Assembly (NCBI GenBank): GCA_963675745.2
Contig: CAXXWX010000027.1
Location: forward strand, 128,001 to 192,000
DNA: 64,000 bases
Direction: 5' to 3'
Origin: Phycisphaerae bacterium
Lineage (GTDB): Bacteria > Planctomycetota > Phycisphaerae > UBA1845 > Fen-1342
Shown piece after piece: positions 1-64,000 of the stretch. How positions within the stretch are numbered: position 1 is the stretch's first letter; each line of letters starts with the position of its first letter. The notes below the pieces were generated by a model. That model ran no database searches. It had not been told where the DNA came from and worked only from the letters and a program-made list of their open reading frames with translations. The translations under genes and the position numbers were made by a program.

Positions 1-158
1 GACGTCCCATCCTGGGCCGGCGTCTCCTGGAATGTCATCGGCCAGACGCAGCCGCCGAGCAGCCAGAGAGCGGCGAGCGATATGCCCAACACACTTACGA
101 TCCTGATTCGGCGCGCGGCCGATCCACACTGTCCATTGATCGAGTTGCGTAAACGCAT
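1..158 (-). CDS. 5' part of a putative lipoprotein (runs off the window edge)
   Basis: ATG at 158 with GAGGG SD upstream; translates MRLRNSING...SVLGISLAALWLLGGC-VWPMTF, a hydrophobic signal ending in a lipobox-like LGGC. Confidence 0.6.
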   Translation of the reverse strand, partial: MRLRNSINGQCGSAARRIRIVSVLGISLAALWLLGGCVWPMTFQETPAQDGT

Positions 159-376
159 GACGTATCCCTCACGTGCAGCGCCCCGGCCGCTCGGCGCTAA
201 CCGCCGTGCCTGGGGCGACAGAATTCCGAGCGCCGCGCAGCAGACAACACTCCCGCGTGGCGCGTTGGCGACGGTCCAACCCGTACAATATATTGTGCCA
301 TAATGACTCGATACGTCAAGGGAATGTGTTGCCCCGGCCAACTGCAAAGTTCGCGGCGGCCCTTCGCGCAGCATGA

Positions 377-405
377 TTGACCGGGCCACACGCGACTGGT
401 ATGCT
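377..405 (+). promoter_or_regulatory. sigma70-type promoter for the rsgA leader/operon
   Basis: TTGACC-N17-TATGCT with TGn extended -10. Confidence 0.6.
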
Positions 406-467
406 GTGGTCTACGGTCAGTTGTGTTTAGCGTCAGAACCTGGGACTTGCTGATAGGAGGGCGTTCG

Positions 468-515
468 ATGATTGCGAACTACTCACAACCAGCAAGGAGA
501 GTGCGCCCCGGTTAG
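468..515 (+). CDS. putative leader peptide MIANYSQPARRVRPG
   Basis: Strong AGGAGG SD 7 nt before the ATG; 15-codon ORF between the promoter and a terminator-like hairpin. Confidence 0.55.
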   Translation: MIANYSQPARRVRPG

Positions 516-552
516 GTTTTGGCCTATGCTGATCGTCAGTTCGAATTGACAG

Positions 553-585
553 CGGCCGTTCCGGTTCGGGAGCGGCCGATTTTGT
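553..585 (+). terminator. terminator/attenuator hairpin in rsgA leader
   Basis: CGGCCGTTCC-GGTTCG-GGAGCGGCCG 10-bp stem followed by ATTTTGT. Confidence 0.5.
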
Positions 586-756
586 ATCCACACCAAAACC
601 CTCGGCCACCGGCGCAGCTCCGTCGCTTGTGGCGAGGCGCGCCGCACAAAACCCTCGCCTTGAGAAATCAGAACCAGGCGACCCTCGACCGGGTTGCCGA
701 GTAGTACCGTCGCCGGCTTCCCGCCCCGACGGTACGCATGCGAGGCAAAGCTCATC

Positions 757-1821
757 ATGGATTTAAAGTCTCTTGGCTGGTCATCTTCACTTGCTGCACA
801 GTTTGCGGATTCGGCGCCCGACGGGTTGGTTCCCGCGCGCGTTGCCCGCGAGCACAAGCACCAGTATGTGGTTCTTGGCGAACACGGCGCGCTTGGCGCC
901 GCCGTTTCGGGAAAACTCCGTCACACCGCCGCCGGCCGCGACGAATACCCCACCGTCGGTGACTGGGTTGCGATCCAACCGCGTGTCGCCGAACGGCGTG
1001 CTACGATCCACCGTGTGTTACCGCGCAGCAGTGCGTTCTCGCGCAAAGTCGCGGGCGAAAACACCGAGGAGCAGATTATCGCCGCCAATGTTGACCGGGT
1101 CCTGCTCGTGAGCGGGCTGGACGGCGAGTTCAATCTGCGGCGGATCGAACGTTACCTCACAGTGGCGTGGGATAGCGGGGCCGCGCCCGTAATCGTGCTG
1201 AACAAAGCCGACTTGTGCGCGGACATCGACGCGCGCGTTGCCGAGGTTGAAGCGATTGCCGTCGGCACCTCCATCCTGGTTGTCAGCGTGCTGACCGGCG
1301 TCGGGCTCGAAGCGCTGCGCGCGTTGGCAGGCCCCGGCACCACTGTGGCTCTGCTGGGATCGTCGGGCGTCGGTAAGTCATCGCTGGTCAACGCGCTGCT
1401 CGGCGAGGCGCGACTGCGCGTCGGCAGCGTGCGGGAAGACGACAGCCACGGCCGACACACGACCACCTACAAGGAGTTGCTGGTCTTGCCCGGCGGTGGC
1501 GTGGTGATCGACACGCCGGGCATGCGCGAGTTGCAGCTCTGGACGACTGATGAAGCGCTGGGCGGCGCTTTTGCCGACGTCGAGGAACTGGCCACGCGCT
1601 GCCGGTTCCGCGACTGCCGGCACGAATCCGAGCCCGGCTGCGCCGTACACGCGGCCCTGGACACCGGCGGATTGAGCGCGGAGCGGTTTCGCAGCTACCA
1701 GAAGCTGCAAAAGGAGCTCGCCCACCTGCACCGCAAGCAGGACGTCGCGGCGCGGTTGGCCGAGCAATCGAAGTGGAAGCGGATCACGATTGCGGCGCGC
1801 AAGCTGAGTCGGCCGGGTTGA
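757..1821 (+). CDS. rsgA: ribosome small subunit-dependent GTPase A (circularly permuted GTPase)
   Basis: NKAD, GSSGVGKS, GRHTT, DTPG motifs and C-terminal CRFRDCRHESEPGC Zn site; start taken at MDLKSLGW. Confidence 0.95.
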   Translation: MDLKSLGWSSSLAAQFADSAPDGLVPARVAREHKHQYVVLGEHGALGAAVSGKLRHTAAGRDEYPTVGDWVAIQPRVAERRATIHRVLPRSSAFSRKVAGENTEEQIIAANVDRVLLVSGLDGEFNLRRIERYLTVAWDSGAAPVIVLNKADLCADIDARVAEVEAIAVGTSILVVSVLTGVGLEALRALAGPGTTVALLGSSGVGKSSLVNALLGEARLRVGSVREDDSHGRHTTTYKELLVLPGGGVVIDTPGMRELQLWTTDEALGGAFADVEELATRCRFRDCRHESEPGCAVHAALDTGGLSAERFRSYQKLQKELAHLHRKQDVAARLAEQSKWKRITIAARKLSRPG

Positions 1822-1883
1822 CTGGCGGTACGACTTGACGCTTGCTCATCGATCGCTGATGTTCGCACACACAGGGAGCAGTA

Positions 1884-2801
1884 ATGAAAACCACGATCAG
1901 AGGTGAACGCCGGGGTGATGAAGAGGCCATCGAGTCCGTCGTCTGCCAGGCGTTTGCATCCATAGATGAAGCCAATATCGTGAACTTGATGCGCGCCGGC
2001 TATCCGGCCTTTGACCGGCGCTATTCGATCGTTGCCCGTAAAGGCGACGAAATCGTCGGCCACGCGTTGTTCACGCCTTGCACCATCCGGCTGCACGGGC
2101 ACGCGGTCCGCGCGTTGGCGCTCGGCCCGATCGCAGTCCTGCCGGAGCTACAGGGCAACGGCATCGGCGGCGACATGCTGCGCCACGGTCACGAGCTGGG
2201 CCGACGTGAGGGATTCGCCCTCTCGCTGCTACAGGGTCACCCGTCGTACTATCCGCGTCACGGGTACAAAGCGTGCAGCGGCTTTGCGAAGGTCGCCGTT
2301 GATGTGGAGAAGCTGCCGCAGCCGGCGCGCGAGTTTCGCGTGCTGCCGGTGCGACCGGCCGACTTATCGTGGCTGGTTGAGAGGTGGGAGATTGAGTGGG
2401 CGGATGTTGATTTCGCATGGCTGTGGGGGCCGACGTTAAGTGAATGGCGGCTGACAGGTCTACGCACGAACATGCTCTGGACACACGATGGCCGGCGGGC
2501 GGCGTACGTTGCGTGGATGCCCCGCCAGCCGGGCTCGGCGATGATCCTCTCCGACGAACGCGAGCTGGCCCGCGACGTCATCGCCACGCTCAAGCCGAAA
2601 ACGCTGCTGCACCACGCCGACGGCTGGCTGAATCGCGCGGTGCTCGGCGACGACTGGACGCAGCCGGAAGTCAAGCGACATGACGCCGCAATGGCCTACG
2701 AACTCACGCCCGGCGTGCTCACGCGGTGCCTCGAAGCGCTGGAGTCCGGCCAGCGCTCGTGCGGAACGACGATGTTCCCGCTGACGTTCTGGTTGTGTTG
2801 A
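1884..2801 (+). CDS. GNAT family N-acetyltransferase with C-terminal extension
   Basis: LGPIAVLPELQGNGIGG acetyl-CoA motif A; GHPSYYPRHGY motif B (YhbS-like). Confidence 0.85.
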   Translation: MKTTIRGERRGDEEAIESVVCQAFASIDEANIVNLMRAGYPAFDRRYSIVARKGDEIVGHALFTPCTIRLHGHAVRALALGPIAVLPELQGNGIGGDMLRHGHELGRREGFALSLLQGHPSYYPRHGYKACSGFAKVAVDVEKLPQPAREFRVLPVRPADLSWLVERWEIEWADVDFAWLWGPTLSEWRLTGLRTNMLWTHDGRRAAYVAWMPRQPGSAMILSDERELARDVIATLKPKTLLHHADGWLNRAVLGDDWTQPEVKRHDAAMAYELTPGVLTRCLEALESGQRSCGTTMFPLTFWLC

Positions 2802-2860
2802 ACCTGCACCGACGGCTGGGACCATTGCCGTGTGCGTAGGCCGGCATGAGGGAACCAACG

Positions 2861-3664
2861 ATGGATGACAGTGAAGTTGCCGCCCATTGGGATGAAAACG
2901 CCGCCGAGTGGGTGCGCGGCGTGCGCTGCGGCTGGGATATCTACCGCACGTACGTGAACAACCCGGCCTTTTTCGCGCTGTTGCCAGAGCTCGAAGGGCT
3001 GCGCGTGCTGGATATCGGGTGCGGCGAGGGCTTCAACACACGGCTTTTCGCCGAGCGCGGCGCGACCGTGGTGGGCATCGACGTCAGCTCAAAGATGATC
3101 GACGCCGCACGCGCTCTGGAGGATCAGACGTCCCCCGCGATCGAGTATCACCACACGCCGGCCAACGATCTCAGCCGATTCGCCGACGCGTCGTTCGATG
3201 CGGCGCTGAGCACGATGGCTCTGATGGACATGTCGGACTACGCCGGCTGCATCGGCGAGACTGCGCGCGTCTTGAAGCCGGGTGGCCTGTTCCAGTTCTC
3301 GATCCTGCACCCATGCATGATGACCCGCGCCTGGCGGTGGGCGCGGGATGAGCGCGGCGAGCGCGTCGGAGTCGTGGCCGGCGATTACTTCGGACTGCTC
3401 ACACCGCCCGGCGGCGACACGTCGGACGTCGATGAGTGGATCTTCACGGGCGTACCATCGGACATGCGCGCCGCGGCGCGGCCGTTTCGAGTCCCGCGTT
3501 TCTTCCGCACGCTGAGCGCGTACATCAACACGCTCGTGGATGCGGGTTTCACAATCGAGCGCCTGGTCGAACCGCACGCGGATGAAGAGGTGGCGGCCAC
3601 ACAACCAGACGTGGCCGACACGCGGATCATCCCATATTTCCTCATCATCGTCGCCCGCGCGTGA
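2861..3664 (+). CDS. class I SAM-dependent methyltransferase
   Basis: VLDIGCGEG motif I; GIDVS; RVLKPGG. Confidence 0.9.
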   Translation: MDDSEVAAHWDENAAEWVRGVRCGWDIYRTYVNNPAFFALLPELEGLRVLDIGCGEGFNTRLFAERGATVVGIDVSSKMIDAARALEDQTSPAIEYHHTPANDLSRFADASFDAALSTMALMDMSDYAGCIGETARVLKPGGLFQFSILHPCMMTRAWRWARDERGERVGVVAGDYFGLLTPPGGDTSDVDEWIFTGVPSDMRAAARPFRVPRFFRTLSAYINTLVDAGFTIERLVEPHADEEVAATQPDVADTRIIPYFLIIVARA

Positions 3665-3690
3665 GACACGCCGGCCGCGGGCGTCGGGAG

Positions 3691-4119
3691 CTACCGATTA
3701 ATCAGGTCGATGAACACGTCAATATCACCATTGTTCACCCAGCCGTCCCCGTTGACATCACCCAGCATGATGTCGCAATGCGGATACGCCTCCGGGTAAT
3801 CCTCCGGGTATGACATGGCGAAGACGAATGCGTCTATGTCGCCATTGTTGACCCAACCGTCGCAGTTCATATCGCCGAGCGCGAAATAGGGAACCTGCCA
3901 AAAGCCCCCGATGAGCTCGAAGTCGCCGCCGGTCAATACTTCGCCGGCGTCAGGCTGGCCGATAGTGCCGGAGAGCTCGAAATCGCCGCCGGTGGTGAAC
4001 GCCGCCCCCCCACTATCGACGGTCCACCAGTCGATGGCGAATCCCTGGGCCAGTGCTCCGGCGGCAGTGCTCAGGGTGAGCGCGGCGCTGATCGCGAACA
4101 GTATCGCTTTGCGTTGCAT
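3691..4119 (-). CDS. small secreted protein: Gly-rich IDWWTVDSGG domain plus dockerin-like (GDxNCDG/GDxNGDG) module
   Basis: Signal peptide MQRKAILFAISAALTL; duplicated Ca-binding GDMNCDGWVNNGD / GDVNGDGWVNNGD; paralog at 47128-47589. Confidence 0.8.
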   Translation of the reverse strand: MQRKAILFAISAALTLSTAAGALAQGFAIDWWTVDSGGAAFTTGGDFELSGTIGQPDAGEVLTGGDFELIGGFWQVPYFALGDMNCDGWVNNGDIDAFVFAMSYPEDYPEAYPHCDIMLGDVNGDGWVNNGDIDVFIDLINR

Positions 4120-4177
4120 GATGTCTGACTCCATTGGTGTGCTCAACACAGTTGTCCGTGGACGCTCGCGAGCGGCG

Positions 4178-6103
4178 TCACCGCTTCAGCGCCCGTCCAT
4201 CCGCACCCACCTGCAATTCCTGGTTCCGCCGGCCGGCGGGTGGCACCTGGCGCTGCGTCGGCACAACGTTCTGTTCTTCTCCGGGCTCGGCTTGCGCGCC
4301 GTCATAAGGATCGCCGAGACCCTCGGTCGGGATGTGCATCGAGTGGTCGGCCGGCGGGTTGGGGCCGTCCGCGGCTGGTCGCGTGAAGATCGCCATCCGT
4401 TGACTTTCGTAGCCTTTGCGCTTGCAGATCACCTTATAGTCAAACGTCGCGTCGGATGTGCCGCCCATCAGCTCGTGCACCGTGAAGCGATCGCCGGACT
4501 TCTTCACGTATACGCCGTTGCAGTTGTCGGTCAGCGTAACCATGACGCGCATGGGGTGCTGCTCGCTGATGGTGACGGTTTGCCGGTAGAGCGGGTCGAG
4601 CACGATCTCGGCCACGCCGTTGCGAAGCTGGCCGGAGCCGACCTCCTCGAACCAGAGCTCGGTCGCCTCGGTGCAGTACATGAGGCGCTGCTGGCCTGAA
4701 TCAAGGGTGACCGCGGCGCTCTTGCTGCCGGTCGCGGTGTAATGACCGTCGATCCAGAAGGCCACGCCGTTACCCGAGGCAAAGCCGCTGTCGATTTCGA
4801 GGACTTCGGCACCGTCTTCGGCAAACATCTCAAAGACCGAGCCGTTCTCGCCCCCGTCGAATTCCTCGCCGCGCAGAACGATGCCGTTGGTGCTGTCGTC
4901 CTGGCGCACGTCGATGCGGCCACCGCCGAAGTCCATCCCGTCGATATAAACACGCGTCGAACTGACGTCGTTGCGGACCTCGATGGCGCCGGCGTTGTCG
5001 GTCTCCTGGGCGTCGATGTGGATGGTGGTGCTGCTGTCGGCGGCGAAGACCTCGATCTCGCCGCCATCATCGGCAGCCCCGTCGCCGTCGAGCTCGATGC
5101 GGTAGCTGGCGCTGACGCCATTGGTGACGCCGATCTGGCCCGCATCTGAATTCTCGCTGTCGATGTCGATCGTGAGTATGCCGTCGTCGTTGAACATCTG
5201 GAGATCACTGCCGGTGGTGGCTTCACCATCGAGCAGGATGGTGCGATTGCCGATGTCATTGAACATCTCGATGGTACCGCCGTCGGATGACTCACCGCCG
5301 GCCATCCTGACGCGGGTGCTGCCATCGTTGTTCTGGACTGCGACCTGTCCTCCCAGGCCACCCGTGCCATAGCTGCGCACTTCGATAGCGCCGGCGGTGA
5401 TTCCGTTGTCGGCATCGTCGCCGTCGCCGTCGATTTCGACGCCCATATATCCTTCGCGTGAGCGGAGGTGCAGGACGCCGGCCCCGTCAGCATTGGACGT
5501 GCCCCAGGCGTAGACCGCCGAGCCGGTGACGGCGTTGATCGTATCGAACCAGACGCCCTGGCTAAACGTGTGGCTGGCCATTATCTCATCGATGTCGCCG
5601 TACATATAAAGCTCGCCGTCCAGTCGCGTATCGCCGTCGGCCACGTGCAGCTTCGTCTGCGGATCGGTCGTGCCAACGCCGACGTTCAGAGTGTCGTCGA
5701 CATAGAGGCCGCGCGTCTGTGTCGCGTACGGGACGGCGGTTAATGGCTGGCGCGGCGCGAGCCATGTGTAGGTTCCGCCGCCGGTGGGCACGCGTACGCC
5801 AACCTGTAGCCAGCGCGCGTCACCATCGAAGACGGACACGTCAAATTCGAGCTCGACCACAAAGAGCCCGTCCACAACATCGACGCCGTACACATCAAGA
5901 ATCGAACTGACCTGGCTGCCGCCGGTGTACGCGTCGAAGAGCACGAAGCGGAAGTCGGCGGTATCGGTGACGCGCGCACCATACTGTTTCAATTGTCCCT
6001 GGTAGGTGAATGCCGTCGAGAGCGGCCCTTGCGCCAGGGCGTATTGGCCCCCAATCATGAGTACTACCAAGCACACGTGCGTCAACACTCGCTGGTTTGC
6101 CAT
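4178..6103 (-). CDS. secreted TAFTYQGQL-domain protein with beta-repeat stalk and tail-fibre-like C-terminal domain
   Basis: GGAG SD, signal peptide, STAFTYQGQL N-domain, NVGVGTTDP repeat, Gly/Asp beta repeats, C-terminal YCTEATELWFEEVG...FDYKVICKRKGYE. Confidence 0.75.
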   Translation of the reverse strand: MANQRVLTHVCLVVLMIGGQYALAQGPLSTAFTYQGQLKQYGARVTDTADFRFVLFDAYTGGSQVSSILDVYGVDVVDGLFVVELEFDVSVFDGDARWLQVGVRVPTGGGTYTWLAPRQPLTAVPYATQTRGLYVDDTLNVGVGTTDPQTKLHVADGDTRLDGELYMYGDIDEIMASHTFSQGVWFDTINAVTGSAVYAWGTSNADGAGVLHLRSREGYMGVEIDGDGDDADNGITAGAIEVRSYGTGGLGGQVAVQNNDGSTRVRMAGGESSDGGTIEMFNDIGNRTILLDGEATTGSDLQMFNDDGILTIDIDSENSDAGQIGVTNGVSASYRIELDGDGAADDGGEIEVFAADSSTTIHIDAQETDNAGAIEVRNDVSSTRVYIDGMDFGGGRIDVRQDDSTNGIVLRGEEFDGGENGSVFEMFAEDGAEVLEIDSGFASGNGVAFWIDGHYTATGSKSAAVTLDSGQQRLMYCTEATELWFEEVGSGQLRNGVAEIVLDPLYRQTVTISEQHPMRVMVTLTDNCNGVYVKKSGDRFTVHELMGGTSDATFDYKVICKRKGYESQRMAIFTRPAADGPNPPADHSMHIPTEGLGDPYDGAQAEPGEEQNVVPTQRQVPPAGRRNQELQVGADGRALKR

Positions 6104-6485
6104 CGTTGTCTCTCCTTGCTCCGCCCCCACTGGCCTTCAATCACGGGCCGCCTCAGACGTATTGGAACAATCGGCTGTCACGCGGCCCGTCACCTGGCGC
6201 GCCGAGCCGGCGCCGAGCGTGTACGCAGCGCCGGTCTGGAAATGTCCGATGCGCATCTTGGTCCCCAAAGATAACGTGATCTGCCCGGCGTGAATTACAG
6301 TATATCACCACCCACCGGCAATGGGGCGGTGTTTTGCAGCGTTGCAGACGGCCAAGGCCTCTTACGCCGCACGCGGTGAATGCAAGGCCAAGGCGTTGTC
6401 GCCGCTGATGGAAGAACCCCGAAGCCTCGAACGCATGGCACGGGCAAGCAGTATGAGCCCGCTGAAATCTGATGGCTGATCGCTC

Positions 6486-6527
6486 AAAAAAAGCGGCCCG
6501 CCGAGCCACTTTGTGGGTCGACGGGCC
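6486..6527 (-). terminator. intrinsic terminator
   Basis: ~14-bp GC stem (minus: GGCCCGTCGACCCAC-AAA-GTGGCTCGGCGGGCC) followed by GC and T7. Confidence 0.8.
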
Positions 6528-6800
6528 TATGTAGTGTCGGCTGCCTGTATTACAGCCACGTCCGCTGCAACACATGCAGCCTACTGTTTATCACCCTTCA
6601 CAGACCACCTCCTTTCGCATCGGGCTACTTCCCGATCGGGTCCCTGGTGGGAGGACTCGTCGGGCTTTTACCCGGCCACCGGCCGTCGCCGGCGGCCACA
6701 ACCCGCAACGCGACTCGCGTCGCACGATAGGAAGCCGCGGGGGATCGGACGACACCAGCCTCTTTTGGAGCCGTCCTTACGCTCCTAAACTTCCTACACT
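6486..6800 (-). ncRNA. candidate stand-alone structured RNA (~310 nt), family not recognised
   Basis: TTGACC-N16-GAGAAT promoter (6831-6804), about 8 consecutive hairpins, terminator; no credible long ORF. Confidence 0.55.
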
Positions 6801-7124
6801 TTCATTCTCGCCCGAAAAAGCCGCAGGTCAAGAATTTTTCGGGGATTGTGCGAAACCCGCCCTGAAGTGACGCGTAGAAACCCATAGAGTCCGGGGTCAG
6901 GGGTTGTCTGCGCTTCTTGCGCGCGGCATCGATTATCACCCCGTACTTAACCTGATACCGTAGCCCTCCTGACGATCACACTGGATAGAGCCACGGGCAT
7001 CGCCGCCCCAGCCAGCCCGGGCGCGATGATTACCGAGGGCGCAACTTCACCGGCGACGGGCTCGATCCGCGCCGGTTGCATCGCGTAACTCGCCGGAGTA
7101 CAACGCCGGCTTGAGGAGTGTCGC

Positions 7125-7949
7125 ATGGCGCAAAACGGGCTACAGGATCTGATCGCTCACTACTCGTCGTGCGATGAGCACGCCCGCCTCAATGCCGGAG
7201 TGGGTCGGCTCGAGTTGCTGCGCTCGCAGGAGATCATCACGCGCTATCTCCCAGATCCACCCGCCGTCATTCTCGACGTTGGCGGCGCAGCCGGCGTGTA
7301 TTCGTTCTGGCTCACCGAGCGCGGCTATGAAACACACCTGATCGACCCGGTTGCACTGCACGTCGACCAGGCGCGCAGGGGCGGTCAAGGCGGCCACGAT
7401 ACCAGTCTGGCAAGCGTGTCCATCGGTGACGCGCGCCGGCTGGAGTGGCCTGATGCCGGCGTTGACGCGGTTCTGCTGCTGGGGCCGCTGTACCATTTGA
7501 CCTCACGTGAAGACCGCGTGCTGGCGCTGCGGGAGGCACGCCGTGTTCTGAAACCGGGCGGCGTCTTGTTCGCCGCGACCATTTCGCGGTTTGCATCGCT
7601 GCTGGATGCGCTCAACCGAAACCTGCTCGACGACCCGCTGTTTGCGCCGATCATTGATCGCGACCTGCGCGAAGGTCAGCACCGCAATCCAACCGACGAC
7701 CCGACGTATTTCACCACCGCCTACTTCCATCATCCGAGCGAGATTCGCGCGGAAGTCGAAGATGCCGGCCTTGTGCATGAGACGACGCTGGCCGTCGAGG
7801 GTCCGCTGTGGCTGGCGACCGATTTCGATCGTCACTGGGATGATGCCGAACGTCGCCGGCTGCTGCTTGAATTCCTGGCACGCATCGAAGCAGAGCCGTC
7901 GATCCTCGGCGTTAGCGCGCACCTGCTAACCGTGGCGCGGCGTCGCTAG
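7125..7949 (+). CDS. class I SAM-dependent methyltransferase
   Basis: ILDVGGAAG, GDAR, LLGPLYHL, RRVLKPGG. Confidence 0.9.
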   Translation: MAQNGLQDLIAHYSSCDEHARLNAGVGRLELLRSQEIITRYLPDPPAVILDVGGAAGVYSFWLTERGYETHLIDPVALHVDQARRGGQGGHDTSLASVSIGDARRLEWPDAGVDAVLLLGPLYHLTSREDRVLALREARRVLKPGGVLFAATISRFASLLDALNRNLLDDPLFAPIIDRDLREGQHRNPTDDPTYFTTAYFHHPSEIRAEVEDAGLVHETTLAVEGPLWLATDFDRHWDDAERRRLLLEFLARIEAEPSILGVSAHLLTVARRR

Positions 7950-7975
7950 CACATTTTGAGTTATCATCGGGTGCG

Positions 7976-8338
7976 TCAGTCGCCGCGGTATTCAGCGCGC
8001 GCGGTACAGGTTTCCCGCACGACGATCGCCGCCAGCAAGGGCAGCTTGGGTTTGAGGTGTTGCCACAGCCAGCGGGCTAGCATCTCGGCTGTGGGGTTTT
8101 CCAGGCCTTCGATGTCGTTCAGGTGATAATGATCAAGCCGTTCGATGACGGGGCGGCATTGCGTCTTGATCTCGCCGTAGTCAATCAGATAACCCCGGGC
8201 CTCATCGACCTCGCCCTCGACGATCACCTCGACCGCGAAGCTGTGGCCGTGCAAACGCCGGCACTTGTGACCCTCTGGAAACGTCGGCAGCGAGTGGGCG
8301 GCCTCAAACGTAAACGTCTTCGCCAGTCGAATGTACAT
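7976..8338 (-). CDS. queD: 6-carboxy-5,6,7,8-tetrahydropterin synthase
   Basis: FEAAH, CRRLHGHS, LDHYHLN, NPTAE, ET motifs. Confidence 0.95.
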   Translation of the reverse strand: MYIRLAKTFTFEAAHSLPTFPEGHKCRRLHGHSFAVEVIVEGEVDEARGYLIDYGEIKTQCRPVIERLDHYHLNDIEGLENPTAEMLARWLWQHLKPKLPLLAAIVVRETCTARAEYRGD

Positions 8339-8995
8339 TCACACGCCTCTTGTCTTGTCCGGCCATATCAACTTGTGCAACTGCAACCCGATGCGCGCAT
8401 CAAGCCGATCAGCCAATACCCAGCTCGCGAGTTCGGCCGGGTCGAGCACGCCATGAACCGGCGCGCAGATTACGGCCGCGCAGCGGGCTGTCAGATCGTA
8501 TCGCGCGATCACGGCGCGCGACCAGTCGTAATCGGCGCGATCGGCCATGACGAGCTTCACCTCATCGCGTCCGGTCAGCAGTTCGATGTTCCGCCACTCG
8601 TTTCGGCCGGCTTCGCCGCTGCCGGGACACTTGATGTCCATGATGCGCACCACGCGCTGGTCGACCCGGTCCATGAGCACGGCGCCCGAAGTCTCCAGCA
8701 GCACCTCGTTGAACTCGTCCGCAAACTGCCGCATCAGCGGGTAGACGGCGGGTTGCAACAGCGGCTCGCCGCCGGTGATTTCAACCAGTTGGCAATCGAA
8801 AGCCCGCACGCGCTCGCCTATCTCGGCGGGCGTCATCCACTCCCCTTCGGTGAATGCGTATTCGGTATCACACCAGGTGCAGCGCAGGTGACAGCCGGTC
8901 AAGCGTACGAAAACGCACCGTGCCCCGACGCGCGTGCCCTCGCCCTGAACCGAGTGGAATATCTCGTTGACTCGCAATCGCCGCTCGTCTGCCAT
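8339..8995 (-). CDS. queE: 7-carboxy-7-deazaguanine synthase (radical SAM)
   Basis: EIFHSVQGEG, CHLRCTWCDT, ITGGEP, QLHK; abuts queD. Confidence 0.93.
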   Translation of the reverse strand: MADERRLRVNEIFHSVQGEGTRVGARCVFVRLTGCHLRCTWCDTEYAFTEGEWMTPAEIGERVRAFDCQLVEITGGEPLLQPAVYPLMRQFADEFNEVLLETSGAVLMDRVDQRVVRIMDIKCPGSGEAGRNEWRNIELLTGRDEVKLVMADRADYDWSRAVIARYDLTARCAAVICAPVHGVLDPAELASWVLADRLDARIGLQLHKLIWPDKTRGV

Positions 8996-9131
8996 CGTGT
9001 GGAATTATAGTTTGGCGCAGGGGGGATGAAAGGTGGCAGGAGGCAGGAGGAGGCATCAAGGCAACTAGGCAGCGAGGCAGCGAGGCAATTGGGTTACGTG
9101 GGATGCTCGCGGCGGTCTGGGCTGCTTGCGG

Positions 9132-11054
9132 CTAGTGGGCTGGCGGGCGCTCGAATGCCCTGGCCCCTCGCGTATGCGTCTTCTTCGCCGCGGCGTTTAG
9201 CGGCAATCCGTGCTCGCGGCAGTACGAAACCAGCGCATCGATAAACGCCTGGCCCAGGTCAGCCTGTTTACGGTGCCCCACGCCAAACACTCCCAGCAAA
9301 GCCTCCGGTGAACTCGGTCGCAAGCGCGCCATCTCACGCAACGTGCGATCGCCGAAGATTACGAAAGGCGGGACGCCGCGTTGCTCGGCGATCGCGCGCC
9401 GCACGCCGCGCAGGTGCTCGAACAGACCGCGATCGATCCCCTCCCAGGATTGCGCGAGTTGAGCACCGGTCGTGACGGCCTTTTGCCTGGGAACAACCAG
9501 GCGCACTTCCCGCTCGCCGCGCAGCACCTCCCACGAGCGATCGTTGAGCTTCAGCAGCGGGCGATCGCAGTCTGTCTGCGACAGCAGCCCCTTGCCGATC
9601 AACTGATCGACCAGGCTCATGACGATATTGCGGTCCCAGCCCCTCAGCAGACCGTGCGTGGTCAGCGCGTCGTGGCCAAAGCTGCGGATCGTGCGTCTCC
9701 TTGAGCCGAGCAGCACATCAACCACGTGGCCGCGGCCGAAGTGCTCGTCGACGCGCGCTACGCACGACAGGATCTTCTGCGCCGTAACGGTCGCGTCTTC
9801 CTCATCTTCGCGCTCGCCCAGGCACACATCGCACGCCCCGCAGTTGTCCGGCTCATACGCCTGGCCGAAGTACTCCGAAATCTGCCGGTGCCGACAGCGC
9901 CCGTCAGTGCTCAACGTCCGCATATGGCCGAGCAACTTCTGCCCCGCCTCGAATACCTCCTCGGGAGCCTCGGCTTCTTCGGCGCTCATCCGCAGCAGCC
10001 GCTCCCAGCGCGCCACATCGCGCGGCGAAAAGAGCAATACGCACTCGGCCGGTAACCCGTCACGCCCGGCGCGGCCCGTCTCCTGCTGATAGTGCTCAAC
10101 AGACTTGGGCATGGCGGTGTGAATCACACAGCGCACGTCGCTGCGATCGACCCCCATGCCAAACGCAACCGTGGCCACGATCACGTCGATCTGCTCGTTG
10201 GCGAACGCGTCTTGCGTGGCACGCCGTTCGGCGGCCTCCATGCCGGCGTGATAATACGCCGCCCGCACACGCGTGGCGCGCAGCCAGTTCGCCAGGCTCT
10301 CGGTTTCGCGGCGGCTGATGCAGTAGATGATGACCGCTTCGTTGCGATGGCGTTTGACGATGTCGCCAACCTGCGCATAGAGGTCCACTTCAGGTAGGAC
10401 GCGATAGGTCAGGTTCGGGCGATCGAACCTGCCCACCAGAATCGTGGGCTCGTCAAGCCCGAGTTGGGTGACGATGTCTTCACGCACGCGCTCGGTCGCC
10501 GTCGCGGTGAACGCGTGCACACTGCAACCCGGGAAACGGTTCTTGAGCAGCGAGAGCTGGCGATACTCGCGTCGAAAGTCGTGGCCCCAGTGGCTGATGC
10601 AGTGGGCTTCGTCTATGGCGAAGGCGCGTACATCGGCACCACTGAGTAGCTGCATGAAACGTGCGGTCACGAGGCGTTCCGGTGCGGCGAAGACCAGACG
10701 CAATTGACGATCGCGCAGCGCCTGCTCAGCCGCGTTAATCTCGTCGGCCGTCATGTTGCTGTGCAGCGCGATCGCCGGATAGCCGCAGGCAACCAGCGCG
10801 TCAACCTGGTCTTTCATGAGCGCGATCAGCGGCGAGACGACGACGTCGGTGCGCTCGGCGATCAGCGGCGGCACCTGGTAGCACAGTGATTTCCCGCCGC
10901 CCGTCGGCATCACGACCAGCGAGTCACAACTATTCAGACCCGCCGCAATCGCCCGCTCTTGCAGTGGGCGCAAGCTGTCAAACCCCCAATAACGGCGTAC
11001 CGCGCGGAGGATGTCGGCTTGTTCCGGCGTCTTCAAAGCGTCGGCGAGAGACAT
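9132..11054 (-). CDS. recQ: ATP-dependent DNA helicase RecQ
   Basis: MPTGGGKS, DEAHCISHWGHDFR, QETGRAGRDG, Zn CxxC, RQC and HRDC domains. Confidence 0.95.
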   Translation of the reverse strand: MSLADALKTPEQADILRAVRRYWGFDSLRPLQERAIAAGLNSCDSLVVMPTGGGKSLCYQVPPLIAERTDVVVSPLIALMKDQVDALVACGYPAIALHSNMTADEINAAEQALRDRQLRLVFAAPERLVTARFMQLLSGADVRAFAIDEAHCISHWGHDFRREYRQLSLLKNRFPGCSVHAFTATATERVREDIVTQLGLDEPTILVGRFDRPNLTYRVLPEVDLYAQVGDIVKRHRNEAVIIYCISRRETESLANWLRATRVRAAYYHAGMEAAERRATQDAFANEQIDVIVATVAFGMGVDRSDVRCVIHTAMPKSVEHYQQETGRAGRDGLPAECVLLFSPRDVARWERLLRMSAEEAEAPEEVFEAGQKLLGHMRTLSTDGRCRHRQISEYFGQAYEPDNCGACDVCLGEREDEEDATVTAQKILSCVARVDEHFGRGHVVDVLLGSRRRTIRSFGHDALTTHGLLRGWDRNIVMSLVDQLIGKGLLSQTDCDRPLLKLNDRSWEVLRGEREVRLVVPRQKAVTTGAQLAQSWEGIDRGLFEHLRGVRRAIAEQRGVPPFVIFGDRTLREMARLRPSSPEALLGVFGVGHRKQADLGQAFIDALVSYCREHGLPLNAAAKKTHTRGARAFERPPAH

Positions 11055-11217
11055 GCGTTACATGCTAATAAAAACCGGACATGCGGGAAAGGCCCCAGAC
11101 CCCAGGGCCTGGTACTATCGCTTGGTTTGTTGTGTTCGCGGATGTTGGCAGTTGGCAGTTTCTCGTCGCGGCTGCGCCGCAACATCGTGTTGGCAGTACG
11201 CGCTGCGCGAGCAAATA

Positions 11218-11534
11218 ACAACTGCACACACGAGGCCGCGCAGCGGACGAGCAACTGCCAACTGTTAACACCTGCGAACGAAGTACGGCTGCATCTGCGC
11301 CACCGGTGCTTGCACAATGCTCGGGATCGCTGGTGCGAGAATCCTTTCTCGCACCCACTCTGGCGGGAATCCTTTCCCGCTATGCGGTCGCTGGTGCGAG
11401 ATGGGAATCTCGCACCAGCAACCCCACAACTGCACACACGAGGCCGCGCAGCGGACGAGAAACTGTCAACTGTTGACACCTGCGAACGAAGTACGGCTGC
11501 GTCTGCGCCGCCGTTGCTCGCGTGATGGCCGGGA
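11218..11534. repeat. two ~110-bp direct repeats (11218 and 11426) plus a partial inverted copy near 11143-11180
   Basis: ACAACTGCACACACGAGGCCGCGCAGCGGACGAG...GAAGTACGGCTGC repeated with 208-bp period. Confidence 0.85.
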
Positions 11535-11595
11535 CTCCACGCGCGCGGGCGGGTATGATGCGGCGTGTCGGGGTCCTGCTATCGTGGGAGATGTT

Positions 11596-12609
11596 ATGCG
11601 TCGCTACGAATTCGATGCGTTCGGCGTCGAGCATGTGAAGCTGATCGACGTGCCAACGCCGCAGCCCGGCGTTGGGGAGGTCGTCGTCGATGTAAAGGCC
11701 ATGAGCCTGAACTACCGCGACCTGCTCGTCATCAAAGGGCAGTACAACCCGAAGCTCAAGCTCCCCGCCGTGCCGCTCAGCGACGGTGCCGGCGTTGTGA
11801 GCGCCATCGGCGATGGCGTCACGCGCGTCAAGCCGGGTGATCGGGTGATCTCGCACTTTGTCGCCGGCTGGATCGACGGGCCATACGAGCTCGACTATCT
11901 GGCGACGACGCTCGGCACGCCCGCAGCGGGGCTCGCCGCCGAGCAGGTCGTGTTGCCGGCCGAAGCGGTGGTGCCTATTCCCGCGGGTTACAGTTTCGCC
12001 CAGGCGGCCACGCTACCGATCGCCGCCCTGACGGCGTGGAGCTGCCTGCGAACCGTATACCACCTCGAGGCCGGGCAGACGATGCTGACGCTCGGCACCG
12101 GCGGCGTGGCGATCTTCGCGCTTCAGCTCGCCAAGGCGCTGGGTGCCCAGGCGATCATCACCTCCAGCAGCGACGAGAAGCTCGCCCGCTGTAGCGAGCT
12201 CGGCGCCGATCACACCGTCAACTACACGACCACGCCGAAATGGGAAAACGCCGTGCTTGAGTTCACCGGCGGGCGCGGCGTGGACGTGACGGTCGAGACG
12301 GCCGGGCCGGCGACGCTGGACCAATCGATCAAGGCTACCAAAGCCGGCGGCACCATCGCGCTGCCCGGCGCGCTCACCGGTCGGGCGGGCAACATCACCA
12401 CCGGCCTGATTCTGATGCGCCGCGCACACATCGCCGGCATCATGGTCGACAGCCGCGCCGCATTCGAAGCGATGAACGCCTTTCTAGCCGAGCACAAAAT
12501 CGAGCCGGTCATCAGCGGGACGTTCACGTTTGAGGAGTTACCCAACGCCCTGCGCCTGATGGAAGCGGGCGGGCATTTGGGGAAAATCGTGGTTGGTGCG
12601 ACTCCGTAA
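11596..12609 (+). CDS. NAD(P)-dependent medium-chain dehydrogenase/reductase (alcohol dehydrogenase-like)
   Basis: SLNYRD, PLSDGAG, LGTGGV, GHLGKIV; start MRRYEF after GGAG. Confidence 0.9.
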   Translation: MRRYEFDAFGVEHVKLIDVPTPQPGVGEVVVDVKAMSLNYRDLLVIKGQYNPKLKLPAVPLSDGAGVVSAIGDGVTRVKPGDRVISHFVAGWIDGPYELDYLATTLGTPAAGLAAEQVVLPAEAVVPIPAGYSFAQAATLPIAALTAWSCLRTVYHLEAGQTMLTLGTGGVAIFALQLAKALGAQAIITSSSDEKLARCSELGADHTVNYTTTPKWENAVLEFTGGRGVDVTVETAGPATLDQSIKATKAGGTIALPGALTGRAGNITTGLILMRRAHIAGIMVDSRAAFEAMNAFLAEHKIEPVISGTFTFEELPNALRLMEAGGHLGKIVVGATP

Positions 12610-12785
12610 TCCTTGGCGACAAAAGTACTTATGGAGCCATGCCCCTAGTGGCACGGGGCCCGTGCGCCGGTGTGCGCCCAAGAGGGAACCGGTGTCGCAA
12701 CGAAAACACCCATTGAGACGCAATAGCTTTGCGCAAGAATGTTGCGTAAAATGCAACGTGGGACTCGTATGTGTGCGATACTACA

Positions 12786-12920
12786 GGTACGCGATATTGT
12801 ACCAGATGTACAGCACTAGTTGCAGTGTCTGTGCTTAGCACGGATGCAGCCAGTCCAATAGTCCGGTGCCGCTGGTCGGCTTGATAGGGTGCCGCAAGGT
12901 CCCGCCGGACTTCATTTTTT
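12786..12920 (+). ncRNA. candidate DUF3800-associated structured RNA, convergent with the DUF3800 gene
   Basis: AGTCCGG(12860-66)/CCGGACT(12905-11) closing stem with two internal hairpins (one GCAA GNRA tetraloop), then T6 ending 4 nt from the DUF3800 stop; more hairpins upstream; 5' end uncertain. Confidence 0.6.
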
Positions 12921-12924
12921 GCGC

Positions 12925-13770
12925 CTACGGACCGGATGAACTGACCTGGTCGAGCAGTTCCCGCAACGCTGTATCGTCCGGAAAGAGCTTCAATCCATCG
13001 ATCTTCCGGCCGCTGGTGTTCTGGCTGCGATAGAAGAACGGCAGAATTCGCTGGAAATACGGGTAAGACGGCTGCTCGAGTTTGAACGCGCGGTAGACGT
13101 TGTACGCGCACAGGTCGGCAAGCTGAACGCCGTTCGAAAGCTCGCTCCGGACAAAGAACGGCATCTCAACGATGTTGCGTAGGCGGCAGCCGGATGACGT
13201 TCCACCGGCGAGAAAATACGCGTGCTTCATCGCGAGTGAACGGCTGGCTTCTCGACTAACCTGATCCGCGACGACCAAACCGTTGTGCTTGGAATGAAAC
13301 TCCGCCAGGAACAGCTGCATGCGTTCGAGAAGCAGCTCATACGCCTTCCGCTGGAGCTGCGCCGTGTCCATCCACGACCGGAGTTGACGCTTGTCGATGA
13401 CGACCGCAAACAGGTGTGCGTGGCAGGACTCAAATGCCGCGTAGAACCGCTCGGTCAGATCCGTGAGCTGTGCAAGCGGCACATGTTGCCACAACTTGTG
13501 ATGCTCCCTCGCCTTCGGAATGCGGACCACGCTGCTGTGAATCTCTGCATCAGCAAGCTCGAACCGTCGACCTGTTGAACGATGTACGTCGTCGAGGACT
13601 TGCCGTTTTACAGCATTTAGCATTGCCTCGAAGCGGCGCCACCTATGCTCGAACAGCGAGACGGCGACGAGTACATAGACGTGGTCTTGTGCCACGACCG
13701 TTGCATCTGCACGCCGTTGGGCCCCCGCTGGGTTGGGGTTCCCGGATTCGTCAATGTAGAAGAAGTACAC
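12925..13770 (-). CDS. DUF3800 domain protein (predicted RNase H-like fold)
   Basis: N-terminal FYIDESG and C-terminal GVQLADLCAY signature motifs. Confidence 0.88.
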   Translation of the reverse strand: MYFFYIDESGNPNPAGAQRRADATVVAQDHVYVLVAVSLFEHRWRRFEAMLNAVKRQVLDDVHRSTGRRFELADAEIHSSVVRIPKAREHHKLWQHVPLAQLTDLTERFYAAFESCHAHLFAVVIDKRQLRSWMDTAQLQRKAYELLLERMQLFLAEFHSKHNGLVVADQVSREASRSLAMKHAYFLAGGTSSGCRLRNIVEMPFFVRSELSNGVQLADLCAYNVYRAFKLEQPSYPYFQRILPFFYRSQNTSGRKIDGLKLFPDDTALRELLDQVSSSGP

Positions 13771-13966
13771 GGTTACCCCTCAACACTCGACAGCCGCCGG
13801 CGTATCGCGCGACATGCTTGGCAAGAAACGCGGTAGCATTGTACCAGACAAGACGTTGGGACGCGTGTCGACTATCGTATCAGGCATGACCGGCCGGAGG
13901 CCGGTCCAACAAGTACTTGGGAGCCGGTCCCACAGTTGCTCCGGAAGGCAACGGCGAGACAGTGAC

Positions 13967-15004
13967 GTGAGTACGACGATCCTTGGCATCGAAACTTCCT
14001 GCGACGAGACTTCGGCCGCCGTCGTTGTTGATGGGCGCGATGTGCGCTCGAACGTTGTCAGCTCGCAGATCGATCTGCACGCCCGGTACGGAGGTATCGT
14101 GCCCGAGATTGCCTCGCGGGCGCACATTGAGAGCGTACGCTCGATTATCGAACAGGCGCTGGCCCAGGCCGGCGTCGGCTACAGTGACCTCGACGCGATC
14201 GCGATCGCCGACGGACCGGGCCTGGTCGGCTCGCTGCTGATCGGCGTGACCGCGGCGAAGACACTCGCGCTGGCGTTTGATCTGCCGCTGGTGCCGGTTG
14301 ATCACATCGAAGCGCACGCCACCAGCGCCGCCCTCGTCGCCGATCCTGCGCCGTGGCCGGCGATCGCACTGGTTGTCAGTGGCGGCCACTCGTCCGTGTA
14401 TCACGTCCGCGACTTCGACAATATCGCCTTGCTCGGCCAGACCATGGACGACGCCGCCGGCGAGGCTTTCGACAAGGTCGCCGCGTTACTCGAACTGGGT
14501 TACCCGGGCGGCCCGCTCATTGACCGTCTGGCTGGCAGTGGCAACCCCACAGCGATCCGCTTCCCGCGCACCTGGCTCAAGAAGCCGCACTACAACTTCT
14601 CCTTCAGCGGCCTGAAGACGGCCGTCCTTTACCACGTTTACGGGCACGGCAGGAAATACGGATCGGTGGACCACCTGTCGAGTGAACAAATCGCCGACAT
14701 CGCCGCGAGCTTCCAGGCCGCGCTGATTGAGCCACTGATCAAAAAAACCGTGGCCGCGGCCACTGATACGGGCGTGGGCACCGTCGTGCTTGGCGGGGGC
14801 GTGGCCGCGAATTCGGCGCTGCGTGCTGGAATGCAAGCAGCCTGTGAGCGCGCCAATCTGCGCCTGCACCTGACGCCGATGAAATACTGCACCGACAATG
14901 CGGCGATGATCGCGGCCCTTGGATACCATCGATTTGCGTCGGGTCTGCGCGCTGGACTGGATCTGGAGCCGCGCGCCGGGCTGGTGCGCACGGGGCGCGC
15001 GTGA
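13967..15004 (+). CDS. tsaD: tRNA N6-adenosine threonylcarbamoyltransferase
   Basis: ILGIETSCDET, PEIASRAH, HIEAH, SGGH, DDAAGEAFDK, TDNAAMIA. Confidence 0.96.
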   Translation: MSTTILGIETSCDETSAAVVVDGRDVRSNVVSSQIDLHARYGGIVPEIASRAHIESVRSIIEQALAQAGVGYSDLDAIAIADGPGLVGSLLIGVTAAKTLALAFDLPLVPVDHIEAHATSAALVADPAPWPAIALVVSGGHSSVYHVRDFDNIALLGQTMDDAAGEAFDKVAALLELGYPGGPLIDRLAGSGNPTAIRFPRTWLKKPHYNFSFSGLKTAVLYHVYGHGRKYGSVDHLSSEQIADIAASFQAALIEPLIKKTVAAATDTGVGTVVLGGGVAANSALRAGMQAACERANLRLHLTPMKYCTDNAAMIAALGYHRFASGLRAGLDLEPRAGLVRTGRA

Positions 15005-15064
15005 GCGGCGTGTCTTCGAGCGCTTGTTCCACCGGCCCGCGCGGTTTAGACTACACATCGCGGC

Positions 15065-15427
15065 ATGACAGTCGCCGAGTCCCGCCCCAGAGGATTGTCG
15101 ATGATTTTTGGTGAAGATGGATCCGACCTGCCTGACCCCGCTAGTCCGCAGCAACAGAAAGTCCGCCTTGACCCGTCGAGGATGGAGTCGCTGTATGCGA
15201 ACTTCGTTGCGATCGCCGGCTCAGCCGATGAGATCGTTCTCTATCTTGGGGCCAACTCTCCGCTGCCCGGGCAGAAGGAACCGTTGGTGCAGCTTTCGCA
15301 CCGCGTGATCTTCCTGCCGGCGAACGCCAAGCGTCTCATGCTGGCCTTACAGCAGACGGTGACTGCGCACGAAGACCGCTTCGGCCCGATCGAGATCCCG
15401 CCGCCGCCCCGTCCGCGTAAGAACTAG
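15065..15427 (+). CDS. DUF3467-like protein
   Basis: YANF...EIVLYLG...AKRL..AL...V..HE.RFG.I pattern. Confidence 0.7.
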   Translation: MTVAESRPRGLSMIFGEDGSDLPDPASPQQQKVRLDPSRMESLYANFVAIAGSADEIVLYLGANSPLPGQKEPLVQLSHRVIFLPANAKRLMLALQQTVTAHEDRFGPIEIPPPPRPRKN

Positions 15428-15971
15428 CTCATCCGCAGGTGGACCACATATGTGTTTTTCACGCGGCCGCCACGTGGCTGCGCGGGCGTGTGGTTCCGAT
15501 TATGGTTGCGTCGTAACCGTGTACCATCCGGTAACTTAGCAGACATACCGGGTACTCGTAATCGGTTCCGAAAACGGTGTATAGAGGGCCGTATGTTAGC
15601 GTGCAATTCGGTTAGGGCCGGAGTTTTATGCCGAACGCGATTGACCTGTAAGCGGTTTATATACAAATAGTTATATGATATAGGACAGGAATGCTCCTAA
15701 TTTTATCGTGGATTTTCTGAGTAAGAGTTGCCCCGCCGGTCGGCGTACGTTATACTTCTCGATGAACAGGCTCCCCAATGTTGTGCCGTGTTCCAGCGAT
15801 GTTATTGATGGCTCCCCCCTAAGCTGGACAAACGGCTCCTAGTACTTGGTTAGCGCAGTGTTGCATTTGCGCCCTTGGTGTTGAATGCGCGGTCGCGACG
15901 GATTGCGATCGGGTGGCGATGAGGGACTTTGCGCGCACGGCGCCGGGAAAGGGCATTCAGAGGAGTTGTAA

Positions 15972-16970
15972 ATGCTGTCATCGAAGGAGCCAAAGGGAAG
16001 CCCGTCGCTTCGCAAATACGAGCCGAAAGCCAGATTGCCGGTGGCCGACGCGCTCGCCACGTTTTCCTCCGCCGACAGAAGCCTGCTCGAGCGCAGAGTC
16101 GCCGAAAAGAGCGAGTGCATCTACTGCTCGATCTTCGAACGCGAAGGCGCGGAGCAGATACTGCTCGCACCACCGCCGGAAACCAGCGACCACGGCGCAA
16201 CGCCGGCCAACAGTGACGACAGCGGCGCCAATTTCCTGCTCGGCGACGACCAGCAGGCACTCCTGATCGACCAGGAACGCCACGTGTTTCTGCGTTTCAA
16301 TTACGCGCGTCATCGAGTCATGCAGATTCTGGAGTCGTGCCAGGCGCGCCGTCTGACCGCGGACGCCGCCCGGGAGTTGCTGAAGTGGGAGTCCCTGGTG
16401 GTGGACACGCGCAATGAGCTGGTGCGCATGAACGTCCCGCTGGTGCTGGCGATGGTCAAGCGCACCAAGATCACCGGCGTGGACTATGCCGACCTGATCA
16501 GCGAGGGCAGCTTGGCGCTGATGCGCAGCGTCGACAAGTTTGACTGCGCGCGGGGCTTCAAGTTCAGCACGTATGCCTGCCGCGCCATCCTCAAGGCGTT
16601 CGCCCGTGTGGCCACGCGCACGGCGCGCTATCGCGGCCACTTCCCCACCGAATTTGACCCGGCACTGGAGCGCGGCGACGCCGTCGATCGCAAGCGCGCG
16701 GATGTGACGGACGACTGTGTCGATGAATTGAAGCACATCCTGGGATCAAACCAGGCGCATCTCAATCCTGTCGAGCAGACCGTGATCAAGGCTCGATTCG
16801 CCATCGCCGGTGGCGACGATCCCGCCCCCGAGGATGCCCAGACGCTCGAGCAGGTCGGCCACATGATCGGCGTGACCAAGGAGCGCGTCAGGCAGATCCA
16901 GAACAAGGCCCTGCTGAAGCTGCGTTCGGTCCTGGAGGAAGGCGTCCTGGCCGTCAAAGCCGCCAATTGA
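15972..16970 (+). CDS. sigma-70 family RNA polymerase sigma factor (short RpoD-like, no region 1.1)
   Basis: DLISEG, DKFDCARGFKFSTYA (region 2), TLEQVG...VTKERVRQIQNKAL (region 4.2). Confidence 0.9.
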   Translation: MLSSKEPKGSPSLRKYEPKARLPVADALATFSSADRSLLERRVAEKSECIYCSIFEREGAEQILLAPPPETSDHGATPANSDDSGANFLLGDDQQALLIDQERHVFLRFNYARHRVMQILESCQARRLTADAARELLKWESLVVDTRNELVRMNVPLVLAMVKRTKITGVDYADLISEGSLALMRSVDKFDCARGFKFSTYACRAILKAFARVATRTARYRGHFPTEFDPALERGDAVDRKRADVTDDCVDELKHILGSNQAHLNPVEQTVIKARFAIAGGDDPAPEDAQTLEQVGHMIGVTKERVRQIQNKALLKLRSVLEEGVLAVKAAN

Positions 16971-17024
16971 GGCGGTACGCACCAGACAGTTTTCATGTAT
17001 AGCGCTGTGGACTGACGCAGGTTG

Positions 17025-19742
17025 CTACGGCGCCTGATCCGGCGCGTCGCCCTCGGTCGGCGCCTGCTCGGAGACCACCGGCGCGTACTTGTCGCGCCAC
17101 TCGGCGGCCTGATCGGTCTTCTCCCAGCGGTCGTAAATCTGCGCGATCTGCTCGGCGATTTGTCGTGTCGTGGGATGTTGTGAGCCAAGTCGCCCCTCGA
17201 TGACAGGAAACCCGGCGAGTGCCTGCTCCTCCGCTTCTTCAAACCGCTGAAGATCGCGCAGGCACAGGGCATATCCGATGCGGATGACGCCGGTCAGGAT
17301 GTGCTCCTCCGACAGGTGCTTGACGCTGCGCGCGACCAGATCGCGAAACAGCGGCTCCGCCTCGTCTCCGCGGCCGGCTTCGGACAACAGTGACGCCAGG
17401 TTGTTCCACGATGTGAGTGTGTTCGGGTGGCCCGGTCCGAGCACGCCTTCAATCGTCTCGGCAACTTCGCGAAATAGCTGTTCGGCCTCGTCGACCTGCC
17501 CCATTCGTTTCAAGGCCGACGCGAGATTGTTGATCGCCGCCAGCACGCGTGGATGCTCGGGTGGGAATATCCGCCGGTGGATTTTCAGCAACTCCCGCTG
17601 GCAGACGAGGGCCTCCTCGTCCCTGAGTTGACGCGCGTAAAGCTGGGACAGCTCGTTAAGCGCCATCAGGGTGTCCGGGTGCTCATCTCCCAGAACGCGC
17701 CGCAAGCCGGCGACGGCCTGGTCCAGCAGGGGCTCGGCCTCGTCCAACTCGTGCAGCGCGCTGAGCACGGCCCCGAGATTCACCATGGTGACCAGCGTTT
17801 TCGCGTGGGCGGCGCCGTGCAGACGCCGACTGCCATCCAGCGCGCGTTGGAGCACCTGCCGGGCCTCCTGCAATTCGCCGCGTTCGAGCAGGTGAAAGCC
17901 GAGGTTGTTCATCGCGGCAACGGTGGTGGCATCATCCTCGCCCACGTTGGCTTGGAGAATATCGAGCGCTTCACGCAGCAGCGTCCCGGCCTCGTCGGAC
18001 TTGCCGGCCACATCAAGCGTCCCGGACAGGTCCGCGAGTGCATAGGCCGTCTCGTTGGCTCGAGCGCCGACCCGATGCCGTTCAGATTCGAGTATCTGGC
18101 GTCCTAGCCGTTCGGCCTCGTCGAAGCGACCCTGCGCCCGGTAGGTGAGGGCCAACTGGCTCAGGTAGTACAGCGTATCCTCGTGCTCCTTGCCCAGCAG
18201 CGTCCGGGCCTGGTCGACCGCGGTCAACATGTGCTGCTCGGCGACGTCATAGAGTCCCAGACCGCGATACGCCATGCCGATCGTGCCGCGCAGCTCCAAC
18301 GCAACCAGCGGCTGGTCGGCCAACTGGGTGTCGACACGCCGCGCGGCGGCGTCCAACAGCGAGCGCACCGTGAGTTCATCAGCGGACCGATCACCCGGCT
18401 GCGCCGAGGCGAGCATTTCAACCAGGAAGTCGTTGATCGCTTCGGCCTTGCGCGACTCCTGTCGCGCCAAGCTGGCCTGCTGTGCGGCGCTCTGTTCCGC
18501 CGTTTGCGCGCGGTTGCGTTCGGCGGTCGCGACGACCGCTTGCCAGCTTGTGCTCACGATCCCCAACACGAGCACACAAAAGGCCGCGAGCACGCCGCCC
18601 ACCAGGGCCCGATTGCGCCGTGCGAATTTGCGCAGTTGGTACATCGCGCTGGGCGCTCGCGCCGAAATCGGCTCGTCGTCGAGGTGGCGGCGGATATCAT
18701 CCGCCAGTTCGTGCGCCGATTGATAGCGGCGCGTCTTGTCCTTCTCCAGGGCCTTACCGAGGATCGTCTCGAGATCCCCGTGACAGGCGTGGTTGAGCAC
18801 GCTTAGCCGCGTGGGCTCCTGGTGCGTCACGATGCGGGCCACTTCCGCGATTGAACGGTCGCGCAGCTCATACGGCATCTGGCCCGCCAGCAACTCGTAG
18901 CCGATCACACCCAGCGCGTATATGTCCGACCGCACATCCAGTGCACTCGAGTCGCCCGCCACCTGCTCCGGGCTCATGTACTGGAGCGTGCCGACAAGCT
19001 GCCCGATATCCGTCCGGGCAATCGTCACCTGCACGTCGGCGTCGGTAACCCGCGCGACGCCGAAGTCGAGGATCTTGGGCTCTCCGTGGGTGTCAACGAG
19101 GATGTTCTCAGGCTTGAGATCCCGGTGAATGACACCCTGCTGGTGCGCATAATGGACGGCGTCGCACACCCGCGCGAACAGTTGCAGCCGCGCATTGAGC
19201 CCGAGATGCTGCCCGTTGGCGTACTCGGTGAGCGCGCATCCGGCTACGTATTCCATCGCGAAGAACGGCTGCGAGCCGTCCCCGGCATCAGCGGTACCCG
19301 CCTCGAAAATCTGTGCTATGTTCGGATGCTGCAATCGCCCGAGCACCTCGGCCTCGTGCTCGAAGCGGCGTAGCAGCTCCGGCGAAGCCAAACCGCTGCG
19401 AATTACCTTCAGCGCAACGGAACGCCGCGGCTGATCCTGCTCCGCCAGGTACACGACGCCCATGCCCCCGGCGGCAATCCGCTCGCGCACCAGGTAACGG
19501 CCGAAGCGCCGGCCCACAAGCCCGGGCGCCGCGGGCGGCGAAATCCCCTCGTCGCGCACGATCGACAAACCGGCGAGGAAACGCGCGGCGCGCGCATCCG
19601 CTTCAAGCAGTGCGACCACCTCGGTCCGCAGTGACACATCGGAGCCACAGGCCGCATCGAGGAACGTACGCCGCTCGTGCGATGGACGATCCAGCGCCGC
19701 GTGAAAGAGCGCTTCAGCCGGATTGGTTGCTGGTTTGGTCAT
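17025..19742 (-). CDS. Ser/Thr protein kinase with TM segment and TPR repeats
   Basis: GGMGVVY, VALK, HRDLKPEN, DFG, YMSPE; many kinesin-light-chain-like TPRs; start may be 19763. Confidence 0.95.
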   Translation of the reverse strand: MTKPATNPAEALFHAALDRPSHERRTFLDAACGSDVSLRTEVVALLEADARAARFLAGLSIVRDEGISPPAAPGLVGRRFGRYLVRERIAAGGMGVVYLAEQDQPRRSVALKVIRSGLASPELLRRFEHEAEVLGRLQHPNIAQIFEAGTADAGDGSQPFFAMEYVAGCALTEYANGQHLGLNARLQLFARVCDAVHYAHQQGVIHRDLKPENILVDTHGEPKILDFGVARVTDADVQVTIARTDIGQLVGTLQYMSPEQVAGDSSALDVRSDIYALGVIGYELLAGQMPYELRDRSIAEVARIVTHQEPTRLSVLNHACHGDLETILGKALEKDKTRRYQSAHELADDIRRHLDDEPISARAPSAMYQLRKFARRNRALVGGVLAAFCVLVLGIVSTSWQAVVATAERNRAQTAEQSAAQQASLARQESRKAEAINDFLVEMLASAQPGDRSADELTVRSLLDAAARRVDTQLADQPLVALELRGTIGMAYRGLGLYDVAEQHMLTAVDQARTLLGKEHEDTLYYLSQLALTYRAQGRFDEAERLGRQILESERHRVGARANETAYALADLSGTLDVAGKSDEAGTLLREALDILQANVGEDDATTVAAMNNLGFHLLERGELQEARQVLQRALDGSRRLHGAAHAKTLVTMVNLGAVLSALHELDEAEPLLDQAVAGLRRVLGDEHPDTLMALNELSQLYARQLRDEEALVCQRELLKIHRRIFPPEHPRVLAAINNLASALKRMGQVDEAEQLFREVAETIEGVLGPGHPNTLTSWNNLASLLSEAGRGDEAEPLFRDLVARSVKHLSEEHILTGVIRIGYALCLRDLQRFEEAEEQALAGFPVIEGRLGSQHPTTRQIAEQIAQIYDRWEKTDQAAEWRDKYAPVVSEQAPTEGDAPDQAP

Positions 19743-20337
19743 CTGTTGTGAACCGTCCCGCACGAGTCTCCCTCTTGGTCATTTCATTAAGCAGCCAGGC
19801 TCGGGCATAACGCCAGTCGCGGGAGACAATCTCGGCCGGCTGTTGCAGAGTAGCCGCGGCCTCGTCAACACTGAGGCCCAGGAAGTAACACAGGTGAACG
19901 ATCTCGGCCTTACCCGGGGCGTGCTCGCGCAAACTGTCGAGCGCGTCCTCAAGCGCGAGAATATCTATCTCGGGCGCCTCGATCGCAATCCCGCTATCGT
20001 CGAAGGCCACGCGCTGCTCCGTGCGTCCCAGGCCCTGTTTGCGAGTCTGCCGCGCGCGCTGCACGAGGACGCCACGAATCGCCTGGGCGGCCAGATTGAA
20101 GAAACGTCGGCGATGCTCCTGGCTGGCGCCCGCCTGATCGACCAGCCGGCTGTATGCATCCTGTACGAGCGTTGTGGGGAGCAATGTCTGACCGCTGGGG
20201 CTGTCGGCCAGGCGCTCGCGCGCGACGCTGCCCAGCTCGGCGTGTATCAGCGGCAGCAATCGGTCCGAAGCGCGCCGATCCCCGGCGCCGAGCGCCGTAA
20301 GCAGTTGTGTCACCTGTGAAGAATCCGCGTGTCCCAT
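19714..20337 (-). CDS. ECF-type sigma factor (TIGR02999 planctomycete type), kinase-coupled
   Basis: VTQLL, LLPLIHAEL, QTLLPTTLVQDAY, RDWRYARAWL; overlaps the kinase start. Confidence 0.85.
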   Translation of the reverse strand: MGHADSSQVTQLLTALGAGDRRASDRLLPLIHAELGSVARERLADSPSGQTLLPTTLVQDAYSRLVDQAGASQEHRRRFFNLAAQAIRGVLVQRARQTRKQGLGRTEQRVAFDDSGIAIEAPEIDILALEDALDSLREHAPGKAEIVHLCYFLGLSVDEAAATLQQPAEIVSRDWRYARAWLLNEMTKRETRAGRFTTDDQTSNQSG

Positions 20338-20426
20338 CTGGCCCTCAATCAGCAGGGATTGTACCGGATTTCGGCCGCACCGCGGCCATTGCGGTCGAGT
20401 CGATTCCCGGGGACGCGGCGTGGCGC

Positions 20427-23111
20427 TCAGGGCGTCGCGTTATCGCCGGGCTGCGGGGGCGAGGCTGCGTATTCCGCCTTCACTTTCAGGCCATCGAGTG
20501 CCCCGCCGGTGCTGGATCGCAATCGCAGGGCGGCGGCGAATCCCCCGCCACCGTTGGTGACCTTCAGCATCAGTTGGTTCCAGCCGGCTGTGAGCCGGGC
20601 CTCGAACTTGTCCGCGCCGGGCGTGCAGCCGCGCGGTACGTTGTGTGCGTGCACGACCTCGCCGTTAATCCACATTTTCACGCCGTCGTCGCTGCCCAAC
20701 TCGACACGCACATCGCACGCGCTGGGCGAATACACCTGCGTAAAGAGGTACTTGGCGGCGTCACTCGTCGCGGTTGGCAGGTTCAAATCGACCAGCCAAT
20801 AGTGATTATCGCCGTCCACGCGCGGCTGGACCTGCCACTCCGTCCGCCCGGCGCCCGGCTTCTCTGGCGCAAACGGGATATCGTGCAGCTCGTGCCCGTT
20901 CCTGCCCTTTTTCTGGTATGGGCCGGCGACAAGCCAGCGCGTGATGTAGCCCTCAAACTCGTCGGCCCGGCGGGTCAACTGCGCCGCTCGCGCGCTCAGT
21001 TCCTCGGAGATGTCCAGCGCCTCGACGCGCTCGACCGCCGGACGCGCGGCCTCCCAACCGTCGGGCAGCAGACCGTCGACAACCGAAACCAATGCCGCGG
21101 CAGCTTCGTCGCGCAGCTCATCCTCTTCGAGATAGCGCGCGAGCAACGAGACCGTTTCGTCAGCATATACGCCGCCCAACTTGCCGATCAGCAGCTTGCG
21201 TTCCTCGTCCCGCCGCGCCACATCCAACCCACGGGCATACAGCGCCAGCTTGCTGGCCGCAGACCGCTCGGTATCCAGGGCCGCGAGGCGCGCATAGGCG
21301 CGCATGGCCAATACGTGATCGCGCATGGCGGCGGTTTCGGTTGCGATTTCCAGCACCGCCCCCGCAGCCTCGTCATTGGGCCACTCGTTAAATGCGCGAA
21401 TCGCCGCGGTGCTGACATCCTTGCGTTTGTCGCGCGCGGCGTGCGCGACCGCCGCCAGCACTTCCTTTCCGCCGATTCGCGCCAGCACGCGCAATAGCGA
21501 GCAGTACTCGTCGGCATCACCGGGATCGAGCGCGGTCAACAGCGGCGCCGCCGCCCGCACCGGGTCATGCGCGCGCAGAGAGGTGTCCGATAGCGCCTGC
21601 TCAAGCGCGGTTCGTTCGGCCGCGCTTTCGACGCGCGGGAGCAGCTCAATCAGCCGCGGCACGACAGACTCATCGCCGAGTATGCCCACAGCTTCAAACG
21701 CGGCGCGACGAACCTGCTCCTGATCAGCGGTGGTCTGCGCGAGGATTACCTCCAGTTGGTTAACCGCGCGCCGATCGGTTAGTGCACCAAGCAGCGTGAC
21801 GCGCGCCGGCATGGGGGCATCCGTCAGGCGCCCGGCGATTATGTCCGAGGTCTCGGCGGATTCAATCCGCGCCAGCGCCCCACGCACCGCCTCGCGCTCA
21901 GCGGGTTCACACTGCGGCAGAATGTCAATCAGCGGGCCGACCGCGTCAGCTTGACCGAGTGTTGCGGCAGCGGCGATTGCAGCGCGACAGACCGCCGTAT
22001 CAGCGTCCATCAGGCACTTGAGCACGACGGGTAGCGCGGTAACGTCGCCGCGCCGTTCTAGTACATCGAGCATGTTGACGCGCAGGTTCTCATCGTCGGC
22101 ATTCAGCAGATCAACAAAGGCCTGAGTAACACCCTCTCCCTTGATATCCACTGCGAGATACCCCGCCGCGGCGCGCACCTCGGGGCTCGCATCCGTCAAT
22201 GCCGCCACAATGCTGTCGATCGCCTGCGCCCCGCGCGTGCGCGCCAGGCCGTAGAGCACGGCGCAGCGCACGTGGTCATCCTGCATGGCGAACCGCGGCG
22301 GTTCGGCGTTGGCGTTTTTCGACGATGACTGACGCTCAAAGCGGCGCAACGCCGTCGCCACGATTTGCGAGCGATCGAACCATCCGTCAGCACCGGCGGC
22401 CTCCGAGCCATCACCGACAGGCGCGCCAATACTGGCCAGGGCCCATAGCGCCGCCATGCGCGTCACGCCGTCACCGCTATCGAGCTCGGCCATCAGGGCA
22501 TCGGTGGCCATCCGGTCTTGCAGCATGCCCAGCGCGTCGATCACGGCCAGATGACCTCGTCCCCTGGTGCGCGGCAGCGGCTCGCGAAACGCAGCGGCCA
22601 CGGCGTCACCACCGATCGCCAGCAGAGCCTGCGCAGCAGTCAGGCACAGATCATCGTCCTCGAGCAGCGGCGTCAGGTACTCCACGCCGCCGGCGCCACC
22701 AGCCAATTGCAGTTGGCGCACCAGAAAACGCTTGACCTCCGCCGGCGCCTCTTCGCCCAGGGCGCTGCCAAGCGCCGAGGTGTACCGTTCACGCAGCGCG
22801 GCGGCCCCCGGGTCGCCGGCACAGAACGTGATGGCGCTGAGCGCCAGGCGAGCCTGGGTGTCATCGCCGGCACCGGGCTCGACCAACAACGCGCATAACT
22901 CCGCAATGTCCGCGCTGGTCAGCCGAGCCAGTTCGGCGCGCAACGCATCGCGCTGCGCCGGCGTCGCTGCGGGCACGGAATTCAGCACGGACTCGACACG
23001 CTGGCCTGCCAGACCTCGCGCACAGCACGCGAGCATTAGCAGCACCAGGGCGGCGCGCACCGCACCGGCCGAGCCCCGCATGACACGTTGCCGCAACCTG
23101 CCTGAGATCAT
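20427..23111 (-). CDS. secreted HEAT-repeat protein with C-terminal PA14-like/GSDDG beta domain
   Basis: GGAGGAG SD, signal peptide, HEAT/PBS repeats, LGSDDGVKMWING...GWNQLMLKV. Confidence 0.8.
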   Translation of the reverse strand: MISGRLRQRVMRGSAGAVRAALVLLMLACCARGLAGQRVESVLNSVPAATPAQRDALRAELARLTSADIAELCALLVEPGAGDDTQARLALSAITFCAGDPGAAALRERYTSALGSALGEEAPAEVKRFLVRQLQLAGGAGGVEYLTPLLEDDDLCLTAAQALLAIGGDAVAAAFREPLPRTRGRGHLAVIDALGMLQDRMATDALMAELDSGDGVTRMAALWALASIGAPVGDGSEAAGADGWFDRSQIVATALRRFERQSSSKNANAEPPRFAMQDDHVRCAVLYGLARTRGAQAIDSIVAALTDASPEVRAAAGYLAVDIKGEGVTQAFVDLLNADDENLRVNMLDVLERRGDVTALPVVLKCLMDADTAVCRAAIAAAATLGQADAVGPLIDILPQCEPAEREAVRGALARIESAETSDIIAGRLTDAPMPARVTLLGALTDRRAVNQLEVILAQTTADQEQVRRAAFEAVGILGDESVVPRLIELLPRVESAAERTALEQALSDTSLRAHDPVRAAAPLLTALDPGDADEYCSLLRVLARIGGKEVLAAVAHAARDKRKDVSTAAIRAFNEWPNDEAAGAVLEIATETAAMRDHVLAMRAYARLAALDTERSAASKLALYARGLDVARRDEERKLLIGKLGGVYADETVSLLARYLEEDELRDEAAAALVSVVDGLLPDGWEAARPAVERVEALDISEELSARAAQLTRRADEFEGYITRWLVAGPYQKKGRNGHELHDIPFAPEKPGAGRTEWQVQPRVDGDNHYWLVDLNLPTATSDAAKYLFTQVYSPSACDVRVELGSDDGVKMWINGEVVHAHNVPRGCTPGADKFEARLTAGWNQLMLKVTNGGGGFAAALRLRSSTGGALDGLKVKAEYAASPPQPGDNATP

Positions 23112-23125
23112 CACACCAACTCCTC

Positions 23126-24415
23126 CTACAGATGCCACGGCGCCCGCATCGGTACATGCACCAGGCGGTTGGCCTGCTCGTCACCCACAACTTCCTCGCG
23201 CTGTGGATCCCAGCGCAACGTGCGCCCCGTGCGAATCGCGATGATCGCCAGGTTGACCAGCGAGCACGAGCGATGTGACGATCCCTCACTGAGCCCCGAC
23301 TTCTGACGAGTTCGCACCGCCTCTTCGAATTCGAGCAAGCGCGGCGGGTCGGGCACGCCGGCAAGTTGATCAAACAGCCCCGGCGGATCAGTGCGATAGT
23401 TGTCAAACACCCTGCCGCGCGGCCCCTCGATCAACGGCATCCCGGGTGGGTCGGGAGCCCCCCATTCGCCGCTGTTGATCGTGATGGTGTCGCCGTCGGC
23501 GTACTTCATCGTCACCCGTTCCCACATGCCGACCGCGTCCGGGTGTTGCGGCCAGGGCGCGATCGCGGAAACCTCCACCGGCCCGACATCATCCTTACCC
23601 AGTATGTACTGAATCGGATCAAGGTAGTGCTGCCCCATGTCGGTCAATCCGCCGCCATCGTAATCCCAGTATCCCCGGAAACTGGCGTGGACACGGTGAG
23701 GGTGGTAGGGCTTGAACGGTGCCGGCCCGAGCCACATATCGTAGTCCAATACATCGGGAACCGGCCGCGGCGTCAGGTTTTCCCGGCCGCTCCATTCCTT
23801 AATCTTCCAGTTAAAGCCCAGGTTACGACTGAGCCGCACCGTCAAGGGCCGGCCCAGCAGTCCGCTGCTGACCAGCTTTCTGAGCAGCTTGGATGCGCCA
23901 AACTGGTAATAGGTGCGATAGCGGAAAAACGTGTTTACGTGGTAGATGCGACCGTATCGGCGGATGGCTTCACGCAGGGCGATGCCCTCGCCGATGGTGT
24001 GCGACATGGGCTTTTCACCGAGCACGTCAAAGCCGGCCTGCGCGGCGGCGATGCACATCAGCGCGTGCCAGTGGGGCGGCGTGGCGATGTGGATCGTATC
24101 GATGTCGGTGCGATCCAGCACGCGGCGCCAGTCGCTATAAGCCTTGCACGGGCCGCCGGCTTTCTCCAGGCCACGAGCCAGGTGGTTCTGATCGACGTCA
24201 CAAACCGCCAGCGTGACCGGCGGCCGGCCGGCGTCGTTCTTGACAACGTGTCCCATGCCCATGCCGCCCGTGCCGATCACGGCGCGGGTAATGACCTCGC
24301 TTGGCGGCGTATACCCGACTCCGCCAAGTACATGCCGCGGCACGATGTGGAACAGCGCCCCGGCTGTGAGCGCGTGTTTGACAAACTTGCGTCGGGTGAC
24401 TCTCTGGCTGTCCAT
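23126..24415 (-). CDS. Tat-exported Gfo/Idh/MocA oxidoreductase
   Basis: TRRKF Tat motif, IGTGGMG, ATPPHWH, EKP, DYDGGGLTDMGQHYLD. Confidence 0.9.
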   Translation of the reverse strand: MDSQRVTRRKFVKHALTAGALFHIVPRHVLGGVGYTPPSEVITRAVIGTGGMGMGHVVKNDAGRPPVTLAVCDVDQNHLARGLEKAGGPCKAYSDWRRVLDRTDIDTIHIATPPHWHALMCIAAAQAGFDVLGEKPMSHTIGEGIALREAIRRYGRIYHVNTFFRYRTYYQFGASKLLRKLVSSGLLGRPLTVRLSRNLGFNWKIKEWSGRENLTPRPVPDVLDYDMWLGPAPFKPYHPHRVHASFRGYWDYDGGGLTDMGQHYLDPIQYILGKDDVGPVEVSAIAPWPQHPDAVGMWERVTMKYADGDTITINSGEWGAPDPPGMPLIEGPRGRVFDNYRTDPPGLFDQLAGVPDPPRLLEFEEAVRTRQKSGLSEGSSHRSCSLVNLAIIAIRTGRTLRWDPQREEVVGDEQANRLVHVPMRAPWHL

Positions 24416-24546
24416 ATCATGTCCTCGAATGCGGCGCCCGCGTGACGGAAACGCGTAGCAGGCCATGCTATGCGACGACGCGGCCGGCGGGTAGCGCAAA
24501 ACTCACTGCGAGATTATGGTCTTCACCGGTTTCACCGGTTGAAAAC

Positions 24547-26057
24547 CAATGGTGTCCGGGAGTTTGCCGGACATCGGGTAATACCTAACATTGTCCGTAC
24601 TTGCGCCCGGGGCGCGTTTCTGCTCTACTGTGGCGCATGGCCCACAAGGACACGCAACGCGAACGGACGGTGACGCCGATTCCTCGGCGGCCCGACCAGC
24701 TTGACGGTCGGCGGCTCTTCCGCCAGATCGACGAGCACCTGCGCCATCTCCACAGCTTGCCGGCCCACGGCAACCGCACCTTCTTCTACGACCAACTCGT
24801 GGTCGCCCACCTGCTGGCCTTCTTCAACCCCGTGCTGCACAGCCTCCGCCGTATCGAAGACGCCTTCGACCTGCCCAGCGTGCGACGCCTCTTCGGTATC
24901 CACGCCGCCGCCAAAAGCACCGTCGCCGACGCCCAACGCCTCTTCGATCCGCAACGGTTGCAGCCGATTTTCGAGGACCTCAAGCACCGCGCCAACATCC
25001 AGCCGCACGACGCCCGCCTCGACCAACTCACCCGGGAACTGATCGCCGTCGACGGCACGTTCTTCAACGTCGCCAGCCGCATCCCCTGGGCCCTCTACAA
25101 CCGCAAGTCCGCCGGCGACGCGCCCAAGAAGACCGGCCGCCGCGGAAAGACCACCCGCGGCAACGTGCGCGCCCACGTGCATTTCGACATCCTGCGCGGC
25201 GTGCCGGAGCACTTCACGCTCACCGGCGGAACGGCTTCGGAAGGCGGGCAACTGCAAACCAGTCTGCGGCCCGAACACTGTTACGTGCTCGACCGCGGCT
25301 TTCAGTCTTACCACCTGCTGGGCGACATCATTCAGGCCGACAGCGATTTCGTGGTGCGGCTGCGGAAGAGCGCCCGCTGCGAAGTGCTTGAGCCGCGCGG
25401 GCTGACCGCCGCCGACCTGGCCGCCGGCGTGCAGAGCGACACGCTGGTGCGAGTCGGCTGGCGGACCGAGCGCACGGCGGAGTTGCCGCCCTTGCGGCGG
25501 GTGGCGGTGAGTGTGGCCGACAAGGACGAACCGCTGGTGCTGTTGACCAGTTGCGTAGACCTGCCGGCGGAGCTGATCGCGTTGATCTACAAGCATCGCT
25601 GGCAGGTTGAGCTGTTTTTCCGCTGGTTGAAGTGCATGGCGCACCTGGAGCACTTTTATTCCGAGTCGCCGCAGGGCATGACGCTGCAGCTTTACGTGAC
25701 GCTGATCGCGACGTTGCTGATCGCGCTGGAGACCGGGGCGCGTCCGAGCGTGTATGACTTTTCGTTGATGAGCATGGTGATGAACGGCATGGCCCCGCTG
25801 GAAGAGGCCCTGGCCGTGGCGGCCAAACGCCGCACCGAGCGCGAGCGTGCCGCCCGGCGGCGACGTGAAAAGGCGGCGCAAAAAAGCAGCGACTAGGCCC
25901 CCGCGCCGGTCCGCGCTCGGACCAGCGCGGCCCGGAGTATGCGCCCCAGGCGCTCGCCGCGGCGCTACGCCACGTCGTCGCCCCTTCCATGTTCGCGTCA
26001 ATCTCACCACAATGCACTCAATCTACGCGCCCAGAAAGCAGGTCCCGGACACCATTG
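24547..26057 (+). mobile_element. IS4-family insertion sequence
   Basis: 15-bp terminal IRs CAATGGTGTCCGGGA (24547-61)/TCCCGGACACCATTG (26043-57); 9-bp TSD GTTGAAAAC at 24538-46 and 26058-66. Confidence 0.93.
24637..25896 (+). CDS. IS4-family DDE transposase
   Basis: AVDGT, LDRGF, YKHRWQVELFFRWLK (YREK-type signature). Confidence 0.93.
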   Translation: MAHKDTQRERTVTPIPRRPDQLDGRRLFRQIDEHLRHLHSLPAHGNRTFFYDQLVVAHLLAFFNPVLHSLRRIEDAFDLPSVRRLFGIHAAAKSTVADAQRLFDPQRLQPIFEDLKHRANIQPHDARLDQLTRELIAVDGTFFNVASRIPWALYNRKSAGDAPKKTGRRGKTTRGNVRAHVHFDILRGVPEHFTLTGGTASEGGQLQTSLRPEHCYVLDRGFQSYHLLGDIIQADSDFVVRLRKSARCEVLEPRGLTAADLAAGVQSDTLVRVGWRTERTAELPPLRRVAVSVADKDEPLVLLTSCVDLPAELIALIYKHRWQVELFFRWLKCMAHLEHFYSESPQGMTLQLYVTLIATLLIALETGARPSVYDFSLMSMVMNGMAPLEEALAVAAKRRTERERAARRRREKAAQKSSD

Positions 26058-26159
26058 GTTGAAAACCGGTACCACACTTGCTGAGATGCGCGGCTTTCAA
26101 GACACGCGCCGCCACGCCGCTGGACACCACCGGCGGCGTGGCGTACCTTTGTCTGCACA

Positions 26160-26233
<74 letters not shown>

Positions 26234-26345
26234 GTCGGGACAGTGCAGCGCACCGACGAACGAAACAACCCCATCGTGGGGCGCGACGGTCCGACATTAG
26301 GCGACAACGTCCGGCTCGGGGGCCGGACGCTACGGCTGCCGCACG

Positions 26346-28094
26346 CTAGCGCAGCGGGATCTTGGTGCTCACGTCTTTTGCGCGCGCGGCGGAGAAGCGG
26401 ATGGTTGCTTCGCCGTCGCCGTGGACCAGCCATTGAAATGTCCGAACGCTTTCGCCGGGGATGCCGTTGTCGATCCAGAGCTTGTGGGGGCTGTGTTTGA
26501 CAAACTCGAACGGGGCGGTGAAGCGATTGTCCAACGTTCCCCCGGCGACAATCTTGGCCGCGGGCGAGGTCAGCGCGATGAAGTCGCGCGGGCCGTAGCG
26601 CCGTTCGGCGGCGCGGACCGTGGTCGTGGGGATGACGCGCGCGTTGTGAACGTCGACGCGCACGCGCCAGAGCTTGTCACCGAGCGACTTGACTTCGACA
26701 TTCTCCAACTCGATCAGCGGCATCTGCTCGGCGTGGTACATCGTGAACGCGAAATTGCGGTGCAGGTCTTCCTCGAGCGCGAAGGCCGGTGGGACGCGCT
26801 CGGTCAGCTTGACCCATCCGCCCAGCTCGATCTCGCCATAGACCGGGTGCTCAAACTTCTTCCAGCCCACGAAGTCCTCGCCGAAGGTCACAAGGTCGTT
26901 GAATTCCATGCGCTCGTGATCCGACGCGTTGTAGTTGCGGTCGTAATACTTCTTGTGCGACCAGAGCTCGTTGGTGAAGCTGATGATGCCCAGGTCTTCC
27001 GCCGTCCAGTCAGAAAACCCGCCGCGTACGACGTACAGATCGCGCCAGGTGATCATGTAGCGGTAAAAGGGAAGCATCTTCTCGCCACGCCGCGCGATGC
27101 GGTCATAGACGGCGACGTCGGCGGGTGGATATGGATGCTCGCTGCCGCCCGGGCCACGCAGGATCATGCCGCCGAAGTTGTGATAGGCCTGCACGGCGGC
27201 GATGTTGGGGTGTGCCAGGACAAAGTCCGCGACGGCCTTTGATTCCGGCAGGCGCAGCGGATATTCGCCCGCGCCATCCTGGACATAGTTGGGCTGCCAG
27301 TCGGCGGGCCAGTCGCGGTTGGGGTCATAGCCGCCGGGGCCGTCCTCGTTGACCTCCCCGTCGCCATCATCATCAACCCCCTCGGTGCCGAGCATCTTGT
27401 AGCGTTTGAACGTCCCTTTTGACTCGGGATCGATCGGCACCATGATGCGCGGATCGTCGGGTGATTCACGCATCTCGCCGTGCGGGTCTTCGCGCCGCAT
27501 CTGAAGGAGCTGGCCGTCGCCGTCGAGGTCGTTGGGCGGATCTTCGTCGAAAAGGCCGTCGCCGTCGTTGTCGACCGGCTTCTGGCCGCCGCGCGAAGTC
27601 CAGGGGTTGTTGGCCTCGCGGAACCAGTAGGCCCGGCCGTCGGGGTTCGCGACCGGCAGGAAGTAGAAGGCGCAGCGGTCGAGCAGCGCGGTCAACTGCT
27701 CGACCTTGCCATAGCTCTTGGTCAGGTACCAGATTGTGTACAGCACGGCCTCGCCGGCCTGGGCCTCGTTGCCGTGGATGTTGCCGTCGATGTACATCGC
27801 GGGCTTGGTGGCCGCGGGCCCCGTCTTGCGGATGTTGAGCGTCACGAGCCAGATGTCGCGGCCTTCGATGCTCTTGCCGATTGATTCGAGCTTTAGCATC
27901 TCGGGATAGGCGGCGGTGAGGTCACGCAGGATCTTCTCAACTTCCTCAAACGTGTTGAGCCGATTCCAGGCGATGTTCACCTTGCTGGGGTACTGGTATT
28001 CGTGCTGCGCGACGGTCGGCGGCACGAACGCGGCGACGGCCATCAGCGCGAGCAGGACAAGCACGCCACCCTTATTGGCGTATGCGCGCATCAT
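26346..28094 (-). CDS. secreted M14 zinc carboxypeptidase (intact catalytic motifs)
   Basis: GNIHGNE, NPDG, DPNRDW, AYHN, FTNELW; DxDGDG acidic repeats. Confidence 0.9.
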   Translation of the reverse strand: MMRAYANKGGVLVLLALMAVAAFVPPTVAQHEYQYPSKVNIAWNRLNTFEEVEKILRDLTAAYPEMLKLESIGKSIEGRDIWLVTLNIRKTGPAATKPAMYIDGNIHGNEAQAGEAVLYTIWYLTKSYGKVEQLTALLDRCAFYFLPVANPDGRAYWFREANNPWTSRGGQKPVDNDGDGLFDEDPPNDLDGDGQLLQMRREDPHGEMRESPDDPRIMVPIDPESKGTFKRYKMLGTEGVDDDGDGEVNEDGPGGYDPNRDWPADWQPNYVQDGAGEYPLRLPESKAVADFVLAHPNIAAVQAYHNFGGMILRGPGGSEHPYPPADVAVYDRIARRGEKMLPFYRYMITWRDLYVVRGGFSDWTAEDLGIISFTNELWSHKKYYDRNYNASDHERMEFNDLVTFGEDFVGWKKFEHPVYGEIELGGWVKLTERVPPAFALEEDLHRNFAFTMYHAEQMPLIELENVEVKSLGDKLWRVRVDVHNARVIPTTTVRAAERRYGPRDFIALTSPAAKIVAGGTLDNRFTAPFEFVKHSPHKLWIDNGIPGESVRTFQWLVHGDGEATIRFSAARAKDVSTKIPLR

Positions 28095-29902
28095 TCACCC
28101 TCCAATCCGGCTCTGACTTCCCGCAGAGTCACGGTCGCGTGCAACTTGCCGTAGGTGCGGCTGTAAGCCGTGAACTCGACACTTTCGCCGCGCGCTCCGC
28201 GCACCAGCCAGCGCAGGGGTACCGAGCCGCCGCTGCCGGGCACATTCTCGACGCGGGCCACCGTTGGCGTGCCCAGCAGTCGCTCGCGCGCGACTTCGGG
28301 CCGCACCACCCAGCCGGGCACGTCCGTGTGCAGCGCGCTGCCACAGTGGGTCGGGAAGTACCCATCATTGGTCAAACGCAGTTCGACCTGCCACACGTCG
28401 CCGCCGGCGTTTGAGATCTCACCGACTTCCAGCCGGACGCGTGGCAGCATCTCGAGCACTTGTTCGAGAAAGCGCAGCTCGCGCTCTGCCAACCCGGTCA
28501 GGGACTCGGGCTTGGGCGCCGTCGCAAAGAATGGGATGAATCCGCCGATTTCGACGCGACCGAGATCGGGGTGCGCCACGGCGGTCCACTCGACAAAAGC
28601 GTGATCTGCGCCCGCTTCATCCGCGAGCGCCAACAGACTCTTGGCCATCTCAGATGATTCCACCAGCGCCGCCACGTCGTCCGCCGGCGCGTCGAACAAT
28701 TTCGGCTCGGCCGGCTTTGCGTCGTCATCTTCGTCGCTATCGCTTGGCGCGGAGGTCGGCTGTGTAGCCGTGGCATCATCCGGATTCGCCTCGGGCCACC
28801 AGACTTGCGTGGCGAAAGTGGGAATCCCGCGTTGGGCGTAAAGCCACGCATAGAAGGCCCCTTCCGGCTTGCAGCCCGTTGACTTCGTCAGGCCGGTGAT
28901 CTCACGGTACTTCTCGCTGACGTGCTTGTAGAGCGGGATGTCGTCAGGGTGCAAATCGCGGTAGGCGATTCCAAGCGGCCCGCGGGCGTCGCCGGTGGGC
29001 ACATTCACGATGTTGTCGTGCCGTCCATACACAATCGCGGCGGCGATATTCGGATGGCTGACGACAAAATCCGCCAGGGCGCGCGTCTCAGGTTCAGAGA
29101 GCTGGTGCGGACCGGTCTCGGGCAGGCCCGGCTCGTAGAAGTGCGGCCAGTTGCGATCCAGATCGACGCCGCCCGCGCCGTCTTCGTTGATCTCACCATC
29201 GCCGTCGTCGTCAACGCCCTCCATGAGCAACCGGTAAACGCCGCGCTCGTCCTTGCCGCGGTTGGCGCGTTTCATCAAACGCGGCTCTTCGGGTTCGGGC
29301 AGCCATTCGGCGCCCGGCTCGCGCACGCGCATGACGGTGATGAAGCCGTCGCTGTTAAGATCGTTCGGACCGTCTTCATCGGTTTTGCCGTCGCGATCGT
29401 CATCAACCGGTCGCAGGTTGCGGTGGTACACACGTTTGGGGGAGGCGAAGAACAGCTCGTCTCCCTCCGGGTTGGCGCGCGGCACGATATAGACGACATA
29501 CCGCCGGAGCAGTCCGGCGACGCCTTCGTGTGTATCCGCAGTCAATGCGTCGAGGACTCCCCGTGTCACGCCCAGCGCCGTCTCAGCACCGGCGGGCCAG
29601 GCCGGGTTCAAGCCGCCGACGACTAACACGCCGACACGTTCGTCAGGTGGCGTGTCACCCGGGGCGGCGATGCGCACGACGAAGATCGGCGCACCGGCCG
29701 TGCTGTGCGTAATGCGCTCGACGCGGACGGCGGCGGGCAAGCGTGTGGCCCAGACTCGCATCGCCTGCTCGAACTCGGAGAACTGGTGGTAGCGCGCCTC
29801 GGTGCCCGCCGCGGCGGCCGGCGGCTCCTGTGCGCGTAATGGCGGGCTGATGGCACATGCCAGGCAGACACCGCCCAGCATAAAGGGAAGCCAACGTTTC
29901 AT
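28091..29902 (-). CDS. secreted M14 carboxypeptidase homolog lacking Zn ligands
   Basis: Colinear with neighbour (NPEG, DLDRNW, SEPET) but HxxE is NPAW, His is Gly, Glu is Gln. Confidence 0.85.
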   Translation of the reverse strand: MKRWLPFMLGGVCLACAISPPLRAQEPPAAAAGTEARYHQFSEFEQAMRVWATRLPAAVRVERITHSTAGAPIFVVRIAAPGDTPPDERVGVLVVGGLNPAWPAGAETALGVTRGVLDALTADTHEGVAGLLRRYVVYIVPRANPEGDELFFASPKRVYHRNLRPVDDDRDGKTDEDGPNDLNSDGFITVMRVREPGAEWLPEPEEPRLMKRANRGKDERGVYRLLMEGVDDDGDGEINEDGAGGVDLDRNWPHFYEPGLPETGPHQLSEPETRALADFVVSHPNIAAAIVYGRHDNIVNVPTGDARGPLGIAYRDLHPDDIPLYKHVSEKYREITGLTKSTGCKPEGAFYAWLYAQRGIPTFATQVWWPEANPDDATATQPTSAPSDSDEDDDAKPAEPKLFDAPADDVAALVESSEMAKSLLALADEAGADHAFVEWTAVAHPDLGRVEIGGFIPFFATAPKPESLTGLAERELRFLEQVLEMLPRVRLEVGEISNAGGDVWQVELRLTNDGYFPTHCGSALHTDVPGWVVRPEVARERLLGTPTVARVENVPGSGGSVPLRWLVRGARGESVEFTAYSRTYGKLHATVTLREVRAGLEGE

Positions 29903-30034
29903 TGCATCCTCGCACAGCAAGTGTTGGTTTGACGGCGGGCGCTATCCGCAAGAGCCGGCACCATGATAGTCGCCCACGTGGAAGAATCCGAGCGCCAGCC
30001 GCGTGTGCAGTTTTCAGTTTTCAGAGGCAGAGAG

Positions 30035-30153
30035 TGAGGGACTAAGGGAATGAGGGACTAAGGGATTAAGATGGGTACTCGATAGCCGGCCCTCATTCCC
30101 TCAATCCCTCATTCCCTCAATCCCTCTGTTCCCCGTTCCCCGTTCCCTGTTCC
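30035..30153. repeat. inverted 7-8-mer tandem repeats (GAGGGAAT/ATTCCCTC, GTTCCCC)
   Basis: Directly visible; overlap the 3' end of the radical SAM gene. Confidence 0.75.
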
Positions 30154-31187
30154 CTTTTATCCGCATCATTGGCGTAGCACTCGCGCGGGCCGATGTATTC
30201 GGGCCAGATCCCACGCTCGACCAGGAACTGCCGCACGTCCGTACACAGATGGCATTTGTCGGCGTAACCGTCCGCGCGCGGCGAATATCCGAAGGCCTGG
30301 GCCTGCCGCACAAGTTCGTAGCTGCCGCCGGCGACAACCGCCGCTACGACCGGGTGCTCCCGCCAATTCGCCGCCAGCTCGTGCCACACGTCATCAACAG
30401 CGCGCTGTGCGGCACAACCGAGGATTATTCCGCCACACGTGCCCGGGAAGATGTTGCCGTAGGCATCGATATGTACATGCCGGCTTTGCAGCACCGCGGC
30501 GCGGCAGTTTTCCCCCGCAAAACTCTCCGCGGGCGAACGCGGCAGAAGTCGGGCCAACCGCAGGGCGGCGCGGCCGGTGAGCCGCTCTCTCTGGTGCGCC
30601 AGGGCTTCGGCGAACGCCGCGTCGCGCTGGGCGACGCTCGCGCCACGCACCTCGCGCGGGTGATTGTAGAAGTCCCACCAGCGCACGATATAGCGCCGGC
30701 CTCCCAGCACTTCGCGCGCCCCGTCGACGAGCCGTTGCACGCGCGCAAACGGGATGAACTCCTGGTGATAGACGTCAGCGCTGACGATCAGGCGTTGCAT
30801 CCCCAGGGCGTTGAGCAGCTCGAGCCGCGTGCGCACGACATTGTCATCCGTAGCCCAGAAGGCGTTGGTCTCGATCTTCTCCAAGAAGGTCAAGCCCGCA
30901 TCGCGCGCCGCGCGCATCACGCCGGCGAGTCGAGCCCAGTTGCCAAATGGCTCGCCGCCGGCCAGGTGGATACGCATGGTCTTGCCATGCGTCGCGGCAA
31001 GTCGGTCCAGCTCGGACCAGAGCTTGACCGCGAACTCCACACTCATCTCGCCCCCGCGGTCGGGGCCGCTGTAGACGTAACAGAATGCGCAGCGGGCGTT
31101 GCACCAGTACGTGAGCAGGAGCCCGGCGAACTCCCAAATGGCGAGTTTGCCGGGGGCGCTGGATTCCTTGTCGCATTCGTGTGTCAC
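30117..31187 (-). CDS. radical SAM protein with C-terminal Cys-rich (SPASM/twitch-like) region
   Basis: CNARCAFC, AGGEPF, ETNA, C-terminal CHLC; start uncertain. Confidence 0.85.
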   Translation of the reverse strand: MTHECDKESSAPGKLAIWEFAGLLLTYWCNARCAFCYVYSGPDRGGEMSVEFAVKLWSELDRLAATHGKTMRIHLAGGEPFGNWARLAGVMRAARDAGLTFLEKIETNAFWATDDNVVRTRLELLNALGMQRLIVSADVYHQEFIPFARVQRLVDGAREVLGGRRYIVRWWDFYNHPREVRGASVAQRDAAFAEALAHQRERLTGRAALRLARLLPRSPAESFAGENCRAAVLQSRHVHIDAYGNIFPGTCGGIILGCAAQRAVDDVWHELAANWREHPVVAAVVAGGSYELVRQAQAFGYSPRADGYADKCHLCTDVRQFLVERGIWPEYIGPRECYANDADKREQGTGNGEQRD

Positions 31188-31207
31188 GTGTGGCGCCTGC
31201 ACGCGCT

Positions 31208-31288
31208 GTAGCGGCCTGCGGGGCGCAGGCCGTCGATGCACCAAGCTGTTTCCGATACACCGCGGCCTGCGAGGCGCAGGCCGCTACG
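31208..31288. repeat. inverted pair of GTAG-type REP palindromes
   Basis: GTAGCGGCCTGCGGGGCGCAGGCCG ... CGGCCTGCGAGGCGCAGGCCGCTAC; more copies at 32300-32365. Confidence 0.8.
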
Positions 31289-31320
31289 CGCCGCGCGAAG
31301 CCGCTTCGGCGGCAGCCTCG

Positions 31321-32205
31321 CTACCGCCGACCGGCCGGCTGTGAAAGATCCACGCCCAGTTGTGCGGCGGCGGCATCGGCCGTCTGGTCAATCAGCATGG
31401 CGATCGTCATCGGCCCCACGCCACCGGGTACGGGCGTGATCAAGCGTGCCTTCTTGATCACGCCGTCAAAATCCACGTCGCCGATGTTGCCCGGGTTATA
31501 GCCGGCGTCAATGACCACGGCGCCTTCCTTGACCCAGTCGGCGCGCACGAATCGGGGCCGCCCCACCGCGGCGATCAACACATCGGCAAACCGCAGAATA
31601 CTGGGCAAGTCTCTCGTGCGCGAGTGACAGAGTGTTACGGTGGCATGCCGGTTGATCAGCAGCGACGCCATCGGGCGCCCCAGGATCGGGCTGCGCCCCA
31701 CAACCATGGCTTCGATGCCGTCGAGGTTCACCGCGTATTCGTCAAGCAGGCGCATAATTCCGCGCGGCGTGCACGGGATATACGCCGGCATCCCCAGAAT
31801 CACGCGTCCCAGCGTTGCGGAGGTGACACCATCAACATCCTTGATCAGCGGGATCGCCTCAAAGGCGGCGCGCTTGTCAATCGGCTGCGGCACGGGGTGT
31901 TGCAGCAAGATGCCGTGTACGCTGGTGTCTGTGCCCAGGGCGTTGATCTTGGCCACCAACTCGTCGGTGGTTGTGGACATGGGCAACTCGAGGCTGATCG
32001 AGTGCATACCGGCTTGCTCGCAGCGTTTGCGCTTCATGCGCACGTAGGTGGCGGAGGCCTCATCATCCCCCACCAGGACGGTGGCCAGCGCCGGGGTGAC
32101 GCCGGTTACCGCCTTTATGCGCGCCACCTTGGCCGCGGCGCCGGCCAGCACGCGCTTTGCCAGCGCACTTCCGCTCATCAGCTTGTCTGCTGGTGCCATC
32201 GTCAT
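31321..32205 (-). CDS. folD: methylenetetrahydrofolate dehydrogenase/cyclohydrolase
   Basis: YVRMKRKRC, HGILLQHP, KDVDG, PCTP, GRSPILGRP, TPVPGGVGPMT. Confidence 0.95.
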   Translation of the reverse strand: MTMAPADKLMSGSALAKRVLAGAAAKVARIKAVTGVTPALATVLVGDDEASATYVRMKRKRCEQAGMHSISLELPMSTTTDELVAKINALGTDTSVHGILLQHPVPQPIDKRAAFEAIPLIKDVDGVTSATLGRVILGMPAYIPCTPRGIMRLLDEYAVNLDGIEAMVVGRSPILGRPMASLLINRHATVTLCHSRTRDLPSILRFADVLIAAVGRPRFVRADWVKEGAVVIDAGYNPGNIGDVDFDGVIKKARLITPVPGGVGPMTIAMLIDQTADAAAAQLGVDLSQPAGRR

Positions 32206-32299
32206 GCCCGGAAGATACGCCACCGGCCCCGCTCTGTCACGCGCGCCAGCCGCCGGCGTCTTGCAGGCCTTTGGGGCGGAGTGGCGTTTTCGGCATGCC

Positions 32300-32365
32300 A
32301 CGGCCTGCGAGGCGCGGGCCGCTACGCTGGTATGACCCACGGCCTGCGAGGCGCAGGCCGCTACA
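32300..32365. repeat. two tandem GTAG-type REP palindromes
   Basis: CGGCCTGCGAGGCGC(G/A)GGCCGCTAC twice. Confidence 0.8.
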
Positions 32366-32503
32366 GGCCGCGGTGCCGTGACTCTCGTATCGGACTGCCA
32401 TGACCCGTCGTTTCGCGTACGATGTTAATGCGTCGCGGCGGGTGACACTCGCCCGAGGATGGGTCGGCGCGCGCTCAACATCGTTGTCGAGGATTCAGCC
32501 GGC

Positions 32504-34237
32504 ATGACGGCAACTCGCTCCACCAGTGCGCCAGACGAGCAAGCCACCAGACCATGGCGGCGTTTCGGCCCGTACGCGCTGGCGGTGGTGGCGTACCTGT
32601 GCGCGTTCGCAGCGTTGCCGCACGATGGGTTCTGGATCTGCGACAACGGCGCGAAATTCATGCAGATCCACAGCCTTATCGAAGCCGATTACAGCGACCT
32701 GGCGATTTCCTGGGCGGGGAAGGCAATTGATCCGGCGTTTCATTACTGCCCGCTGCCGGCACCGTTCGGCCATGTTCAGGATGACCACCTTTACTGCGTG
32801 TTCCCGCCGGTGTTCGCCTTCGCATCATCTCTGCCCTACCGCCTGTTTGGGTTCATCGGGCTTTACCTTCTGCCACTGGTCGCCGGGCTGGCCACACTGC
32901 CCGCCGTCCGGCGACTGGCCGGTCTGCTCGACGCGCCGCGCGCCGCACAGCCGCTGGCGGTCGTATTGGTGGCCCTGGCGACGCCGATGTGGTTTTACAG
33001 CCTGACGCTGTGGGAGCATGCGCCGGCCACGTGCCTCGTCATCTGGGGTGTTTACCACGGACTGCGACACCTGTTGCACAAGGGCGCGCACGGTGCGCTG
33101 GCGTCTGGTTTGCTCATCGGGATCGCGATATATCTGCGCGACGACCTTTATCTGTTTGCGGCGGCCTTCGGGCTTGTATTGCTGGTGGGCGCGCGGCCGC
33201 ACCTGCGCACTATCGGCATCTATGCGATCGCCCTGATTGGCAGCCTCTTGCCGCTGTGGGCGTTCCAGTGGCTGGCGCTGGGACACCCGCTTGGTCTGCA
33301 CGCGGCGGCTCAACATCCGCTAGCGCTTGGCTGGGCGGAGTACGTCACGGCGCGGCTGCCGGCGGTGCGCGCTTTGCTGCTGAACGTACACGCGCGCATT
33401 TGGGTATCGGCACTGGTGGTCGGGCCCGCGCTGCTGCTCTGGGCCATCTTCCCCTGTGCGGGACCACGAGTTGCTCGGCGCCTCATCCTGCCCGCGACAA
33501 TCATCGCGCTCGCAATCGGTCTGACCGAGCTCGGCGGTCTTCTCGTGGCGCAAAGTCCGATCCGCTGGTTACCATTCGCCAACGGGTTCCTCGCCGCCGC
33601 CCCGGTCCTGGTGCTGGCGTTCGTGTTCACAAGCCGGCGCGACCCGCGCGCCGGCAAATGTGGCGCGCAACTGTCGATCGAGTTTCTGATCTGGCTGCTG
33701 GTCACCGTCTTTGCCGCCATGTACATCCTGGCGGCTCCCGTGTCCATTTTCGCGGGAATCCACTGGGGCTGCCGTTTCCTGCTGCCGGCGTATCCGCTGC
33801 TGGCAATCCTGTCCGCGGCGGCGCTGGCGCGCGCCTGGCAAACGCGCGGACCGGCGACGCGCGTAATGATCGGGTTGGTTGTCGCACTATCGATGGCCCT
33901 CCAGATTCAAGGGCTGCGCCTGCAGCATGGGATGAAGTCCTTCAACAGCGAGCTGAGTTCGGCGGTGATGGAGCGGGCCGAACGCGCGGTTGTCAGCAAC
34001 GTGTGGTTTCTGCCGATGTCGCTCGGCCGATGCACGCCCGACAAGACGTTCTTTCTGGTGGCGCAGCGCGACGATCTGGCGCGGCTGAGCACCCCGCTGC
34101 GTGACGCGGGCCACGAGCAGGTGCTGCTCATACTCGGGCATGAGCCCGGCGCCCCCGTGCCCGCCGGCGGCGTCGTGGTTCATGACGGGTGGCTGGGGTT
34201 TAACCACTACGTGCTGATGAGCGTTGAGCTCGAGTGA
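32504..34237 (+). CDS. multi-pass membrane protein, GT-C/PMT-like glycosyltransferase candidate
   Basis: ~13 TM segments, DNGAK loop, YSLTLWEH, WGCRFLLP; start uncertain. Confidence 0.6.
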   Translation: MTATRSTSAPDEQATRPWRRFGPYALAVVAYLCAFAALPHDGFWICDNGAKFMQIHSLIEADYSDLAISWAGKAIDPAFHYCPLPAPFGHVQDDHLYCVFPPVFAFASSLPYRLFGFIGLYLLPLVAGLATLPAVRRLAGLLDAPRAAQPLAVVLVALATPMWFYSLTLWEHAPATCLVIWGVYHGLRHLLHKGAHGALASGLLIGIAIYLRDDLYLFAAAFGLVLLVGARPHLRTIGIYAIALIGSLLPLWAFQWLALGHPLGLHAAAQHPLALGWAEYVTARLPAVRALLLNVHARIWVSALVVGPALLLWAIFPCAGPRVARRLILPATIIALAIGLTELGGLLVAQSPIRWLPFANGFLAAAPVLVLAFVFTSRRDPRAGKCGAQLSIEFLIWLLVTVFAAMYILAAPVSIFAGIHWGCRFLLPAYPLLAILSAAALARAWQTRGPATRVMIGLVVALSMALQIQGLRLQHGMKSFNSELSSAVMERAERAVVSNVWFLPMSLGRCTPDKTFFLVAQRDDLARLSTPLRDAGHEQVLLILGHEPGAPVPAGGVVVHDGWLGFNHYVLMSVELE

Positions 34238-34291
34238 CGGACGATGCAGCGCGCCGCTTTCGGCATCAGCCGAGTTTAGCGTGATGCCCCA

Positions 34292-34855
34292 TCACCGACG
34301 CGGTCTGGCGAAGAGCTGCACGGCATAGAAACGTCCGGTCTTCTTGCTGCGCGCCACCCCGACGCCGATGTGAACGAAGTCCCTGGTGGACATGTTCTTG
34401 CGGTGAGGGCGCGAGTCTTTCCACTGCTTGAGAAACTGGCGGGCCAGGACGCGCTCGTCGATCTGCATGCCCGCGTACGTGTACGCGATGTTCTCGCCGA
34501 TGCGCGACCACTCATAGCCGGCTTTCTCGGCCCGCTGGGCCGGGCTCTTGCCGTCGGCGCTGTGCGATAGCTGGTCTTTCTCGGCGAGGTACACGGCGAA
34601 ATCGTGAGCGGCCCTACCGAGCTTCTCATCCGCGACCAGCTTGGGGAGCTGGTTCTCGGTGCGGAAAATGTTGGTGTAGCGCACGATCTGTTCTTCGGTG
34701 CGCCCCAGCACGCCGCCGCGCTGTGTCGGGCGCGTGGTTGGACGTCTCGCGCCTGCTACGCCGGCGACCGTCGACACAAGCGCTGCAATCGCGATCAGCC
34801 GCCATGTTTTGGCGGATCGCGCGGGCGGGGCGCTCGATCGGCTGGCGGGCATCAC
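34292..34855 (-). CDS. secreted CAP/SCP domain protein
   Basis: TNIFR, AAHDFA, SH, GENIA, WKDSRPHRKNM, GVGVA. Confidence 0.88.
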   Translation of the reverse strand: MMPASRSSAPPARSAKTWRLIAIAALVSTVAGVAGARRPTTRPTQRGGVLGRTEEQIVRYTNIFRTENQLPKLVADEKLGRAAHDFAVYLAEKDQLSHSADGKSPAQRAEKAGYEWSRIGENIAYTYAGMQIDERVLARQFLKQWKDSRPHRKNMSTRDFVHIGVGVARSKKTGRFYAVQLFARPRR

Positions 34856-35748
34856 ACTCCTCGCGTAAAAACGCCCGACACCGCCAGAACGCGCTCGTAC
34901 TCCTGCCTGGCGTCGGTGTCGGTGATCGGACCGTGGGCCGCGCCGTTGAGGAACTGGTGGATCAACTGGTCGTCACGCGTTGTCAGTGACCCCGTGGCCG
35001 CATCGCGCAAAGCCTCAAACCCGCTGCGCGGGCCCATGCGCAATACGCGTCCGCGGTCCAGCATGATCATGCGGTCGGCAATGCGGAACGCCGAGTCCAT
35101 CTCGTGCGTGACGACAATGCTGGTGACCTGGAGCTTGTTCGACAGGTCCATGATCAACTCGTCGATCGCCGACGAGGTCACCGGGTCGAGCCCCGCGCTG
35201 GGCTCATCGTAAAACAACATGTCCGGGTCTAACGCCGTCGCCCGCGCCAGGCCGACACGTTTCTTCTGGCCGCCGGAGAGCTGTGCGGGGTACTTATGGC
35301 GGTGCTCGAGCATGTGTACCTGCTGGAGCTTCATGGCGACGACGATGTCGATCACGGCCCGTTCGACCATCGAGTGCTCTATCAGCGGCAGCGCGATGTT
35401 TTCCGCGACCGTCAGCGAGCTGAACAGTGCTCCCGACTGAAAAAGTATGCCGAAGCGGCGGCGCACGTTGTTGACCGCATCGGTCGGCGCGGTCATCAGA
35501 TCGACCTCGGGCAGTGTCGGCAGGTGGTAGCGGATCGCGCCAGCGCTCGGCTCAAGCTCACCGATCAGGCAGTTGAGCAGGGTGCTCTTGCCGCAGCCCG
35601 AGCCGCCCATGATCACGAGCGTTTCGCCTCTGTACACATCGAACGTCACGCGATCGAGGATCGTCACCGCCCCGTTACCGTCCGGCCGATCGAACTGCAT
35701 CGTCAGGCCATCGACGGACAACACTATGTCGGTTTCGGCGTCTGGCAT
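34852..35748 (-). CDS. mlaF: ABC transporter ATP-binding protein, MlaF/Mkl type
   Basis: GGSGCGKST, LFQSGALF, LSGGQKKRVGLARA, YDEPSAGLDP. Confidence 0.8.
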   Translation of the reverse strand: MPDAETDIVLSVDGLTMQFDRPDGNGAVTILDRVTFDVYRGETLVIMGGSGCGKSTLLNCLIGELEPSAGAIRYHLPTLPEVDLMTAPTDAVNNVRRRFGILFQSGALFSSLTVAENIALPLIEHSMVERAVIDIVVAMKLQQVHMLEHRHKYPAQLSGGQKKRVGLARATALDPDMLFYDEPSAGLDPVTSSAIDELIMDLSNKLQVTSIVVTHEMDSAFRIADRMIMLDRGRVLRMGPRSGFEALRDAATGSLTTRDDQLIHQFLNGAAHGPITDTDARQEYERVLAVSGVFTRGV

Positions 35749-35764
35749 GTGGAGGATTATAGCG

Positions 35765-36181
35765 AGTTTTCAGATTTCAGATTTCAGTTTTCAGGGTGGC
35801 GCAGATAGGTCGCTCGCTTTACCATGAACGGCGGCGTGAGGTGTCAGTTGTCAGTTGGCAGTTGGCAGTTGGCAGTTGGCAGTTAGCAGTTGGCAGTTGG
35901 CAGTTGGCAGTTACCAGTTGGCAGTTGGCAGTGGGCAGTTGGCAGTGGGCAGTGGGCAGTTGACAGTTTGCAGTGTGCAGGTCGCGGCTCTTACCACTCG
36001 GCGGGCGGCGCCCCGGAACTGCCATGTGGGACCGGCCTCAGGCCGGTTGTCTGAACACTGAAAACTGAAAACTGAACACTGACAACTCCCAAACCGCCAC
36101 CTTGTGGGATCAGCCTCCGGCCGGTCGCCTGAACACTGAAAACTGTCAACTGCCAACTGACAACTGACAACTGACAACTGA
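35765..36181. repeat. heptamer arrays: ~19x (GG)CAGTT plus inverted AACTG(A/C)(A/C) arrays
   Basis: 35843-35980 tandem array; complementary arrays at 36054-36085 and 36132-36181, each preceded by a repeated GGGAyCrGCCTCmGGCCGGT unit. Confidence 0.9.
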
Positions 36182-36209
36182 GGACTCTTAAGCCGCCCTG
36201 GGAACACCA

Positions 36210-37304
36210 ATGTCGCACATCCCCACAGAGCCAACCCTGCCGCCGGGCTTACCGGATGATTGGGTGATGCCGACGGACGTTGAGTGTCCATCGTGTCACT
36301 ACAACCTGCGCATGCTGCGCACGCCGCGCTGTCCGGAGTGTGGTTCGGTATTCCGCTGGCAGACGCTCTTGCACATCCGCTGCCCGCGCTGCGATCAGCC
36401 GCTGCATGAGATAGACGATGAACAGTGCCCCAGGTGCGGGCTGCCCCTGGCCTGGAGGCTCCTGCTGGATCAAGCGGACGCCATCGACGCGAATCTCTAC
36501 GAATACACCCGGCGGCCGATCGGCGCGGCGGTCGGCGCATTCACCGCCGCACTGAATCCCTTCACGTTCTGGCGCCGGCGACCGCTGGAGGCGCCGCCGG
36601 TGGTTAAGCGGCTGCGGCGGCTGCGCATGGTGGCGGTGATTGTGGCGATCGCCGGCCTCGTGTTGCTGAGCGAACTCGACGCCGGCATCTATTGGCTGAG
36701 GATATGGCTGGACATCGACAGCCTGCGTGTGCTGCTCCCGCGCTTCGCCGTCGTGTTGACGTTGCCGATCGTTACGATGATCGCGTTGCCGATGTTCACG
36801 CCCACGCTCGCGCGGTTTCGCTTGCGGCGGGATCGACTGCTCAGGCTGATGGCTTACGGCTGCGCCGGGATGTGGTGGATCGGCGCGGTGCTCATTGTCG
36901 CGTCCGCCGCCGGCCATGCATGGAATGAGTTTGGAGCAACGATGCGTCCGCGGATGATCATCAATGCAATGACCGTCCCGCTGTCGAACGAGATCTTCTT
37001 TAGTGGCGAAGTGGTACTGGATCTGATCACGCACGGGCGCGTGATGCCGCGCGGCGGGTGGTACTGCCCACCAACGGCGCACTGGTTCTCTCTTGAAGTG
37101 GCTGCGTTGATCGCGATCTTCGCCTTTGTCTGGTGGTGGCTGTTTTTGTACACAGGGTTGCGGCGGTATCTGCGGATCGATCGCGGGAACGCGGTGGCGC
37201 TGTTTGCTTCGACGCAGGTGATCGCGTTGCTGGTGCTGGCAATACTGCTGTTGCTGAATACGGCCATAGCCGAGACGGCCGGACGGATGCTCATCGGGCG
37301 GTAG
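36210..37304 (+). CDS. membrane protein with N-terminal double Zn-ribbon
   Basis: CPSC/CPEC/CPRC/CPRC then ~5 TM helices. Confidence 0.7.
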   Translation: MSHIPTEPTLPPGLPDDWVMPTDVECPSCHYNLRMLRTPRCPECGSVFRWQTLLHIRCPRCDQPLHEIDDEQCPRCGLPLAWRLLLDQADAIDANLYEYTRRPIGAAVGAFTAALNPFTFWRRRPLEAPPVVKRLRRLRMVAVIVAIAGLVLLSELDAGIYWLRIWLDIDSLRVLLPRFAVVLTLPIVTMIALPMFTPTLARFRLRRDRLLRLMAYGCAGMWWIGAVLIVASAAGHAWNEFGATMRPRMIINAMTVPLSNEIFFSGEVVLDLITHGRVMPRGGWYCPPTAHWFSLEVAALIAIFAFVWWWLFLYTGLRRYLRIDRGNAVALFASTQVIALLVLAILLLLNTAIAETAGRMLIGR

Positions 37305-37389
37305 CGTCCGACCCCCGAGTCGGACGTTTTGTTTTCGTGAGTTTCCACCCACGACAAGGCACGGCCGACTCGGGGGTCGGCCGCTACGG
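37301..37389. repeat. inverted pair of GTAG-type REP palindromes
   Basis: GTAGCGTCCGACCCCCGAGTCGGACG ... CGGCCGACTCGGGGGTCGGCCGCTACG. Confidence 0.8.
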
Positions 37390-37405
37390 TCAGCGACTAA
37401 GCGCC

Positions 37406-38104
37406 TTACCGGCCTACCAGTTCTTCCAGCGATTCGAGGCGTCGGCGCAGGTCGGCGATCTCCTCGTGCAACTCGCCGATCTCTGCCTGTATGTTCTCCA
37501 GCTCGTCATGTGGAATCGCGGCCACCTGCGCCGGTGACGCCGACCTGGCCTGCGGCGGCGCGGCTGTGATTCCGCCGACCGCCGCCGGCTGGGCTTTGGG
37601 AGCTTCGCCGGCTTCGTAGAGCAGGTGGCGATGGCGAATCGCCGATCGGCCCGCCTCGCGCGGCATCGCCATCACCACCGGTGAATCCCCGCCGGCCAGC
37701 GACTCCAGCGTCTCGGCCACGGCGTCGGTGCTGGCGAAGGCGTGCATGCGCGCACAACGCGACCGCAACTCGCCGACCGTCTGCGGGCCACGCAATAGCA
37801 GCTCGGCCATGATTGCCAACTGGGGCGTCTGCCAACCGACGGTGCGACCGAGATCATGGCGAAAGCGGTCGGTGCGCGAGCCGGCGCCGGCCAACACGCG
37901 CGAGATCAGGTCGCGCCCGCGCAGCTCCTCCAGCGTGTCGTAGACGGTCGCCTCGTCCAACTCCATGGTCGGATCGCGGTTGGACTTCTGGTTACACCCG
38001 TTGACCAGCGCGTTGAGCGTCAGCGGGTAATACTGCGGTTGCGACAACTGCTTCTCGATCAGAACGCCCAGCACGCGGCGCTGGAGCTCGTTGAGCGGAT
38101 CCAT
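37406..38104 (-). CDS. yceH: DUF480/YceH family protein
   Basis: RVLGVLIEK, YPLTLNAL, CNQKSNRDP, LLLRGPQT. Confidence 0.85.
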   Translation of the reverse strand: MDPLNELQRRVLGVLIEKQLSQPQYYPLTLNALVNGCNQKSNRDPTMELDEATVYDTLEELRGRDLISRVLAGAGSRTDRFRHDLGRTVGWQTPQLAIMAELLLRGPQTVGELRSRCARMHAFASTDAVAETLESLAGGDSPVVMAMPREAGRSAIRHRHLLYEAGEAPKAQPAAVGGITAAPPQARSASPAQVAAIPHDELENIQAEIGELHEEIADLRRRLESLEELVGR

Positions 38105-38158
38105 GTATCTCGTCTCTCCAAGAGGTTCGCCGACACCGGCGGCGACGCACCATGCCGA

Positions 38159-39028
38159 TCAGGGGAAAACTGAAACGTCGATGCCCACGGCCCGCACCGC
38201 CTGCGCAATGTGCTCCAGCGCCTCGGCCTCCAACGGGCTGACGAACACCTCGGCGGCCGGCCGCGCGATTGTATACACCTGCACTTCCTTGATTTGCGCC
38301 CCCTGCTCGCGCAGCTCGCGCAGACGCGCTACATACGCACTGATCTCGGCTTCTGGCGGCGGCTCGCCTCGATAACGCAGGAACAACGACTGTATCACGA
38401 GCGGCCGCCGACACGCCGCGTCGAGGATGTTGGCCAGCACATGGGCAAGCGGGTGGCTCGGGCGCGTGATCTGGCGGAAGTAGTCCTCCGTGCCGGCGTC
38501 GAGCTTGGCCCAGATCTCGCCGCCGTGCTGATCCAGATACGCCAGTGTCTCCACGACTTTGGGGCGCGCGAGGAAGCAGGCGTCGGTGATCGTGATGAGC
38601 TTGGCCTCGTCCAGTCCGAATTCCTGCTTGACGGCGACGGCGATTCGGGCGGCCTCGGCGAATTGTGGCGACGCCGTCGGCTCACCACTGCCGGAAAAGG
38701 CGATGTCGTGCAGCGCGCGGAACCGCGCCGGGATTTCCCGAAACTCCGGCTCCTCGAACAGCGAGTCGCGCTGGGCCACCATCTGGCGCAACTCCGCCGA
38801 CAAGACGGCCAGATCGACTTTCCGCACGCGCGGCGCCTGCGCGCGGTCCACGCAGCAGTAAACGCAGTCAAAGTTGCAGGCCTTGTCCGGGTTCAGCTCG
38901 ATGCCGATGCTCAACCCGTGGCTGCGGCGGGATATTACCGGGTACACATAGAAGTATTCACGCCACTGGCGCGGGTGGTGGCGAAAGGCCACCTGCAACG
39001 CTCGGGACTTGCGGCGTTCCTCGCTCAT
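38159..39028 (-). CDS. radical SAM protein (uncharacterised)
   Basis: YPVISRRS, CNFDCVYC, FSGSGEPT, KLDAG. Confidence 0.88.
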   Translation of the reverse strand: MSEERRKSRALQVAFRHHPRQWREYFYVYPVISRRSHGLSIGIELNPDKACNFDCVYCCVDRAQAPRVRKVDLAVLSAELRQMVAQRDSLFEEPEFREIPARFRALHDIAFSGSGEPTASPQFAEAARIAVAVKQEFGLDEAKLITITDACFLARPKVVETLAYLDQHGGEIWAKLDAGTEDYFRQITRPSHPLAHVLANILDAACRRPLVIQSLFLRYRGEPPPEAEISAYVARLRELREQGAQIKEVQVYTIARPAAEVFVSPLEAEALEHIAQAVRAVGIDVSVFP

Positions 39029-39217
39029 CGCATCTCAGCATACGAAATTCGACATCGACCGGCGACGACCACAATACAATCAACCGCGGATGTGACCTCA
39101 TCCTCCATGCGTCGTGGAGGTGGGTCGGCGGGATGACAGTGGCTCGCCTATCCCGCCAATCCGAAATCGACCCGTCGCCAGGGCCTGGCGGCGGGTCACT
39201 TTTGCGCGCCGGCACGT

Positions 39218-40168
39218 TCAGGGCCGCGCCAGACGCGCCACGTGTCCCGCTACGCAGCGCTCGAGCACCCCCAGATTATACCCACCCTCCAGCACACTCA
39301 GCAGCCGCCCCCCGGCCAGCCTGTCGGCCAGTTGCACCAGCACGTCACTCACCCACGTGAAAACTTCATCCGTCAGACGCAGGTTGCCCAGGGGGTCGTC
39401 AACGTGCCCGTCGAAACCCGCCGAGATGATGAAGAACTGCGGCGCGTAGCGCTCGATCTCCGGAATTACGCGGCCTTCAAATGCCGCCCGGAACTGCTCG
39501 TCGGTGGTCTCGGGCATGAGCGGAATGTTCAGCGTGTATCCGCGACCGGCGTCCATGCCGGTCTCTTCCTCATGTCCCGTGTGCGGATAAAGATAGTGCG
39601 GGTGGCCGTGCAGGCTGACGTAGAGCACCGACGGATCGCGCTCGAAGGTGTGCTGCGTGCCGTTGCCATGATGCACGTCGAAATCGAGGATCAAGAGGCG
39701 CTCGACTTTGTGCTCATCCTGCAACGCGCGCGCCGCCACCGCGACGTTATTGAACAGGCAGAAGCCCGCGGCCCGGTCGGCCTCGGCGTGATGTCCGGGT
39801 GGACGAACTGCGCAGAACGCGCGTTTGATCTCACCTTCGGCCACCAAGCGGGCGGCCTTGACCACGCCCCCCGCCGCCAGCCGGGCTATATCCCAGCTCT
39901 CGGGCGAAATCGGGCAATCGGGCGAGTCGATGTACGGCCAGGCCTGACGGCAGGCGCTCTCGACGTGTGTCAGATACGCCGCCGTGTGTACGCGCAGCAA
40001 CAGTGGATCGATGATCGGCGCCGGCGTGATATTCACGCGATGTTCGGCGGCGCCGGCGTTCTCGATGCCGGCGTTTACCGCGTCCAGCCGCTCAGCGCGC
40101 TCCGGATGTCCGGGGCCGGTGCCGTGTTGCTTGAATCGTTCGTCGTTGACGATGCCAAGAGTGTTCAT
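39218..40168 (-). CDS. histone deacetylase family amidohydrolase
   Basis: HPE, RPPGHHA, GFCLFNN, DFDVHHGNGT, SAGFD, LEGGY. Confidence 0.93.
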   Translation of the reverse strand: MNTLGIVNDERFKQHGTGPGHPERAERLDAVNAGIENAGAAEHRVNITPAPIIDPLLLRVHTAAYLTHVESACRQAWPYIDSPDCPISPESWDIARLAAGGVVKAARLVAEGEIKRAFCAVRPPGHHAEADRAAGFCLFNNVAVAARALQDEHKVERLLILDFDVHHGNGTQHTFERDPSVLYVSLHGHPHYLYPHTGHEEETGMDAGRGYTLNIPLMPETTDEQFRAAFEGRVIPEIERYAPQFFIISAGFDGHVDDPLGNLRLTDEVFTWVSDVLVQLADRLAGGRLLSVLEGGYNLGVLERCVAGHVARLARP

Positions 40169-40269
40169 CGGCGCATTATAGTCCCGGCGCGAGCAGGAGT
40201 CATCGACGCGGTGTGCGGGCGGGGACGGTGTCGGACCAACATCACGCGTCCGTACAAGCGGAAGCTCTG

Positions 40270-40483
40270 GTCGGCTTCAGCCGACCAGTCACTGCCACCG
40301 GTTTCAACCGGCGGAGCGCGGTCCTCACCATTGTCGCCCCTACGTGGAGCCGGGCTTTAGCCGGCTTCTGATTTTCCGCTGCCCCTGGAAGCCCGGCTGA
40401 AGCCGGCTGTCTGTGAAGGGGGACAGGGGACCTTTCATCCACCAACTGAAGTTGGTGGCAGGCTCTGGTCGGCTGAAGCTGAC
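40270..40483. repeat. ~215-bp multi-hairpin element (copy 1); inverted copy at 42444-42659
   Basis: GTCGGCTTCAGCCGAC, CACCGGTTTCAACCGG, GCCGGGCTTTAGCCGGC, CCACCAACTGAAGTTGGTGG palindromes. Confidence 0.8.
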
Positions 40484-40574
40484 TGGCAGCCTGGGTGCAG
40501 CGACACGCGCGAAACACGACCCCCGATGCGGCATGCGCTCGGGCCCGCGACACAATCGCTGGATCGTAGTCAGG

Positions 40575-40760
40575 CCGTCCCGTAGGGACGCAATGAACAT
40601 AGCCCAGCACGCAGTGCTGGGGCAATTGTGGGCACGTGAAAACCGAGTCCCGCAGGGACGACTGAGCTTTCAATCGTCCCGTGCGGGACTCGGCGGCTGC
40701 GCAGGCGATCCCAACCCAGCACTGCGTGCTGGGCTAAACTCAGATGCCCCTTGCGGGGCG
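40575..40760. repeat. BIME-like cluster of short palindromes
   Basis: GTCCCG(T/C)AGGGAC x3 and CCCAGCACGCAGTGCTGGG / CCCAGCACTGCGTGCTGGG inverted pair. Confidence 0.75.
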
Positions 40761-40932
40761 AATAACTCGAGACCACGGGCGCGGAATCCACGCCGGCGTT
40801 GCCACGGCTGCACGCGTTCGCCGGCGTCAACGGCTCTCTTCCACCGCCGTCGACTTGCGTGTATATTGATGCGATTGACAATGGGCGTTCAACCGCACGG
40901 CCGCTTGGCGTGCGGCGCGCACCAGACAAGAC

Positions 40933-41007
40933 GGTGGCGTAGCTCAGCTGGTCTAGAGCGGTGGATTCATAACCCACAGGTCGGCGGTTCAAGTCCGCCC
41001 GCCACCA
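40933..41007 (+). tRNA. tRNA-Met (CAT), elongator type (Ile2 not excluded), CCA not encoded
   Basis: GGTGGCG/CGCCACC paired acceptor (no C1:A72 mismatch), TTCATAA loop, GGTTCAAGTCC. Confidence 0.92.
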
Positions 41008-41086
41008 TTTGCCTTTGTGGCTACCCGGCAGATGAAGTCCAAGCCGAAGGCGTAATGAAGACACTTCCTTTAGGGCGGGCAACATC

Positions 41087-41449
41087 GTGAGACACAAGCC
41101 AACGGCAGAGGAGATCGCGCGGGGGCTGGTGGCGGCGGTCAACGAAAGCGACCAGCGTGTGGGGCCAGTGATCGACGCGCTGCGGGCGATACTGGCATCC
41201 AGCCACTTATCTGATGCTACGGCATGCGAGACCATCGGCTGGCGGCTCACGAGTGACCTCATCTTAGGGGAATCGTGCAGCGCAGGGATGACAAGCTTGC
41301 CGACGGACCTGCGAGTGCTGATCGAGGATCTGGCGACGTTCTTGCACGATGTTCACAGCGCACGGGACATTCCAAAAATGTTCGAGAGTGATCCGCAGCA
41401 GTTGCTTCGGCGACTTGATGAGCTGGACGACACGTGCGCAGGAGAGTAA
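41087..41449 (+). CDS. hypothetical protein
   Basis: 120-aa ORF with protein-like composition right after tRNA-Met. Confidence 0.5.
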   Translation: MRHKPTAEEIARGLVAAVNESDQRVGPVIDALRAILASSHLSDATACETIGWRLTSDLILGESCSAGMTSLPTDLRVLIEDLATFLHDVHSARDIPKMFESDPQQLLRRLDELDDTCAGE

Positions 41450-41516
41450 TTCCGGCGAGCCCTGGCCTTGAGTTGGATCGCACCGGCACCAACGGAGTAA
41501 GCGCGAGGACAGCTCG

Positions 41517-41927
41517 GTGAGTTTCCTGACCGTTGATCCCATTGGCCGCGTACTAACGGGCATCGATGATGCCCAGGTGCTTCTGACGGTACGCACGGAG
41601 TGCCTACGGCGCGCAAATACATCCTGGCTGATTGCAGGTGGCGCCCTGATCGGTGGTGTGCTTGGCACGATCGAAGGGGGCGTTGTGGCCTGGCTTCTTG
41701 GTATACGAGGCACCACCGGGATGGTATGGTTGGCGATATGTGTGACGCTCAACCTGTGTTTGATTCGATACTGCGCCGGCCTGTACGCGCTACGTTTTCT
41801 GCCTGACATACTGAGGTCGATGGGACGCTGCACGAACTGCGGATACTCGCTGAGCAACGGCGAGATGTGTCGCTGCCCCGAGTGTGGCGAAGCCGTCAGT
41901 GAAGAAGACGCGTCAAACGTCGAGTAA
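41517..41927 (+). CDS. hypothetical membrane protein with C-terminal Zn ribbon
   Basis: two TM helices then CTNCGY...CPECG. Confidence 0.6.
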   Translation: MSFLTVDPIGRVLTGIDDAQVLLTVRTECLRRANTSWLIAGGALIGGVLGTIEGGVVAWLLGIRGTTGMVWLAICVTLNLCLIRYCAGLYALRFLPDILRSMGRCTNCGYSLSNGEMCRCPECGEAVSEEDASNVE

Positions 41928-41978
41928 CGTCAATACGCAGGGCTGCGAACCGCCGCCACGGGATAAGGGTGACGTTCC

Positions 41979-42356
41979 GTGAACACTCAGGATCACCACA
42001 AACCGAGATGCCCGCTCTGCGGCAGCGATCAGGATGTGAGAGCCGCAACGAAGAGTGAATACAGTTGGCGGTTTCTCATTCTCCGTTGGCCGTATGTCTG
42101 TACCGCCTGCGAATGGGTGTTCGAGCCGGTGCCCGGCGTGTGGCATTCCAGTGTGGGCCTCGGCTTTGGTGCATTAATGCTGGCCGCCGCCGTCGGCAAC
42201 CTCTTGCTAATCGCTACCGGGCGGGAGCCGACCGCATGGCGGATTGTGAATAACCTGATCAGCTTCGCGATTCTGTGCCCTTTCGGCATCGTGGTCCTTA
42301 TCATATCCGCACGCGGTCTCAAACGGTCACTGCACCAGCGCGGCGAACAACACTGA
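41979..42356 (+). CDS. hypothetical membrane protein with N-terminal Zn ribbon
   Basis: CPLCG...CTAC then two TM helices. Confidence 0.6.
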   Translation: MNTQDHHKPRCPLCGSDQDVRAATKSEYSWRFLILRWPYVCTACEWVFEPVPGVWHSSVGLGFGALMLAAAVGNLLLIATGREPTAWRIVNNLISFAILCPFGIVVLIISARGLKRSLHQRGEQH

Positions 42357-42443
42357 CCGTCAGCCCGTGGCGCCGTTCCCGCCGGCAGTGGGGTAAACTC
42401 ACCCGCAGGACGGCATACCTCGCGCGAGATCCCGCATCCGCCG

Positions 42444-42659
42444 GTCGGCTTCAGCCGATCAGTCCTTGCCACCAACTTCAGTTGGTGGAACGAGGTAGTC
42501 CGCCTCCCCCTCCCGACACAGCCGGCGTTCAGCCGGGCTTTCAGAGGCGACGCAAGACGAGAAGCCGGCTCAAGCCCGGCTCTCTGTGAAAACAAGGTTG
42601 ATGGCACGCGCCCACCACCGGTTGAAACTGGTGGCAATCACAGCTCGGCTGAAGCCGAC
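42444..42659. repeat. ~215-bp multi-hairpin element (inverted copy 2)
   Basis: Same palindromes as 40270-40483 in reverse order. Confidence 0.8.
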
Positions 42660-42819
42660 CAACACCGGATCGCTTTGACACACGTGGGGCTGCCCGCCGT
42701 TGATGGCGCCGCCGGCGCGTAGCCTGGTTGTCGCCGACGGCGGTGTCCCGCACCGCGAGCCGGCTTGCCCGCTCCCGCCATCTGGACGCCCCGTGCGGCG
42801 GCCAATAGGATGGCTAATC

Positions 42820-43305
42820 ATGTCCGCCGAGCCCAACGAAATGCTGCGTGCCGCGCTGCTGGACTTCCTTGACGAAGCCTTCAACCGCCGATCATGGCAC
42901 GGCACGAATCTGCGCGGCTCGATCCGGGGGCTCAGCGCGGCTGTCGCGTCACGCCGTACGACTGCCAGCCGACACACGATCGCCGAGCTGGTCGTCCATT
43001 GCGCGTATTGGAAGTACAGCGTTCGCCGGCGGTTGTTGGATCAGCCGCGCGGCGAATTTCCGCTCAAGGGTAGCGACTGGTTCACATTGCCCGACACCCC
43101 CACCGACGCCGACTGGAAGGGCTACGTCAAGCTGCTGGCCAGCGAGCACGACCAGCTTCGTGCGGCGGTCGCGTCCTTCGACGCCGCCCGGCTGGAACAG
43201 GTGCCGGCGGGCGGGAAGGTCCCCTTCGATATGCTCATCCGCGGCGTCGCATTGCACGACGTCTACCACGCCGGCCAGATTCAGGTGATCAAGCGCGTCC
43301 GCTGA
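42820..43305 (+). CDS. DinB family protein
   Basis: WHG, HTIAELVVH, HDVYHAGQI. Confidence 0.85.
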   Translation: MSAEPNEMLRAALLDFLDEAFNRRSWHGTNLRGSIRGLSAAVASRRTTASRHTIAELVVHCAYWKYSVRRRLLDQPRGEFPLKGSDWFTLPDTPTDADWKGYVKLLASEHDQLRAAVASFDAARLEQVPAGGKVPFDMLIRGVALHDVYHAGQIQVIKRVR

Positions 43306-43317
43306 CCATGACGCCGC

Positions 43318-43492
43318 GTGGGTGCCCCGCATGGGTGCCCCACGGCTTGCCGTGGGGGACTGACCGGAGGTAGGTTGGCACTTCAAACGGTGGGTGTGGG
43401 TGCCCCGCGGCTTGCCGTGGGGGACTGACGAGAGGTAGGTTGGCACTCCCACCGCCTGATCAGTCCCCCACCTCAAGAGGTGGGGCACCCGC
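43318..43492. repeat. GTGGGTGCCCC-type REP-like palindromes (two direct, one inverted)
   Basis: TGGGTGCCCC(A/G)CGGCTTGCCGTGGGGGACTGA...GAGGTAGGTTGGCACT twice; CAGTCCCCCAC...GTGGGGCACCC. Confidence 0.8.
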
Positions 43493-43556
43493 GCGTATGT
43501 GGCGCCGTCCGCGTTCGACGGCCGACGAGGACGTCGGCCGCTTCTATGCAAGCTCC

Positions 43557-43777
43557 GTGTCTGTCAAGCGGCGTTGGGGGGTGGACCCCAATCTTCTATC
43601 CGAGCATCTCCTGCGAGCAGGATAGCCCACACGGGTATTCCGAGCGGTGCGGGTTGCCCCATCTACGAACGAGCGTCAACAACAGCCCCAGCGGCCAACG
43701 AGCTCACCCGCGCCAAGATCCTCTCCCAGCCAAACGCCGCCCTCCGGTGCTCTCCGGAGGGGAAAGAAGTCTGTTTT
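43557..43777 (-). ncRNA. candidate bridge/seek RNA of the IS110 element
   Basis: Structured non-coding end downstream of the transposase containing target- and donor-matching segments. Confidence 0.6.
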
Positions 43778-44812
43778 TTAGCCCGCCGCCTCCACCGACG
43801 GCAACATCTCGTAATACAACTTCCGCACCCAGCGATTGGCCACCGCCGCCACGATCACGCAGCGGGCCTTGCCGGCCTGCGACAGTCGCGCGGCCAGATC
43901 ACACCAGTGCGGATCGTAGCGTTTCAGGCGATGGGCCAGTTCGATCAACGCCAGCTTCAACTGGCGATTGCCGCCACGCACCAGGCCGGCGTCCGCCTGA
44001 CGCTCTCCGCTCGACGCATTCTGCGGGCTCACCCCGCAGTAGTGCGCCAACTGCTTGCCAGAACCGAACCGCTCAAACTGCCCGATCTCAGCACGCAGCA
44101 CGCCGGCCGTGATCAGCCCGATCCCAGCCTGCTCCAGTAAGCGTTGGACCAGCGGATCATCGGCGACCGTTTCTCCCAGCCGTTGTTCATATGTTTTGAT
44201 CTCCGCCGCCAGGTAATCCAGATGACGCAGATGCCGACCCAACAACCATTGCGATTCGTTCGGCAAACGTGCGTCCGACGCCAGTTCGGTCAACCAAGCC
44301 TGGCCGCGTCGGGTCCACACGCGTCGCACCGTCTCCGGCTTGCCGATCCGAAGATCCCGCAACAACGCCCGCACACGCAGCTTCACCCGTCGAGCCTCTT
44401 CGACCAACGCTTGCCGCCCGCGGGTCAGACGCCGCAGTTCGCGAATCGCCGACGGCGCCAGCCATACCGGCGGCAGATAGCCAACACGCCGCAGATCGGC
44501 CAGCACACGGGCGTCGCTGTAATCCGTCTTGTCCGGATTCCGCTTCATACGCCGCACAAAGCCCGGATGGGCCAGTTGCACCGGCCAGCCCCGCCGCTGA
44601 ATCAGTTCGTCGGCCAGAGTGGCGGCTCCGCAACACGCCTCGATCGCCACCCCGCCGATCGGACCAAAACGTTCGGCGTATGCGATCAAGCGATCGCCCT
44701 CACTGCGCAGCCGCCGCGTGCCGAGTTGGCAACCGTCCGCGTCCAAAACCACAACCTGCGAAACCTGATCGGCGTAGTCAATCCCTACAAATACCGGTAC
44801 GCTACCTTTCAT
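43778..44812 (-). CDS. IS110-family transposase (DEDD recombinase)
   Basis: FVGID, IEA, KTDYSDA, GIGLITA, YCGVSP..SSG, RGGN. Confidence 0.95.
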   Translation of the reverse strand: MKGSVPVFVGIDYADQVSQVVVLDADGCQLGTRRLRSEGDRLIAYAERFGPIGGVAIEACCGAATLADELIQRRGWPVQLAHPGFVRRMKRNPDKTDYSDARVLADLRRVGYLPPVWLAPSAIRELRRLTRGRQALVEEARRVKLRVRALLRDLRIGKPETVRRVWTRRGQAWLTELASDARLPNESQWLLGRHLRHLDYLAAEIKTYEQRLGETVADDPLVQRLLEQAGIGLITAGVLRAEIGQFERFGSGKQLAHYCGVSPQNASSGERQADAGLVRGGNRQLKLALIELAHRLKRYDPHWCDLAARLSQAGKARCVIVAAVANRWVRKLYYEMLPSVEAAG

Positions 44813-44929
44813 CGCTTGCTCCTTGGTCAGGAAACTCGATTTACCAACCCGAGTTGTACTCGGGAGACCAAGGAGCTTGCATCCCCATCTACGGCGGTGT
44901 GCGTGTGCCCCGCGGAGGTGTTGGCGTGG

Positions 44930-45253
44930 TCATGGCGGCCGCTTCGCACTTCTGAGCCAAGCCCAGATCGCCGCGCCGCCAAACCAGATCATCGTACCGG
45001 CAAACCAGTGCAACCCGCCTGTGTCGATCAGGATCAGGACAAACGCCGCCCGGAACCACGCTGTGCTGTTCCACCCCCAAACCAGGGAGATCGCCACGAA
45101 CAGCGATCCAAACACGGGAACGCCGGATATCCAGCCATAATCCTCCCGCGTCCCGCCGCTCAAGCGGTGAAGCAGATACCGCGGGAACGACAGGTAGAAA
45201 TTCGCGACGCAGATCACGCCGCCCAGCATCAGCAGGGCAATCCCCAGCAGCAT
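44930..45253 (-). CDS. small membrane protein
   Basis: 3-4 hydrophobic helices; SGVPVFGS, DTGG. Confidence 0.6.
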   Translation of the reverse strand: MLLGIALLMLGGVICVANFYLSFPRYLLHRLSGGTREDYGWISGVPVFGSLFVAISLVWGWNSTAWFRAAFVLILIDTGGLHWFAGTMIWFGGAAIWAWLRSAKRPP

Positions 45254-45490
45254 TTGCTTCGCCTCCGGCGTTGCAGCCGTGTGCTGCGCACATCGTACAT
45301 GATTGGCGTCCCAAGCGGCATGGCGGCGGCGCGAGCCGTCGGGCCCCGCTCTGCCGCCGGCACTTCGTTTGAGCCCGGCACGCAGGATTTTCGCACGGGA
45401 ATGTCGGATTCGGCTGTGGGTCGCTGGGTTGGATGTCGTGATCTCTTACGGCGGAGCTGCGTTCGATTCACGCTGCGAGAGGAGCATTCC

Positions 45491-47092
45491 ATGGCGCGAC
45501 GGCTTGTCACCGGGCTACTGGCCGTACTGACATTCTGCACAGCGGCCAACGGTCAGACGGCGGCGGGCAACGCCGGCGGTGCCCAGGACGTCACGATTAG
45601 TGGCACGTTCAGCACCGTCTGGGGCGACCCCGAAGGCCTCGCCGGCACGCCCCACCAGCGGTACTTCATTGACGACGGCGTCAAGACACGCGAGCTCCTG
45701 GTGGACGAGGACACGCTGCGGGCCGCCGGCGGCGGCTGGGCGCTCAATGGGCAGCCGGTGGCCATAGACGGGTGGACGGTCGATACGCCGTTGGCGCCTG
45801 TCGTCGTGGACCGGCTGATCGCCAACCAGACACGCCTCCCCGCCCCGGGCGAGAAACCCACACTGGGCGGGCGCGTCAGCGGTTCGCAGCCGTACGTGTG
45901 GATTCTGGTCCGTTTCGCCGGCGACCCCAGCACGCCCGAGCCGGTGAGCTGGTTCGAGTCGCAGGCCCTCGGCCCCAAGCCCAGCATGGACGACTTCTGG
46001 CGCGAACAATCGTTCGACCAGATCAACCTGATCGGCAGCGAGGTCTATGGCTGGTACGACCTGCCCCACCCGCGCTCGCACTACATGAGCGGCGACGACT
46101 TCCTGCTCAGTGAGGCCTTTGACGACGCCGTCGCCGAGGCCGACGCGGACGTGTACTTCCCCACCTTCATCGGCATCAACGTGATCTTCAACGACACGCT
46201 CGACTGCTGTGCCTGGGGCGGCTCGCGGACGCGGACGCTGGACGGCGTCACCAAGACCTATGGCGTGACCTGGATGCCTCCGTGGGGTTGGCGTGAGCAC
46301 GGCGTGATCGGTCACGAAATGGGCCACGCACTGGGGCTGCCGCACTCTTCCGGGCCGTACGGTGCCGTGTATGACTCCAAGTGGGACGTCATGAGCAGCG
46401 CGACCGGGACGTGCGCCACATTTGATCCGGTCTACGGGTGTCTGGGGCTGCACACGATCTCGTACCACAAGGACATGCTAGACTGGATCGCGCCGTCGCA
46501 ACGCTGGGAGACCGACTCGTATCCCCAGGCGCAAGCCCTGATGCTCTGCAACCTGGCGGTGCTCCCGCCCAGCGGGTACTTCCACATCCTGCGAATGTCG
46601 AAGTGGCAGACCGCCCCGTCGCAGTTCTACACGGTCGAGCTGCGCCGCCTGGTCGGCTATGACGAAAACGTTGCCGCCGACGCCGTCGTCATGCACGACG
46701 TCGATCCGACGCGCGCCAGCCACGCCCTGGTGGTTGACAGCGATGGCGATGGTGATTGCAACGACGAGGGGGCCATCTGGGAGGTGGGCGAGTCGTTCTG
46801 GGACGCATCGAACGACATCGTCATGACGGTGGAGTGGACCACGGCGGATAACGCGGGGATCACGTTCACCAACGCCGCCCGATCGGCGGTGTATGTTGAC
46901 TCCGGCGCGAGCGGCTATCAAGACGGCAGCTCCGCCGACCCTTGGAGCACCGTGTGGGTCGGGTACATCGGGGCGACGCCCGGCGGCACGGTGTACATCG
47001 ATCCGGGCTCGTATGACGAGTCGGTCACGCTGCGCAAGCCGACGACGCTGCGCCGCTGGGGCACATCGGGGACGGTGACGATCGGCCAGTGA
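45491..47092 (+). CDS. secreted zinc metalloprotease, M6/M11-like metzincin
   Basis: GAGGAG SD, signal peptide MARRLVTG, HEMGHALGLPH, WDVMS Met-turn. Confidence 0.85.
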   Translation: MARRLVTGLLAVLTFCTAANGQTAAGNAGGAQDVTISGTFSTVWGDPEGLAGTPHQRYFIDDGVKTRELLVDEDTLRAAGGGWALNGQPVAIDGWTVDTPLAPVVVDRLIANQTRLPAPGEKPTLGGRVSGSQPYVWILVRFAGDPSTPEPVSWFESQALGPKPSMDDFWREQSFDQINLIGSEVYGWYDLPHPRSHYMSGDDFLLSEAFDDAVAEADADVYFPTFIGINVIFNDTLDCCAWGGSRTRTLDGVTKTYGVTWMPPWGWREHGVIGHEMGHALGLPHSSGPYGAVYDSKWDVMSSATGTCATFDPVYGCLGLHTISYHKDMLDWIAPSQRWETDSYPQAQALMLCNLAVLPPSGYFHILRMSKWQTAPSQFYTVELRRLVGYDENVAADAVVMHDVDPTRASHALVVDSDGDGDCNDEGAIWEVGESFWDASNDIVMTVEWTTADNAGITFTNAARSAVYVDSGASGYQDGSSADPWSTVWVGYIGATPGGTVYIDPGSYDESVTLRKPTTLRRWGTSGTVTIGQ

Positions 47093-47127
47093 ATCAAACG
47101 CGACCCCTGCTGAGCGAGGTGCGATCA

Positions 47128-47589
47128 ATGAACGCGACTAACTGGAGAAGAGACGCGCTGCGGTGCGGCGTCCTGGGCTTGCTGGCCTGTGCAGTTCTAC
47201 CGCTTGCAGCGGCCCAGCAGTACGAGATCGATTGGTGGACCGTTGACTCGGGCGGCGGAGCGTCCAGCGGCGGTTACTTCGACGTAGCCGGCACGGTCGG
47301 TCAGCACGATGCGGGCACAACCATCATGACCGGCGGCGGATTCGAACTGACCGGCGGATTCTGGGGCGTCACCACCACTGGGGAGCCACAGTACGAGGTC
47401 GGCGATCTTAATTGCGACGGATGGGTCAACAACGGTGATATAGACGCCTTTGTATACGCCCTCTCGTATCCCGAGCAGTATCCCGATGAGTACCCCGACT
47501 GCGACATCATGCTCGGGGACATCAACGGCGATGGCTGGATGAACAACGGGGATATCGACGCCTTCATCACGCTTTTGAACGAGCAGTAG
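47128..47589 (+). CDS. small secreted protein: IDWWTVDSGG domain plus dockerin-like module
   Basis: Close paralog of 3691-4119; GAGGT SD; signal peptide. Confidence 0.8.
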   Translation: MNATNWRRDALRCGVLGLLACAVLPLAAAQQYEIDWWTVDSGGGASSGGYFDVAGTVGQHDAGTTIMTGGGFELTGGFWGVTTTGEPQYEVGDLNCDGWVNNGDIDAFVYALSYPEQYPDEYPDCDIMLGDINGDGWMNNGDIDAFITLLNEQ

Positions 47590-47916
47590 CCCCGCGCTCG
47601 CACGGCAGTTCGGGTCAAACGCAGCGCCCCGGCACCTCCGCGGTGCCGGGGTGCCGCAACATACGCGCGTCCCCCCCACACCAATGGCCCGCGTCGCGCA
47701 GGCTGCCACAGCACCGCCTATCGGACGCCGGACACCCATCTGTGGCACCGGTTTTCAACCTGTGGGCTTCACGGGGTGATAAGCCTGTACCACAGTCCAC
47801 GGACGGGTGCTAACGCCCCCCATGGCATCGTGCCGATGACACCACGTGGTGTATGTGCGCTGCGGCCGATCTGCCCAGGCAGCCGGCGGCGGCGGCTGAT
47901 CGTCTACGAGAGTCCA

Positions 47917-48978
47917 ATGGCCAATTCGGTAGCGGCGTACCTTGATGAGCCCGAAGGCAAGCAGCAGCGACAGCGGCTGCGGCACGCCCTCCTCGCGGTC
48001 GCCACCGTGGTCGCGGTCGGCATTATCGGGTTCATGATCATCGAGCCGACCTGGGGATTCTGGAAATCACTGTACTTCACGCTCATAACAATCACGACCG
48101 TCGGCTACAGCGACTACGACCTGAGGCCCGAGGGGCAGGGCTTCGCCGTCCTCCTGCTCGTTGTGGGCATCGCAACCGCCACCTATGCCTTTGGGCAGGT
48201 CGTGCAGACGGCGGTCACCTATCAGTTCGCCTGGAGACGCAGGATGCAGAAGACGATCGACGGGCTGACAGACCATTTCATCGTGTGCGGCCTCGGACGC
48301 GTCGGGTCCACGGTTTTTGAACGACTCGCCGCCGAGGGCGTTCCCGCGGTTGCCATCGAAACCGACAGCACGCGGGTCCAGTGGGCACGGGCCTGCGGCT
48401 ACGCGGTGATCGAGGCGTGCGCCACCGAAGACGACACGCTGCTCCAGGCTGGAATCGAGCGCGCCCGCGGAGTCGTATGCGCGGTCAACTCGGATTCAGA
48501 GAACATCGTGATCACGCTGAGCGCCAACGAGTTGAACCCGGATGCCGTCATCATCAGCCGCGCCGATGATGAGAACGCCGTCCGCAAGCTGCAGCGCGCC
48601 GGGGCAACACATGTGGTATCGCCGGCGCGGCGTGGCGGCGACGACATAGCGAATCTGCTGCTCCGACCACACCTGACGGAGTTCGTGAAAGCCTCACACC
48701 AGTCCGGTAGCGACTACATGCTCGGCGAGGTAACCATACACGCGGATTCTGCGCTGGTGGGCCAGACCCTGCGCGAATATGGCGTCGTGGCGAGATCTCT
48801 CGTGTATGTCGCGATCAAGCACACCGGTGAGCCGGCGCGCACGCGTCCGGCGGCCGACGAGCAGTTTCGTGCCGGTGATGTGGTTATCGTCGCCGGCGGG
48901 CCTGAGATCGTGTCGAGCATGATCGAAGCGGCCTCGGCTGCTGTGCCGGCCACATCCTTCGCCTCCCCCATCGGCTGA
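47917..48978 (+). CDS. potassium channel protein with TrkA-N/RCK domains
   Basis: TITTVGYSD pore motif, VCGLGRVG, AGATHVVSP. Confidence 0.9.
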   Translation: MANSVAAYLDEPEGKQQRQRLRHALLAVATVVAVGIIGFMIIEPTWGFWKSLYFTLITITTVGYSDYDLRPEGQGFAVLLLVVGIATATYAFGQVVQTAVTYQFAWRRRMQKTIDGLTDHFIVCGLGRVGSTVFERLAAEGVPAVAIETDSTRVQWARACGYAVIEACATEDDTLLQAGIERARGVVCAVNSDSENIVITLSANELNPDAVIISRADDENAVRKLQRAGATHVVSPARRGGDDIANLLLRPHLTEFVKASHQSGSDYMLGEVTIHADSALVGQTLREYGVVARSLVYVAIKHTGEPARTRPAADEQFRAGDVVIVAGGPEIVSSMIEAASAAVPATSFASPIG

Positions 48979-49193
48979 CGCGAGAGTTGTTCCGGCCTGC
49001 GCGAGAGCAATCCCGGTGGGCGGCGCCCCCTCTCTACAGAGCGATCTCGGCGACCATAGCCCGCCCTACCGAGACGACCGGCTCAGGCCTCGTCCGCCGC
49101 CGCGGCACACAGCCACATGACAGACCGTTTTTGAAACCGCTCTGGAAGGGTATAATCGCAACTGGTCGTCGGAACGAGAGGCCCTCAACCCCA

Positions 49194-49766
49194 ATGGGAA
49201 AGCCAGGCGAGACAACCCAGCTCCTTAACGCCCTCGAAGCGGGCAGACCAGACGTTGCAGACCGGCTTTATCGGCTGGTACACGACGAGTTGCGCCGTCT
49301 GGCTGAGCACCATTTCCGCCGGCAGCCCGCCGACCACACTTTGCAGCCCACCGCGTTGGTCAACGACGCATTCATGCGGCTGGTCGACCAGGCCCACGCC
49401 GAGTGGCAGAGTCGCGCGCACTTCCTCGCCGTCGCCGCCAAGGCCATGCGTCAGATTCTCATCGATCATGCCCGGGCCCGGTCGCGGCAGAAGCGTGGCG
49501 GCGATCTTTGCCGAGTCACCATGAGCGAGGCCGCCACGCCCATCACCGACGCCGATCCGGAAATCCTCGATCTCGACGAGGCCCTTCAGCATCTCGCCAA
49601 ACTCGATGCGCGACAAAGCCGTATTGTCGAACTGCGTTTCTTCGGCGGGATGGCGGTTGACGCGATCGCTCACGTTCTGAACGTGTCCAAGACAACCGTT
49701 GAGAGCGATTGGCGCATGGCCCGCGCCTGGCTGCGGCGTGAACTGACGAGCGGCACCACCGGCTGA
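49194..49766 (+). CDS. ECF-type sigma factor (TIGR02999 type)
   Basis: HTLQPTALV, RQILIDHAR...KRGG, VELRFFGG, DWRMARAWL. Confidence 0.92.
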   Translation: MGKPGETTQLLNALEAGRPDVADRLYRLVHDELRRLAEHHFRRQPADHTLQPTALVNDAFMRLVDQAHAEWQSRAHFLAVAAKAMRQILIDHARARSRQKRGGDLCRVTMSEAATPITDADPEILDLDEALQHLAKLDARQSRIVELRFFGGMAVDAIAHVLNVSKTTVESDWRMARAWLRRELTSGTTG

Positions 49767-49950
49767 CTCCCGACGGTTGCCGGCATGTCGAGGGCACCTT
49801 CGGCAAGGCACGACCCGCCGCCCGCGACTGGCGCAGTTTCAATAAGGATTCGCCACTTGGCCGTGTCACGGCTCTGTGAGCCGTGAGGCCGGCGTCGGAA
49901 CCGCACTGCTCAAGAGCAGTGGCACACGCCGGACGGTTTCCGACAGCATG

Positions 49951-52152
49951 CTACGGGCCTCGCGGCTCGAGTTGGGGCGGGGCCATGACGAAGCCCACCG
50001 TGTCATTGACCAGCCGTTCGTGAAGGCGCTGCGCTTCCTTGACCACCACATCCATGCGGCTGTCCAGTTTGCCGAGCTGTGCGCGAATGCGCGCCTGGGC
50101 ACCACGGCGCGCGCCGCTGTGGTACTCATCGACCAGGTCTGAATACTCCTGACGAAGGGCGGTGTACTGATCCCACTTGGCGGCCAATCCCTGGTTCAGC
50201 ATCTCGATAAGTTTGCTCTGCGCGATCCCGATCGAAAGCCGGTCCGCGATGTCCAGGTCGCGCTCGAGCTCGCGCAGCTCGCGCGTCTTGCGGTTCTCAT
50301 TGATTTCAGGGAACTCCTCCATGCGCGCGTCGATCTCGACCAGCATCTGCCGGGCCACATCCCGACTGGCGCGCCACATCGCGTCCGGCGTGCTGAGCGG
50401 GGCGCCCATATACTGGTGGTCGGGAAAACGCTCCATCACCGCCAGGTAACCGCCCGCAAGCAGCCCCACATCATCGTCGCGCGCCACGCCGCGGAACTGC
50501 TTGGCGGCGTCGGCATAGTCCCCCAGGCGCAGCGTGTTAACGGCTTGCAGCAGCTTGACCTGCGCCTGATACGCGCCGTGCTTCCGCATGAAGCCCTTCC
50601 GCACTTCCTCCAGCAGCGGACCAGCTCGCTCCCAGTCGGGGCTGTCGAGCACTTCGGCGATCTCTCGGATCTCGTCGTCCTTGATATCCAGCCGCTCCAC
50701 CAGCCGCCGCCCACTGGCGTTGTAGTACGCCCATTCGACAATTCGCAAGTCAACGCGCTCGGCCGCCGCCAGGTTGAGCTCAAGCGGGGCAGCCGACCAG
50801 GTTGTTACCGCCTTCACCGGCTTCCCACCCATCTTGCCGCGCAGCCGCTCCCCACTGCGCGTCTCGACGGTGCGCTGGTCGTTCTTGTAGGCGCGAATGG
50901 TCTCGATGTCGGATACGGCATAGTGCGCGTCGTCAATCACCACTTCGCCGTCGATATCCGCGACGCTCAGCACGTTCTGATCTGCGCTGACCACCGCCCC
51001 TGTCCCCGAGAGCAGGGGGACCACCTGCGTGCGATATGGGAATGCCAGCACCGAGATGCCGCGCAGCGAGGTGGCCTTCTCTTTGCCGGCCAATTCAAAA
51101 CGCAACTCCGCTTCCGCCGCGGCGAAGGTCAGTTGGTCCCCGCCATCCATGATGACCGTCGCCGAATCGCCGTCCACAAACAGGTAGGCGGCCTGGCTGA
51201 ACGGTACTTCATAGGTTCCCAGCTCGGTCTCGACAGTCAGCGAATCGGTCAGCAGCTTGGCCTTGCGCACCGTGCCGTCCGGATGGTGAATCACCACGGT
51301 CTCTTCGTCCGATTCCCGCTCAAAGGTCGGCAGGCGCAGGATGCCGTTCTGATCGAGGAAAATGTCGGCAAACGGAAATATGTCAGCCTGCTTGGAAATA
51401 ACCTCCTTCTCGAACGCCGCCTTGAGAAACTGCTTGAGCAGATGGGCCGGCACCGCCCCGGAACGGTCCTTCTCTCCCTGTCTGAAACGCTTGTGTGTCG
51501 CGATACCGATCAACTGCCCGGCCCGGCTGGTCACCGGCCCGCCGCTGTTGCCGGGATGCACCTCGGCGTCCGTCTCGACATAGCTGATCGCCCCGCTCGT
51601 CGTACGCATCAGCTCGGTGACCTCGCCGCGCGTGATCACCACGCCCGTTCCGCGCGCGCCGGCCGCCGGGAACCCCGTGACCTGGGCTTTCAGCCCTTCG
51701 ACCAGCATTCCGTCCGGGATCAGCGAGATGAAGTATGGCGTCTTGGGGAATTCGCCGTCCTCGGCCTTGAGCTGGAGAATGGCGAGGTCGGTGGATTCGA
51801 CGTGGTGCAGGAGCTCCGCATCCACGCGGTGCTCCTGGTCAGTGCCGGGGTAGACCAGGATGTAGTAATTCGCCTTGGTCATTCCGTGGCTGGTCATCTG
51901 GAGCCGCTCCTGCACTGATTTGCCGTGCATCGCGTCAACCACGTGGTTATTGGTGATAACCAGACCGTTGCGGTTGATGAAGAAACCGGTGCCCTGGCCT
52001 CCCGTGTTCGAGCCCGGCACTTCGCGTATGACCAGCACCGTTGCGCGCTTTACGCGTTCTCCGATTGAGACCGGCCCCGCGGCGACGGCCTGGTCGAGCA
52101 TGAGCGTCCCCGCCAGCAGCGCCAGGCATTTCACGGTCCATGATCGCTTCAT
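49951..52152 (-). CDS. secreted trypsin-like serine protease with long C-terminal extension
   Basis: GTGFFI, TNNHVV, DLAIL, PGNSGGP; signal peptide MKRSWTV; coiled-coil tail. Confidence 0.88.
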   Translation of the reverse strand: MKRSWTVKCLALLAGTLMLDQAVAAGPVSIGERVKRATVLVIREVPGSNTGGQGTGFFINRNGLVITNNHVVDAMHGKSVQERLQMTSHGMTKANYYILVYPGTDQEHRVDAELLHHVESTDLAILQLKAEDGEFPKTPYFISLIPDGMLVEGLKAQVTGFPAAGARGTGVVITRGEVTELMRTTSGAISYVETDAEVHPGNSGGPVTSRAGQLIGIATHKRFRQGEKDRSGAVPAHLLKQFLKAAFEKEVISKQADIFPFADIFLDQNGILRLPTFERESDEETVVIHHPDGTVRKAKLLTDSLTVETELGTYEVPFSQAAYLFVDGDSATVIMDGGDQLTFAAAEAELRFELAGKEKATSLRGISVLAFPYRTQVVPLLSGTGAVVSADQNVLSVADIDGEVVIDDAHYAVSDIETIRAYKNDQRTVETRSGERLRGKMGGKPVKAVTTWSAAPLELNLAAAERVDLRIVEWAYYNASGRRLVERLDIKDDEIREIAEVLDSPDWERAGPLLEEVRKGFMRKHGAYQAQVKLLQAVNTLRLGDYADAAKQFRGVARDDDVGLLAGGYLAVMERFPDHQYMGAPLSTPDAMWRASRDVARQMLVEIDARMEEFPEINENRKTRELRELERDLDIADRLSIGIAQSKLIEMLNQGLAAKWDQYTALRQEYSDLVDEYHSGARRGAQARIRAQLGKLDSRMDVVVKEAQRLHERLVNDTVGFVMAPPQLEPRGP

Positions 52153-52525
52153 CGCTCGTCTCCAACTACGCGTGCGAAACCCCAAGAAGTGCAACACCAT
52201 CACCCCGACTTTATAAGACGCCGCCCCGCCGTCAAGCTGATTCCCGGTGATTGAGCGGGATGGCGCCGGGCATTCGTGGAGACTTGGCACGGCGGTTGTG
52301 TCAAACGTGAGCGAGTTGGATACCGTACGGTGCGCCCCGCTGACCACTCGTGGCGTCCGCGTGCCGGCGGCGGTGCGCATAAAGGAGCGGTGCCCGGCAT
52401 GCCTGCCACACGCCGAACACCGCTCTAACCCCCCTAAGCGGCGGCTCTCTCCCCGGCCCCCCCGCGGGCGATCGACGGCTTGTCAACCGTCGATCCTTGG
52501 GCCGGCCCGCGCCGCGGCCGCGAGA

Positions 52526-52723
52526 TTATTCGTCGCCCGTCAAGAGGTCGTAAACCGAGTAGTCATAGCCGTAGGGCGAGAAGTCCATCGGCTCCACGGT
52601 CGGCGTCATGAAGTCGCCGGCTTCGACGTAATCGTCACAGCCGGTGCCGAGCGTCCCAAGCACGATGGCGGCGATAGTGACAACCAGCGTAACGACGTTC
52701 TTGCGGGTGTTGGTGCGAGTCAC
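52526..52723 (-). CDS. small putative lipoprotein
   Basis: AAAGGAG SD, GTG start, hydrophobic stretch ending LGTGC. Confidence 0.6.
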   Translation of the reverse strand: MTRTNTRKNVVTLVVTIAAIVLGTLGTGCDDYVEAGDFMTPTVEPMDFSPYGYDYSVYDLLTGDE

Positions 52724-52979
52724 GGTCAAGCTCCTTTGGTAGGCAAACACTGTTTCACTCTCCCGGGTGACCGCCGCTTGCGTTCACCTCATGAGAACAT
52801 TGCCGCCGGAGAGAGGTTTCTGACAAAACCCGCTAAAAAAAGTCCGCCGGGTGGCGTTGGTGGCGTGGCGCGCTGCTCGCGAAATGGTGCGGAGAAGCGT
52901 ATAATCGGCGAATGAACCGCATCATCATGCAGGTTACGTGATGGGCGCGGATCGCCACTCCCTCTCAAGGAGCCCGATT

Positions 52980-55793
52980 GTGGACGCTCTAAATGCCCGA
53001 TTCCATCTATCACTCGCCCTCGCGGCCGCCGCCCTCGCCTCTTTGGCCGTCGCCGGCCAGCACGAAACGCTGCTACGCCGCTATGTGCCCATCACGGCGT
53101 ACGAAGACTACAGCGATGCGGTCAGCGTTGACGCGAACCGCCGCTATACCTACATGGATGTCGAAGACACGCACATCAGCGCCGCGACCCCCGACCTGAA
53201 CTTCGGCCACAGTCCGCAACTGGTGATCAGCGACGGCGCGCGCGATCGAATCCTGATCGCGTTCGAGCAGCTTTATCGCGCCTTAACCGTCGGCAGCGAG
53301 GTCACCGATGTTGAGCTGATCCTGGTACCCGCCGCCGATCTCGATCTTGACGCCGTCGTCGAGCTGCATCGCGTATTGCTCCCTTGGCGTGATGGCGGCG
53401 GTACGGGTACGCGCCTGGTCGGGGCGGTCACCTACAACGACCGTTTCGCCGCCGAACCCAGGTTTCGTCGCGCCTGGACAACGCCCGGCGGCGATGCGGA
53501 TCGCGCGGAACAGCCCAGCTTGCGCGGCAGGCTGCGCGACTTCTTCGACGCTGATACCGGCCGCCTGGTCCTCTCGGGACCGGGGCTCGTCGATGACGTC
53601 AAGCTCTGGCGAGGGCGACACTATCGCAACTATGGTTGGGCAATCTCGATCGCCGACGCACCGACGACCGAAGAGGGCAAGGCGCGTCCGCCGCTGGCGT
53701 TCCACTCGTCCGACGTGCTCGAAGAAGCACACCGGCCGGCGTTGCGTGTGGTCTATGTGGACAAACCCCTGGTGAAGCCCGCGCTGCCCGACCTGGACGT
53801 CACCTTCATCGAGCGTACGCCACGTTACTACCGCTACAACGATAACGGCCGCACCAGTTACGTGCGCCAGGACTTCCACGGCGACACACCCGGCATCATG
53901 CTGCATCCGGACTATGAGCGGTATCAGAAGCACCCCGAACCAGGTGACTTGGTTGTATTCATCGCGCACATCAAGAACGCCAGCGACGTCCCGTTCTCCG
54001 GGCCGCTGACCTACCACTGGCGGATCAATGAGCGGGTGGTGAAGCAACGTGCGTCAAACGCCGCCGGCACTGAGGATGGTGTGACCGCCGAGCCGGTGAC
54101 GGTGACAATTGCACCCTGGGACGAGATCACGACGCGACTCGAGTGGGAATGGGATGTTGATCTCGCCGATCCGCGCAAGGTCGTGCTCGAGTTCGAGGTT
54201 GATCCCGAGGGCGCGATCGCGGAGATCACCGAGAATAACAACGCGCTGACGAAATACGTCGCCGGCCGCACGTTGAAGTACTGGGTGGAGCGAAGTGTGT
54301 ACGAATACGTGAAGGACTACGTCTCCTGCTGGGGTTCGTATTCATTCGAGGACTATTTGCAGTGGCACGTCGATGTATGGAACGAGACGTATTTCTGCAA
54401 GTCGCGCTTTGACGATTTCGCGCCGGACGGCGGACTGCCGCGCGTCACGCTCGATGATTTCGAGATTGTGCCGGACGGTGTCCTTCAAGGCGGCATCCAC
54501 CGCCCTGAGGACGAACTTGACCCCCGTTTTGACGGAGAATGGGGCACGACCTGGGCCAAGGTGCGCGAACCCGACAAGACCGATGAACAGTTGCGCGACT
54601 ACTACTGGTTTCTCCAGCGCCACCGCGTCGTGCTCGAGCCCTCGCTGCTCCACGAATGTTCGCACCAGGTCTGGGGGGCGTACGACATTTACTGGTCCAA
54701 CATTGAGCCCTCCGAACCCACGAAGCCGGTCGGCAAGTGCAAAATCACCGACGAGACCGGCAATTATATCACGCGCGGCGGTTTCTATGTCTTCACCGGA
54801 CTGATGGGCGGCGGCGATACGCGGCCCACGCCCGAGTATTCACAGGGAACCGGGCTTTACGCCGCCAACTCCATCGGCGGCGCAAACGCCAACACGCCTT
54901 TCCGCAACGGGTTCTTTGGCGAATGGCAGTATGACCTGCCCGAAAAGTGCTTCCTGAAGATCACCTCGCGTGACGGTGTGCCCCTGGCCGGAGCCAAGGT
55001 CTCGGCCTGGCAGCAGACCTGGAAGGGAATCCTCGACGAGAATCTGGTCTTTGAAGACCTCGCGGTTGATTCGGACGGCATCCTCCTGTTGCCTGATCAG
55101 GACTCGCTCGAGTCCGAAGACCGCACCACGGTGACCGGGCACACTCTCCGCAAAGCCAACCCCTGGGGGCGCATCGACGTGGTTGGTCAAAACGTCACGC
55201 TGATGCTGCGCGTAGACTATCAAAACCAGCGCGATTATCAGCTTGTGCGGGTCACCAGCTTTAACCGGGCGTTCTGGATGGGGCATCATGACCAATGGAC
55301 TCACCCCCTGCCGTGCCGAATCTCGCCAGCGCCAGACATCGACTTGAACACCAATGTCGCCGTCGGTGCGACGGTGCGCGCATCGCAGGAGTCAGCCGAC
55401 GCAGCGCTGCTCGTCGATGACCAGGTCGAGACACATTGGCGCTCAAGGGGCGCCAACGCCGGCGACTACATTGAGATTGTCCTTGCGCAACCCAGGAATG
55501 TCGGCATCGTCCGGCTGGTGCAGGACGGGGCCAACCCGGCCGACTTCTTCGGGCGATTTGTGATCACAACCAAGCCTGACGCGAGCCCTGGCACGCCTTC
55601 TCAACCGTTCGATGAGCAAGGTCCGATACGATTCAACTACGCGATGTCGTTCGAGAAGGATGTCAGTCCGACACGGCCCAGCGAGCGATGGGTCACTTAT
55701 GCCGCTACGCCTCGAACAGCCCAGGTGATCCGAATAGAAGCAGTCGAACCCGGTCCGACAGATCTTAGCGAGGTGCGCGTCTTCGCCAGGTGA
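52980..55793 (+). CDS. large secreted multidomain protein (DNRLRE-like, CARDB-like, HExxH region, discoidin-like)
   Basis: EDTHI..TPDLNFG / NYGWAI; PDLDV / EITENNN; LHECSH; C-terminal DDQVETHW. Confidence 0.65.
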   Translation: MDALNARFHLSLALAAAALASLAVAGQHETLLRRYVPITAYEDYSDAVSVDANRRYTYMDVEDTHISAATPDLNFGHSPQLVISDGARDRILIAFEQLYRALTVGSEVTDVELILVPAADLDLDAVVELHRVLLPWRDGGGTGTRLVGAVTYNDRFAAEPRFRRAWTTPGGDADRAEQPSLRGRLRDFFDADTGRLVLSGPGLVDDVKLWRGRHYRNYGWAISIADAPTTEEGKARPPLAFHSSDVLEEAHRPALRVVYVDKPLVKPALPDLDVTFIERTPRYYRYNDNGRTSYVRQDFHGDTPGIMLHPDYERYQKHPEPGDLVVFIAHIKNASDVPFSGPLTYHWRINERVVKQRASNAAGTEDGVTAEPVTVTIAPWDEITTRLEWEWDVDLADPRKVVLEFEVDPEGAIAEITENNNALTKYVAGRTLKYWVERSVYEYVKDYVSCWGSYSFEDYLQWHVDVWNETYFCKSRFDDFAPDGGLPRVTLDDFEIVPDGVLQGGIHRPEDELDPRFDGEWGTTWAKVREPDKTDEQLRDYYWFLQRHRVVLEPSLLHECSHQVWGAYDIYWSNIEPSEPTKPVGKCKITDETGNYITRGGFYVFTGLMGGGDTRPTPEYSQGTGLYAANSIGGANANTPFRNGFFGEWQYDLPEKCFLKITSRDGVPLAGAKVSAWQQTWKGILDENLVFEDLAVDSDGILLLPDQDSLESEDRTTVTGHTLRKANPWGRIDVVGQNVTLMLRVDYQNQRDYQLVRVTSFNRAFWMGHHDQWTHPLPCRISPAPDIDLNTNVAVGATVRASQESADAALLVDDQVETHWRSRGANAGDYIEIVLAQPRNVGIVRLVQDGANPADFFGRFVITTKPDASPGTPSQPFDEQGPIRFNYAMSFEKDVSPTRPSERWVTYAATPRTAQVIRIEAVEPGPTDLSEVRVFAR

Positions 55794-56149
55794 CGCCGGG
55801 AGTCCGCACGGAGAAACCGGCGGCAATCAGAGACCGGCTTGACGCGATCTATACGCAACTGGTACCATCAAGTTCGTGTTGTTGTCCAAGGACAGGCTCG
55901 CACACCGGCCCTGCTCTTGCTGACGGTGGGAGTGAGAAGCAACTTCATCCCTCGCCCAGCCATGGTGCGCCGGTTCGTGGCGCGCTTGCGGTTCATGCGC
56001 GCACGCGTGATCCTGACCGGCCGTTGAGGACGCCGGTTGGCGCCCCGAACAACACTTGGAAGAGATGGAGACCCGCGGGTTGGCCATGCCGTGTCGTGCG
56101 CGTCGCCCGACTCCAAACCGCGGACGGCTTAGCTTCGGGAGGAGCAATT

Positions 56150-56763
56150 ATGAGGAGAGCGTTATTGGTTCTGACAGCGGCCGCGCTGATCGCGCCGCTG
56201 GCAATGGCGGATGATCTCAATCCGCCGGCGTGGCGTGGAGCGCCGGGCTCCACGTTCCAACACTGGAATTTCGACAATGGCCCATACAGCCAGCCGATCG
56301 CCCCGGATATGGTTGACAATCCCTACGGAAGCCCCGCTGCTTGATTCCGCGTATGGGGACTACGAAGTGCTGCCCAGCTACGGTGGACGCGACGGGGTTC
56401 TTCAACGCGTTCTACGATTGGGAAGAGATCGAGCTCTTCATCCCGAATCAGCCCATCGAGAACGACTACAAGGAAATCATCCTGCAAGTCGTCTGGCATT
56501 GGGATGGACCGCCCGGCTACTCCTGGGAGCCGCAAGGGACAATCATTGATTCAGATCTCAGTGTGCCGCTGGGAGATGACTGGTACTATGATTACATCCA
56601 CTACCGTTACGACTACAATCCCGACTGCGAAACCCTCACACTCACCAACGACTTTGGTGACCTTTACATCGATCAGATTGTGATCGATACGATCTGTGCC
56701 CCCGAGCCGGCCTCGCTTAGCCTGCTCGCGCTGGCGGGCCTGCTGATCATGCGGCGCCGCTAG
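56150..56763 (+). pseudogene. PEP-CTERM sorting-domain protein split by two +1 frameshifts (pseudogene or sequencing error)
   Basis: Signal peptide MRRALLV and C-terminal APEPASLSLLALAGLLIMRRR lie in different frames; shifts at CCCC 56332-35 and GGGG 56394-97. Confidence 0.8.
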
Positions 56764-56792
56764 ACATTCGTTTGTCGTAATCAGCAAACCAC

Positions 56793-56822
56793 AAGGGCCG
56801 TCCACCTCGGGCGGCCCTTTGT
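56793..56822 (+). terminator. intrinsic terminator
   Basis: AAGGGCCGTCC-ACCTC-GGGCGGCCCTT then TGT. Confidence 0.65.
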
Positions 56823-57221
56823 CGCTGGTCTCCAGCGTGCTCTCAGTGGTTGTGAGCACATTGGCACCGAACGTTATAGGACTCCCCGCTCTCCTCGACT
56901 TCATAAACGCCGGGCTTCCGCACGACTCCCTTTTCGCCCTCGTGCTTGACGTGCGCACTCCAGGGGGGTTAACTTAGCGTAAGCGGCGGTTTCTGAGCTT
57001 CCCCAAGCGGGAATCTAGATATCGCCGGTCGAGCCATGGGGATGTGGGATGGGTGCATAACTTCTGGCCAGCGGCGGCGCGACCCTGTTTCAGACGCGGG
57101 GAGGTTCTGAGTGCGCCGCTTCCACGCCGCCGTGCAGGTGAGTTGCGAAGACTGGCGCCGCCAATTACGGCGGCGGATCTGCCAATAACGGAGCGGACCG
57201 GCTCCACGCGAGGAGAATCCG

Positions 57222-59588
57222 ATGTCAGGGAACTGCGTCAATCTGATCGTCACCGCTGCACTTGTCGTGTCAACCGCCGCCGCGGGGTACAACATCGATC
57301 TGGGCGATATTGCGATCGGAGGTGATGGCACCGGTTCCGCAGTCGACGGGAGCGGCGTGAAGGTCGTGACCGGACAGACTCCTGGATCCCCTGACGCCCG
57401 GCGGTCGCACCACCGGCGGGCCTCTGTTCACGGCGACCGATGGCACAGGACGGGGCGGTCGACTTTCCATTCGTCGACGGTGTGTTCATTCCTAATGGGA
57501 CGACGCAGATCCAGAGTGATGGCTCCGCATTCGACTTTCCCAACACGGCTGGTGACACTTGGGACGCTATCCGCGGCGCCGCCGCGCTCTACGCCGAAAC
57601 GACTAATTCAGTCCGCCCCATCCAACTGGCTGACCAACCGGATGTTGACCGGCGCGGGCTCGGGATGCACTCCAACACCGGCATCACATTTGACCTCGAG
57701 GCCTTGCGCGATGCCGGGCACAAGTTCAACCGATTCGTCGGGGTCGGCGGCATCAACTTCACAGCCTCAGGCAACTCGGGCACCGATTTCACACTCCGGG
57801 TTCTGGTCGACGGGGAGGTCCGCTATCAACAGGCATTCCGCAATTCTGCGAACCAATGTTGATGAGATCGAGGTGTGGATCGTTGAGGCAGACCGCTTCC
57901 TGACGCTCGCGGTGACCGACCTCGACCGCTCAAACAGCGGCGATCATGCGGCAATCGCGGACGCCGCCCTGCTGACGGTCGAACAGCTCGACCTTGGCGA
58001 CATTGCGGCCGGTGGTGATGGCTATGGCGCCGCGACCGACGGACTCGGCCTGCACATCGCAACGGGGCAAATCGTGGACCCGGACACGTTCGGAGGCGCT
58101 ACGTCCGGTGGACCTCTGTTCACGGCCACCGACGGCACGGGGGGAGCTGTCGATTTTCCGCTTGTTGATGGTGTGTTCCTCCCGAACGGGACAACGCAGA
58201 TCCGCACAGACGGGTCAACCTTCGACTTTCCCGCCACGGATGGCAACAACTGGGACGCGATCCGCAACGCCGCCGCGCATTATGGCTTCACAACCCCGGA
58301 GTTGCAGCCGATCCAGCTTGCCGATCAGCCGGGCGTCGACCGGCGTGGACTTGGCATACACGCCAACGCCGGCATCACGTTTGATCTCGAGGCCATACGC
58401 AACACCGGACACTATGTGAACCAATTCACCGGCGTCGCCGGCATCAACTTCACGGCCGTAGACGGCCCGTACGCGGACTTTACTGTCTGGGTCCTGCTGG
58501 ACGGCGAAGTACGCTACGAGCAATCGTTCAGTTGGGATGGACTGACATACGAGGCGTTTTCGGTGCCGATCATGGAATCTGACGAGTTCCTGACCATCGC
58601 GACGACCGACTTCAACGCCTGGTTTCACACGGATCAAGCCGCGATCGCCGACGCCACACTGCGAAAGATCGACCTTGCGTCGTGCTGTCTGCCAGGCCAG
58701 GTATGCCAGGTCTTGGATGAGGCGACCTGCATCGACCAGGGCGGCTACTGGCTCCCTAATGTGCCGAACTGCGACGACAACCCCTGCGCGGCTATCTACT
58801 ACGCACCCGGTGAGGCCAACGCCTGGGACAACACCGCACCGATGATTCCCCAGGGCGATGGTACACATCATTACGAAGTCGTCGGGTTTGTTGACCCATC
58901 GCCGGCAACCAGTCTCTTTGACATTCTAAGCGTTGCGGGTGATTGGGGCTCGACGATCTACCCGTTCGGCTTCCAGTGGCTGACTCTTGACGCGAACGGA
59001 GACAACACACTGATCCTGGACACCAACACCTATGCGGATGGTTGGATGCCCGAGACAAACCGTGTGAAGGTGGCCTACGAGCCCGCCACGTTCTGGACCG
59101 CGATCGGCGACTGGCAATCGCAGATCGGTGGCTATGACTGGGACAACGCCAACCCGAACACCGCAATGACTCACGAGGTCGATGGCATTTACTATCTCGA
59201 TGCAGCGCTGGCCCCCGGCGACTACGAATACCAGGCCGTCGTAACCGGCACGTGGGATGGCATCGGCACCAACAGCCGTAACGTCAACACGGATAGCCTC
59301 CCCTTCAACGTCCCAGGTACGGGCGGTGTGGTGAACATGTGGGTGGATGTGATCGAGGGCACCATCAAGGTCGAGGTCGTTCCCTACTGTATGGCGCCCG
59401 GTGATTCGAACTGTGATGGCTACGTCAACAGCGGAGACATAGACCCGTTCGTCATAGCGCTGACGCAAGACCAAGCCGATTGGGAAGCGCTCTACGACTG
59501 CGACTTCCTGTGCGCGAACGATGTAAACGGCGACGGCTTTGTTACCAGCGGCGACATCGACCCGTTTGTCCTGCTGCTCGGACGGTAG
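57222..59588 (+). CDS. secreted protein with two ~230-aa repeats (NPCBM-like), Cys-rich linker, beta modules and dockerin-like C-terminus; three compensating +1 frameshifts in repeat 1
   Basis: DLGDIA.GGDG repeat twice; GLGIHANAGITFDL; repeat-1 core read in ORF 57440-57862; GDSNCDG/NDVNGDG. Confidence 0.75.
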   Translation: MSGNCVNLIVTAALVVSTAAAGYNIDLGDIAIGGDGTGSAVDGSGVKVVTGQTPGSPDARRSHHRRASVHGDRWHRTGRSTFHSSTVCSFLMGRRRSRVMAPHSTFPTRLVTLGTLSAAPPRSTPKRLIQSAPSNWLTNRMLTGAGSGCTPTPASHLTSRPCAMPGTSSTDSSGSAASTSQPQATRAPISHSGFWSTGRSAINRHSAILRTNVDEIEVWIVEADRFLTLAVTDLDRSNSGDHAAIADAALLTVEQLDLGDIAAGGDGYGAATDGLGLHIATGQIVDPDTFGGATSGGPLFTATDGTGGAVDFPLVDGVFLPNGTTQIRTDGSTFDFPATDGNNWDAIRNAAAHYGFTTPELQPIQLADQPGVDRRGLGIHANAGITFDLEAIRNTGHYVNQFTGVAGINFTAVDGPYADFTVWVLLDGEVRYEQSFSWDGLTYEAFSVPIMESDEFLTIATTDFNAWFHTDQAAIADATLRKIDLASCCLPGQVCQVLDEATCIDQGGYWLPNVPNCDDNPCAAIYYAPGEANAWDNTAPMIPQGDGTHHYEVVGFVDPSPATSLFDILSVAGDWGSTIYPFGFQWLTLDANGDNTLILDTNTYADGWMPETNRVKVAYEPATFWTAIGDWQSQIGGYDWDNANPNTAMTHEVDGIYYLDAALAPGDYEYQAVVTGTWDGIGTNSRNVNTDSLPFNVPGTGGVVNMWVDVIEGTIKVEVVPYCMAPGDSNCDGYVNSGDIDPFVIALTQDQADWEALYDCDFLCANDVNGDGFVTSGDIDPFVLLLGR

Positions 59589-59632
59589 CCTGCGCGCAAC
59601 CGCGCACTCCGCGGTGTTCGCCGTTGGCGAGT

Positions 59633-60895
59633 CTACTCGCTGTGCGCGGCGAGAATGCCCTCGATCATGTCCGCTTCATAGCGGATCATGCGGACGATGC
59701 CGATGCGCTCATCCTTCTCGCTGTAGTGCGTGTTGCGGAATTCCCAGACGATCTCGCCGTCCGTGGTGACCTCAAACGCGCGGCCGGTGCTGGACTCGGA
59801 AATCAGCGTGTTGCCGTTGGGAAGCCGCTGCGCCGAACCGCCGCCGCGCGTGTAGAAATCCGTCGGCTCCGGGGCCTTGTACTCCCACACAATCTCGCGC
59901 GTCAGCGGGTTCATCTCGACGACACGCGACCAGTCTCGCCGCAGGCCGTTATCAAAGACCATGATGTTGCCGGTGGGCAGCACCTGTGCATCGTGGGGCC
60001 CCGAGAGCACGCCGTGCCCCCACGCCCAGACCACTTCATTTGCGGGCCAGTTGATTATGAAGATCGCGTCCTGGTGGCGCGAACACACCAGGATGTTGTC
60101 GGGGCCATAGATGTCGTCGCGCTCGAAGAGGTGTTTCTGATGCATCCACTCGATCGCGTTGAGGTGGAAGAGATCGACCCAACGTTCACCGCCCAGAGTG
60201 TTGGGAGTGACCCGCCGGAATTTGTAGATATCCGGCCGCTTGGCCAGGGCTTCATAGACCGACTTCATGTGCTGAAGTTGACCGTCTTGGTTCAATAGAA
60301 ACAGGTGATCCTCGCGCGTCGGAACCTGCGCGTTCATCTCGGCGATCAGACGGCGCTTGAAGCCCAACACCAGGAGCTGGTCGTCAGGGGTCACCTCAAT
60401 ATCATGATGCACACGCAGTTTCTGCTTCCAGAGTACCGTCCCATTCCAGTCAAAGCGCATCACGTAGCGCGCCTCGTCTGAGATGCGCGGCACCGGCAGT
60501 TCGCTGTTCTCCGAGCCAACCACGAGTAACTCGCCGCTCGGCAGCAGCACGGCCCGTTCCCAGAAGCGGTTGTCATCGACACTCCAGGAATTGACGAGGT
60601 TGCCCTCGGCGTCGATCAATTCGGCTGTGCAGAGCTTGCGAATCGTGTAGAGGTTGAACCCGGGGTAAGAACGCTCCACGTCACGCGACACGACGCCGTC
60701 CGCCTCCTCACCCTCCTCAACCTCGGTGAAGCTGACATAAGGCAGCGAGCGCAGATGGTCGAGCTTCGCCTGCACCGCGGCATCGTCTTCGGTGTCCGGC
60801 TCTGTCGTATTGGAGGCCGGTTGCTCGGGCGCGCGGTCGCACCCCACAATGGCAAGCACGATGGTCACACAAGCGGCCAAACGGCGGCGGTTCAT
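59633..60895 (-). CDS. arylsulfotransferase (ASST)-like beta-propeller lipoprotein
   Basis: IVGC lipobox; HHD, FHLNAI, PHDA, FDNG, QRLPNGNTLI. Confidence 0.85.
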   Translation of the reverse strand: MNRRRLAACVTIVLAIVGCDRAPEQPASNTTEPDTEDDAAVQAKLDHLRSLPYVSFTEVEEGEEADGVVSRDVERSYPGFNLYTIRKLCTAELIDAEGNLVNSWSVDDNRFWERAVLLPSGELLVVGSENSELPVPRISDEARYVMRFDWNGTVLWKQKLRVHHDIEVTPDDQLLVLGFKRRLIAEMNAQVPTREDHLFLLNQDGQLQHMKSVYEALAKRPDIYKFRRVTPNTLGGERWVDLFHLNAIEWMHQKHLFERDDIYGPDNILVCSRHQDAIFIINWPANEVVWAWGHGVLSGPHDAQVLPTGNIMVFDNGLRRDWSRVVEMNPLTREIVWEYKAPEPTDFYTRGGGSAQRLPNGNTLISESSTGRAFEVTTDGEIVWEFRNTHYSEKDERIGIVRMIRYEADMIEGILAAHSE

Positions 60896-61029
60896 AAGAT
60901 CGTCTCCCATCAGCAGCGCCGCGTTCGGCGTATTACTGTTAAACTCCTCATGATACGGAGTGGCCATCGACCGAACAAGTAACGGGCACCGGCCGAGCCA
61001 TCACCACCATCACCGAGCGCGGCGCCGCG

Positions 61030-62454
61030 CTATGGCCCATCTTCTCCTCCGAGGTAACCGAGCGCCTTTAACTTGCGCCGCACGTCCTCGGGCCAGTCCT
61101 CTTCCGCCAGTTTCTCCGGGCCCGCGTCGCCATAGAGCGCGGCGAATCGCTCGGCATCCTGCGTCATACGGTTCGAAATCTGCTCCATCAGCAAGCCGGC
61201 CTCTTCGCGATAGCGCCCCGCGCCGTGCACCGTCTCATCCGGCGACTCTTCCACGTTGAACACTATGCGCGCGTCACTCTTCAGATCGCGGATCAGCTTC
61301 CAAGGGTAATCTCGCACCGAGGCGTGACTGGCGCGCGGTGTTTCAAGCCGCGCGAATGTGGCAACCTCATCGGTAGCGTCCCGACCAAAGAGCGAACGAC
61401 CCTGCAAACCCGGTGGAATCGGCAGATTCGCAAGTTCGAAAACAGTCGGGAAAATGTCAATTGACTCGACCGTGGGCCGGAAACGCTCGCCGGCCTTCAC
61501 CACCCCGGGGTACGCGATGATCAGCGGAACGTGGAGCGACTCGACGTAGAGCTGATAGCCGTGCCCGCGCATTCCGTGTTCCCACAACTCCTCGCCATGG
61601 TCGGACGTGAACACGACGATGGTCTGCTTGTCCAGCGCGCGCTCCGCCAGATAACGCCGCAGGTCACCAAATGACGTGTCATTGTGTGTGATCTCGCCGA
61701 GATACAGCGAACGAATGCGCTGTTGGTCGGCGTGCGTCAGGTCACGCCGGTTGATAGCTTGCAGCGTGCCGCTCTTGACGCTGCCCGCATATCCACCGCC
61801 GTACCGGTCAAACTGCGCCGCGGGCACATACGGCTCGTGCGGATCAACGGTCAGAATCATCAGGAAGAACGGCTGCTCCACGGACGCCATCCAATCCTTG
61901 GCCACGGCCGTGACCTGCTCCGATGACGCCGTCAATTCGAGTGCGGTCACCGGCCCCGGTTGACGGCGATCGTACAACTCCATGTATTGGTCAAAACCCT
62001 GGGCGAATCCGAAGAATGAGCCGATGTTCGGGTTGGTGACGATGGCCGCGGTGGCGTACCCGTGTTTCTTGAGCGCCTCCGGCAAAGTCAGCACGACGTC
62101 GTCGAGGCGGTCTTCGCGAGTCTGCGTACCATGTGCGTCCGGGTACAACGAGGTCAGCATCGAAGCGAACGAGGGCCGGGTCCACGAGGTCTGCGAATAG
62201 GCATTCTCAAAAAGCACGCCATCCTCGGCCAGTTGATCGATGCTCGGCGTCTGGACGACCGGATGCCCGTAGCACGCGAGGCTGTCGGCGCGCACTGTAT
62301 CAACGACGTACAGGATTATGTTCGGCGGCACCTTCGGCGAACCGGGTGTGTCGCCGGGCTTCTCACTTGTGGCGTCACGACCACAGCCGCCGCTGGGCAG
62401 CGCGACACTCACCAGCACCAACACGGCCAACGCACATTTGCAGACAACCGGCAT
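61030..62454 (-). CDS. sulfatase/alkaline-phosphatase superfamily hydrolase
   Basis: PNIILYVVDTVRAD, SWTRPS, DPHEPY, TSDHGE, VPLII. Confidence 0.88.
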   Translation of the reverse strand: MPVVCKCALAVLVLVSVALPSGGCGRDATSEKPGDTPGSPKVPPNIILYVVDTVRADSLACYGHPVVQTPSIDQLAEDGVLFENAYSQTSWTRPSFASMLTSLYPDAHGTQTREDRLDDVVLTLPEALKKHGYATAAIVTNPNIGSFFGFAQGFDQYMELYDRRQPGPVTALELTASSEQVTAVAKDWMASVEQPFFLMILTVDPHEPYVPAAQFDRYGGGYAGSVKSGTLQAINRRDLTHADQQRIRSLYLGEITHNDTSFGDLRRYLAERALDKQTIVVFTSDHGEELWEHGMRGHGYQLYVESLHVPLIIAYPGVVKAGERFRPTVESIDIFPTVFELANLPIPPGLQGRSLFGRDATDEVATFARLETPRASHASVRDYPWKLIRDLKSDARIVFNVEESPDETVHGAGRYREEAGLLMEQISNRMTQDAERFAALYGDAGPEKLAEEDWPEDVRRKLKALGYLGGEDGP

Positions 62455-62501
62455 TCGCTTGCACCTCGCACATCTCCATGCGCATAGTTATCGTCTTTGC
62501 A

Positions 62502-64000
62502 TTATAGCTTGCTCGCGACGAGCTCGAGTATTTCGCGTTCGAGCGTGACGGCTTGCGCCTGTATTTGCTCACCACGCGCGAGAATGTCCGCCATCCACGA
62601 CTTGTCCTCAATGTCCTTCGCGTTGATCTTCACGTTCAAAAATGCGCCGATAACCGCCGAGCGCGCCGCAAGCGCGCCGACTCCCGCGTCGGACACGCTG
62701 GCCGGGTTGCCAATCTCGGCCATGGCCTTACAGACCTGCATGCACGCCAGCGATTGCTCCATGGTGCGGAACGGAACCTCGATGGCCTCCTTGGTGGCGG
62801 CCTGGATGGCGTCGTTCTTCGCGGCCTGCTCCGCATCAGTGCCGCTCGGCAGACCAAAGGCGGCCATGATCTTGTTGAACGCGTCAGTGTCCTCGTCGAT
62901 CAGCCGCAACAATTCGTCATGACACGCCTTGCCCTTTTCGGCCCACTGCGAAAACTCCTCCCAACGCCCATCCCAGCCGCGCTTGTGGCTGGAGAGATTG
63001 GCGACCATCGTGCCCAGGGCCGCCCCCATGGCGCCCATCGCCGATGAGATCGACCCGCCACCCGGCGCCTTGGACTCGCTGGCGGTTTCCCACACAAAGT
63101 CGCGCACGCGCATGTCAACCAGTCGGCGTTGCTGTGTCTCCGCCGCGATCGCGTATTCGATGATCTTCTCTTCCGGCTTGAACGGATACAGCTCGTCGAG
63201 CCCGAGTGACTTCACCGCGATCTTGATCAACTCGCGATCGCAAACGCCCAACGAACGCTCCTGCTTGCGCAGGAAATAGCGTCCGGCGTCGAGCATCGAC
63301 TTGAGAGGGACAAGGCCGACCACCTCCGACCCCGTGACGCGCACGCCGCGCGCCGCCGCCCGCTCACAACACTTGTCAAACGCGATATGAATGGGGGTCA
63401 CGCTGATATTGGTGAGGTTCATCGAAATCTGCGCGACGCCATACTCCTCGATGAACCAGCCGATACCTTTAACGCACTTCAACTCACCGGGGATCCAGAC
63501 GTCATCGCCGTTTTCGTCCTTTACGAGTGGGCCGGTGAGCGGATCACCGTCGCGTTTCTTCCGGCCCTTTTCTCGCACATCGAATGCGATGGCGTTTGCG
63601 CGGCGGGTCGATGTCGTGTTGAGATTGACGTTGTAGGCCACCAGGAAGTCGCGCGCCCCGACCGCCGTCGCGCCACTGCGCGGATTGAAGGTCGCCGGAC
63701 CGAAGTCAGGCGCCCATTCGGGTTGGCTGAGCCGCTCGGCCAGCGCTTCGTATTCGCCGGCACGCACCACCGCCAGGTTGCGCCGCCCTTCCTGTCTCGC
63801 GGCGTGCTCATAGCAAAACACGGTGATACCGAGCTCGTCGCCGAGCCGCTTGGCCAGCACATGCGCATGGGCCACGGTCTCTTCCATCGTGATGTTCGAC
63901 ACCGGCACCAGCGGGCAGACATCCGTCGCACCAAACCGCGGGTGCTCGCCGTGGTGCTTGCGCATGTCAATCAGCTCGGCGGCTTTGCGCACTCCGCGCA
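62502..64000 (-). CDS. ftcd: glutamate formiminotransferase-cyclodeaminase (5' end outside window)
   Basis: HHGEHPRFGATDVCP, GARDFLVAYN, QISMNL, GSEVVGL, APGGGS, SDAGVG. Confidence 0.93.
   Translation of the reverse strand, partial: RGVRKAAELIDMRKHHGEHPRFGATDVCPLVPVSNITMEETVAHAHVLAKRLGDELGITVFCYEHAARQEGRRNLAVVRAGEYEALAERLSQPEWAPDFGPATFNPRSGATAVGARDFLVAYNVNLNTTSTRRANAIAFDVREKGRKKRDGDPLTGPLVKDENGDDVWIPGELKCVKGIGWFIEEYGVAQISMNLTNISVTPIHIAFDKCCERAAARGVRVTGSEVVGLVPLKSMLDAGRYFLRKQERSLGVCDRELIKIAVKSLGLDELYPFKPEEKIIEYAIAAETQQRRLVDMRVRDFVWETASESKAPGGGSISSAMGAMGAALGTMVANLSSHKRGWDGRWEEFSQWAEKGKACHDELLRLIDEDTDAFNKIMAAFGLPSGTDAEQAAKNDAIQAATKEAIEVPFRTMEQSLACMQVCKAMAEIGNPASVSDAGVGALAARSAVIGAFLNVKINAKDIEDKSWMADILARGEQIQAQAVTLEREILELVASKL

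Follow-up and report, generated by a model that had tools for sequence, protein, structure and literature searches.

An intact IS110-family insertion sequence of IS1111 anatomy within a GTAG hairpin repeat of a Phycisphaerae genome, and its predicted two-loop guide RNA

The element, its gene and its target repeat

The stretch of DNA analysed here (the window) comprises 64,000 nucleotides of a Phycisphaerae bacterium (GenBank assembly GCA_963675745.2, contig CAXXWX010000027.1, positions 128,001 to 192,000), and the genome to which it belongs is a metagenome bin of 5.2 Mb in 28 contigs, 91% complete and with 6.08% contamination. The window contains an intact IS110-family element of IS1111 anatomy inserted in a GTAG hairpin repeat, and the features of both are collected in Table 1. 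The element is bounded by a repeated CT (AG in the orientation of the gene), which an earlier note, made from the sequence alone, had taken for the core at 43541-42 and 44889-90 and which direct reading confirms; the core is equal at both ends in 64 parsed relatives, the parser score having favoured equal cores.

Table 1. Coordinates of the element, its predicted RNA and its target repeats in the window
Feature	Position	Strand	Remarks
Insertion sequence with one copy of the 2-nt core	43543..44890	-	1348 bp
Core dinucleotide AG (CT on +), left end	44889..44890	-	direct reading; equal cores at both ends in 64 parsed relatives (parser score favoured them)
Core dinucleotide AG (CT on +), right end	43541..43542	-	direct reading
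Left-end extension ATGGGG	44883..44888	-	right donor arm in the predicted circle
Left subterminal inverted repeat ATGCAAGCTCC	44872..44882	-	11 bp
Right subterminal inverted repeat ATGCAAGCTCC	43546..43556	+	11 bp, perfect against the left; then extension AGA (43545-43, - strand)
DEDD recombinase gene	43778..44812	-	344 aa; PF01548 + PF02371; residues D12, E58, D97, D100, S268
Target-binding unit of the predicted bridge/seek RNA	43646..43714	-	long stem, internal loop, inner hairpin; RNAalifold consensus, 50 relatives
Target guide 1 (putative), UUGGCCGC(U)	43690..43698	-	complement of core + right target; covariation over 41 guide sets
Target guide 2 (putative), (UU)CGU-AG	43661..43669	-	same sense as left target + core, then AU
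CCGCT, not a guide	43643..43647	-	end of first stem + linker + start of second unit; paired columns in consensus fold
Donor-binding unit of the predicted RNA	43587..43644	-	sequence repeat of the first unit's scaffold
Donor guide 1 (putative), CCCG(UGU)	43629..43635 (4-mer 43635-32)	-	complement of left-end bases +2 to +5, one G-T wobble
Donor guide 2 (putative), AUAGA-AG	43593..43599	-	same sense as right end + core
-35 box TTGACA, directed outwards at the right end	43562..43567	-	completed by GAAGAT only in the predicted circle
REP-like hairpin, right half of target	43519..43540	-	9-bp stem + 4-nt loop; same variant uninterrupted twice on contig C17
Left target bases CGT (GT of GTAG tetramer)	44891..44893	-	
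Two empty target repeats, inverted orientation	31208-16 and 31279-87	- and +	
Two empty target repeats in tandem	32317..32364	+	
Empty target repeat	37379..37387	+	

The product of the single gene, which had been read as an IS110/IS1111 recombinase, exceeds the cut-offs of PF01548 and PF02371 (a RuvC-like DEDD domain and an SG-motif domain) and reaches 208.5 bits, against a cut-off of 140, with the NCBIfam IS110 model NF033542. Its residues D12, E58, D97, D100 and S268 align with D11, E60, D102, D105 and S241 of IS621, and among 47 relatives the last four are invariant while D12 is present in 90% or more. The IS1111 group is recognized by subterminal inverted repeats, 11-13 bp long, that leave about 7 nt free at the left end and 3 nt at the right (PMC11187229). 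The element has this anatomy: its 11-bp repeats, which the earlier note had overlooked, lie 6 nt from the left core and 3 nt from the right one, and the non-coding stretch downstream of the gene is long (235 nt 3' of the stop, compared with 78 nt 5' of the start, core included). Upstream of the repeat cluster, at 42820-43305 on the plus strand, is a gene unrelated to the element that encodes a DinB-superfamily protein (PF12867), and a second repeat family adjoins the target at 43320-43490, with several copies there and 17 genome matches to one 23-nt pattern.

When the element is taken out of the site and one CT is left, the sequence that remains is a perfect 9-bp hairpin followed by CT-AC, which reads GTAG and hairpin on the minus strand, or CGT-AG-hairpin in the orientation of the gene. 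The earlier note had described this as excision that restores a REP; the reconstructed sequence is correct, but the process is less certain, given that a rejoined target was not detected for ISEc11 (PMC11187229) and that a copy-out route has been proposed for another IS110 (10.1101/2025.10.25.684509). For IS621, excision with restored target is reported at low efficiency (among PMC11208158, PMC13626964, PMC13604230 and 10.1101/2025.05.14.653916).

The REP-like character of the target is borne out by its other copies. The junction 9-mer GGCCGCTAC starts at 31279, 32317, 32356 and 37379, the empty sites already listed from the sequence, and a fifth copy was found at 31208 on the minus strand; these five matches in the window compare with 0.77 expected, and none of 100 shuffles reaches five. 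Genome-wide, the motif GT-AG-CGGCC occurs 278 times, versus 51 in one shuffled genome, and a closing hairpin arm is present at 185 of the 278, 63 of these 185 being one variant. The repeat thus has the GTAG tetramer, the GC-rich hairpin, the many copies and an inverted doublet (31208-31287) that are features of GTAG REPs. The genome (91% complete) encodes six PF01797 (Y1 transposase) proteins, none of whose genes has the target repeat within 1.5 kb, and since no cognate RAYT stands beside the repeat, it is called REP-like by form.

Relatives of the element and the predicted RNA

In order to compare the element with its relatives, 104 loci were collected, among them 80 metagenome loci that are the best 80 of 537 confirmed; a scan of genome contigs with this one protein as query had found only two loci. 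Six loci with partial genes were dropped; both ends were obtained for 64 of the remaining 98, and 34 gave no pair of ends. The 64 parsed relatives have recombinases 50-100% identical to that of the element, and 54 of them (10 lacked one) yielded full guide sets. Once duplicates are removed, 41 guide sets with flanks are left, and 35 different targets. The patterns by which ends, guides and registers were located had been fitted to the element's own family, which counts against the model presented below. In general, the ends are nearly constant among these relatives and the targets are variable.

The position of this family has been examined with a protein tree of 24 rows, 12 of them references, in which it forms its own long branch (100/100) outside the IS4321 clade and on the ISAzs32/IS4321 side of a weak split (89/89); the tree includes no IS621, IS1111 or Piv row, and the failure of the protein to nest among IS4321-like proteins counts against the model. 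The best BLAST scores are with haloarchaeal and ISAtu7-like proteins. The search for a named close relative was negative in several collections: the 5000 best plasmid records are all below 60% identity, the 30 best that were listed lying at 27.5-33.2%; the family's signature peptides are absent from the ISfinder protein set (PMC11187229, supplement file 6), apart from a single AHPG match in ISMtsp9, in a different context; and three end or RNA motifs were not found by text search of the supplements to PMC11187229 and PMC11208160. A description of the lineage was likewise not found in the largely open-access literature searched, and a search for IS110, REP and Planctomycetes together returned no match except one paper on HUH enzymes. 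The branch appears, in the lists searched, to be without a named or tested member, the named elements that were found being 27-33% identical. The earlier claim of an unexplored lineage stands in this respect, but not entirely, for a relative is already a row of the 2024 IS110 phylogeny table (PMC11208160): 04158c8b1089212f4f, an unnamed Planctomycetes leaf that shares AHPG, PDKTD and NASSG and to which the table assigns no ISfinder element. The labels of the relatives likewise point to a planctomycete as the probable host.

The region 3' of the gene in the relatives consists of two tandem units built on one scaffold. RNAalifold, applied to 50 distinct cores, folds the first unit into an internal loop that encloses an inner hairpin, and recovers the hairpin of the second; a 3-bp closing stem of the second unit (98% paired, with no two-sided change) was added beyond this prediction. 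With the closing stem included, 95.3% of cells are paired in the whole structure, versus 38-53% in slid controls, and cells with two-sided changes number 173 versus 57.5 in shuffles, with 0 of 500 shuffles as high. The number of pairs with a two-sided change (13) is within the range of shuffles (59/500). The element's single 3' region folds no better than its own shuffles (z -0.19), which counts against the model, so that the fold rests on the alignment; the only Rfam matches are three at chance level, far under the gathering scores. The proposal that the 3' non-coding end harbours a guide RNA is nevertheless favoured by this covarying fold, and by the way in which the guides follow the targets and ends of the relatives.

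Guides, proposed mechanism and competing explanations

The first unit is assigned to the target. The putative target guide 1 corresponds to TTGGCCGCT at 43698-90, a better match to the target that the earlier note had not seen. It scores 5.80/6 matches against the right target and is perfect in 33 of 41 guide sets, compared with 2.56 when guides and targets are shuffled and 0 of 10000 shuffles as high (the better of two registers was taken in real and shuffled sets alike). Target guide 2 (43669-63) scores 2.73/3 against the left target, with 31 of 41 perfect, versus 0.99 in shuffled sets and again 0 of 10000 as high; it contains the CGTAG (43667-63) that had been noticed as a left-target guide. 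Thus, the covariation of guides and targets that had been suggested as a check is observed, since the 41 guide sets track 35 different targets, and this wide variation makes reprogramming a natural property of the family. The order of the guides, with the complement of the top strand first and the match to the bottom strand second, is that reported for IS1111. Target guide 2 is followed by AU in 40 of 41 sets and by GU in one, and the AT of the donor is almost invariant, so that covariation provides no evidence on a handshake; the equivalent dinucleotide of the donor loop equals the first two bases of the target in 1 of 41. The arrangement is compatible with AU acting as a candidate handshake with the first two donor bases.

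The second unit is assigned to the ends of the element as they would be joined in a circle. Donor guide 2, that is, AT, extension and core, is exact in 50 of 50 relatives and tracks three independent changes: core CG (three relatives of one clade), core TG (one) and extension CGA (one). The same word is present 48-59 nt before the right repeat in the four of 12 references that have a 12-bp repeat (L111, L116, L121 and L124, namely IS4321 and three other plasmid elements of its clade, all with the end spacing of the present element), with the extensions AGA, CTA and ACA in a comparison that carries no shuffle control; these copies of right end and core are likely donor guides as well. The match of ATAGAAGAT (43599-91) to the circle junction had been read as nine nucleotides long: its ATAGA-AG stands as the putative donor guide, but the two letters after the core vary (AA 31, AT 6, AC 3 and TA 1 of 41) and the match is therefore really of 7 nt. 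The other donor guide, which could not be resolved by eye, is now placed at CCCG (43635-32) and is less strictly tracked. It fits 45 of 50 relatives, one of them in a shifted register. In 11 informative relatives the left end has changed; the guide has changed with it in 6 and fails to do so in 5, which counts against the model.

This uneven behaviour of the donor guides is relevant to the description of such RNAs as seekRNAs, in which the target unit would guide alone, the protein would read the ends through the subterminal repeats, and the second unit would be dispensable or a regulatory copy. In ISEc11 a short RNA of 82 nt with the target matches alone supported transposition, and repeats of 11-13 bp mark the ends of IS1111 elements (both PMC11187229); in the present family, donor guide 1 is weak and the ends are nearly invariant, so the donor covariation rests on few events. 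These arguments are outweighed, in our judgement, by the fidelity of donor guide 2 to core and extension in all 50 relatives, by the retention of the right-end word in four IS4321-clade elements with three different extensions, and by the conservation of the second unit's scaffold with two-sided changes; furthermore, a preprint interprets target-loop-only activity as a partial pathway (10.1101/2025.10.25.684509). Guidance by the target unit alone is consequently regarded as rather unlikely.

The ends also bear on the expression of the element. The TTGACA at 43567-62 and its completion as TTGACA-N17-GAAGAT on joining of the ends had been pointed out from the sequence, and the promoter geometry holds: in 53 of 55 distinct relatives TTGAC and the right end are separated by exactly 25 nt, a fixed spacing that supports the predicted junction promoter. 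The hexamer 17 nt beyond the -35 box in the circle would be GAAGAT (50), GACGAT (3) or GATGAT (1), and the same hexamer in the inserted state ends in T in 4 of 61. Counting against the model, the junction -10 GAAGAT has 3 of 6 bases of TATAAT and is below the threshold of the scanner, which found neither promoters nor terminators (0 and 0) in the linear element.

Taken together, these observations make it very probable that the element is an IS1111-type bridge recombinase, the anatomy, target choice, covarying fold and guide tracking having been computed here, and transcription, binding, the circle and the chemistry being carried over from IS621 and ISEc11. In this mechanism, the non-coding right end would give rise to an RNA at least about 130 nt long, to which the DEDD protein would bind. 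Two units of similar build would make up this RNA, and in both of them the inner hairpin of an internal loop would be flanked by one guide on each side. The first would read, on both strands, the target sequence (C/T)GT-AG-CGGCC(G) that forms the foot of the abundant GTAG hairpin repeat, while the second would read the joined ends of the circle, ATAGA-AG-ATGGG, and strand exchange at the shared AG core would leave the core on both sides. The AU that follows target guide 2 may serve as the handshake, by analogy with IS621 and ISEc11, and the joined ends would complete a promoter that drives both gene and RNA.

Whether the element still functions is a separate matter, and the other copies in the genome provide the relevant information. 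The second copy (G000:C15:282127-283503) is identical between the cores, all seven differences being in the flanking repeat, so that two identical copies lie on different contigs with different flanks. All three junction-bearing copies (the window copy, the C15 copy and a C15 stub) are at GT-AG-CGGCC in the same orientation, which agrees with the expectation that copies should share their flanks and not insert in unrelated sites. It has to be considered that the element could be inactive now, or that its two copies could result from an assembly duplication; the source is a metagenome bin with 6.08% contamination and the genome contains decayed relics. Contigs of four sequencing runs include no circle joint, and this says nothing either way, as contigs drop rare forms. 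Against this possibility, the frame and residues are intact, the identical copies have different flanks on different contigs, and in run X2 the element forms a contig of its own whose limits coincide with the shared target bases (43536-44892), with a depth of 34.8 versus about 9 for the flanks. In run X1 the depth of the element contig is 27.8 versus about 4 for the flanks; both runs derive from a single sample, which is possibly the source, and depth does not equal copy number. Run X3 represents a different sample from the study; in one of its contigs the right end is followed by the most frequent variant of the repeat, at a site absent from the assembly. The share in run X4 is too small for use. 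Inactivity or duplication is accordingly judged distinctly improbable, and the element, intact in sequence, has probably been active recently.

Several decayed pieces were observed in the same genome. In the stub (G000:C15:426832-426915), only 69 bp of the left end are left, followed immediately by the right half of a repeat. An AAG inside the element, similar to the junction at the right end, marks the breakpoint, which suggests that the remainder was lost by excision at a false core or through microhomology. An orphan, decayed target-binding unit (G000:C26:629500-629539), with both guides, a shorter inner hairpin and one base lost, lies near a cluster of target repeats with neither recombinase nor donor unit alongside. 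Heavily decayed remains of the left end and of the 3' part of the gene run into half a repeat at G000:C1:264750-265200, where the RNA region is gone. A 30-bp match (29/30) to the hairpin just 3' of the recombinase stop is found at G000:C3:266254-266283, the rest of the element being absent, and a weak match to the C-terminal part of the recombinase (29% over 142 aa) at G000:C18:18364-18786 is perhaps a fragment of another IS110-family element.

Another way of looking at target choice is to suppose that the protein recognizes the repeat hairpin or GTAG and that the RNA matches are secondary. Among the 43 distinct targets of the relatives, 19 have GTAG at the junction, many of them followed by hairpins; the other 24 lack it, several of these being without a hairpin, and GTAG targets are weakly clustered on the family tree (11 changes versus 15 when shuffled). 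Nearly identical proteins use different targets that their guides predict, which renders recognition by the protein highly improbable. Guides and targets also change together between close relatives on the protein tree, such as L025/L037/L039, L014/L015 and L016/L018, in line with the bridge-recombinase mechanism.

The arrangement that the earlier note had drawn in IS621 order, with CGUAG first and CCGCU (43647-43) second on either side of a GCAA hairpin, can be set aside almost with certainty: CCGCT is complementary to AG-CGG in this one element and slightly above shuffles (0.98/3 matches versus 0.78; 369/10000), but covariation refutes it, since the upstream segment is perfect in 33 of 41 sets and CCGCT in one (this element). 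In addition, IS1111-type elements have the guides in reverse order (PMC11187229), the GCAA hairpin is no conserved helix, its bases pairing upstream in the consensus fold of 50 relatives, and those of CCGCT belong to the paired scaffold. The rejected guide fits this single target by chance, and the target guides flank a different hairpin in the opposite order.

Relation to known guide-RNA systems

The predicted bridge recombinase can be compared with two groups of characterized elements. With the IS1111 elements for which seekRNAs were described, ISPa11, ISEc11, ISKpn4 and IS4321 (Siddiquee et al., 2024, PMC11187229), it shares the 11-bp subterminal repeats with short, unequal extensions, the long 3' non-coding region, a 344-aa protein, a junction promoter (predicted here) and, as in the four members, the complement of the top strand placed before the match to the bottom strand. 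ISPa11 also has a REP target, although a different REP. IS4321 has the same end geometry and spacing and the same ATAGA word in its RNA region, but its protein is 27% identical and the new element falls outside its clade. The element differs from this group in its AG core and in its two simple tandem loops with a readable donor unit, whereas the seekRNA work describes target matches only.

With IS621 and ISCro4 (Durrant et al., 2024, PMC11208160; Hiraizumi et al., 2024, PMC11208158) it has in common the DEDD and serine residues and two pseudo-symmetric loops, each formed by stem, guide, hairpin and guide, and IS621 likewise has a REP target. The differences are that the RNA here lies behind the gene and not before it, that the subterminal repeats are long, that the order of the guides is reversed relative to the gene, that the protein similarity is weak (54 bits), and that the natural cores are AG, CG and TG. 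Read from the opposite strand, however, the element can be mapped on IS621, in what is our own mapping: its core would be CT, its first target guide would be 9 nt long and its second one short, and an AU would face the AT of the donor.

A broader reading, to which we incline slightly, is that the lineage constitutes a natural library from which it can be seen that a full bridge RNA with two loops serves the IS1111-type elements, the donor loop tracking core and ends here and in the IS4321 clade, and the reversed order being that of IS621 read from the other strand. Bridge RNAs have been predicted in 93% of the ISfinder IS1111 members, with donor guides drawn for three (PMC11208160), and the term IS1111 does not occur in the main text of a study that screened 72 orthologues in human cells (among PMC11208158, PMC13626964, PMC13604230 and 10.1101/2025.05.14.653916). 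If the broader reading is true, the seekRNA and bridge RNA descriptions would be of one mechanism; the lineage, as a third long branch next to those of IS621 and IS4321, would offer a compact RNA of about 130 nt for programmable recombination; and at least 35 natural targets, together with natural cores AG, CG and TG, would be available. The two papers of 2024 disagree on whether it is RNA or protein that recognizes the ends of IS1111-type elements, and a second loop that tracks the ends of the element is relevant to this question.

Neither the mechanism, described in 2024, nor the targeting of REPs by such elements, which was known before that, would surprise a specialist. What appears to be new, judging from comparative sequence analysis, is the placement of all four guide positions in a branch for which no named or tested member was found, and as these positions are resolved by natural variation, reprogramming can be put to a direct test at a large evolutionary distance from the enzymes assayed so far.

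Two groups of relatives may be mentioned for their cores. In the CG-core clade (L072, L074, L076, L079 and L081), both RNA loops follow the core. Another relative, in which the core is TG and the left extension 5 nt long (L095 and L102-L104, genome G215), is present in four copies at one target, two of which lie on contig C3 of that genome in opposite orientation, about 1 kb apart.
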